Assembly (NCBI GenBank): GCA_045862955.1
Contig: BTVI01000029.1
Coordinates: 1 to 42,202 of the forward strand
Length of the DNA stretch: 42,202 nucleotides
Direction of reading: 5' to 3'
From: Fimbriimonadales bacterium
GTDB lineage: Bacteria > Armatimonadota > Fimbriimonadia > Fimbriimonadales > JABRVX01
Both the position numbers and the translations under genes were made by a program. Below, one piece after another: positions 1-42,202 of the stretch. Under the pieces are notes generated by a model that had not been told where the DNA came from, did not search any database, and worked only from the letters and a program-made list of their open reading frames with translations. The first letter of the stretch is position 1. Each line of letters opens with the position of its first letter.

Positions 1-530
1 CGTTCCCTCCGCGCTGCTTGGCGGCGGACGCGGGCCGGGGCATGGAATATCCCTCCCGGGGCCGGGCTGCCCCGGCGCGGTCCTCGGGTTCGCTTCGTTC
101 CCTCCGCGCTGCTTGGCGGCGGACGCGGGCCGGGGCATGGAATATTCCTCCCGGGGCCGGGCTGCCCCGGCGCGGTCCTCGGGTTCGCTTCGTTCCCTCC
201 GAGCTGCTTGGCGGCGGACGCGGGCCGGGGCATGGAATGCCGTCCACGACGCAGCCCCGGCGCGGTCCTCGGGTTCGCTTCGTTCCCTCCGCGCTGCTTG
301 GCGGCGGACGCGGGCCGGGGCATGGAATGCCGTCCACGACCCAGCCCCGGCGCGGTCCTCGGGTTCGCTTCGTTCCCTCCGCGCTGCTTGGCGGCGGACG
401 CGGGCCGGGGCATGGAATAGCATCGGATGCCGACGGCGAGGGCACGGCTGTCCCGACTCCTGCCCCGGCGCGGTCCTGGGGTTCGTAGCGGGCGGTTCGT
501 GGGTGCAGAGCGGCGGACGCGGGCCGAGGT
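1..530. repeat. Tandem array of ~75-bp palindromic (REP/BIME-like) units with 15-20 bp linkers, truncated by the window start
   Basis: CGTTCCCTCCG recurs at 1, 96, 191, 281 and 371 (periods 95, 95, 90, 90). Each unit is bounded by GCCCCGGC...GCCGGGGC. A degenerate copy lies at ~462-530. Confidence 0.92.
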
Positions 531-656
531 TCAGCGGGCCCTCAACAGGCCCCCGTGCGGGAATCCAGTGTTCGGACCGCGAACGAGCCCTCTGAGCGAC
601 ACCACGAGAGAGGTACGAGCAGCGTGGCGCCGAAGACCTCGGCCAGCGCCGCTGGT

Positions 657-2459
657 CTAGCGCCCCCCGGGCTTTACGGGAGCGGGAGCGGTGCCTTCGG
701 GCTTCCGTTCGGTGGTAGCGGCTCCCCCGGCATCCTTCTTCTTCGCAGCCTCGGCGGCGCGGCGCTCCTCGGCGCGCTTCCGCTGCTCTTCGGCCCGCTT
801 CCGATCTTCCTCCTCGCGCTGCATCTGTCGAAGCCTCGCTTCGCGCGCCCGTTCGGCGAACTTCTTGGTCGTCTCCTCCAGCTTGGCCAGCTCTTCAGAC
901 TTGTACCCGGCGGCCTTTATGGCAGAGAGGTGAGACTGCACGCGCCAGTGAACTTGCTGGTCCTCCGGGCTGTTCGGATTCCATGCGAACTTCGCCATGG
1001 CGGTGAGCTGGGCGATGGCTGCCTTGTAGTTCTTGTCCTTCAGGTACTCCTGGACGAGCATCTCGCGGGCGTTCGCGTCCTCGTACTGGCGCAGAGCCGC
1101 GGTTAGCGCTTCGCGGTATACGGCCTGCATCCGCTCCTTTTCCTTGAGGTCGGTAAGATCTGGGCTGCTTACGAGTTGCTGTGCAAGGACCATGCGCATC
1201 AGCATGGCGGGCTCAGGAACGCCCTTCTTGGAGTTCAGCAACTCAGTGGCTTCGTCCACGAGCTTGATGTACTGGGCGTTGCGCTCCTTGGGGCTGGGCG
1301 GAGTGGCCGCGAAGCTGGCCCTCCAGTCGTATTGGACCAGCCTGTACAGCAACTGCCACGTGGGCTCTTTGAACTCGACCTTGGCGTTCAGCACGATGCT
1401 GCGTTGCCATTCCTGAACCTTCTCGCGCCGACGCTCCTCTCGGAACTGGTCTAGGTAGAAGTCCTTCTTCTTATCGTAGTCGTCCGGCAGCTTCGGCGTC
1501 ACGGATGTGATCTTGTATATGGCGTAGTCCTCTCCCAGCTTAATGATCCCCGACACGTAACCCACGTCTTTGTCCGCCAGAGGCTTCAGGACAGGCAGGC
1601 GGGCCAGCGTGGTACGGTCGAGCGGTGCAGTTTCGCCCTTTTTCAGTTGCTGGCCAGGTAGCCCTGTCGGCTCCTCGTCGCTGTATTGCTCTACGAGCTT
1701 GTCGAAGTCCTCGCCCGCCTTCAGCTTGGCCTGAACTTCCTCGATTCGCTTCTTGGGGTCGACGTTCTTGACGGACTTGACAAGGATGCGGCGCAGGCCG
1801 ACCTGCTCGCGACCCTTCTTGTAGGTCGCCTCGTCTACCTTGACGGAGTCCATCACCCGCTTCTGCAACTCCTGAACCGCAGCGGAGGCAAAGAGGCTTT
1901 GTCGCCCCTCCTCGGACTTCAGCATCTCGTCGATACGGGCGCGCTGCTCTTGGAGCACCGTCTCCCATCTGCGGCCGGTCTCTTTGCGATAGACCTCGAG
2001 CAGTTCCTTCTCGGAGGCGCCTTCCTTCAGCTTCTTCTGCTCCACGAACTGCTTCCGCATCTGCGCCAGCTGTTCTTTGGCGCTTTCGTCGAAGAGGTCG
2101 TACACCGTCTTCTCGTCCACGTTGATGCCCTGTCGAGCCGCGTCGGCCAGCATCGCGTTCTCCATCACCAGCTCCGAGACGACCTGGCGATAGGCTCCGA
2201 ATGCGGCGTCGGGAGTAAGGCGACCCGCCTGCTGCTGTGCCTGGTCGAGAGCGGCCTTCAGCCGGCGGGAGAACTCCTCGCCGCTGACCTTCCGCCCTTC
2301 GATCACCGCGAACACGTACTGCTCGCCAGGACGAGCGCCGAACCCGCCGCCCCTGCCGAAGTAGAGGCCCATGGATGCCAGCATGAGTACCGATAGGCCG
2401 ACCATGATCCAGCCCATCTGTTTTCCGAGGAAGTTCCGAAGGCCCGTTACCGATATCAT
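657..2459 (-). CDS. Membrane-anchored SurA/PpiD-like chaperone (SurA N-terminal domain plus parvulin-like PPIase) with charged C-terminal extension
   Basis: 600-aa ORF with an N-terminal TM helix, a SurA_N-like segment (AVIEGRKVS...ELVMENAMLADAARQGINVDEK) and a parvulin-like segment (LRRILVK...LKAGEDFDKLVEQYSD). Confidence 0.75.
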   Translation of the reverse strand: MISVTGLRNFLGKQMGWIMVGLSVLMLASMGLYFGRGGGFGARPGEQYVFAVIEGRKVSGEEFSRRLKAALDQAQQQAGRLTPDAAFGAYRQVVSELVMENAMLADAARQGINVDEKTVYDLFDESAKEQLAQMRKQFVEQKKLKEGASEKELLEVYRKETGRRWETVLQEQRARIDEMLKSEEGRQSLFASAAVQELQKRVMDSVKVDEATYKKGREQVGLRRILVKSVKNVDPKKRIEEVQAKLKAGEDFDKLVEQYSDEEPTGLPGQQLKKGETAPLDRTTLARLPVLKPLADKDVGYVSGIIKLGEDYAIYKITSVTPKLPDDYDKKKDFYLDQFREERRREKVQEWQRSIVLNAKVEFKEPTWQLLYRLVQYDWRASFAATPPSPKERNAQYIKLVDEATELLNSKKGVPEPAMLMRMVLAQQLVSSPDLTDLKEKERMQAVYREALTAALRQYEDANAREMLVQEYLKDKNYKAAIAQLTAMAKFAWNPNSPEDQQVHWRVQSHLSAIKAAGYKSEELAKLEETTKKFAERAREARLRQMQREEEDRKRAEEQRKRAEERRAAEAAKKKDAGGAATTERKPEGTAPAPVKPGGR

Positions 2460-2571
2460 TCCCGCCTGCGACTCCTAGAATCCGGTTCTCTCTATAGTTA
2501 TCGTACGAAAGCCGCCCATTGTAGCACGGGAACCTGTGGGGCCTGGAGGGGAGAGGGAGCGGCGGCAGTAC

Positions 2572-2601
2572 TTGACAAACCACTCGACATGCGTATACAC
2601 T
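2572..2601 (+). promoter_or_regulatory. sigma70-type promoter of lexA
   Basis: TTGACA (2572-2577), N18, TACACT (2596-2601), upstream of SD-like AAAGGGG and the GTG at 2626. Confidence 0.7.
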
Positions 2602-2625
2602 AAGGGGACGGAAAGGGGTTTACAC

Positions 2626-3255
2626 GTGACACGCGGACTAACCTCCAAGCAGGCAGCGATCCTTCAGTGGCTGGTGGACTACCAGCAAAAGAACGGGTAC
2701 CCCCCCTCGATTCGGGAGATCGGCAAGGCATCCAACATCGGCAGTCTCCGAGGCGTGACCGTACACCTCGACGCTCTTCAGCGCAAGGGATACATCGAGC
2801 GCGGCAACACTCCGAGAAGCATTCGCATCGTCCATCCCGAGTACCAGCCGGAGCAACAGGTTGTTCTCCTCCCGTTGGTGGGAACGATTGCCGCAGGCTC
2901 GCCGATCTACGCCTCGGAAAATGTCGAGGACCGCATCCCAGTGCCGAGCCAGATGGTGCGGAACGTGCGTGACGCGTTCCTGCTTCGAGTCAAGGGCGAC
3001 AGCATGACGGGTGCGGGCATTCTGCCTCGCGACCTCGTGGTGATCAAGCCACAGCAGTCTGCCAATAACGGGGACCTGGTGGCGGTGCTCCTGGGCGACG
3101 AAGCCACGGTGAAACGGCTGCACTTCGACCGAAACTCGGTGTGGCTGGAACCCGCGAACCCCGCATACGAGCGCATCCCCATCCAGCAAGAGGACGCTCG
3201 GGTAATCGGAAAGGTCATCGGCCTACTCCGGGACTACGAAGGCATGGCGTTCTGA
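2626..3255 (+). CDS. lexA: SOS transcriptional repressor LexA
   Basis: wHTH (LTSKQ...GYPPSIREIG), cleavage site IAAG, catalytic Ser (GDSM) and Lys (ATVKR). Start placed at GTG 2626 behind the SD. Confidence 0.96.
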   Translation: MTRGLTSKQAAILQWLVDYQQKNGYPPSIREIGKASNIGSLRGVTVHLDALQRKGYIERGNTPRSIRIVHPEYQPEQQVVLLPLVGTIAAGSPIYASENVEDRIPVPSQMVRNVRDAFLLRVKGDSMTGAGILPRDLVVIKPQQSANNGDLVAVLLGDEATVKRLHFDRNSVWLEPANPAYERIPIQQEDARVIGKVIGLLRDYEGMAF

Positions 3256-3263
3256 ACGGGTGC

Positions 3264-3932
3264 CTATCGCTCGGCGAAGGGCTTCTTGGGCTTAGTAATG
3301 GAATACGAGGCGACGTAGTCGGGAACCAGCGCGTGTGCAGGTACTACTTCGCCTCGAAGCGCGCGGGGCACCGCGACCCGCGCGACCGATGTCGCCGACG
3401 GATAGCTGAACCCGACCTGCTCGCACCCTTCTGGCAGTTGGTCCCACTCCACAGGAGAAGTAACGAACACGGGAGGTCTCTGGGCAGCTTCGGCGAGTGC
3501 ATCCAGAGCCTCGTCATGCGACAGCATCCGCAGACTGCCGTCCCTCTTCCCGTGCCGATACATTCCGAGATACAGGTGCCCCGCCTTCGCTGGTAAGAGA
3601 CAAACCAACACGTCTGCAGCGCGGACGTCTGCGGACATGGCGTCCAGGGACCCCACCCCCACCGTCGGTACTCCTAGACTGTGGGCTAGCGTCTTCGCCA
3701 GCGTCACCGCGATCTTCACTCCCGTGAACGATCCGGGCCCCACGCATGCAGCAAACACGTCCACGCTGGACAGGCTCCAATCGCATGTGCCGAGCAGCGA
3801 CTGAAGCGAGCCGAGCATCGGGCCGGCTACCGCGTTTCCCAAGTCGCCGGACCAATCCATAAAAGGCCCGTTCTCGTCTGCCAGTGCGACGCTGCACCGC
3901 GGCCCGTTGGCCTCAAAGGCGACCAGACGCAA
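3264..3932 (-). CDS. tsaB: tRNA threonylcarbamoyladenosine biosynthesis protein TsaB
   Basis: GPGSFTGVKI motif and N-terminal CSVAL. TTG start at 3932 behind GGAGGAG, overlapping the tsaE end. Confidence 0.92.
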   Translation of the reverse strand: MRLVAFEANGPRCSVALADENGPFMDWSGDLGNAVAGPMLGSLQSLLGTCDWSLSSVDVFAACVGPGSFTGVKIAVTLAKTLAHSLGVPTVGVGSLDAMSADVRAADVLVCLLPAKAGHLYLGMYRHGKRDGSLRMLSHDEALDALAEAAQRPPVFVTSPVEWDQLPEGCEQVGFSYPSATSVARVAVPRALRGEVVPAHALVPDYVASYSITKPKKPFAER

Positions 3933-4392
3933 AGTGCTCCTCCACGCAGGCCAGCAGTTCCTCGGAGCGAGGTCCGCGCGCGCGCAACTCGATGTCACGC
4001 TCCGTCTCGCCTGCGAATGCGAACTCGATCCACAGTGCATCGTCGGGGAACGCCTCGAGCGCCCTGTCCGGCCACTCCAGTACGAGGGCATGGCGGATCA
4101 ACAGGTCGTCTAGTCCGAGGGCCTCGACTTCCTCGAGCTTCGTGAGCCGGTACAGGTCCGCGTGAGCCAGAGGGGGTGACGTGCGGTATTCGTGGACGAG
4201 GTTGAACGAAGGGCTGCGGATCGGTCCTTCCACTCCGAGCGCGCGCGCGAGGCCCCGCACGAACGTCGTCTTGCCGCATCCTAGGGGCCCGTCGAGTAGC
4301 ACGGCGTCTCCCGCTTCCAGCCGGTTCGCGAGTGCCGCACCGAGGCGCATCGTTTCTTCCGGCGAGGTCGTGTGGACTTTTAGCGCTCGCAT
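3913..4392 (-). CDS. tsaE: tRNA threonylcarbamoyladenosine biosynthesis ATPase TsaE
   Basis: GPLGCGKTTF, SPSFNLVHEY, HADLYRL and LEWP motifs. Confidence 0.96.
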   Translation of the reverse strand: MRALKVHTTSPEETMRLGAALANRLEAGDAVLLDGPLGCGKTTFVRGLARALGVEGPIRSPSFNLVHEYRTSPPLAHADLYRLTKLEEVEALGLDDLLIRHALVLEWPDRALEAFPDDALWIEFAFAGETERDIELRARGPRSEELLACVEEHFASGRL

Positions 4393-4727
4393 AAGTCTCT
4401 CACTGCACTTACGATGTCCGTCATGGCTTGCGAGTTCGAGAGGATGCGGTCGCAGCCGATGCGCTTGCCGAGCGCAATTAGCTCGGTCTCGCGCCCTCCC
4501 GCATGGCCGATCAGCTTTGCATGCGCCTGCCGCGCTCTATCGGCTGCCGTCGGCACATCGAACGAGCGGGAGCCGAGGTTCAGCACCATCACGTCGCACG
4601 CGAACGCCTCCGGCAGGCCGCCGTCTGCAACCTGCACGTGGTATCCCGCCCCCTCGAGCATGGATCTCAATCGCGCCGAAAACATCAGATTGTCTTCCGC
4701 TAGGAACACAGTGATGGGCCTGTCCAT
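4380..4727 (-). CDS. Stand-alone receiver (CheY-like) fold protein, probably non-phosphorylatable
   Basis: MDRPITVFLAEDNLMF...DVMVLNLG pattern with Asn at the expected acceptor Asp. TATAAT lies 9 nt upstream of the ATG and the ORF overlaps the tsaE start. Confidence 0.65.
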   Translation of the reverse strand: MDRPITVFLAEDNLMFSARLRSMLEGAGYHVQVADGGLPEAFACDVMVLNLGSRSFDVPTAADRARQAHAKLIGHAGGRETELIALGKRIGCDRILSNSQAMTDIVSAVRDLCER

Positions 4728-4770
4728 TTCCGCTGGATTATAGCCGTCCTCGGGGCCGCCACCTGGGACG

Positions 4771-4800
4771 TTGACATTCTGAGGCCGCCGAACGTACAGT
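4771..4800 (+). promoter_or_regulatory. sigma70-type promoter, probably leaderless
   Basis: TTGACA, N18, TACAGT, then 6 nt to the GTG at 4807. Confidence 0.65.
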
Positions 4801-4806
4801 AAGAAC

Positions 4807-5250
4807 GTGGAGAAGCGAATCCAGAAGAGACCGAAACGCGGAGTGCGCGCTGCGGGCATCATCGTAATGTGGGGGGTCGCTCCCGCACTCTTTTTCGTTC
4901 TCGGATTCTTCGTACTAGGACCGTGGTATGCCAACGCGGGGTGGTTTCAGAAGCCTCCTGCGCCTGCCGTGGACCAGCAACAGGCTTCGGATGATCCGGC
5001 CCGAGGCCCTTGGTTCGACGAGTCGGCTATCCCTGACCGTCTCGGGCCCGTCGGCGGGGGCACCTACACCCGAGTGCGTAAGCCTCGGGCCTCCGTAGAG
5101 CGCGCGAAGCAGGTCGAGAGCCCGCCCGCAATCGAAGAGCAGGCAACTCCCGATGTGGGAGAGGTCGACGTGCCCGAGGAGGTGCCGGTACACGAAGCAC
5201 CACCCGTAGACAGTGGCTCGGGAGTGCAGCCCCCAGACTCGATTGACTAG
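4807..5250 (+). CDS. Hypothetical single-pass membrane protein with Pro/Glu-rich disordered tail
   Basis: Basic N-terminus, hydrophobic helix (aa ~16-40) and low-complexity tail. It has its own promoter and converges on the PMM gene with a 4-bp stop overlap. Confidence 0.7.
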   Translation: MEKRIQKRPKRGVRAAGIIVMWGVAPALFFVLGFFVLGPWYANAGWFQKPPAPAVDQQQASDDPARGPWFDESAIPDRLGPVGGGTYTRVRKPRASVERAKQVESPPAIEEQATPDVGEVDVPEEVPVHEAPPVDSGSGVQPPDSID

Positions 5251-6626
5251 GCGCCCCGTTGGCGCCAGTCTTCGAGCAACCGGTTCAGCAGCGTCTCGGC
5301 TTCTTCCCGGACCGGCTCTGGCAGCAGCACCAGAAAGCGCTGGGCTCCCTCCCGCAAGGCTTCCTCAGACGTCCCCTCGAAGCGCAGAGCCAAGACCGGC
5401 TCGGTAACCGACGCTCTCGCGATGCCCCAGCACTCGGGCCAGTCGGCGCGAACACCGTCGGTGATAGTCAGGTCGGCCTCCCCGTCCAGGCCGGCGCGGA
5501 TGGCATCAATCACTTGCTTCCTGCCCTGCGGATACGGCAGGCGGATTTCGGGCAGCGTCACGTAGTGCGGAAGGCTGTCGAGCCGCCCTCGCAGGTCCCC
5601 CCAGCGCGGCAGCATCGAGGCCACGAGCAGTGCGGCGAACAAACCGTCGTCTCCTCCGGCAAGCTCCTCGAAGAAGAAGTGGCCGCTGACCTCCCCGCCG
5701 AACAGCGCGCGCTCGCGGATCATGCGCGACTTCATGCAGGTATGTCCAGAACGCTCCGCCAGTGCGATCCCGCCTGCACGCTCCACTGTCTCCGGCACCA
5801 CGCGGGACGTTTTCAGGTCGTGAATGACGGTACGCCCCGGCGCGTCTCGTAACAGCTCGCTCGCTAAGAGTGCAAGCATCTGGTCGGGCTCCACCACTCT
5901 GCCATCCGGCGTTAGGAACGCGACGCGATCTCCGTCGCCGTCGAACGCGACGCCTAGCTCGGCCGAGCCAGAGCGAACCGCCTCGGAGAGGGCACGCAGA
6001 TTCTCCGGATCAGTCGGACTGGGGGCCCGGTTCGGGAACGTCCCGTCCGGTTCGCAGAACACTTCGATCACGTCGCAGCCCAAAGAGCGGAACACCCGCG
6101 GGGCGAGCTCGCAGAGGGACCCGTTGCCTGCATCCACCGCCACTCGAATTGGCGTCATGCCACGAAAACGTTCGATCAGAGCCTGTGCGTATGCGTCGGG
6201 GCCGCCGACACGCACACACGCTCCCTGACCGGACGGCTCCCACCGCCTAGCGCTGAGTATCTCCAAGCGGGTCAGGTCCGCCTGCGAGATGGGGAGTCGG
6301 TTCACTTGGGGTTTGAAGCCGTTGTACTGGGGCGGGTTGTGCGAGCCCGTCACCATCACGCCGGGAGTGACGCCGAGCCGCGCCTTTTCGAAGTAGTAAG
6401 CTGGCGTGGGCAGGCTGCCCAGATCGAGCACCCGGCGGCCTCCGGCCATGAGCCCGGCGATAAGTGCTTCCTTCAGAGGCTGCGTGCTCGGGCGGAGGTC
6501 GCCCGCGACTGCCACGGCACCAGGCTCCGCAAGCGCAGCGATTGCCCTCCCGAGCTTGTGTGCGAGGTTCTCGTTCACTTCCTCGGGATACACGCCGCGA
6601 ACGTCGCAGGACTTGAAGGGGCTCAT
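5247..6626 (-). CDS. Phosphomannomutase/phosphoglucomutase
   Basis: FKSCDVRG, TGSHNP (phospho-Ser), FDGDGDR (metal loop), GEVSGH and RASVTEP motifs. Start MSPFK at 6626. Confidence 0.95.
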   Translation of the reverse strand: MSPFKSCDVRGVYPEEVNENLAHKLGRAIAALAEPGAVAVAGDLRPSTQPLKEALIAGLMAGGRRVLDLGSLPTPAYYFEKARLGVTPGVMVTGSHNPPQYNGFKPQVNRLPISQADLTRLEILSARRWEPSGQGACVRVGGPDAYAQALIERFRGMTPIRVAVDAGNGSLCELAPRVFRSLGCDVIEVFCEPDGTFPNRAPSPTDPENLRALSEAVRSGSAELGVAFDGDGDRVAFLTPDGRVVEPDQMLALLASELLRDAPGRTVIHDLKTSRVVPETVERAGGIALAERSGHTCMKSRMIRERALFGGEVSGHFFFEELAGGDDGLFAALLVASMLPRWGDLRGRLDSLPHYVTLPEIRLPYPQGRKQVIDAIRAGLDGEADLTITDGVRADWPECWGIARASVTEPVLALRFEGTSEEALREGAQRFLVLLPEPVREEAETLLNRLLEDWRQRGA

Positions 6627-6702
6627 CGCGCTCTTCCCTGTTTCGGATTGTGCCACAAATAGCGCGGGCCCTTCGGCAGAGCGACAGTGGTATGCTCCCC
6701 GC

Positions 6703-7521
6703 ATGCTGATCCGACTAGGACATAGCCCGGACTCCGATGACGCGTTCATGTTCTGGGGACTCGCGTCCGGAAAGGTACGGACGGACCTTCAGTTCGAGCA
6801 CATCTTGCGGGACATCCAAACCCTGAACGACTGGGCCCAGGAGGGCCGTCTGGAGTGCACCGCCGTTTCCGTCCACGCGTTTGCCCACCTCACAGATCGG
6901 TACGCTCTGCTGCTGCACGGTGGCAGCTTCGGGGACGGATACGGACCGATGCTCGTCGCTTGCGACCGCAACGTGGACCCGAAGGATCAGGTGATCGCCG
7001 TTCCGGGACTCAGGACCAGCGCCTACCTCGCTCTGCAGCTCTATCTTCCGGGTTGTCGGGTTGAAGTGGTCCCCTTCGACCGCATCGTCCCTGAGGTGCT
7101 GACTGGACGGTATGCCGTGGGCCTGATCATTCACGAGAGCCAGCTGACTCACGAGCGAGAGGGCCTAACTATGCTGCGCGACCTGGGCGCTTGGTGGGGA
7201 GAAGAGACGGGGCTTCCCTTGCCCCTCGGCGTGAACGTAGTGCGGCGAGACCTCGGCATAGACGTCATGCGCAAGGTGTCGGATGCGCTGCGGGCCAGCA
7301 TCGAAGCGGGGCTGGCCCATCGAGAGGAGGCGCTCGCCTACGCACTCCGCTTTGCTCGCGGGATGGACACGGAGACGGCCGACCGGTTCGTCGGCATGTA
7401 CGTGAACGAGATGACGCTCGACATGGGTGAGCGAGGCCTGGGCGCCATTCGGGAGTTCTTGGCGCGCGGAGCCGCGGCCGGTCTAGTTCCCTCTGCGGAG
7501 TTCGAGGTCGTTCCGGAGTGA
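6703..7521 (+). CDS. mqnD: 1,4-dihydroxy-6-naphthoate synthase (futalosine menaquinone pathway, MqnA/MqnD family)
   Basis: IRLGHSPDSDDAFMF, GLIIHE, DLGAWW, LPLPLG and MYVN motifs. TGGTATGCT extended -10 lies 6 nt before the ATG. Confidence 0.88.
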   Translation: MLIRLGHSPDSDDAFMFWGLASGKVRTDLQFEHILRDIQTLNDWAQEGRLECTAVSVHAFAHLTDRYALLLHGGSFGDGYGPMLVACDRNVDPKDQVIAVPGLRTSAYLALQLYLPGCRVEVVPFDRIVPEVLTGRYAVGLIIHESQLTHEREGLTMLRDLGAWWGEETGLPLPLGVNVVRRDLGIDVMRKVSDALRASIEAGLAHREEALAYALRFARGMDTETADRFVGMYVNEMTLDMGERGLGAIREFLARGAAAGLVPSAEFEVVPE

Positions 7522-7567
7522 ACGGGGCATTCGGAAGAATTCGTTCGATTCCACATCGCCTGTGGGG

Positions 7568-7596
7568 TTGACAACCCGAGAGATCGCGTTTATACT
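7568..7596 (+). promoter_or_regulatory. Near-consensus sigma70 promoter of PEP-CTERM gene 1
   Basis: TTGACA, N17, TATACT. Confidence 0.85.
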
Positions 7597-7601
7597 GGAA
7601 G

Positions 7602-7825
7602 GATAAGGAGCCGGCTGGAAGGGCTCCCGAGGCTAGTTGCTGTTACGGGCTCGCTGGACGGGCCCCGGTAATGCGGCCTTATCTCGCGAGATGCTTTGCT
7701 TCCCTCGGCTCGAACGAGTCGGTCGAGGGAAGGGTCGTGAACGGGACACTGATTCAGCCCCGTTGAGTTCCTACCTGTTGGTGGAATACAGGCCGGGTTT
7801 CCGGCTGGAAGTTTGGATACTTCCT
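7602..7825 (+). ncRNA. Candidate structured 5' leader (cis-regulatory RNA) of PEP-CTERM gene 1
   Basis: Successive inverted repeats fill the interval between promoter and ATG (see findings). No recognised family. Confidence 0.45.
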
Positions 7826-8503
7826 ATGAAGGGACTGAAAACGTGGAGGCTGGCTGCGGCCGCAGTCGTGCTCGCGTGCGTCTCATCGGTATCCGCCGCT
7901 GATCTGTACATGTCATGGACCTGCACCCTAGACGGTTCCTTGGGTCAGGGGGCGTATGGTCAGTTCAGCGGATCGACGGTAATCGGTGGGAACACCATCC
8001 ACGACATCTATGGAGACTTCTTCTTCCCCAACGGCATAGTTGGTAACGGCAGCGGCCAGGCGATCGGGACCATCACGATCACCTGTGACGTTGTCGCCCC
8101 GGAAGGAGTGTTCATCCATGATGTTAACATCTTCGACATCGGACAGATCATCCCGGGTGTACACGCGACGACGCCGTGGTACGCCTGGACTGAGCTGATC
8201 CTCGACATCACCGATCCCAACAATCCGGTGACACTCGTCTCGGATTCTGGGGTGGAGTACAGCCTTCCGCAGCAGCGCTATTATCAGTTCACGCCTACCC
8301 GCTTCCTCCGAATCAAGGAGGTCTACACGCTGGACGGCGTGACCTACACCGATGACTTCGGCAACACCGTAATTGACGATACGGCGCTGGTGGCACTGAT
8401 CCAGGTTCAGAAGGACCTGTCTCTCGTGCCCGAGCCGTCGTCGCTCACGGCACTCGGGGCCGGGTTGGTCGGTCTCGCAGCGATGCTCCGCAGGAGAAGG
8501 TAG
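7826..8503 (+). CDS. PEP-CTERM sorting-domain surface protein
   Basis: Signal peptide MKGLKTWRLAAAAVVLACVSSVSA and C-terminal VPEPSS, TM helix, RRRR. Confidence 0.92.
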   Translation: MKGLKTWRLAAAAVVLACVSSVSAADLYMSWTCTLDGSLGQGAYGQFSGSTVIGGNTIHDIYGDFFFPNGIVGNGSGQAIGTITITCDVVAPEGVFIHDVNIFDIGQIIPGVHATTPWYAWTELILDITDPNNPVTLVSDSGVEYSLPQQRYYQFTPTRFLRIKEVYTLDGVTYTDDFGNTVIDDTALVALIQVQKDLSLVPEPSSLTALGAGLVGLAAMLRRRR

Positions 8504-8530
8504 CACTCCGATCGAAACAATTGTGCGGGG

Positions 8531-8570
8531 GGCCCCCGGGGCATCGGCTCCGGGGGTCTAGTCTTATCTT
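8531..8570 (+). terminator. Probable intrinsic terminator
   Basis: 12-bp stem GGCCCCCGGGGC/GCTCCGGGGGTC (two G-U pairs) followed by T-rich TAGTCTTATCTT. Confidence 0.65.
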
Positions 8571-8610
8571 AATGGGGCTGTCAGAGGGTTGCGAGTCATA
8601 ATAACCGCGG

Positions 8611-9567
8611 ATGGACCCCAGGCTGGACCAGCTCGATTCCCGATTCCGCGACCTAGTCGTGCAACGCCTGGGCACGTATTACAGGCGGCCGTTCAGCAAA
8701 GCGTTCCTCGACTCCCTACCCCGCAAGATCTGGTTCGTGCGAGTGCCGAAGGACTGGAACATCGGGCAATACGACTGGACGGGCAGGCCGGAGGCGCAGA
8801 AACTGTCGGAGCGCTACGACGCGCGCCTTGCCCTCGGCATCACCGCGCACTGCGTGGGCTTCGGTGCGGCGTTCGCGGCGATGGTCGCAGGGCTCTCGGG
8901 TGCCGGTCCCGAGCTGGCCGTCTCGCTCACGGCCCCGGGAATGCTCGTCGGCATATTGCCTTGGATCCTCGAGCTCGTCTGGCGCAGGCGATTGCGGCGT
9001 CGGGTGACGCAAGAAGAGCTGCGCTTGGCGCTGGCCGAAGAGCCACTCAACCGCGCCGAGAGGCGCTACCTGGCGATATTGAACGAGATCTACCTCCTTC
9101 CACCGGCCGCGCACGCAGAGGGCGTGCGCGTGCTGGAGAGCGTCAACGAAGTGATGGCACAGTACAGAGAACTGGAGCGCAAGCGTGTCATTCTGCCATC
9201 TGGTCCGGATGATGCTGCAATCGCCCGAAACGAGGCCGAGATCGAGAAGGTCCGATCGGCGATGGAGAACGAGACCGACGCCTACGTCCTGGCAGCCCAT
9301 CGAGAGCGGATCGCCGCCCTGGAGGCCACGAACGAGAACCTCCGTCGAGTCGGCACGTTAGGGCGCCGAGTCGCAGCGCAGATGCGAGCTATGGAGACGC
9401 TGCTCGAGGGAGCCACGGCGGGGCTGGCGCGCATGAGACTGGCGGAGGCAGCGGGCTTGGACGACGACACCCGCCACCTTGCGGATCGACTGCACCAAAT
9501 GGCCTCAGAAAGCAGCTCGCTCGAAGCCGCCCTAGAGGAAATGCGCGAGTTGCGCGAGGGGCTCTAG
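8611..9567 (+). CDS. Hypothetical protein with two TM helices and a long C-terminal coiled coil
   Basis: 318-aa ORF filling the gap, with a hydrophobic hairpin at aa ~72-123 and a heptad-rich helical C-terminus. CATAAT lies 8 nt before the ATG. Confidence 0.75.
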   Translation: MDPRLDQLDSRFRDLVVQRLGTYYRRPFSKAFLDSLPRKIWFVRVPKDWNIGQYDWTGRPEAQKLSERYDARLALGITAHCVGFGAAFAAMVAGLSGAGPELAVSLTAPGMLVGILPWILELVWRRRLRRRVTQEELRLALAEEPLNRAERRYLAILNEIYLLPPAAHAEGVRVLESVNEVMAQYRELERKRVILPSGPDDAAIARNEAEIEKVRSAMENETDAYVLAAHRERIAALEATNENLRRVGTLGRRVAAQMRAMETLLEGATAGLARMRLAEAAGLDDDTRHLADRLHQMASESSSLEAALEEMRELREGL

Positions 9568-9693
9568 CCGAGCGAACGCCATCGCGAAAAACCCGTAGTC
9601 CCATCGCGCGCAGGGCCAGCCGAATTGTGGCGGAATCTTGTCTTTATTGATAGACGTCCGAGCCGGCGACCCGAATGAAAGGTCGTGAGTCGA

Positions 9694-10425
9694 ATGAGCG
9701 GAGCAAAGCCCGCCGCACCGCGAGCGTTCACACTAATCGAGCTGCTCGTAGTCATCGCTATCATCGCGATCCTCGCAGCCATCCTGTTCCCCGTGTTCGC
9801 ACGCGCCCGCGAGTCGAGCCAGAACACCGTGTGCAGTACGCACATGCGCCAAGTCGGCCTCTCGATCACGCTGTATTACGGCGACTACAACGAGACGCTG
9901 CCGATCACATGGACCTGGACGCAAGGCTGGTGCGACAAGAACGCGAGTTGGAAGCAACTGTGCAAGCACTACCAGAAGGAAGACAACCTGTACAAGTGCC
10001 CGCTCTATTCGGGGCCGCGAGTGGATTGCACCGACTACTTCGTCAACCCTCAGGTTCGTTGGACGGGCGAGTACGGCGTGAACAACTGGGCATACATAGA
10101 CAGTTTCACGAATGCCGACCCCAATGCGGGCGACTACTACCGCAAGCGCTCGGCGAAGGTGATCGGTATGGGGGCGCCTGCCGAGACCATCATCGTGAGC
10201 GAGAACGGGGACGGCGACTGGATCTCCGAGCCCGAGGACCTGCAGTGCAAGGACCCGGTATCCGGGTTCACCATGCACACGGTGGACCCTGGTGTCATCA
10301 AGTTCCGGCACGTGGGAAAGCGATCGGCAACGGTGGCCTTCGTGGACGGGCACATGAAAATGTTGACCCGCGACCAGCTTCACGCACGCAACTGCTACTA
10401 CTGGTGGCGCCAGAAGAAGGAGTAA
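9694..10425 (+). CDS. Prepilin-type N-terminal cleavage/methylation protein with C-terminal H-X9-DG-like motif (DUF1559-like)
   Basis: RAFTLIELLVVIAIIAILAAILFPVFARARE, C..HMRQVGL..YYGDY, YKCP and RHVGKRSATVAFVDGH. Confidence 0.92.
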   Translation: MSGAKPAAPRAFTLIELLVVIAIIAILAAILFPVFARARESSQNTVCSTHMRQVGLSITLYYGDYNETLPITWTWTQGWCDKNASWKQLCKHYQKEDNLYKCPLYSGPRVDCTDYFVNPQVRWTGEYGVNNWAYIDSFTNADPNAGDYYRKRSAKVIGMGAPAETIIVSENGDGDWISEPEDLQCKDPVSGFTMHTVDPGVIKFRHVGKRSATVAFVDGHMKMLTRDQLHARNCYYWWRQKKE

Positions 10426-10455
10426 GGGTGCGGCTCGACGGACCGCTAGGGGAGA

Positions 10456-10522
<67 letters not shown>

Positions 10523-10532
<10 letters not shown>

Positions 10533-10906
10533 ACAGGACATTCATTATACTCGGCCCTCGGCGGGACCGCAACAGATGTCGAACCTGCGAGGGTTTCTGG
10601 GAAGCCGACGACACCAAGACTCTCTGCTACGGCTTCGTCCGCGCCTCCCGCGTGAAGATATTCCTCGACGATCTCGACTTCGCGTGGCGAAAAGCCGTAC
10701 AACCGGTACATTACCAGGTCCAACAGCTCGCGAGCGTCTTCCGCGGGCTCGTTCGCGGCGACCCGCGATGCGATGTCCGCGGCAAGCAGCGCAACGAAGC
10801 GGCCGACCGCCGCAGACGCGGGCTGTGCGGCGGAGGGGGGGACTAGGGATTCCAGCCACCTCCCGATCGGCGACCGCAGGAACTGCTCGTAGCGCTCTCG
10901 AGACAT
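10523..10906 (-). CDS. Small hypothetical protein resembling the C-terminal helical tail of type IIG/TaqI-like restriction-modification enzymes
   Basis: LLDLVMYRLYGFSPREVEIVE resembles the IDxxVYxLYGLxxEEIxIVE tail. TAGACT -10 lies 6 nt before the ATG. Confidence 0.6.
10544..10572 (-). promoter_or_regulatory. sigma70 promoter of tRNA-Ile
   Basis: TTGCGG, N17, TATAAT on the minus strand, 11 nt upstream of the tRNA. Confidence 0.75.
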
Positions 10907-10924
10907 GCGGGAAGTCTACCTAGC

Positions 10925-12676
10925 TCAGGCAGACAGGCGGTCGTCCGCAGTGGCCAGGCACACTCGGTCACGCCCGGAGCGCTTGGCGTTGTAGAGTGCC
11001 GCGTCGGCCTCCGCCACCAGATCGCCGGGGGTCTTGATTCCGGGCCCGAGGCTGGCCACCCCCAAGCTGATAGTGATGGGAGTTCCGAACAAGACTAGCT
11101 TGTGCGCTGCCTGGCGTGCTCGCTCGGCAAAGGCGACGGCGCCTCGAGCGTCGGTGTGAGGCAAGATCACCGCGAACTCTTCGCCACCGTAGCGCGCGCA
11201 GCTATCCGTTTCTCGTGCGAGGCTCTGGAGCAGCGCGGCCACCTCGCGAAGGGCCTCATCGCCGCCCGGATGCCCGTGACGGTCGTTGAACTGCTTGAAG
11301 TGGTCCACGTCAATCATCACGAGGCTGAGTGGCATGCCGTGGCGTGTGGCCATCGCGAAGGCTTCCGCGAGCTTGTCGTGGAAGCTTCGGTGGTTGATGA
11401 GGCCAGTGAGGCCGTCCGTGTGCGCCATCTGTTGGAGGCGCTTGTTCAGTGTCTCCAGCTGAGAATTCTGCCATTGGAGTTGTTCGCTGAGCGTCTGCAC
11501 CTCGACGCTGTAGTCGGCCATCTCCTCGTTGAGTGCCTGGAAAGTGTCGAGTTGCGCAGCGATTTCCGCCTTTTGGTCTTCCAAGGTGGAGAAGGCAGCA
11601 GCGAGCTCGTCGGCCATCGCGTTGAAGCTCTGTGCAAATACGTCGAAGGCGTCTCCCGTGCCATTCGTTTCCATTCTGGCGGAGAGGTTCCCTGCGGCTA
11701 CGCTGCGTGCGATTTCGGCACTGGCCATCAGCGGACGATTCACCATCGCCCCGATGCGGATGCCGATCAAGGCTGCAAGCAGTACCGACAAGGTCAGCGA
11801 GGCAATAGTGATTAGCCTTCCGAACGCCGAGATCAACGCGAAGCCAGTGCTGGGTCGCAGGACGGCGAGCGTGGCGACTCGATTGCCTTCGGCGTCGAAG
11901 ATCGGTCCGAACGCGACGTGCGAGCCCGGTGGGCCATCGGGCAACTTAGCGACACCCTGCCGGTCACGCCACAGCTCCAGTTGGCTCGGCGTAAGCGCGT
12001 CCGACTGTGGGCCGGACGCCACGAAGTGCCCGCCCGAGAGCAGGGCCATGGAGAATCCGGTGACCTGAACCACGGCGTCCAGCATCTCCTGGTCCACGTA
12101 CCGCGCGACGAAAATGGCGCCAGCGGGGAGAATGTCGCTGCTTGGGGGACGGATGGGAGCGGCGCTGACCGCTGCGAGCCGGCCGTTCAAGCGGAAGAAA
12201 CCGGAGGCGTGAGATCCCGCGAGGGCGCTCTCCACGCCGGGAAGCTGCGTCGGGTTCTCGAGCGCCTCTTTGGACAGCGGACCATGAGACCACGTCAAGT
12301 CGGCGTACGACGACCGTACGAGGATAACGGTCGGCTCAACTCTCCACGGCAGGGTCAACAGGTTCCTGGTGAGCCACCTGCCGTCACCACTCCGGACTGC
12401 CGCGAACAGCGCAGGCCGGATTCCCATGTCCCGGGCGAGGTCTTCGACGGCCCGGAGGCTGATGGACATGCCGCGCTGGGCGTGCTCGAAACTTCGTTCT
12501 GCTTCGTGCTCTGCCTCGCGCTGCATCTCCGCGGCCCCGAACTGGCGAAGGATGAGGAACTGGCAGAGGAGCGCGGTCAGCACGGCAAAGAACAGCAGCC
12601 CCTTCACCCGGGTGTGAAACGGCCACCGCCCCAATCGCCGGTTCAGTCTCTCTCCTAAGTTCGCCAAGTCACCCAA
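10925..12676 (-). CDS. Membrane diguanylate cyclase (extracytoplasmic Cache/CHASE4-like sensor, HAMP, coiled coil, GGDEF)
   Basis: Two TM helices, HAMP (PL..S..IARSVAAGNL), TDGLTGL, IDVDHFKQFND, RETD I-site, RYGGEEF and ADAALYNAK. Start uncertain. Confidence 0.93.
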   Translation of the reverse strand: MGDLANLGERLNRRLGRWPFHTRVKGLLFFAVLTALLCQFLILRQFGAAEMQREAEHEAERSFEHAQRGMSISLRAVEDLARDMGIRPALFAAVRSGDGRWLTRNLLTLPWRVEPTVILVRSSYADLTWSHGPLSKEALENPTQLPGVESALAGSHASGFFRLNGRLAAVSAAPIRPPSSDILPAGAIFVARYVDQEMLDAVVQVTGFSMALLSGGHFVASGPQSDALTPSQLELWRDRQGVAKLPDGPPGSHVAFGPIFDAEGNRVATLAVLRPSTGFALISAFGRLITIASLTLSVLLAALIGIRIGAMVNRPLMASAEIARSVAAGNLSARMETNGTGDAFDVFAQSFNAMADELAAAFSTLEDQKAEIAAQLDTFQALNEEMADYSVEVQTLSEQLQWQNSQLETLNKRLQQMAHTDGLTGLINHRSFHDKLAEAFAMATRHGMPLSLVMIDVDHFKQFNDRHGHPGGDEALREVAALLQSLARETDSCARYGGEEFAVILPHTDARGAVAFAERARQAAHKLVLFGTPITISLGVASLGPGIKTPGDLVAEADAALYNAKRSGRDRVCLATADDRLSA

Positions 12677-12784
12677 CCGCGCGCGCAGGTAGCCCGCGCA
12701 CTACCCTACAGGTTCCACTCCAGCATCTCTGAGAGAGCCCATGGATTTGCGGGGTTGGGGTGGCTTGGTCGGCGTTCTGGTAGT

Positions 12785-13822
12785 TCAGGGGCCGAAGCGG
12801 ACCTCGCGTGCGCCGGAAGTCACCTCGCCAATCTGCCAGACGTTCTCGCCGCTCTCTCGCAGCCGTGCCACCACGGACCCGGCCTCCGACCGCTCGACCG
12901 CCATAACGAGGCCCACCCCGAGGTTGAACACGTGGAGCATCTCGCGGTCCGGCACGCCACCCGCCCGGATGAGGCCGAAGAGGGGTGGCTCCTGCCAGCT
13001 ATTGCGGTCCACGAACGCTGCGCAGCCGGACGGAAGCATTCGAGGTACGTTGTCCACGAGCCCGCCGCCGGTGATGTGCGCGATGCCTTTCACCGGTCCT
13101 CCGGGTCCGAGAAGGGGAGACACCGAGGCAAGATAGCAGCGATGGGTGGCGAGCAGGGCATCTCTGGGCGTCACGCCGAGTTGGGGGTGAATGTCGTCGG
13201 GCGCTAACGTGAGGATCTCGAATAGCACCCGCCGGGCGAGCGTGTAGCCGTTCGTGTGCAGTCCGGTGCTGGCGAGAGCGATGAGCGCGTCTCCGGGCCG
13301 GATGTCTGGCCTCGGAAGTCGGGCGGCCTTCGGCACCACTCCGACGATGCATCCTGCAAGCTCGAATGCCCCGTGACAGTACACGTCCGGCATCTCCGCT
13401 GTCTCTCCCCCGAGCAACGCGCAGCCCACCGCCTCGCACGCCGCCGCGATGCCTTTCAGCACATACTGAAATGCGTGCGGGTCGATGGTGGAGGCGCCGA
13501 AGTAGTCGAGGAGGAAGAGTGGGCGCGCGCCCTGCGCCAGGATATCGTTGACACAGTGATGGACGATGTCTGCACCGATGCCTTCGAAGTGCCGAGGGGT
13601 GACCGCGAGCATTGTCTTCGTGCCGACGCCGTCTATGCTCGCCACGAGGACGGGGGCATCGATCCCTGGGAAGTGAGCCAGATACATGCCTCCGAACTCG
13701 CCGACGTCGGAGAGAACGTTCGGGCCGTGGGTGTTGCGGATCAGGTTCTCGACCAGCGTAAGGCCCTCTTTCGCTCGGGCAATGTCTACACCGGCGGCTG
13801 CATAGTATGTGGGCTTCTCCAA
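12785..13822 (-). CDS. purM: Phosphoribosylformylglycinamidine cyclo-ligase (AIR synthase)
   Basis: YAAAGVD, IDGVGTK, GGETAEMP, STGLHTNGY, AHITGGG and FNLGVG motifs. Confidence 0.97.
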   Translation of the reverse strand: MEKPTYYAAAGVDIARAKEGLTLVENLIRNTHGPNVLSDVGEFGGMYLAHFPGIDAPVLVASIDGVGTKTMLAVTPRHFEGIGADIVHHCVNDILAQGARPLFLLDYFGASTIDPHAFQYVLKGIAAACEAVGCALLGGETAEMPDVYCHGAFELAGCIVGVVPKAARLPRPDIRPGDALIALASTGLHTNGYTLARRVLFEILTLAPDDIHPQLGVTPRDALLATHRCYLASVSPLLGPGGPVKGIAHITGGGLVDNVPRMLPSGCAAFVDRNSWQEPPLFGLIRAGGVPDREMLHVFNLGVGLVMAVERSEAGSVVARLRESGENVWQIGEVTSGAREVRFGP

Positions 13823-13825
13823 ACC

Positions 13826-15289
13826 TCAGCCCTCTCGCGAGGCCTGCACCAACGTGCGGCGGTCTTCTCGCACCTTTTCGAAAACATCCTTGGCCACCAG
13901 CTTCTCGCGCGGGATGGGCACAGGGTAGTCGCCGGTGAAGCACGCAGTGCAGTGTCGGCCGGGACCATCTCCCACCGCTTCGATTAGCCCCTGGACGCTG
14001 AGGTACCCCAGGGTGTCCGCGCCTAGCTTCGCGCGGATCTCGTCCACGGAGTAGTTGGCGGCGATCAGCTCCTTATGCGTGGCCATGTCGATCCCGTAGT
14101 AGCAGGGATGGCGGATCGGCGGAGCGGTGATGCGTAGGTGCACCTCGGCGGCGCCCGCCTCGCGCACCAGTCGCACGATTTGTCCTGTCGTCGTACCCCT
14201 TACGATGCTGTCGTCCACCAGCACGATGCGCTTGCCTTCGATGTATTCGGCCAGGGGGTTCAACTTCAGCCGTACCCCCATCGCCCGCATCCGCTGTTCC
14301 GGTTCGATGAAGGTGCGGTGGATGTAGCGGCTTTTGATGAGAGCCTCCTGGAACGGGATGCCGGAGTGTCTGCTGAAGCCGATGGCAGCGGGGACGCCGG
14401 TATCGGGAACCGGCACCACCATGTCGGCATCGGCGGGGTGCTCCTCGGCCAGGCGCGCGCCCATTCGCTGCCTGGCCCGGTGAAGCAGGTGCCCACCCAT
14501 CACGCTATCGGGGCGTGCGAAGTAGATCGCCTCGAATACGCACAGGCGGTCTTGGCACGGCAGTCCACTTCGAACGCTCCGCAGGCCGTGTTCGCTGATG
14601 ATGACGACCTCCCCAGGCTTCACGTCGCGTACCAGCTTGGCGCGTACGGGCCCGAACGCACAAGACTCGGAAGCGAGCACCCAGTCGCCTTCGGTTTTTC
14701 CAATGGACAGCGGTCGGATTCCGTTCGGGTCGCGCACGCCGATGAGCTGCGTTGGGGTGAGGATGACGAGGGAGAACGCTCCTTGCAAGCGTTCGACAGT
14801 TCGAAGAACCGCTCGCCCGATGCTCTCCTCATCCGAATGCATGATCAGCTTGGCGATCACCTCGCTATCGCTCGTCGAGTCGAACTCGATGCCCTTGGCT
14901 TGGAGCTCGAGACGCAAGGCGTGGGCATTGATCAGGTTTCCGTTGTGCACCACGGCGATGGAGCCGACGTTGCTCGCGCAGAAGATGGGCTGGGCGTTCT
15001 GCAAGACGCTGGAACCGGTGGTCGAATAGCGGGTGTGCCCGACAGCAATGTGACCCTCGAGGCCTGCTAGCGTCTCCTCATTGAACACCTGCGTGACCAG
15101 CCCCATGCCCTTGAACATCCGGATAGTTCTGCCATCGGAAGCGGCGATGCCCGCGCTCTCCTGCCCTCGATGTTGGAGGTTGAACAGGCCGAAGAAGGCG
15201 AGGCGGGCTGCATCGGATGCGCGGGAGTACATGGCGAAGATGCCGCACTCCTCTTTCGGATGGTCGAGGTCTCGTGGCTCGACTACGAT
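13826..15289 (-). CDS. purF: Amidophosphoribosyltransferase with propeptide and probable non-canonical ATC start
   Basis: EE-CGIF (Cys codon 15245-15247), LQHRGQESAG, GHTRYST, HNGN, VDDSIVRGTT and Fe-S cysteines (CVFE, CYYG, CTAC). The product is certain; the start codon is inferred (see findings). Confidence 0.95.
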   Translation of the reverse strand: MVVEPRDLDHPKEECGIFAMYSRASDAARLAFFGLFNLQHRGQESAGIAASDGRTIRMFKGMGLVTQVFNEETLAGLEGHIAVGHTRYSTTGSSVLQNAQPIFCASNVGSIAVVHNGNLINAHALRLELQAKGIEFDSTSDSEVIAKLIMHSDEESIGRAVLRTVERLQGAFSLVILTPTQLIGVRDPNGIRPLSIGKTEGDWVLASESCAFGPVRAKLVRDVKPGEVVIISEHGLRSVRSGLPCQDRLCVFEAIYFARPDSVMGGHLLHRARQRMGARLAEEHPADADMVVPVPDTGVPAAIGFSRHSGIPFQEALIKSRYIHRTFIEPEQRMRAMGVRLKLNPLAEYIEGKRIVLVDDSIVRGTTTGQIVRLVREAGAAEVHLRITAPPIRHPCYYGIDMATHKELIAANYSVDEIRAKLGADTLGYLSVQGLIEAVGDGPGRHCTACFTGDYPVPIPREKLVAKDVFEKVREDRRTLVQASREG

Positions 15290-15333
15290 CGCCTTTTCCT
15301 CCCCTCATTGGCGCGATAGGACTAGGGGTTTCG

Positions 15334-15342
15334 AGTATAGCA
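15334..15342 (-). promoter_or_regulatory. Extended -10 promoter of purF-purM
   Basis: TGCTATACT on the minus strand about 45 nt upstream of the ATC. Confidence 0.6.
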
Positions 15343-15375
15343 CGCGGAAGCCGATTCTCCCGACAGGCCCGGGGG

Positions 15376-15405
15376 TTGACAGGAGAGAGCGGGTCCTGCT
15401 AGAAT
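15376..15405 (+). promoter_or_regulatory. Strong sigma70 promoter with no normal downstream gene
   Basis: TTGACA, N18, TAGAAT with a TG extension. Confidence 0.7.
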
Positions 15406-15410
15406 AACGT

Positions 15411-15500
15411 GTGGACACCAAGGATGGTGGGAACGAGGGAAGCCGCACGGATGCGGCTCCACCTTATTCCGCGGCGGTAAGGGCTGTCGTCGCTCGTTAC
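15411..15500 (+). ncRNA. Candidate small structured RNA (or sORF transcript)
   Basis: Follows the orphan promoter. Stems CACCA/TGGTG, and AACGAG/CTCGTT enclosing AGCCGCA/TGCGGCT and CCTTA/TAAGG. Confidence 0.4.
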
Positions 15501-16270
15501 GGCCCGCCGACATCCAACGCCTCCCGCACGCACTGCTCTGCCGCACTCACGATCCTATCTGCCGCGCCGAAGCTCTGTGGCCCGAGACCGTCGAGCCGGA
15601 TCCGCCACAAGTAGTCGCCCAGGTCCCGGTATCTGGCGCACAGACCGCGCCTCGCCAGCATCTTTACCCATCGCCTTCGCGGCTCCCTATCGTCCCGCAG
15701 CGCACCGGGGAGAAACCCCAACTCGATGCCCACGACAGGCAAATCGAAGCGCCTCAGCGCTGAGCACGGCAGGTTGTCGGCACCGCCTCCGTCCATGAGC
15801 CGCTGCCCGCCGACACGCACGGGCGAGAACGCCAGGGGAAGCGCACACGAAGCAGCAAGCGCTTGCCATACGGGCAGCTTCGGATCATCCAGGTACAGCG
15901 GCTGCGATGGATCGTGCGTCGGTGCTGCGCACACGATTGTCGGCACCCGACAGTCGCCGAGCGTGGCTGCACCGAACACTCGCCGTAGCTGCCTCCGCAC
16001 GGTCCAGCCTCTGCTCAGCAGAGCGAGTGAGAATGCGGATGGAGTCGCAAGCCGTAGGATATCGTCCAGCGCGTCGAGCCCGCGCAGGGCCCAGGCAGCC
16101 GCAACGATTGCCCCCATACTAGTACCCGCGATCGCTCTGGGTACGAGGCCCCGAGCCTCGAGCTCGCGCAACGCGCCGATGTGGGCAAGCCCGAGCGCCC
16201 CACCGCCACCGAGTGCGAGCGTGAACCCTTTCTCGCGCAAAGCTCGCTCGTCCACGCGCCATGTATACAC
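15497..16270 (-). CDS. Patatin-like phospholipase
   Basis: GGGGALG, GTSMG nucleophile and DGG motifs. Start uncertain. Confidence 0.9.
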   Translation of the reverse strand: MYTWRVDERALREKGFTLALGGGGALGLAHIGALRELEARGLVPRAIAGTSMGAIVAAAWALRGLDALDDILRLATPSAFSLALLSRGWTVRRQLRRVFGAATLGDCRVPTIVCAAPTHDPSQPLYLDDPKLPVWQALAASCALPLAFSPVRVGGQRLMDGGGADNLPCSALRRFDLPVVGIELGFLPGALRDDREPRRRWVKMLARRGLCARYRDLGDYLWRIRLDGLGPQSFGAADRIVSAAEQCVREALDVGGP

Positions 16271-16347
16271 TCTCGAGCGCGAGAGTTGCGGTAGATAGGG
16301 GCGACTCTTCCCTGGACCTGTATACTATCTGAAGCGGAGCGCAGATC

Positions 16348-17457
16348 ATGAGTGGCAGCGCGGGAAATATAGGTGCGCTAGAGCCAAGGGATGTCGTGTG
16401 GCTTCGACAGATCGTGGACGGGAACTTGGCGGGCATTTACCGGACGTCCCTAGACGGTCGCATCCTCTACTGCAACGATTCCTTTGCTCGAATGCTCGGC
16501 TACGACTCGACCGACGAGCTCAAGCGCGCGAAGGCTACCGACCTGTACCCGAGCGTACGGGCGCGCAACTCGTTCCTGAACACGCTTCGGGCACGCGGAT
16601 CGCTGCAGAACTTCGAACTGACCCTGCGACGCCGAGATGGACAGAAGGTCACGGTCCTGGAGAACGTGAGCTTGGTTCGCGGCTCGAACGGCGAAGCAGA
16701 CATCATCCAGGGCACCTCCGTAGACATCACCGAGTTGAAGGCGGTGGAGGCGGCGCTTCGCAAGAGCGAGGAGCAACATCGGTCCCTTGCCGAACGGCTT
16801 CGCGATCTCGCTCAGCACCTTCAGAGGGTTCGTGAGGAGGAGCGGGCCCGAATTGCGCGAGAGCTACACGACGAGCTTGGGCAAGCGCTCACCGCCCTGA
16901 AGCTGGACCTTCATTGGCTCGTCGAGCGCACCTCGGACACCGATCCAGCAACGGAGCGGCTGCGCTCCATGATCGGGCTCGTAGAGCAGACGATTGCGTG
17001 GGTTCGGAGGCTCTGTTCCGACCTGCGCCCCTCCATATTGGATGACCTCGGGCTGGCCGCCGCCATCGCATGGCTTGCGCAGGACGTCGAACGCCGGACG
17101 GGCATTAGGTGTCGCACTTCGGTGTCGAGCGAGCCGGCAGAGGTACCTGGCAACGTCGCAACTGCGGCGTTCCGAATCCTGCAGGAGAGCCTAACGAACG
17201 TCGTAAGACACGCCAACGCCACGGAAGTAGAGATAGCACTGAGCACGCGCGGTGGCAGGTTGGTGATGGAGGTTCGCGACAACGGGAGGGGTTTCCACCA
17301 GGCGAGACGGCGACTCGGGGTGTTCGGAGTTGCGGGGATGCAAGAGAGGGCGTTGGAACTCGGCGGCAAGCTGCGCGTGATCTCACGTAAGGGGGTTGGC
17401 ACGCGCGTCCGGCTCACCGTGCCACTCTCGCAGGGCGACGAGGTGGTGCTGCGGTGA
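16348..17457 (+). CDS. PAS-domain sensor histidine kinase (HisKA_3, NarX/UhpB-like)
   Basis: PAS domain, EEERARIARELHDELGQ, FRILQESLTNVVRHA, DNGRGF and GVGTRV. Confidence 0.95.
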   Translation: MSGSAGNIGALEPRDVVWLRQIVDGNLAGIYRTSLDGRILYCNDSFARMLGYDSTDELKRAKATDLYPSVRARNSFLNTLRARGSLQNFELTLRRRDGQKVTVLENVSLVRGSNGEADIIQGTSVDITELKAVEAALRKSEEQHRSLAERLRDLAQHLQRVREEERARIARELHDELGQALTALKLDLHWLVERTSDTDPATERLRSMIGLVEQTIAWVRRLCSDLRPSILDDLGLAAAIAWLAQDVERRTGIRCRTSVSSEPAEVPGNVATAAFRILQESLTNVVRHANATEVEIALSTRGGRLVMEVRDNGRGFHQARRRLGVFGVAGMQERALELGGKLRVISRKGVGTRVRLTVPLSQGDEVVLR

Positions 17458-17605
17458 CTCCCTCGATCGCGGTCTGCTCGGTCATCCGGGCGAGCGGTTG
17501 CACCGGCGAGGGACTAGCTCTCGATCTCCGTGTCCCACCTCCTTCCGCAGGGCTTTCTGGGGGCAGGGGCAGCCCGCGCAGCCATCTCGGTAGCGAGGCG
17601 GCGGG

Positions 17606-18235
17606 ATGATCCGGGTGCTGGTTGCTGATGACCATGCTGTGGTCCGGGAGGGGTTGAGGCGCATCCTCAGCACCGCGAGCGACATGACCGTCGTAGGCGA
17701 GGCTGCAACCGCACAAGAGCTGCTCCAACTCGCCCGGCAGGTGGCGTGCGACGTGGCCCTCGTGGACCTCTCCATGCCGGGATCCGCCGGGCTGGAAGTG
17801 CTGCACGAGCTGCGCAGCCTAAAGCCCGGGCTTCCGATCATCGTGCTCAGCATCCATCCGGAGTCGCAATATGCAGTCCGAGTCATACAGGCGGGTGCAT
17901 ACGCATACCTCGGAAAGTCGGTGGAGCCGTCCGTCATCCTTCAGGCGATCAGGAAGGCTTACGTCGGAGAGCGGCACATCACCGAGGAAGTCGGACGCTT
18001 GCTGGCCGACCACGTGGTGTCCGCGAGGGATCGCCCGCCACACGAACTGCTGTCCGACCGGGAGTTTCAAGTACTCGAGATGCTCGCCCAGGGCAAGACG
18101 GTAACGGAGATTGCGGCGGAGTTGTCCCTTAGTGCGAAGACGGTGAGTACTTATCGATCCCGCGTACTGGCAAAGCTGGGCGCCCGAACCAACGCCGACC
18201 TTACGCGCTATGCGCTGGCCCACGGCATCGGCTAG
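17606..18235 (+). CDS. NarL/LuxR-family response regulator
   Basis: IRVLVADDH, DLSMP (acceptor Asp) and LSDREFQVL...LSAKTVSTYRSR HTH. Confidence 0.96.
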   Translation: MIRVLVADDHAVVREGLRRILSTASDMTVVGEAATAQELLQLARQVACDVALVDLSMPGSAGLEVLHELRSLKPGLPIIVLSIHPESQYAVRVIQAGAYAYLGKSVEPSVILQAIRKAYVGERHITEEVGRLLADHVVSARDRPPHELLSDREFQVLEMLAQGKTVTEIAAELSLSAKTVSTYRSRVLAKLGARTNADLTRYALAHGIG

Positions 18236-18535
18236 AGGGTTCGGTCTCGTAGATTGCTCTTATATCCTACAAGCGATATGGCTGTCTGCCTACAGCGGGT
18301 TGAGCGATTCGGTGCCATCCTTGTCGCACGTGGGCGGGTCGTGCCGGTACGCGCCTAGTGTTGCGCCATCTCGGGACGGCGACTCTGCAGGAAGTCCGGC
18401 TCACCCGCCCCCTGCGCCTGACCCCCCATCGGCGGTCTGGCACCTGCCGGGGCTTTCGGTACCTGCCCAGCCGCGCCCTCTCCGCTGCTGTCATACTGAA
18501 AGCGCATCAGTCCCATCCGCAGGCAGGCTATCGAG

Positions 18536-20374
18536 TTGAGTCATCCCGTCCGCGACGAAACGGAGACAGCGAAGCGAAACGTGAACAAGGCGACGGTTCG
18601 GCGGGTGGTCGAGCTGTTTCGGCCATACCGCGCGCGCGTGTTTCTGACGCTTATCGCGGTAATGGTGGGCGTGCTCATGGGGTTGCTGCCGCCGTACTTC
18701 CTGCGCATCATCATAGACGACGGGCTGCTCCGCAATGACCTGCGCACCGTTTCGATCTACTCCGCACTGACCGTCATCGTCACCATCGCCGCCGCCGGAG
18801 TTACGCTGCTTTACGGCTATTGGAGCGTCCTGATCGGTCAGTACATCATGTGCGACATCCGCAACAATCTGTTCACTCGGTTGCAGGCGATGTCGCTGCG
18901 GTTCTTCACGGCCACGCGAACCGGGGAGATTCAGACGCGCCTTATCAGCGACGTGCAGGGGGTGCAGACCGTCGTCAGCACCACGGTAACCGATGCGCTC
19001 TCCAACGTCGCAATCGTGGTCACCTCTCTCGTCGCCATGTTCCTTCTCGACTGGCGGCTCACGCTGCTATCGGTCGGGATGGTACCGCTCTTCGCAGTGA
19101 TCGGCTCGAAGGTCGGGGACTTCGCCAAGCGGGTCCGCCGGGGCACACAGGAGCAGACCGCCGAGCTGAACTCCATGATGCAGGAGACGCTTTCGGTGTC
19201 GGGCGTTCTGCTAACGAAGACCACCGGTCGCCTGGATACACTAACACGGAAGTTCGATCAGGAGAACCGGAAATTGGCGGGCTGGCAGATCAAGATGACG
19301 CTGGTGAACTACCTGTTCTTCGCGATGATCCGCCTGATCACTTCGCTCGCTCCTGCGCTGGTGTATTGGCTCGCGGGTTACCTGATGTGGAGAGGTGATG
19401 CGAGCATCACAGTGGGCGTACTGGTAGCATTCACGGCTCTGCAGACGCGCATGTTCTTTCCTCTCACCGGCCTTCTCAACATTCAGGTGGAGATTCTCAG
19501 CTCGTTCGCGCTGTTCGAGCGCATCTTCGAGTACCTCGACCTCCGACCCGATGTACAGGAGTCACCCAACGCAGTGGCACTGCCCAAGGAGTCGGTGCGG
19601 GGCAGGATCGAGTTTCGTAACGTCTCGTTTTCCTATGACGAGAGCGCGCGCACTCACGCCGTAAAGGACATCTCCTTTACAGCCGAGCCGGGACAGCTGG
19701 TCGCCTTGGTGGGGCCTTCCGGAGCCGGCAAGACTACGCTCACGTACTTCATCCCGCGGCTCTACGACCCAGATAGTGGCCAGGTGCTGCTCGACGGCCA
19801 CGACGTGCGTGACATCCGTTTGCAGGACCTCGCGGAGATCGTGGGGGCCGTCACACAAGAAACCTATCTGCTGCACTCTACGATTCGCGAGAATCTGCGC
19901 GTAGCCAAACCCGATGCTACCGACGAGGAGATGGAGGAGGCTTGCCGGCTAGCAGCTATACACGATCACATCACGACCCTACCAGAAGGTTACGACACCG
20001 TGGTAGGAGAGCGTGGATACAGGTTCTCCGGGGGCGAGAAACAACGCCTCGCCATCGCCCGCGCCCTACTTAAGAACCCGCGAGTGCTCATCTTGGATGA
20101 AGCTACCTCCGCGCTGGATACCCGATCCGAACGATTGATCCAGGCCTCGCTGGCGAGACTGATGAAGGGCCGTACCACCTTTGCGATCGCGCATAGGCTC
20201 TCGACGATCTTGGCTGCCGATCAGATTTTGGTCATGGAGCAGGGGCGCATCGTCGAGCGGGGAACGCACGAGACGCTGCTGGCACAAGGCGGGCTATACC
20301 GACGCCTGTACGAAGAGCAATTCGGACAGCCCGACGTAGTGAGCGCTGCGGCTGGAGACGGTGAGGCGAGTTGA
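18536..20374 (+). CDS. ABC exporter, fused permease/ATP-binding subunit
   Basis: Six-TM ABC membrane domain, GPSGAGKT, FSGGEKQR, ILDEATSALD and IAHRLST. Confidence 0.95.
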   Translation: MSHPVRDETETAKRNVNKATVRRVVELFRPYRARVFLTLIAVMVGVLMGLLPPYFLRIIIDDGLLRNDLRTVSIYSALTVIVTIAAAGVTLLYGYWSVLIGQYIMCDIRNNLFTRLQAMSLRFFTATRTGEIQTRLISDVQGVQTVVSTTVTDALSNVAIVVTSLVAMFLLDWRLTLLSVGMVPLFAVIGSKVGDFAKRVRRGTQEQTAELNSMMQETLSVSGVLLTKTTGRLDTLTRKFDQENRKLAGWQIKMTLVNYLFFAMIRLITSLAPALVYWLAGYLMWRGDASITVGVLVAFTALQTRMFFPLTGLLNIQVEILSSFALFERIFEYLDLRPDVQESPNAVALPKESVRGRIEFRNVSFSYDESARTHAVKDISFTAEPGQLVALVGPSGAGKTTLTYFIPRLYDPDSGQVLLDGHDVRDIRLQDLAEIVGAVTQETYLLHSTIRENLRVAKPDATDEEMEEACRLAAIHDHITTLPEGYDTVVGERGYRFSGGEKQRLAIARALLKNPRVLILDEATSALDTRSERLIQASLARLMKGRTTFAIAHRLSTILAADQILVMEQGRIVERGTHETLLAQGGLYRRLYEEQFGQPDVVSAAAGDGEAS

Positions 20375-20426
20375 GAGGTCCTCGGCAAGCAGGCAAGGGC
20401 CGCCCGTTGCCGAACGTCCTACTATT

Positions 20427-21908
20427 ATGAGAGCTTCGACACCCATCGTCGGTCTCTGCCTAGCTTGGGTTGTCGCGTGTGCCAGTGCCTCGCCGGAAGC
20501 CACGTGGGAGGAATTGCCGATGAGCAGTGTTTCGTCACGCGCGCCAACACCACTGCTTCCCGTACCCAGCGAGCGGCAGCTTGCGTGGCACCGGCAAGAG
20601 ATGTATGCCTTCTGCCACTTCGGTATGAACACGTTCACGGGACGTGAGTGGGGAGAAGGAACCGAGTCGCCTGAGCTGTTCCGGCCCACGGAACTGGACT
20701 GTCGCCAGTGGGCGCGTGTGTTGAAGGATGCCGGCTTTCGAGGAATCATCATCACAGCAAAACACCATGATGGGTTCTGCCTGTGGCCTTCGCGTTATAC
20801 CACCCACTCGGTAGCACACACACCGTGGGGAGATGGCAAACGCGACGTGGTTGCCGAACTGGCCGCGGCGTGCAGGGAGTATGGACTGAAGTTCGGCGTA
20901 TACCTATCACCGTGGGATCGGCACGAGCCTACATACGGAGACTCCCCGCGATACAACGAACACTACGAGAACCAACTGACGGAGCTGCTCACGAACTACG
21001 GCGAAGTGTTCGAGGTTTGGTGGGACGGCGCGTGCGGAGAGGGTCCTAACGGCAAGAGGCAGGAATACGACTGGAAGGCCTACGAAGAAGTAGTTAGGCG
21101 GCTGCAGCCGAACGCAGTCATCTTCAGCGATGCCGGGCCGGACGTGCGATGGGTGGGGAACGAGCAGGGCTTTGCAGGTGAGACGAACTGGTGCATGCAA
21201 AGGCGCGACGACTTCGCTCCCGGCAGAGTGGCAGACCTGTCGCTGCTGACGCACGGGCAGAGGGATGGGACACACTGGGTGCCCGCGGAGTGCGACGTGT
21301 CCATCCGCCCTGGGTGGTTCTATCAAGCGGAGCAGGATGCACAAGTCAAGTCGGTCGAGCAGCTCGTGGACATCTACTTCAAGTCGGTGGGTCGAAACGC
21401 GTCACTACTACTCAACGTGCCCCCAGATAGGCGCGGGCTGATCGCCGATGTGGACGTGCAGAGGCTTCACGAGTTCGGTAGGGCGCTAGAGGCAATCTTC
21501 GCTCGGGACTTGGCTCGAGAGGCGAAGGCGGTGGCAAGCAGCGTGCGCGGTGGGGATGCGAGATTCGCTGCCGAGCGGGCGATTGATGGATTGCCTGGTA
21601 GTTATTGGGCGACGGATGAGGGTGTACTGACAGGCTCACTGACTGTCACGTGGCGAGAACCCGTGCAGTTCGGCGTGGTGATGCTGCAGGAGCAGATCGA
21701 GCTGGGGCAGCGAGTGGAGAAGTTCTCCATCGAGGCTCGAGTGGGTGGCCACTGGATCGAGGTCGCACAAGGCACTACCATCGGCTACAAGCGCTTGCTG
21801 CGCTTTTCAGAGGTCACTGCCGACGGGGTGCGTGTGAACATCCTCGGGTCTCGGGCCTGTCCGACACTTTCGACCGTGTCCGTGTTTGCTCCACCATCGG
21901 GTCCGTAG
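20427..21908 (+). CDS. Alpha-L-fucosidase (GH29) with C-terminal F5/8 type C-like domain
   Basis: Signal peptide, FCHFGMNTF, TAKHHDGFCLW, YLSPWD, WWDGA, ECDVSIRPGWFY, SVGRNASLLLNVPP and GTTIGYKR. Confidence 0.95.
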   Translation: MRASTPIVGLCLAWVVACASASPEATWEELPMSSVSSRAPTPLLPVPSERQLAWHRQEMYAFCHFGMNTFTGREWGEGTESPELFRPTELDCRQWARVLKDAGFRGIIITAKHHDGFCLWPSRYTTHSVAHTPWGDGKRDVVAELAAACREYGLKFGVYLSPWDRHEPTYGDSPRYNEHYENQLTELLTNYGEVFEVWWDGACGEGPNGKRQEYDWKAYEEVVRRLQPNAVIFSDAGPDVRWVGNEQGFAGETNWCMQRRDDFAPGRVADLSLLTHGQRDGTHWVPAECDVSIRPGWFYQAEQDAQVKSVEQLVDIYFKSVGRNASLLLNVPPDRRGLIADVDVQRLHEFGRALEAIFARDLAREAKAVASSVRGGDARFAAERAIDGLPGSYWATDEGVLTGSLTVTWREPVQFGVVMLQEQIELGQRVEKFSIEARVGGHWIEVAQGTTIGYKRLLRFSEVTADGVRVNILGSRACPTLSTVSVFAPPSGP

Positions 21909-21957
21909 CTGGTCAGGTCGTCTGTTCGTGCGCTGCAGTGTGCTCCTTAGCGGTGGT

Positions 21958-22047
21958 CTCACGCGATGACCGCGAAGGGTGCGCAGAGGACGCTGGGGCG
22001 GTCGAGCCTTTGCGCTCTCCGCGACGACTCGGCGGACTTGGCGTGAG
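21958..22047. repeat. Imperfect ~90-bp palindrome with ~9-nt periodic arms next to the GxxExxY gene
   Basis: CTCACGC (21958) and GCGTGAG (22041-22047) termini, with internal GCAGAGG/CCTTTGC pairing. Confidence 0.6.
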
Positions 22048-22075
22048 GTCCGAGCGGCGAGGAAGAGAATGTGGC

Positions 22076-22459
22076 CTACTCCTCGAGACCGAGCACGAGT
22101 CGTTTGATCCCGTCCTTCAGCAGCGTCTCGTGAAAGTTGATGACGAGGGCGAGTTTGACCTGCGCAAAGCGCATGCAAGTCAACACGGACTTGTAGACCA
22201 CCGGCGACACATACTCCACCGACTTGACCTCGACAAGGACCTTTTGCTCTACCAGCAGATCGGCGAAGAACCCCGTCTCGGCTCGCATTCGCTCGTAGCG
22301 CACCGCAATCGGTACCTGCCGCTCCACTTGCAGACCCCTATCTCGGAGCTCGTACTCCAGTGCGCTCTCGTACACCGTCTCCAGCAGCCCGGGTCCCAGA
22401 GCCCTGTGAACCTTGAGTGCGGCATCCACGATCTGTGTCGCGATCTCATTCTCGGTCAT
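22076..22459 (-). CDS. GxxExxY protein (PD-(D/E)XK nuclease-like)
   Basis: MTENEIATQIVDAALKVHRALGPGLLETVY, ADLLVE, VEVKSV and LVINF. Confidence 0.95.
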   Translation of the reverse strand: MTENEIATQIVDAALKVHRALGPGLLETVYESALEYELRDRGLQVERQVPIAVRYERMRAETGFFADLLVEQKVLVEVKSVEYVSPVVYKSVLTCMRFAQVKLALVINFHETLLKDGIKRLVLGLEE

Positions 22460-22521
22460 CGCTTCCTACCTCTCAGCGCTCGTCTTCTCCAACTCGTGCG
22501 GATGCTCCTGGATCGAAGCTG

Positions 22522-25092
22522 TCACTCGACTACTACCTCTCGAATCGTCACCCAATACGGGGACGGTGCGACGATCCGGACTCGCACTGCTAGGAGGCTG
22601 CGAGTAGTACCTGGCCCGAACGAGACCTCTGCCGCGCCGTTGGAGAACTCGGCGACAGGCTCATAGTCCATGCCGTTCGCCGACACCTCCAATACTCCCG
22701 CATACACGATGTCCGATGAGTGCTCCCGATGGCCCGAGAGCACCTTCAAGCGGCTCACTCCCATGGACTGGTCGAGACGGATGGTGAAAGTGTCGCCTTC
22801 GACCGGTCCCCTGCTGCACCAGAAGAAAGATTCCTCGTCACCGTCTATTGCATTCGTGGGTGCATAGGTCTCGTAGGTGGGCAGGGACGTCTCCACGGTC
22901 GCAGGCAGTGCTAGCGTGCGGTATCGTGCCTCTGCGATACCACCTGTCGTGCCGTCGGGGTAGTAGGCTCTGGCCCGAACCACCGTGGTCCTATCCAAGC
23001 GCAGCTTGGCGTCGTAGGCGGGTGACTGCTCGGTCGGGTCCGAGCCGTCCAGCGTGTACCGGATGATTGCCCCCGGCTCGATGGTAGTCATCTCCACCTC
23101 TTGCGTGCCATGGAACTCCCACTTCCCAGGCAGGATGATCGGCGTCTTCGGCAACGCTTCCAGTTCCGCAATCAGGCTATCCCACTTTGCCAGGTTACGA
23201 TCCAGCCACCACCGACGGTTCTCGGCAAGCCATAGCTTGCGATACTCCTCACGCAGGGCCCGCGCCTCAGTCACCAACTGCCGAATCCCATCGGCTGCTT
23301 TGTCCATTCGCGTGGCGTCATCGGCACGCAGTAGGTGTGCGACCATCACACGCAGGCCGCCGAAAGCTGCCCGGCGTGCTGCATGAACTGCCACTTCCAG
23401 CGCGTCGGCATTCTTGGGGTGTGCACGCAGAAGATCCTCCAGCCCATCGCGGATCTTCCCTGCCTCGCGCGCGAGCGCCAAGCCGTTGGAGACGCTGCCG
23501 TTTCGTCGGTACACCTCGTCGATCCTTCGCCAGAACGCCCCGTCGTTCATGCCACCCGATGCGGGGTTCTGCCGCAAGCCACTGAGCGCATGCAGCAACC
23601 CCGCTGCAACGGTGCCGTCCGTGCCGTGAAACAGCGGGCCGAACGCCTCGTCGAACTGAGCCAGTCGCGCCTCGCGCAGCGTGTTAGCGTCCTCGCCGGC
23701 CTCGGGAACGGCGGGTCGCCAGGAGCACTCCGCCCCCCAGATCAGCGGATACCAATTGGCGTTGAACAGGTTCTCGCCGCTATCATCCCACGTGGTGTTG
23801 ATCACACCCATGGCCCCATGTCTCGCGCCATCTCGGATGTAGTTAGAGATGTTGATACAAGCGTTGCGGAGATCCGGGTATACCTGGCTCCAACAACTAA
23901 CACCCGGACACACCATGAAGCGGAATCCCAGCTCAGTGAACGGCTGGATAGCTTCGTCGAAGTTGTCTGCCGCATGATAGCCCCACGAGAGCACGACAAG
24001 GTCCTTCGGGAGACGAGGAATGATGTCGCGGTGATGCAGTGCGATGTCGCCCCACATCAACGCCGTCTTGCCGTAGGGTCGCAGTAGGTCGGCGATCCGC
24101 ACGATGTGACGGGCATAGACGGCTCCAATCCCCTCCTTCTCTACCATCTCCTTGCTGGCACCGGTACCCAGCCCTGCCGTCTCGTCGCAGTTGATGTTGA
24201 ACAAAGGGCTTTCGTACGCCGGAGCGATCTCACTGTATACATCTGCCAGGAACTGATAGCTCTCCTCTTTGGCCGGTGAGATCACCCACCCCGCCTCGCC
24301 GAGGTGTTCATAGCCCGGCACTCGCAGAATGTTAGCGAAGTGCCCGAAGGACTGGAAGTTTCCGATCACCTCGACGTGGTAGCGTTTCGCATATCTTGTC
24401 AGCTCACGCACCTCTTCCGCAGTGATGCCATCGGGCGGTGCGATAGTCGGATGCTTCTTCAGCTTGAACACGTGCTCCGTGTAGAGCGTGAAGGCGTTCA
24501 GCTTGTACTCGGACATCGTACGCACCTGGCGCTTCAGGTAGTCGAGCGTGGGGATCGGTCCGCGCGAGATGTCGTCCTGCCAGCCACGCACCTTCAGCGC
24601 GGGCCAGTCCAGGATCGAGCAACAAGGGATCGCTTCACCCACACGGTTGGCGCGAACGAGATGCTTCAGCGTCTGCACGCCGTAGAAGATTCCCGCTGCG
24701 TTCTGCGAGGCCACGACGATGCGGTTCGGGCCCACCGAGAGTGCATACGATCCGTCGATGTCCGCGTCCGGCAGTCGCTGTAGCAACGAGTCGGCTTCCG
24801 AATCGGCCGACGAGGCGCGCACGAGAACGACCGACCCGGAGACGCCCTTGCTGACGGTTGGGTGAATCCCTACCGCATCGCGTAGTTCTTCAGCGAGCTG
24901 CGAGGCGGCGAAGGTGTCGTCCTCGCTACCACTGGCGACCGATATCGAGGTGATACGGTCGAGCGCGAACGATCCCTCTGTTAGGGTGACCGACTGAGGC
25001 GAGGGGATGATCCGCAGCGGGGTCTGCGGGGCACCGAATGACACTGTGGCGAGCGCGACGGTAAGAAGACAGACGAAAACAAACGTTGCCAT
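22522..25092 (-). CDS. Secreted GH20 beta-N-acetylhexosaminidase-like protein with Fn3-associated and discoidin domains
   Basis: Signal peptide, IIPSPQ, GIFYGVQTL, DWPALKVRG..DDISR, NINCDE catalytic pair, MWGD, IRYTLDGSDP and NAIDGD. Confidence 0.92.
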   Translation of the reverse strand: MATFVFVCLLTVALATVSFGAPQTPLRIIPSPQSVTLTEGSFALDRITSISVASGSEDDTFAASQLAEELRDAVGIHPTVSKGVSGSVVLVRASSADSEADSLLQRLPDADIDGSYALSVGPNRIVVASQNAAGIFYGVQTLKHLVRANRVGEAIPCCSILDWPALKVRGWQDDISRGPIPTLDYLKRQVRTMSEYKLNAFTLYTEHVFKLKKHPTIAPPDGITAEEVRELTRYAKRYHVEVIGNFQSFGHFANILRVPGYEHLGEAGWVISPAKEESYQFLADVYSEIAPAYESPLFNINCDETAGLGTGASKEMVEKEGIGAVYARHIVRIADLLRPYGKTALMWGDIALHHRDIIPRLPKDLVVLSWGYHAADNFDEAIQPFTELGFRFMVCPGVSCWSQVYPDLRNACINISNYIRDGARHGAMGVINTTWDDSGENLFNANWYPLIWGAECSWRPAVPEAGEDANTLREARLAQFDEAFGPLFHGTDGTVAAGLLHALSGLRQNPASGGMNDGAFWRRIDEVYRRNGSVSNGLALAREAGKIRDGLEDLLRAHPKNADALEVAVHAARRAAFGGLRVMVAHLLRADDATRMDKAADGIRQLVTEARALREEYRKLWLAENRRWWLDRNLAKWDSLIAELEALPKTPIILPGKWEFHGTQEVEMTTIEPGAIIRYTLDGSDPTEQSPAYDAKLRLDRTTVVRARAYYPDGTTGGIAEARYRTLALPATVETSLPTYETYAPTNAIDGDEESFFWCSRGPVEGDTFTIRLDQSMGVSRLKVLSGHREHSSDIVYAGVLEVSANGMDYEPVAEFSNGAAEVSFGPGTTRSLLAVRVRIVAPSPYWVTIREVVVE

Positions 25093-25182
25093 AGACCCTC
25101 CGAGCTAGTCGTGCAACCGGCTAGAGCCCGATTCGCCTTTGCGAGGGTAGACACCTTGTGCGTGTGCCCGCAAAATGACAGG

Positions 25183-25209
25183 TGGCCGGGCTGCTTCGCA
25201 GCCCGGCCA
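25183..25209 (-). terminator. Terminator hairpin downstream of PEP-CTERM gene 2
   Basis: Perfect 12-bp stem TGGCCGGGCTGC/GCAGCCCGGCCA. Confidence 0.7.
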
Positions 25210-25253
25210 GTCGCATCAGCTGAGAGTCCCCGATGAGCGGGTTTCTTACCTGC

Positions 25254-25868
25254 TTACTTCTTACGGCGTCGAAGTGCGAGGGCACCGAGACCCGCTGCAA
25301 TAGCCGCCATCGTTCCCGGCTCGGGAACGCACCAGCTGTCTACCACGAGCTGATCGATGTACAGAGGGTGATCCCCGGCGATCACGGACGCTACGGTCCA
25401 GTCACAGAATGGGAAGCGGTAGTCGGCGCGGAAATGAGTCCAGCCGTCTCCCATATCGATGTACCCGAAGTCATACGGATCGCCGAGCGGCACGACCTCT
25501 CCCGGTGCTCCGAAGTAGGTGAGCTGGAAGCGGTACTCCTTCTCGTGATTCGGGTCCACCACGTTGGGGATGGTAAATTCCATTGACGTCCCTGGTGCGA
25601 TGCACCACACGCCACGGCGCCCCTCGAACTCGGGCAACCAGATGCTATTCGGGCTAACGTCCGAGATGGAGGGCACCCCGTAGGGATTGTCGAACCACTC
25701 GGGCTCGGGCGACGGCGTGTAGAACTGCCAGTGCTGGAACGTCGTGTCGGGAAGTCCGCGATACCACGGCGGAGTCAGGTCGTCGGCAACCGCGCTGAGC
25801 GAGAGTGTAGCGGCAGCCAGAGCAGTCAGGAAGATGCGCGCCGCGCGCTGTCCTGATAGATCGATCAT
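25254..25868 (-). CDS. PEP-CTERM sorting-domain surface protein
   Basis: SD GGAGGG before MIDLSG, signal peptide ending AVA, and C-terminal VPEPGT, TM helix, RRRKK. Confidence 0.92.
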   Translation of the reverse strand: MIDLSGQRAARIFLTALAAATLSLSAVADDLTPPWYRGLPDTTFQHWQFYTPSPEPEWFDNPYGVPSISDVSPNSIWLPEFEGRRGVWCIAPGTSMEFTIPNVVDPNHEKEYRFQLTYFGAPGEVVPLGDPYDFGYIDMGDGWTHFRADYRFPFCDWTVASVIAGDHPLYIDQLVVDSWCVPEPGTMAAIAAGLGALALRRRKK

Positions 25869-26197
25869 GTCTTTCCCTCCGGTTTCTTCGTTGCGTTCTT
25901 CGTGGACGCATCGGATCACGTCCGGATCCGACTACCATCAGGCGACATAGACAAATGCCCGTAAGGCAGTTCGTTCCCGGGGGATGCCTCCGGAGGTCTC
26001 AGCCCGTCATGGGTCGCCGCCTCCGCTTGCGATGCACTCTCTCTGCCTGGGAACGATCTGCCCGGCAGCGAGCGCCCCCCCGATCTCTTCTGTTCCAATC
26101 TAGGGTCGGGACCACACCCCTAGGGCTCTGGTCTCCGAGACCCCCGGCAAACAGAAGGCTCAATCCGCTCGGCCACGCCGATGCGGACCGATACCCG
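25869..26197 (-). ncRNA. Candidate structured 5' leader (cis-regulatory RNA) of PEP-CTERM gene 2
   Basis: Dense nested inverted repeats between promoter and start (see findings). Confidence 0.45.
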
Positions 26198-26203
26198 GTG
26201 AAC

Positions 26204-26232
26204 ATTATACTGCAAATTGTTTATCTTGGCTA
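26204..26232 (-). promoter_or_regulatory. sigma70 promoter of PEP-CTERM gene 2
   Basis: TAGCCA, N17, TATAAT on the minus strand in an AT-rich patch. Confidence 0.7.
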
Positions 26233-26297
26233 ATAAATTTTGGGCGACCGTTCTCTTTGCAGATCATGAGCGGGCCTGTAAGGGTAGCTTCGAGAGA

Positions 26298-26972
26298 CTA
26301 GTTGAGGCTGATCCAGTGACGAATGTGCTCATATCCGCCCGAGCGAAGCTGCCCGCCCCGAACGTAAGAAATAAGCCGCTGCATAACCGGTAGCATCTCT
26401 TGGAACCGCTCGGCGGCGCTGGTCAGCTCGAGCATGTGCTGGGCCTCGCGGCGACCCATCCGCAACAAGCCTGCCATAGCGAAGGATAGCGAGGTCGGGT
26501 CGTCGGTGAGCCGAATCTGCACCGTGAACTCCAACCGCTCCGTCAGCGCCTCGGCCAATTCCGCAAAAGCCTCTTTCGCTGCCTCGAGCAGCCGCAGTTC
26601 CTCCTCGGAGCCAGTCCATTCTTGGTCCTTCACCGGCTCGGCACGCCCCACGAGGTACGGCTCCGACTCGTAGTCCAGCTCGCGAATGCGAAAGCGCTCG
26701 CCTCCCTGAGCCACGATGTTCATCCTCGCGTCCTCCAGGCGTTCCACCTCTCGGATGGTGAGCAGCGTTCCGACGAGGTACGGCTCGACATGCTTGTCCC
26801 CCACTTCTCGACCTTGGCGGATGAGGGCGGTGCCGAAGGGGGTGCCCTCGTCGAGGCAATCGTTGATCATCCGTCGGTAGCGGTCTTCGAAGATGTGTAG
26901 AGCCACCAGAGCGTTGGGGAACACCACGCTCCTGAGGGGAAACACCGGAACTCTGGCGAGACCCTCGGACAC
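26298..26972 (-). CDS. LON peptidase substrate-binding domain protein
   Basis: VPVFPLRSVVFP, LHIFEDRYRRM and GGERFRI motifs, with no AAA+ or protease domain. Confidence 0.92.
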   Translation of the reverse strand: MSEGLARVPVFPLRSVVFPNALVALHIFEDRYRRMINDCLDEGTPFGTALIRQGREVGDKHVEPYLVGTLLTIREVERLEDARMNIVAQGGERFRIRELDYESEPYLVGRAEPVKDQEWTGSEEELRLLEAAKEAFAELAEALTERLEFTVQIRLTDDPTSLSFAMAGLLRMGRREAQHMLELTSAAERFQEMLPVMQRLISYVRGGQLRSGGYEHIRHWISLN

Positions 26973-27021
26973 GGCCAGAGTCTACCACTGCATGGGTTCG
27001 AGGCGCGGTACACTGCGGGCC

Positions 27022-28275
27022 GTGAGCCGGTCGGCGGAGCATACGGCGCGCAGACGTTTCGGCGTGTTCGACACGCCCCACCCCCTTGCTACTACGGTCC
27101 TTCGTCATGCGGCGGCCATGCTCGGTCGTCCGCCGACGTCGGTGCTGGACCCGGCCGCAGGAACCGGGGTCTTTCTAGCCGAGGCGAAAGCTATCTGGCC
27201 CGATGCGAAGTTCGCCGGCTTCGAGTTGGATGGCACGCGTGCCAGGCTGCTGAGCGGTCTGGGGGCCGACCTGCTGGGTGCCGACTTCCTGGCAGAGCCG
27301 TCACAGCCGCGGTTCGACCTAGTAATTGGGAACCCGCCATGGGTTTCCTACTCCGGTCGCCACGCACAGGTACCTGTCGGACACGTGCCTGCTATGGCAG
27401 GCTGGAGGTCGTTACACTCGGTCTTCTTGCGCCGTGCTTCGGAGTGGGTGGGGCCGCGCGGGGTGATGGCCATGCTGGCTCCCGCGACAGTGTCGTACCA
27501 GGCGGGCTATGCGCCCCTCCGTGCGCATCTCGCCGCCCGCGGCAAGCTCGAGTGGCGGGCCGACATTCCGCAGGGCGGCTTCGCCGGAGTCACGATGCCG
27601 TACGTCGTGCTTCTGTGGCAAGAGGGCACACCGATGTGTAGTCCCCGGACGATGGGTCGGCCGCTTCCGCCACCTGCACCGATCTTCTCCGACCCCGGGG
27701 TGCATACCGGCAACGCTGCCGAGTTGGTGCTTCATCACGAGCCCGCCGGCGACCGTGTGCCCATTCGTGTGGGGCGCGATGTCCGGCAGTTTTCGCTCGC
27801 GTCGCCATCTTTGTGGCTGGAAAGGCCGTCCACCCTACCGGCCGGTCGGTACGCTCGGATCGGCCCGTTAGAGCGCTACCTTGCGGTGCCCATAGTGATT
27901 CGGCAGACTGCATCCAAGCCCATTGCTGCGGTTCACTTCCCTCCAGCGCATTTCCGAAACAGCGTGCTCGGGTGCTCGGGGCTTCCCTACCACGAGCCCA
28001 GCTACGTGGTGGGAGTGCTGAACAGCCGCGTGGCCGCCGCGCTGTACAGGCTGCTGAACCCCGACGCCAGACAGCGGGCCTTTCCTCAGATCAAGGTGGG
28101 GGGGCTCGCCCGTCTGCCGCTAGCCCGTTGCGAGGCAGGCGAAGCCGACATCGAAGAGCCGGTCCGTTTGGCAGAGGAGTGGCTGGGAAGACCGCTAGCG
28201 CACCCTGCGGGCCGCGATGCGAAAGGGACCTCGAACGGCCTCTGGTACACTTCGGATCCCTTCGGCACCCTATGA
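27022..28275 (+). CDS. N6-adenine DNA methyltransferase (gamma class) with TaqI_C-like target recognition domain, apparently orphan
   Basis: GVFDTP (motif X), VLDPAAGTGVF (motif I), FDLVIGNPPW (motif IV), IVIRQ and GVLNSR...FPQIK...LPL. TACACT lies 7 nt before the GTG. Confidence 0.85.
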   Translation: MSRSAEHTARRRFGVFDTPHPLATTVLRHAAAMLGRPPTSVLDPAAGTGVFLAEAKAIWPDAKFAGFELDGTRARLLSGLGADLLGADFLAEPSQPRFDLVIGNPPWVSYSGRHAQVPVGHVPAMAGWRSLHSVFLRRASEWVGPRGVMAMLAPATVSYQAGYAPLRAHLAARGKLEWRADIPQGGFAGVTMPYVVLLWQEGTPMCSPRTMGRPLPPPAPIFSDPGVHTGNAAELVLHHEPAGDRVPIRVGRDVRQFSLASPSLWLERPSTLPAGRYARIGPLERYLAVPIVIRQTASKPIAAVHFPPAHFRNSVLGCSGLPYHEPSYVVGVLNSRVAAALYRLLNPDARQRAFPQIKVGGLARLPLARCEAGEADIEEPVRLAEEWLGRPLAHPAGRDAKGTSNGLWYTSDPFGTL

Positions 28276-28306
28276 AGCGGGCAGCTAGTTAAAGGAGAAC
28301 GCAACG

Positions 28307-29671
28307 ATGGCGTATGCACCGGTAGAGAACATTGTCAACGGCTCTATCACCCAGGAAGCGCTGACCGCGTTTCGCGAGGACTTTCTGAAGGACCCACGCA
28401 ATCTGCTTGCTCGTAACGCCGTCTCCAAGACCCCGGTAGGACAGGTTGCGCTGAATCGTGACATCGTCACGTCGCTCGACCACACCTACTCTATCACCAT
28501 CAAGGTCGGCGAAGCTACTAGTCAAGAGAAGAGCGGGCGCTGCTGGCTGTTCGCGGGCCTGAACACCTTGCGCGTGGTAGCCATGCAACAGATGAATCTT
28601 GAGAAGTTCGAGCTGTCGCAGAACTTCCCGTTGTTCTGGGACAAGTTGGAGAAGTCCAACTACTTCCTAGAGAGCATTCTGCTGACACTGAACGAGCCCA
28701 TTGGGAGCCGACTGCTGAACCACATCTTGGCCAATCCTATTCAAGACGGCGGGCAATGGGACATGTTCGTTAACATTATCAAGAAGTACGGCGTGGTACC
28801 CAAGTCCGTGATGCCGGAGACGGAGAGCAGCAGCTCCACGTGGCCGATGACCGCGAACATTACTGCGAAGCTCCGCGAGTACGCCGCTCGGCTACGTGAT
28901 AGCCATGCAAAGGGTGCCTCTCCGGACAGGCTGCGCGCGGAGAAGGCGGACATGCTGAACGAGGTCTACCGGATGTTAGTGATTCATCTGGGCGAGCCGC
29001 CGCGCGAGTTCGAGTGGCAGTGGCGTGATAAGGACGACAATTTTCACCGCGACGGCATCATCACCCCGCACGAGTTCTTTCGCAGGCACGTGCCGTTCGA
29101 TCTCGACTCGATGGTATGCCTGATCCACTGTCCGACCGCGGACAAACGGTTCGATACGATGTACACGATCGAGTATCTCGGCAACGTGGTAGGTGGTCAG
29201 ATCATTCGCTATCTGAACGTGGACCTGCCCGTGTTCAAGGAGGCTGCGCTAGCACAGCTGAAGGACGGACGATCCGTGTGGTTCGGCTGTGATGTGGGCA
29301 AGGGGCTGGAACGCGAACTGGGTGTGCTGGACACCCATGTGCTCGACTATCCGTTGGTGTATGGTACCGACTTCCGCTTGGACAAGGCACAGAGGCTGGA
29401 CTACTGCCACAGTGCCATGAATCATGCCATGGTGCTAACGGGTGTGGACCTGGACGATTCTGGCAGGCCACGCAAGTGGCGCGTGGAGAATAGCTGGGGT
29501 GACAAGGTGGGAGACAAGGGCTTCCTGGTCATGACTGACCGATGGTTCGACGAGTACATGTACGAGGTGGTAGTGGACAAGAAGTACCTGCCCGAGTCCC
29601 TGCTGCCGGTACTCGATACCGAGCCTGTCGCCTTGCCGCCTTGGGACCCGATGGGTGCCCTTGCGCGGTAA
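28307..29671 (+). CDS. pepC: Aminopeptidase C / bleomycin hydrolase (peptidase C1B)
   Basis: QEKSGRCWLFAG, DGGQW, VWFGCDV, MNHAM, VENSWG and PWDPMGALA. Confidence 0.95.
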   Translation: MAYAPVENIVNGSITQEALTAFREDFLKDPRNLLARNAVSKTPVGQVALNRDIVTSLDHTYSITIKVGEATSQEKSGRCWLFAGLNTLRVVAMQQMNLEKFELSQNFPLFWDKLEKSNYFLESILLTLNEPIGSRLLNHILANPIQDGGQWDMFVNIIKKYGVVPKSVMPETESSSSTWPMTANITAKLREYAARLRDSHAKGASPDRLRAEKADMLNEVYRMLVIHLGEPPREFEWQWRDKDDNFHRDGIITPHEFFRRHVPFDLDSMVCLIHCPTADKRFDTMYTIEYLGNVVGGQIIRYLNVDLPVFKEAALAQLKDGRSVWFGCDVGKGLERELGVLDTHVLDYPLVYGTDFRLDKAQRLDYCHSAMNHAMVLTGVDLDDSGRPRKWRVENSWGDKVGDKGFLVMTDRWFDEYMYEVVVDKKYLPESLLPVLDTEPVALPPWDPMGALAR

Positions 29672-29793
29672 GTGTACACGAGTCCCTGTCCGTGACGTGT
29701 CCCTCGCCCCTGCGAGAGGCTGGGGCACTGACGCCGTCATGCTGAACCCGACGTTATGCTGAGCTTGTCGTCGTGCTGGGCCTGTGGTGTAAG

Positions 29794-30009
29794 CGAGCGC
29801 CCCTCAGCTCCCGCGCCGTCACGCTGAGCCTGTGCAGCCATCGGGTCATCAACCGAGCGCCCCTCAGCGCCCGCGCCGTCATGCTGAGGATGTGCAGCAA
29901 CCGGGACATCAACCGAGCGCCCCTCAGCTCCCGCACCGTCATGCTGAGCCTCGGCAGCCACCGGGTCATCAACCGAGCGCCCCTCAGCGCCCGCGCCGTC
30001 ATGCTGAGC
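29794..30009. repeat. Four 60-bp tandem repeats
   Basis: CGAGCGCCCCTCAGC.CCCGC.CCGTCA.GCTGAG starts at 29794, 29854, 29914 and 29974. Confidence 0.92.
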
Positions 30010-30457
30010 TTGTCGAAGCATGACGGCACTTGCCGCGATCGTGGTATCCGAAGTCGGTAGCGGGCGGTGGTCGGGGTCATGCTTCGACAGGCTCAGCATG
30101 ACGAGGTCTTCCACGAGAATCGGCATGACCTCTGGCTCAGCATGACGTGGTCCTCCACGAGAATCAACATGACCTCGAGCTCGGCTGACGTAGTCCTCCA
30201 CGAGGATCAGCGTGACGGTCCCGGACGGCTGCACGCTCCGACTGACCCATCCCCTGCGGGTGAGTGGGTCACTGGGAAGGAGGCACCGCGCCCACGGCGT
30301 CCCGAACCGTCATGCTGAGCTTGTCGAAGCATGACGGCACGGGCCGCGATCGAGGTATCCGAAGTCGGTAGCGGGCGGCTGTCGGGGTCATGCTTCGACA
30401 GGCTCAGCATGACGAGGTCTTCCACGAGAATCGGCATGGCGTCGGGCTCGGCATGAC
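29998..30457. repeat. Duplicated BIME-like cassette of inverted 27-bp REP-like palindromes plus ~44-bp sub-repeats
   Basis: GTCATGCTGAGCTTGTCGAAGCATGAC at 29998 and 30309, with inverted copies GTCATGCTTCGACAGGCTCAGCATGAC at 30076 and 30387 (period 311). Confidence 0.92.
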
Positions 30458-30467
30458 GTGGTCATCC

Positions 30468-30552
30468 ATGCCTCCACTGCTCCTGCAGGGGAGGCGGTCC
30501 ACACCGGCCGATCTACGCACGGCGGCCTCCCCTGCAGGAGCAATGCAGGCAT
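30468..30552. repeat. Inverted pair of 28-bp REP-like repeats
   Basis: ATGCCTCCACTGCTCCTGCAGGGGAGGC and GCCTCCCCTGCAGGAGCAATGCAGGCAT are reverse complements at 26 of 28 positions. Confidence 0.75.
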
Positions 30553-30588
30553 GTGGGATGGTACGATGACGAACAACAGGGGGAAGAG

Positions 30589-30942
30589 ATGGTAGTAGTG
30601 CAATCCGAGCAACGGCCGTTCGAAGAAGTTGCCATTGAAGGGGCGTGCGGTGCCTACATCAAGGAGCTGCTCACGCAGCGTGAAGGCGCGCCGAACTTTG
30701 CCATGCGCCTCTTCGAGATACGCCCGGGAGGGCACACCATGCATCACAGCCATGCGTGGGAGCACGAGGTGTTCATTCTGTCAGGCACAGGAGAAGTGCG
30801 CGCGGACGCCGGGCCCATCGCCGTGAAGGAGGGGGATGCGGTTCTCGTGCCGGGAGGCGAGACGCACAGCTTCGCGAACACCGGCACCACGCCCTTCCGC
30901 TTCCTGTGCATGATCCCAGTCGAGCAGCCGTGCTGTAAGTAG
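30589..30942 (+). CDS. Cupin-2 domain protein
   Basis: APNFAMRLFE, HHSHAWEHEVFILSG and PGGETHSFAN metal-binding cupin motifs. Confidence 0.92.
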   Translation: MVVVQSEQRPFEEVAIEGACGAYIKELLTQREGAPNFAMRLFEIRPGGHTMHHSHAWEHEVFILSGTGEVRADAGPIAVKEGDAVLVPGGETHSFANTGTTPFRFLCMIPVEQPCCK

Positions 30943-31050
30943 CAGTAGCATCCCCATGCCTCCACCCGCCCCAGGAGTGTGGGTCGGTGAGGAGGCCGGT
31001 GCCCTCTACAGCCAGCATTCCGCATGCGTCAGTCAGGGATTGGAATTCGA

Positions 31051-31188
31051 CCCCCACCCCAACCCTCCCCCTTCCGCTTCGCTCCAAGGGGAGGGAGTTC
31101 TCAGTGACCGACCCTCGCCCCTGCGGTGGAGGAGGACGACCGCGGCTCACCGATGTCTGCTAGCCTCCGCTGCGGGAGCAGTGGAGGC
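31051..31188. repeat. Cluster of C-rich/G-rich REP-like palindromes
   Basis: CCCCCACCCCAACCCTCCCCC...GGGGAGGGAG (31051-31097), CCCTCGCCCCTGCG (~31112, also at 29701) and GCCTCCGCTGCGGGAGCAGTGGAGGC (31163-31188). Confidence 0.6.
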
Positions 31189-31196
31189 GCAAGAGC

Positions 31197-31224
31197 GAAG
31201 AGCAGGCCGAGCGGCCTGCTCTTC
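31197..31224 (-). terminator. groEL terminator hairpin
   Basis: Perfect 12-bp stem GAAGAGCAGGCC/GGCCTGCTCTTC 22 nt after the groEL stop. Confidence 0.7.
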
Positions 31225-31246
31225 GTGGATCTCGACTAAGTGGTGA

Positions 31247-32929
<1,683 letters not shown>

Positions 32930-32983
32930 TCATATCCGAAGAACGCCCATCGGATCCCGTCGGGGACTGGGCGTCACGACCTT

Positions 32984-33274
32984 CTAGCGCTCGTGTACGG
33001 CGTAAATCTGGTCCTCGTCGAGGATGGTGTATTCCTTGCCGTCAATCGTGACCTCCGTTCCGCCATACTTACTGAAGATGACGCGGTCCTTCACCTTGAC
33101 GGACATCTCAGCACGCTGACCGTTGTCGAGCAGCTTGCCGGGACCGACCGCCACGACGACACCCTCCTGCGGCTTCTTCTGAGCCGTATCGGGGAGCAGG
33201 ATGCCACCGGACGACTTGTCCTCGCTCTCCAGAACCTCGACAACGACCTTGTCACCGAGTGGTCTGAGCTTCAT
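32984..33274 (-). CDS. groES: Co-chaperonin GroES
   Basis: [23 protein letters not shown] and KYGGTE. Confidence 0.99.
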
Positions 33275-33298
33275 AAGCAGCCTCTCCTTGCCATAGTG

Positions 33299-33325
33299 TT
33301 AGCACTCTCCAGTGTCGAGTGCTAG
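33299..33325. promoter_or_regulatory. CIRCE element (HrcA operator) 1
   Basis: TTAGCACTC-N9-GAGTGCTAG. Confidence 0.95.
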
Positions 33326-33328
33326 ACA

Positions 33329-33358
33329 ACTCTACCCCCGACCGAAAGTCGCAGTCAA
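33329..33358 (-). promoter_or_regulatory. groESL sigma70 promoter
   Basis: TTGACT, N18, TAGAGT on the minus strand between the two CIRCE sites. Confidence 0.75.
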
Positions 33359-33365
33359 GGTCCCG

Positions 33366-33392
33366 ATAGCACTCTAAGGCCTAGAGTGCTAA
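33366..33392. promoter_or_regulatory. CIRCE element (HrcA operator) 2
   Basis: ATAGCACTC-N9-GAGTGCTAA. Confidence 0.95.
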
Positions 33393-33606
33393 GATTTTTG
33401 AGCATGGGGAGCGGCAGGAACAGAGCGGCCAGGCCGTCGGTGCTGGGACGGCCTGGCCTGTGGGCTACGCTGCGAGATAGCCCGTGGGACGAGAAACCGT
33501 CACCGCGCACCGTTGGGCGGTTATGCTGCTAGAACAGCGGGCGGCCATCCCTAGTTCCCCGATTCGCCTGCAGGTTCCGACATCTTTCACGACGAAAGGC
33601 AGACGA

Positions 33607-34281
33607 GTGAACCTGCTTCGGGCGTTTCGAGTGGTTCTGACCACGCCGCGGCTGCGAGTGCTGGCGGTGCGCCCCCTGCTCTGGTCGCTCGCGCTGTACG
33701 TGGTGATGTGGGTGGTCGCCTGGGTCGGACTCTCCTGGCTCGTTGTTCGCTGGACCGGAGCCGAGGGCTCGTTGGCGGTTGTCGCGACACTGGTGAGCGG
33801 CGCCCTGGCACTGCTCGCGGCGACGTGGCTGGCCGGCTACTTGTTCGTAGCCGTTCTCGGGGTGGTTTCGTCGTTTCTGTGGGACGCGATCTCTCGGCAT
33901 GTGGACGGCCCGCGTGCACACGAGCCGCTAAGCGCGATCCGGCTGGTAGGCGACGCGGCAGCACGATTGGCGCTGGCGGGAGTGGTCACCGCAGGCGTGC
34001 TTGCTTGGTCGCTGCTCAGCGGCGGTTCGTTCTTGCCGGCCTTGCTGGGGGCTGCGCTGCTCGGCTTGTTGGACTTCACCGCGCCTGCATTCCTCAGTAG
34101 GGGGGTGACGTTAGGTCGCCAGGTCGGGCTGCTACCGTGCCTTTCGTGGGAGGCTGCCTGGCTGGCACTGGCGGTGGGTGTTCTAGCTCTGTTACCGCTA
34201 CTGGCCGCGCTGTTCGCCCCCGTCTTGGTAGTTGCCGGAACTCTCAGCGTGGCCGCAATCCCCGAGGAGCGGCTGTCGTGA
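33607..34281 (+). CDS. EI24/CysZ-like integral membrane protein
   Basis: LRVLAVRPLL N-terminus, multiple TM helices, SSFLWDAISRHV and LLDF patterns typical of EI24-domain proteins. GTG follows GAAAGG. Confidence 0.65.
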   Translation: MNLLRAFRVVLTTPRLRVLAVRPLLWSLALYVVMWVVAWVGLSWLVVRWTGAEGSLAVVATLVSGALALLAATWLAGYLFVAVLGVVSSFLWDAISRHVDGPRAHEPLSAIRLVGDAAARLALAGVVTAGVLAWSLLSGGSFLPALLGAALLGLLDFTAPAFLSRGVTLGRQVGLLPCLSWEAAWLALAVGVLALLPLLAALFAPVLVVAGTLSVAAIPEERLS

Positions 34282-34796
34282 GGCTGTGGGCCTTACCTTT
34301 CGGGCTATTGCTGTTGGCGGGGTGCGGATCGCCACCCGCTAGCCCGAGGCAACAGAGCTCGGCGCCGCCGGAATCCGCACCGGTGCGTCGCGACAAGCCT
34401 TGGGACGACTTCGAGACCAACCTGGAAAAGGTTTTCGAGAATGGCATCGAGGTATCGAGCAAGGGCCACCCGGGGGGCGCGCCCGCGCAGGTCTACGCCT
34501 CTCCGTGGGCTGCAGATGCTTTGCGTCGGCTGCCGTCGGGCAAGGGCGTCACTTCCTTCCGGACCGGATCGCTGATCGTCCTTCAGCATCCGGACGGCAC
34601 GCTGTACGTGATGCGCAAGCGCCCGCTCGGTCGCTACCCGGACACCAACGACTGGTACTTCGCCCTCGTGCGAGAGGGACGAACGGTTCTGGAATCCGGA
34701 ACTACTAGCGGAGATGAGGTGCAGGAGGCGTGTGCAGACTGCCACTCGACACTTGCGAAGGCGAGCGACTGGGTCGTGCCTCCGCGGCCCCGTTAG
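34278..34796 (+). CDS. Lipoprotein with cytochrome P460-family-like c-type heme domain
   Basis: Lipobox LLLAGC, F..GSLIV, YVMRK....Y.DTNDWYF and C-terminal CADCH. GTGA overlap with the upstream stop. Confidence 0.75.
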   Translation: MRLWALPFGLLLLAGCGSPPASPRQQSSAPPESAPVRRDKPWDDFETNLEKVFENGIEVSSKGHPGGAPAQVYASPWAADALRRLPSGKGVTSFRTGSLIVLQHPDGTLYVMRKRPLGRYPDTNDWYFALVREGRTVLESGTTSGDEVQEACADCHSTLAKASDWVVPPRPR

Positions 34797-34913
34797 TGGA
34801 CCTGGAACTTATTGCAGCAACATCGCGTTGTCCAAATCATCGCGGCAAAGCGTCTGCGCCCCGGCTCGGGGCGCGTGGGCTGCTCCGCGATGAGACAGCT
34901 CAGGAGGAGAATC

Positions 34914-35579
34914 GTGAGAATGAGAATTGCTCTGAAGATGGCGATGGGGGGGATGCTCGTGGCGCTGGTCGCGAGCTCGTTCGCCCAGACGCTGAAGCGG
35001 GCACCTTCCATGGAAGAGTGCACTGCGTGTAAGTACATGATCGCATGCAACCAGGAATGCGAGAAGCGAAACATCGAGACCGAAGAGGTGTTGCTGAAGA
35101 ACGGGATGGCCACCTTCTTCTTTGGACACTCCGAGGCGGATGCCAAGTGGGTCGTCTCCGAGATGAAGGCGTACGAGAAGCACGTCTCCGCACCGGACGC
35201 TCAGTTCTGTGACTTGTGCATGCCGATCGCCAAGTTGGTGATGGGGCCGAACTCCAAGAGCGAGCTCGTTGCAACCAAGAACGGCGCGGTTTGGTTCGTC
35301 ACCTCTACCGATAAGGCAGCGGTGGCGGAGGCTCACAAAGCTCTGAAGAAGATGATGGAGATGATGGGGGCCGAAGGGAAGTCGGAGGGACAGACTACTA
35401 CTCCGGCCAAACCTGTCGCATTCATCGGCAAGGGCGACGGAGTGAAGACCTGCCCCGTGCTGGGCTACCCGGTCAGCAAGAACGTCTCCGTGCAGCACAA
35501 CGGCAGGACGGTGTACTTCTGCTGTGCGGGCTGCGTGGCGAAGTTCAAGGAGAACCCGGCGGCGTACCTAAAGAACTAG
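34914..35579 (+). CDS. Exported Cys-rich protein with C-terminal YHS/TRASH domain
   Basis: SD AGGAGG, signal peptide, CTAC, CNQEC, CDLC, and CPV...HNGRTVYFCCAGC..KF..NP..YL. Confidence 0.85.
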   Translation: MRMRIALKMAMGGMLVALVASSFAQTLKRAPSMEECTACKYMIACNQECEKRNIETEEVLLKNGMATFFFGHSEADAKWVVSEMKAYEKHVSAPDAQFCDLCMPIAKLVMGPNSKSELVATKNGAVWFVTSTDKAAVAEAHKALKKMMEMMGAEGKSEGQTTTPAKPVAFIGKGDGVKTCPVLGYPVSKNVSVQHNGRTVYFCCAGCVAKFKENPAAYLKN

Positions 35580-35602
35580 ACGGCCCCGGCTGCTAGCGAC
35601 CG

Positions 35603-35629
35603 GACCCTCGACGCCCCGCGCCGAGGGTC
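35603..35629. terminator. Hairpin between convergent YHS and RND genes
   Basis: GACCCTCG/CGAGGGTC 8-bp stem, no U tract. Confidence 0.35.
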
Positions 35630-35692
35630 TCGTGCCTGATGGTGGTGCTACCCATCGGTGCGCCATCATCATCGAGGAAGCTACACCGGATA

Positions 35693-38600
35693 TCACGCGA
35701 CGCCTGCAGGCTCAGCAGAGCCGTCGCCGGCGAGCCATGGGAGCCGACGGCGCAGTCGTGCCTTCGCGTTCTCGAGCGCCAGGTACGCCGCTGGAAGGAC
35801 GAGGAGAGTGAACAGGGTGGATGAGATCAGGCCGCCAATCATCACGATCGCGAGCGGCTTCTCGATCTCCGCCCCGACTCCGCCGCTGAGCAAGATAGGG
35901 ACGAGGCCCAACGCGGCACAGGTGGCCGTCATCAGCTTCGGTCGGAGCCGCTGAACCGCGGCGAGACGGATGGCCTGCTCGTTCGTGTGGCCCTCTACCG
36001 TGAAGCCTCTCGTCTGGGTGAGGAGGACCAGGCTGTTCTGCACCGCAATGCCGAACAGCGCGATGAAGCCGACTGCGGAGGATACGTTCAGGCTCTCACC
36101 CGTGATCAGCAGGGACACGACCCCACCGAGGAATGCACTGGGCACGGTGGCGAGGATGATCGCCGCGTATGACAGGGAGCCCAATGCAGCATACAGAAGC
36201 ATGAAGACAATGGCAAGCGCTACGGCGGTAGCGAGCATTAGGGAGCGCATGGCTCTCTGCTGGTTCTCGTAGTGACCGCCGAACACCACGAAGTACTCGG
36301 GCGGGAGGTCCACCTGCGACAGCCCCTGTTTGATATCCCGCACTATGCTCCCGAGATCTCGTCCCTGGATGCTCGCATCTATGCTGACCCGTCGGTTCAT
36401 CGCTTCGCGCCAGATCACGTTCGGGCCCTCCGATACCGTCACCTGGGCGACCTGTGAGAGCGGGACCTGCCTACCCGAAGGGGTGTCCACCATCATGTTT
36501 GCTATGGACTCCGGGTTGCCGCGAACGGACTCGTCGAATCGAACGAACACTCCGTAGCTGCGCTGGTCCTTCCACACCTGAGTAAGTTCTTCGCCGCCGA
36601 TGGCCAGCCGAACGACTTCGGAGACGTGCTCGACGGAGACTCCATGTCTGGCGGCCGCCTGCCTGTCAATCTGGATCTGGAGTTGCGGAATGCCCGCAAC
36701 CTGCTCCATCCGCACATCTGTGACCCCGCTCGTACGGCTGACCACCTGCAGAATCTCCCTCCCTTTAGCAGCCAGCACCCGCATGTCGGGACCGAAGAGC
36801 TTCACCTGCAGTGGCGCGGGCGTTCCCTCGGTGCTCTCGTTGATCTTGTTCTGCAGCGGCTCGGTGAATGCCACGGCGACGCCCGGGACACGGTGGAGCT
36901 CGCGGCGTATGTCCGCGAGAATCTGCTCAGCGGGTGCGGTAAGTTGGTTGCGGGGCTTGAGGTTGACGAGCATCTCTCCAGAGTTGACAGGCAACACGCA
37001 GCCGATCGCTCTTTCCGAACGCCCGTTGCGACGGACGACCTCGGCGACGTTGGGGTTTCGGAGCAGGACTTCCTCGATCTGAGACGTGATCCGGCTGTTT
37101 TCCTCCAGGGAGGTTTCAGGCGGGGTCACGGTCGAGACGAGCCACGAGCCTTCGTCCATCTTCGGCATGAAGTCCCTACCCACCGCCATGAGGCCTAGCG
37201 CCGACGGTATCAGCACCCCGATCGCGATCAACAGAACCTGCCGTCGGTGTGTCAGTGCGTAGTCCAGCGCGGGCCCGTAGAGCCGTTTGACCCAGCGCAT
37301 AAAGCGGACCTCGCCATCCGTCGCATCGCTCATCTTGGGGTTCAGCACTCGCGCCGCCATCGTGGGAGTGACAGTCAGTGACACCACGAGAGCAGCGAGC
37401 ATCGCCGCACTCACGGTCACCGCGAGCGGTCGAAACAACAGCCCCTCGATGCCACTCATCATGAACAGCGGCACAAACACTGCGATGATAATGAGCGTCG
37501 CGAAGGCGATGGGCCGACCCACCTCTATTGCCGCTCGGTGGGCGACGCGTTCCTTGTGCGTGGGATCGCCGATGTTTGCACGGCTTTGGTAGAGACGGTG
37601 GTAGATGTTCTCCACCATGATGATGGAAGCGTCAACCATGATACCGACGGCTATCGCGAGGCCGCCCAGCGACATCGTGTTCAGCCCTACTCCGAACCAC
37701 TTCATTACGTTTGCCGCAATGACTACCGAGAGTGGTAGCGATATTGCAACGACGAAGGTGCTGCGCAAGTGGCCCAAGAATGCCAGCAGGACGAGGATCA
37801 CTAACACCGAACCCGTCAGGATGGCCCTGGACACGCTCGACAGCGAATGGGTGATGAGCCGAGTCTGGTCGTAGTAGGGTACCAGCCTGACGCCGGCGGG
37901 CAACGTTGCACGTAGGTCGTCGAGAGCCTTCTCGATGCCCGCCACCACCTGCATGGTGTCTGCTTCGGGCTGCTTGATGACGAGCGCGACGACGGTCTCC
38001 TTGCCATTCCTGCTGGCGATGCCACGCCGAATCGCGGTTCCCTCCCGGACCTCTGCCACATCCCGGAGCAGCAGAGGCACGCCGTTCGCTTCGGCGATCA
38101 CCGTGTCCTCGATATCGGCGACGGAGTCGAAGCGTCCGATGCCGCGGACGGAGTACTCGGTGGGCCCAGTGCTTATGAACCCCCCGGAGGCATTCTCGTT
38201 GCCGCTGCGGATCGCCGCTTCCACCTGCGAGAGTGAGACGCCGTAGGCTCTCATTCTAGCCGGGTCCAGGGCCACGCGAAACTGACGCATATTACCACCC
38301 ATGTTGAGCACTTCGGCGACACCCTGAACCGTCAAGAGGCTGGGGCGAATCCGCCACTCCGCAATCTCTCGCAGATCGGTCGGTGGGAGGCTACCTTCGA
38401 TCGCGAACTCGTACACCTCCGCTAGTCGCGTGGTCGCACTGCTCAGAGTAGCAGGCTCCGTGCCGGGTGGAAGCTGCGGTGTGACCTGGGACATGCGCTC
38501 CGAGACGAACTGCCGAGCACGCCAGAACTCGGTCTCGAGTCCAAACTCGACAATGACGGATGACAGGCCCTGAGTAGTCTGTGAGCGCACGCGTCGCACG

Positions 38601-38854
38601 CCGGGGAGTCCGTTCATAGCAGCCTCCATCGGTCGCGTGATCATCACCTCTACCTCTTCAGGTGCCATAGCTTCGTTTTCTGTAACGATAGTGAACACCG
38701 GAATCGTAATCTCCGGATATACGTTCCGCGGCATCTGCTCGAATGCCAACACGCCGAAGACTAGTGCTATCGCTACCAGCATGAGAACGACGACCCTCTG
38801 CTGAAAGGAGAAGTGAATAACCTTGTCTATCAGGCTTCCGTGTGACGAGTCCAT
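35693..38854 (-). CDS. Heavy-metal efflux RND transporter permease (CusA/CzcA family)
   Basis: 1053 aa with APEEVE..ITRPME, NTMSLGGLAIAVGIMVDASIIMVEN, EGLLFRPLA, FMPKMDEG, VGFIALFGIAVQN and RLRPKLMT. Confidence 0.96.
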   Translation of the reverse strand: MDSSHGSLIDKVIHFSFQQRVVVLMLVAIALVFGVLAFEQMPRNVYPEITIPVFTIVTENEAMAPEEVEVMITRPMEAAMNGLPGVRRVRSQTTQGLSSVIVEFGLETEFWRARQFVSERMSQVTPQLPPGTEPATLSSATTRLAEVYEFAIEGSLPPTDLREIAEWRIRPSLLTVQGVAEVLNMGGNMRQFRVALDPARMRAYGVSLSQVEAAIRSGNENASGGFISTGPTEYSVRGIGRFDSVADIEDTVIAEANGVPLLLRDVAEVREGTAIRRGIASRNGKETVVALVIKQPEADTMQVVAGIEKALDDLRATLPAGVRLVPYYDQTRLITHSLSSVSRAILTGSVLVILVLLAFLGHLRSTFVVAISLPLSVVIAANVMKWFGVGLNTMSLGGLAIAVGIMVDASIIMVENIYHRLYQSRANIGDPTHKERVAHRAAIEVGRPIAFATLIIIAVFVPLFMMSGIEGLLFRPLAVTVSAAMLAALVVSLTVTPTMAARVLNPKMSDATDGEVRFMRWVKRLYGPALDYALTHRRQVLLIAIGVLIPSALGLMAVGRDFMPKMDEGSWLVSTVTPPETSLEENSRITSQIEEVLLRNPNVAEVVRRNGRSERAIGCVLPVNSGEMLVNLKPRNQLTAPAEQILADIRRELHRVPGVAVAFTEPLQNKINESTEGTPAPLQVKLFGPDMRVLAAKGREILQVVSRTSGVTDVRMEQVAGIPQLQIQIDRQAAARHGVSVEHVSEVVRLAIGGEELTQVWKDQRSYGVFVRFDESVRGNPESIANMMVDTPSGRQVPLSQVAQVTVSEGPNVIWREAMNRRVSIDASIQGRDLGSIVRDIKQGLSQVDLPPEYFVVFGGHYENQQRAMRSLMLATAVALAIVFMLLYAALGSLSYAAIILATVPSAFLGGVVSLLITGESLNVSSAVGFIALFGIAVQNSLVLLTQTRGFTVEGHTNEQAIRLAAVQRLRPKLMTATCAALGLVPILLSGGVGAEIEKPLAIVMIGGLISSTLFTLLVLPAAYLALENAKARLRRRLPWLAGDGSAEPAGVA

Positions 38855-38862
38855 GTGTCCTC

Positions 38863-40395
38863 CTAGTGGCCGTCCGCACAGCCGGCCTGCAGGCTGCCGG
38901 AGCTGAATGCGGCATTAAGCTGGTAGGCACCGGTCGTTACCACGATGGCCCCTGGTTCTAAGCCCTGAAGGACCGCGACCATATCGCCCTGTCGGGGCCC
39001 GAGCGTTACCTCGCGACGATCGTAGCCACCACACTCGCTTCTGCCCGTCGCCTTGTCTTCTGCGCAGTCCATGCATGCCGCGAAGACGATCTTCTTCCCC
39101 GCATCATCGAGAATGGCTCGGTGCGGGATCAGCACGGAAGCGCCACGATTACCGATGAGGAGGGATACGCTGGCAAACATGCCCCCTCGAAGCATGCCAC
39201 CAGAGTTCGGGACAACGCACCTCACCTTGACAGTCCTCGAGTCAGAGCTGAGCAAGTCACCGATGGATGCCACCTTCCCTCGCAGCACGCGTTCCGGATA
39301 TGCATCGAGCCGAATCTCGGCAGGCTGCCCCAGCCGAACGCGCCCGAGGTCCTTCTCATACACCTCAGCCTCCACCCACACCTGAGAGAGGTCAGCCACC
39401 GTGAACAACGCGGTGGCCGGCGTAACTGCCTCCCCCACGTTCGCATCGCGTGCAACGATGCGACCGCGAGTCGGCGACACGATACTCAGCGTATCACCCT
39501 TGCCCGATAAGTCCCCGCCGAGCACGCGGATCCTCTCTGCTGCAGCCTGAACATCGAGGCGAGCGCTCTCGACGGCGGCGCGCGCAGCGAGCAGTGCCCG
39601 GTCGTCAACCAATCTCCCTGCGAGCACCCGCTCTTCTCGAGCTAGGTACTGCTTGGCAATCTCGACCTTGGACCGGGCCGTCTCGATGCGGTTCTCGGCC
39701 CGTGCTACTCCTGCCCTGGCCGCATCCACAGCGGCGGTGTCTCGCCGGAACTCGGCTTCGGCCGTTTCCACCTCTTGCTTGGAAACGATTCGCTCGGCGA
39801 ACAGCTCGCGCGCACGCGTCAGGCGAGCCTTGCACTGTGTGAGTTCGCTCTCTGCGGCGGCAAGCTGCGCCTGTGCTTGAGCAAGCTCCGTCCTGCCTTC
39901 CGCTAGCTCACCCTCGGCGGCGAGGAGGTCGGCTCGCGCCTCCTCCACTGGGCGGGCACTGGCGGCGCCCAGGCGGGCGCTGCGCTGCTCGCGGTCCTCG
40001 TTTCTCTCGGCAGCGACGAGCTGGGCCAACGCCTGGCGATAGGCGGCCCGAGCTTCTGCAAGCTCCATGCTCGAGATCACTGCCAGGAGCTGGCCCGGGC
40101 GCACTGGGTCACCCACCGTTCCGTAGGCCGCGACTACCTTGCCTTCGATCCGCGGCGTGATCCTCACGAGCCTCTCGGGTGGGACCGTCACTCGACCCGC
40201 GGTCGTCAACACCTCCCACCCCTTACCTGCAATGGCTGGCGCCGTCTCGAGTCCGGCAATCTGCGGCGTAGCCAACGGCTCCTCGGACGATGGCTCGTTG
40301 GCTGTCGGCGGGGCCGACCGCTTGGCGACCAGATACGTGGTTCCGGCCGACAGCACCGCAACAATCACAGAAGTGACAACGGTCCACAGTTTCAC
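38863..40395 (-). CDS. RND periplasmic adaptor (CzcB/CusB-like) with long coiled coil and Cys insert
   Basis: N-terminal TM helix, ITPRIEG...GDPVRPGQ, IVSPTRG, ADLSQVWVEAEVYE, SRTVKVR and LRGGMF. GTG start behind GGAGG overlaps the TolC-family gene stop. Confidence 0.92.
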   Translation of the reverse strand: MKLWTVVTSVIVAVLSAGTTYLVAKRSAPPTANEPSSEEPLATPQIAGLETAPAIAGKGWEVLTTAGRVTVPPERLVRITPRIEGKVVAAYGTVGDPVRPGQLLAVISSMELAEARAAYRQALAQLVAAERNEDREQRSARLGAASARPVEEARADLLAAEGELAEGRTELAQAQAQLAAAESELTQCKARLTRARELFAERIVSKQEVETAEAEFRRDTAAVDAARAGVARAENRIETARSKVEIAKQYLAREERVLAGRLVDDRALLAARAAVESARLDVQAAAERIRVLGGDLSGKGDTLSIVSPTRGRIVARDANVGEAVTPATALFTVADLSQVWVEAEVYEKDLGRVRLGQPAEIRLDAYPERVLRGKVASIGDLLSSDSRTVKVRCVVPNSGGMLRGGMFASVSLLIGNRGASVLIPHRAILDDAGKKIVFAACMDCAEDKATGRSECGGYDRREVTLGPRQGDMVAVLQGLEPGAIVVTTGAYQLNAAFSSGSLQAGCADGH

Positions 40396-41627
40396 TTCGA
40401 CACCTCCGTCTCGTCCAATCCAACTGCCCACTCGAGCCTAGCCAGCGCCTTGGCGTGGTCGGCAAGCGCCGCGACGTACACGGCTCGGGTCCCCCGAAGC
40501 GTCCTCTGCGCCTCCAGGACCTCGAGATAGCTCGTTGCACCCTTTGAGTAGCCGGTCTCAGCCATGGAGGCCAGCTCCTCGGACTGCTTCAGAATCCCCG
40601 ACTCGTAGTCGTGCACGACCCGGGAGAGGGTGGTGACGGCAAGGTGGGCTCGGACCACGTCGAGTCGAATGTCGTTGGCGGTTGCCTCAAGCCGTCGCTG
40701 GCCAGCCTGCAGGGCACTCTGAGCGCTGCGTTCCTGGGCCTTGCGTGCTCCCCAATCCATGAAGGGCAGGGTGATGGCGATGGCAACGCCTGCGTCGCCG
40801 CCGGACTTGAGAGACCCCATGCGTGCCTGGAGGGCGATGTCTGGGAGTCCTTCGAGCCGAACGGCTCGAACTTCATGTACAGCGGCGGCCGCTGATGCCT
40901 CCGCGGCCAGCATCTCGGGCCGACGCGCCAGTGCCGCTTGTTGCAGTTCTTCGATGGGCGGCAAGTCAGCGGCGGGTACAGGCGGGTTGGAAACCGCAAA
41001 ATCCCCACCCTCGTGCCGGTTCATCAGAGTGGCCAGGACTGCCTTTGTATCTGCCAGCTCCAGTCGAGCTTGGGCAAGCTCCTGCTTCGCCCGGGCGATC
41101 TCGAGTTCTGTCTTCAGCACTTGTGACCCTGGCACGGTGCCTAGGTCGTACTGCTTCTGGACCGCCGCGCCCAAGGCACGCAAGTACTCCAGGTTATGCT
41201 CGCTCAGCTTCACTAGTTCTTGCGCGCGTGCTACGTCCCAGTAGGCTTGCTTGACCCGGAGGACGACCTCACGAAGCACGGCGTGCGTCTCGAAGGCGAC
41301 TAAGCGCGCCCTGCTTTCCGCAACAGCAGCTCTCACCGCGCGCGCACCGTTCAGCTCGAGCGGCTGCGCAAACAGGATGGCCGAATCGGATCCGGAGCTT
41401 CCGACCACGGTAGGTGAGAGCGTTGTCTCTGGATTGCGCAACTTGCCGGCACCACGCGCCAGCAGCCGCGCGGCATCGGCGGCGTGTCGGGCACCGCCTA
41501 CGGTCGGGTTGTTCGCAATCGCCTTATGGATAGCCTCAGAAAGGGAGAGCTCATCGGCAAGTGCAGCGTTGGGAAATACTGCTGCAAGTGCCGCCGCGAC
41601 GAGTCGCGGCAGATTCACTGTACGCAC
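40392..41627 (-). CDS. TolC-family outer membrane efflux protein (CzcC-like)
   Basis: Signal peptide, LSLSEAI..A..NNP, A..RRPE, ITLPFMD and Y..G..SYLEVLEAQR. SD GAGG precedes the GTG. Confidence 0.93.
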   Translation of the reverse strand: MRTVNLPRLVAAALAAVFPNAALADELSLSEAIHKAIANNPTVGGARHAADAARLLARGAGKLRNPETTLSPTVVGSSGSDSAILFAQPLELNGARAVRAAVAESRARLVAFETHAVLREVVLRVKQAYWDVARAQELVKLSEHNLEYLRALGAAVQKQYDLGTVPGSQVLKTELEIARAKQELAQARLELADTKAVLATLMNRHEGGDFAVSNPPVPAADLPPIEELQQAALARRPEMLAAEASAAAAVHEVRAVRLEGLPDIALQARMGSLKSGGDAGVAIAITLPFMDWGARKAQERSAQSALQAGQRRLEATANDIRLDVVRAHLAVTTLSRVVHDYESGILKQSEELASMAETGYSKGATSYLEVLEAQRTLRGTRAVYVAALADHAKALARLEWAVGLDETEVSK

Positions 41628-41698
41628 GTGGTTTACCTCACACTCGTGAATGTCAGGAACGGTCAACGCGCGAACGGCGCGACCGAGTCAGGCTTCTG

Positions 41699-41974
41699 TC
41701 AGGAGAGTGTTGAGGTCTCTGGGGGATGTACTAAGGGTTCGCGGAAATATGGTGGGCAAGGCACCGAAGGAACTGCAATGGGTGTGGCTCCCAACGGCTC
41801 TGCCACGTACTCGAACGCTACGCTCGGGACCGAGTCTACTGCAGTGTGACAGCAGCGCACGCAAGGCCTTCCCGCGTCTCCATGGCAGTCACCGCACGAC
41901 TCGAAGTGCCCCAACGCAAACACGCTTAGCGCGAGCGCCAGGACTACGAGGCAGGCGAGCCACCTGAACCACAT
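41699..41974 (-). CDS. Small exported Cys/His-rich protein upstream of the metal-efflux operon (CzcI/DUF2946-like)
   Basis: Signal-like MWFRWLACLVVLALALSVFA, HFESCGDCH, CVRCCH and a Pro-rich C-terminus ending LVHPPETSTLS. TAGAAT -10 upstream. Confidence 0.7.
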   Translation of the reverse strand: MWFRWLACLVVLALALSVFALGHFESCGDCHGDAGRPCVRCCHTAVDSVPSVAFEYVAEPLGATPIAVPSVPCPPYFREPLVHPPETSTLS

Positions 41975-42202
41975 GATCCTGCATCGTGGCACGATGGCGG
42001 GCGCGCCTCTATTCTACCTGGGTCTAAAGTCCCACGCCGGCACCCGGACTGACAAAGGTCGTAGCCCAGTTGTGTCACACGCGAGGCCCGTCGAGGCGGG
42101 GGTGCGACGACGGGCACGCCGCGTCAGAGTTCAGGGGGCATTGCGGGCGGAAACGGTCTGCTACCGCTTATCCATGTTGGGGGAGGTGGTGTCGTCCCAC
42201 CA

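Follow-up and report, generated by a model that had tools for sequence, protein, structure and literature searches.

A conserved ATC codon is the probable start of purF in one family of Fimbriimonadia

We analysed a window of 42,202 nucleotides from a Fimbriimonadales genome (G000) and found that purF, on its minus strand, very probably starts translation at an ATC codon, as judged by sequence comparison. AUC initiation had been proposed in a first-pass annotation of this DNA and is now well supported, because canonical codons are excluded upstream of the catalytic cysteine and the ATC is conserved in four lineages of the home family (f1).

The purF frame and its ATC codon

Coordinates are those of the window.

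13826..15289, minus strand: purF (amidophosphoribosyltransferase), 487 codons counted from the ATC, frame open throughout
15289-15287, minus strand: inferred start codon ATC, 14 codons before Cys1
15248..15289, minus strand: 14-residue propeptide ending KEE, with the KEE/CG junction in the sequence
15247-15245, minus strand: catalytic Cys1 codon, aligned with residue 1 of PDB 1gph and 1ao0
15297..15306, minus strand: Shine-Dalgarno (SD) sequence GAGGGGAGGA, with GGAGG 8 nt upstream of the ATC
15307-15305, minus strand: in-frame TGA, a strain polymorphism
15308-15306, minus strand: out-of-frame ATG, a strain polymorphism
15334..15342, minus strand: predicted extended -10 promoter element TG-c-TATACT, identical in G000, G001, L034 and G002
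12785..13822, minus strand: purM (TIGR00878, 307 bits, cut-off 236), starting 3 nt past the purF stop

The gene is the single full-length purF copy of the genome. It scored 522.6 bits against TIGR01134 (cut-off 350; profile 1-432, alignment from residue 15), exceeding the equivalog cut-off and so scoring as a Bacillus-type PurF, and it carries the short propeptide ending in EE before Cys1 that also marks this type. Propeptides of similar kind, 11-17 residues long, are common among PurF homologues. Alignments to PDB 1gph, PDB 1ao0 and TIGR01134 all begin at PurF residue 15, the Cys, bearing out the original argument that translation has to include this residue. The start in the open reading frame track, ATG 15232, lies five codons downstream of the Cys codon, and the resulting protein joins the TIGR01134 profile only at position 10. 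The need to translate Cys1 makes purF an unusually hard test of the start codon.

ATG, GTG and TTG are absent between the in-frame stop and Cys1, and ATC is the sole near-cognate codon between the TGA and Cys1 in this genome. The motif GGGGAGGA (15304-15297, minus strand) lies 7 nt ahead of the ATC. The SD duplex with the 3' end of the genome's own 16S was computed at -11.2 kcal/mol, and the SD-ATC spacing falls in the 4-10 nt peak of ATG genes of the same genome. The layout is that of infC and pcnB, an AUN codon at SD spacing without a canonical alternative. On re-reading the minus strand, the ATC, the SD 7 nt before it, the TGA, the ATG at 15308, the Cys codon, CCCCT and AGGGG were all as first described. 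The extended -10 element went unflagged by our sigma-70 scan, which requires a -35, and its function as a promoter is putative.

Conservation of the ATC codon within the family

Family f1 comprises three genomes in GTDB. An SD followed by ATC was found in all four f1 lineages seen (PurF 72-94% identical), a sample drawn from two genera and made up entirely of kin: the window genome itself, G001 (protein 94% identical), the metagenome contig L034 (93% over 150 residues) and G002, from another genus (72%). TG-c-TATACT, a G-rich SD and the ATC are common to G001, L034 and G002, with the ATC 14 or 15 codons before the Cys. The relatives thus retain the codon first proposed for the window.

Distances from GGAGG to ATC were 8, 7, 7 and 5 nt (G000, G001, L034 and G002, respectively), and SD duplex energies across the four lineages ranged from -10.1 to -11.2 kcal/mol. 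In none of the four do the 40 codons ahead of Cys1 include a canonical start, and in-frame stops occur at codon -20 in G000, -51 in L034 and -22 in G002. Alternative near-cognates are an ATA at -13 in G001 and a second ATC at -12 in G002. The ATC was retained while leader length, spacer and propeptide vary among the lineages; between G000 and G001 the propeptide shows two synonymous and two replacement changes. A further protein (P0010), which stands outside these DNA-based counts, is 81% identical over residues 1-120 and has Ile 14 residues ahead of the Cys.

Outgroups and genome-wide controls

A canonical codon was present upstream in 125/125 scored purF loci of other Armatimonadota, among them 46/46 distinct Fimbriimonadia loci outside f1 and 79/79 loci from the rest of the phylum (80 fetched, 79 scored; 78 with the codon within 44 codons, L484 farther upstream). 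One row of these counts, L019, comes from an unpublished genome (G036). The presence of a canonical codon upstream is no proof that it is used, so hidden ATC-type cases may exist in the outgroups. Three of 158 diverse purF loci from outside the family lacked a canonical codon within 40 codons; these were rejected as further cases, L090 being truncated at a contig end and L124 and L146 having long extensions. On this comparison the ATC state of purF is derived and confined to family f1.

The other Fimbriimonadia purF genes mostly look leaderless, with a -10-like hexamer 3-9 nt before GTG, ATG or TTG in 32/46 loci (L004-L030, L378-L404), a permissive pattern counted without a shuffle control.

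Start codon use is not relaxed across the lineage, as in-frame ATC, ATT and ATA behind an SD showed no genome-wide excess. Near predicted starts, ATC stood behind a strong SD in 120/2778 cases in frame and 81/2131 out of frame; for ATG the figures were 657/3035 and 76/1883. When 776 orthologue pairs of G000 and G002 were compared, covering 1.96 of about 3.9 Mb of G002, only purF and infC had an SD with ATC, ATT or ATA at matched positions and no canonical alternative. Since none of 14 control codon sets produced more than one match, two matches are no statistical excess by count alone. This strict scan missed RNase E/G, probably owing to a distant TTG in G002. A first scan of 659 pairs had lost purF at the edge of the fetched stretch, and most of its 35 pairs without a canonical codon were discarded as onsets within the upstream gene. 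Scans of single genomes were noisy, giving 12 candidates in one (infC missed) and 69 in another, mostly artefacts including SelD with UGA.

As a positive control, infC had an extended SD with ATC, ATT or ATA in 31/33 loci scored by eye (G000:C19 L194; L238-L267, L298, L299), so the initiation machinery and its probable feedback look ordinary; the infC of the window genome has an SD and ATC, as purF does. RNase E/G (G000:C14:36789-38519, minus strand; L268-L297) is a candidate third SD-led near-cognate start, with ATA or ATC in 11/30 loci (f1, f3, f4), ATG or TTG in 10/30 (f5) and no clear assignment for 9/30 (f2). The lysS gene was rejected as a conserved case: it has ATG in G000 (G000:C67) and G001, and an SD-led ATA only in G002 (L306).

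Two further observations came from these scans. In G000 and G002 alike, CTG follows a strong SD in a gene whose product has a pilin-like N-terminus (G000:C3 near 87309, minus strand; L313). A SelD-like frame carries an in-frame TGA that the two genomes share in position (G000:C2 near 121118, minus strand; L375), as selenocysteine would lead one to expect.

A weak start as a set-point for PurF

By analogy with infC, the ATC is probably a weak start that holds PurF at a low, IF3-sensitive set-point rather than a means of sensing purines directly. Transcription from the extended -10 would give a leader of about 37 nt, whose strong SD would present the ATC at normal spacing, as read from the sequence. 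If E. coli is a guide, fMet-tRNA would decode AUC at a few per cent of the AUG efficiency, with IF3 discriminating against it. The 14-residue propeptide would then be removed and Cys1 exposed, as in Bacillus-type PurF, where propeptide processing exposes Cys1. The purF-purM gap is 3 nt in G000, 2 nt in G001 and 1 nt in G002; purM is likely to be translationally coupled to purF, and at 1-3 nt downstream it would inherit the limit set on purF.

In E. coli, AUC has been reported to work at 1-2% of AUG and to give an N-terminal Met (10.1101/063800), and IF3 rejects AUU and AUC (PMC5499595). In S. aureus, AUA and AUU starts with extended SDs reached about 10% of AUG, and ccpN was medium-dependent, reaching 30% in rich medium (PMC13009471). 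Rare starts do not always limit yield, however: PMC5499595 cites an AUC reporter down only 2-3 fold and notes that context can offset the codon. Given these counterexamples and the very strong SD, a low amount of PurF is uncertain.

It is unlikely that the ATC is real but nearly neutral, fixed once in the f1 ancestor, perhaps by drift, when the gene gained an SD leader, with the strong SD compensating so that output stays near normal without regulation. Such a history would fit the single origin limited to f1, the strength of the SD, the standing of ATC as a common Ile codon in this genome and the capacity of context to override codon effects (PMC5499595). However, one C>G change would restore ATG, yet ATC persists to 72% protein identity in a flanking leader that has been rewritten, and purF has this state in common with infC, whose near-cognate start has an established function.

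Searches for purine sensing in the leader

15328-15324, minus strand: CCCCT, complementary to AGGGG at 15305-15301 (minus strand)

Pairing of CCCCT with the AGGGG of the SD had been suggested in the first pass. The two are indeed complementary, and they are fixed in G000, G001 and L034 while the 18-nt spacer between them diverges; CCCCT is absent in G002. A purine switch mirroring that of pyrC could be built on them. At high ATP, transcription would start at the A before CCCCT and the 5' end would pair with AGGGG, hiding the SD; at low purines it would start in the C run and leave the SD free, with the AUC amplifying the effect. We consider this improbable, although the constancy of both motifs in the three genus lineages and the position of the A and CCCC, 5-9 nt past the -10, would suit it, and a mechanism of this kind is described for pyrC and pyrD (PMC6524683). 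Like those nucleotide biosynthesis genes, purF has a C run near the predicted 5' end that is complementary to the SD. The G002 lineage, however, lacks the CCCCT element yet keeps the ATC. Moving the transcription start from +5 to +8 lowers the opening energy by just 1.0 (G000), 0.65 (G001), 1.6 (L034) and 0.06 (G002) kcal/mol, the predicted pairing differs among G000, G001 and L034, and the leaders are predicted to be no more stably folded than shuffled sequences (z +0.3 to +0.9). Unlike in pyrC and pyrD, no stable SD-sequestering hairpin dependent on the first 2-3 nucleotides was predicted for purF, and the element is not conserved across f1.

Purine riboswitches, ZTP riboswitches (150 candidates scored per genome) and the Bacillus-type PurR domain (PuR_N) were not found in any of the five genomes searched, a result that would leave room for a leader-based switch, and an Rfam search of 13000-17000 (E<=5) returned no match. 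Purine-responsive control of purF is not supported. The earlier proposal of translational control of purine synthesis thus survives in a weak sense, as a start that is probably inefficient and IF3-sensitive; its purine-sensing part found no element in these searches.

Alternative starts and the public annotation

The public protein cluster has eight members: three of 468 residues and one of 430, all four without Cys1, and four of 540 residues, whose starts lie inside the divergent small RNA candidate described below. If the ATC is the start, all eight are miscalled, four lacking Cys1 and four carrying a 53-residue extension.

Translation from ATG 15232 would yield a PurF that lacks Cys1 and depends on ammonia, which is plausible where reactors are rich in ammonium; Cys1 mutants of PurF keep ammonia-dependent activity. 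G000, G001 and L034 all have this codon, and public annotation starts three of the eight cluster members there. It is nevertheless a very improbable start: it lacks an SD (-1.7 kcal/mol), G002 carries CTG there, and the propeptide and ECG have been preserved amid synonymous changes.

Initiation farther upstream would require a +1 frameshift after the out-of-frame ATG, or would use a GTG some 67 codons ahead of Cys1; the TGA of G000 would then be a recent nonsense change. The 540-residue calls for four of the eight cluster members agree with it, and the stretch is open in G001 and in X4/X5-type strains, where two compensating indels preserve length. It is hard to credit all the same. Between the two indels the reading frame of the extension varies, and stops close it in G000, L034 and G002; its start lies ahead of the conserved -10 element, and it crosses the small RNA in antisense. 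The upstream ATG is peculiar to the G000 strain type: a change at position 15307 in six runs (X4, X5, X9, X11, X12 and X13) removes it together with the in-frame TGA, and neither occurs in G001, L034 or G002. As these are strain polymorphisms, the frameshift reading fails, and their restriction to one strain type leaves them unable to carry a conserved mechanism. The out-of-frame ATG that overlaps the SD, to which the first pass had drawn attention, is present in the window but is not conserved.

The ATC at 15287-15289 was unchanged in contigs from the same six studies (record 11 for X11), X1 having been excluded as a possible source; neither the change tallies of X4 and X5 nor the full 20-change list of X11 record 11 leaves room for ATC>ATG. 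A sequencing or assembly error for ATG is refuted by these independent assemblies, with the identical ATC in three other lineages.

A neighbouring small RNA candidate

15411-15498, plus strand: candidate Csr/Rsm-like small RNA, 88 nt, with five GGA, two of them in CA(A/C)GGA hairpin loops
15376..15405, plus strand: near-consensus sigma-70-type promoter of the small RNA, 11/12 consensus bases, with TG, back-to-back with the purF promoter

The promoter scan found this one promoter against a shuffle mean of 0.1, and both hexamer positions are kept in the four f1 loci. With several GGA motifs, hairpin loops and a predicted stand-alone transcript, the candidate has the make-up of a Csr/Rsm antagonist, and its CA(A/C)GGA loops nearly match the CsrA consensus of PMC4347634. 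The two paired changes seen in G002 are compensatory. In an alignment of 15 rows, one of them doubtful (L498), pairing holds for 92% of cells and 27 cells vary on both sides (0/500 shuffles); the alignment had been fitted to the model. Loop indels among the homologues argue against coding.

A covariance model, with 105 candidates scored per genome, found the RNA in 13/41 Fimbriimonadia genomes (f1 3/3, f2 3/13, f5 7/12, none in f3 or f4). The homologues (L485-L497) have promoter-like sequence upstream and varied neighbours. Rfam Csr/Rsm thresholds were not reached, the best score being 23.9 bits against a threshold of 44 for PrrB_RsmZ (E 0.063, in one of seven loci). Both csrA and fliW were present in all five genomes searched. 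From its sequence the RNA resembles antagonists of CsrA/RsmA, here in bacteria that carry FliW as well. It adjoins purF only in genus g1; a link to purF was therefore rejected and the RNA treated as a separate lead.

CsrA-antagonist RNAs have been described mainly from Gammaproteobacteria, and their occurrence as anti-correlated with that of FliW (PMC4894983). A CsrB-like RNA is mentioned for B. subtilis, so an RNA antagonist alongside FliW has precedent. No report of a Csr-type RNA in Armatimonadota was found in a literature search of incomplete coverage. The candidate matters in its own right as a possible CsrA antagonist outside Gammaproteobacteria, in FliW-carrying genomes.

Two side observations concern the same type of motif and the same locus. 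An inverted-repeat-like stretch of G000:C33 (minus strand, near strand offset 25172) holds two more CANGGATG motifs 50 nt apart; it may be a repeat element, or else another RNA that binds CsrA. A patatin-like phospholipase gene (window 15497-16270, minus strand), with a weak RssA match below cut-off, has a 3' end that meets the terminal hairpin of the small RNA.

Relation to known systems and significance

SD-led AUN starts are an already known class, and purF here is a further member. The AUU, AUC and AUA starts of infC and the AUU of E. coli pcnB (PMC5499595, PMC2830850) are likewise SD-led and conserved among relatives. PurF differs in not being IF3, and so has no autoregulatory loop; its ATC state is limited to one family and its IF3 sensitivity is putative. 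The ATC start of Deinococcus dnaA, shown by N-terminal proteomics (PMC2830850), is a parallel: there too a core gene uses this codon, which its lineage conserves and annotation missed. It concerns another gene and phylum, and it was established from peptides, whereas for purF the Cys1 constraint points to the start. In Staphylococcus aureus and Bacillus subtilis, ccpN (AUA), cvfC1 (AUU) and citZ (AUA) combine a strong SD with a weak start in metabolic genes, as purF does (PMC13009471); their output was measured, while purF, a biosynthetic enzyme, is known here from its sequence.

The best structural matches were Bacillus subtilis-type PurF (PDB 1gph and 1ao0; E about 1e-141), which align from Cys1 and share the propeptide ending in EE. 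Four cysteines also align with these structures, and we take them to be the [4Fe-4S] ligand positions. The purF studied here is set apart by its 14-residue propeptide and non-canonical start.

No report of a non-canonical purF start was found in our literature search, whose coverage was incomplete, especially for subscription papers and one supplement of annotated ATC genes. Confirmed non-canonical bacterial starts are few. A start-codon regulon in Fimbriimonadia is a possible but doubtful extension: infC, RNase E/G and, in f1, purF-purM would answer to the ratio of free IF3 to ribosomes, a ratio that would govern purine synthesis jointly with RNA decay and stand in for PurR or riboswitches. 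Were this so, purF would be a recurrent target of such control. The Cys1 anchor, however, makes detection easier in purF than in other genes, so its recurrence may reflect ascertainment. If the IF3 sensitivity is true, a single codon would tie the committed step of purine synthesis to ribosome status.
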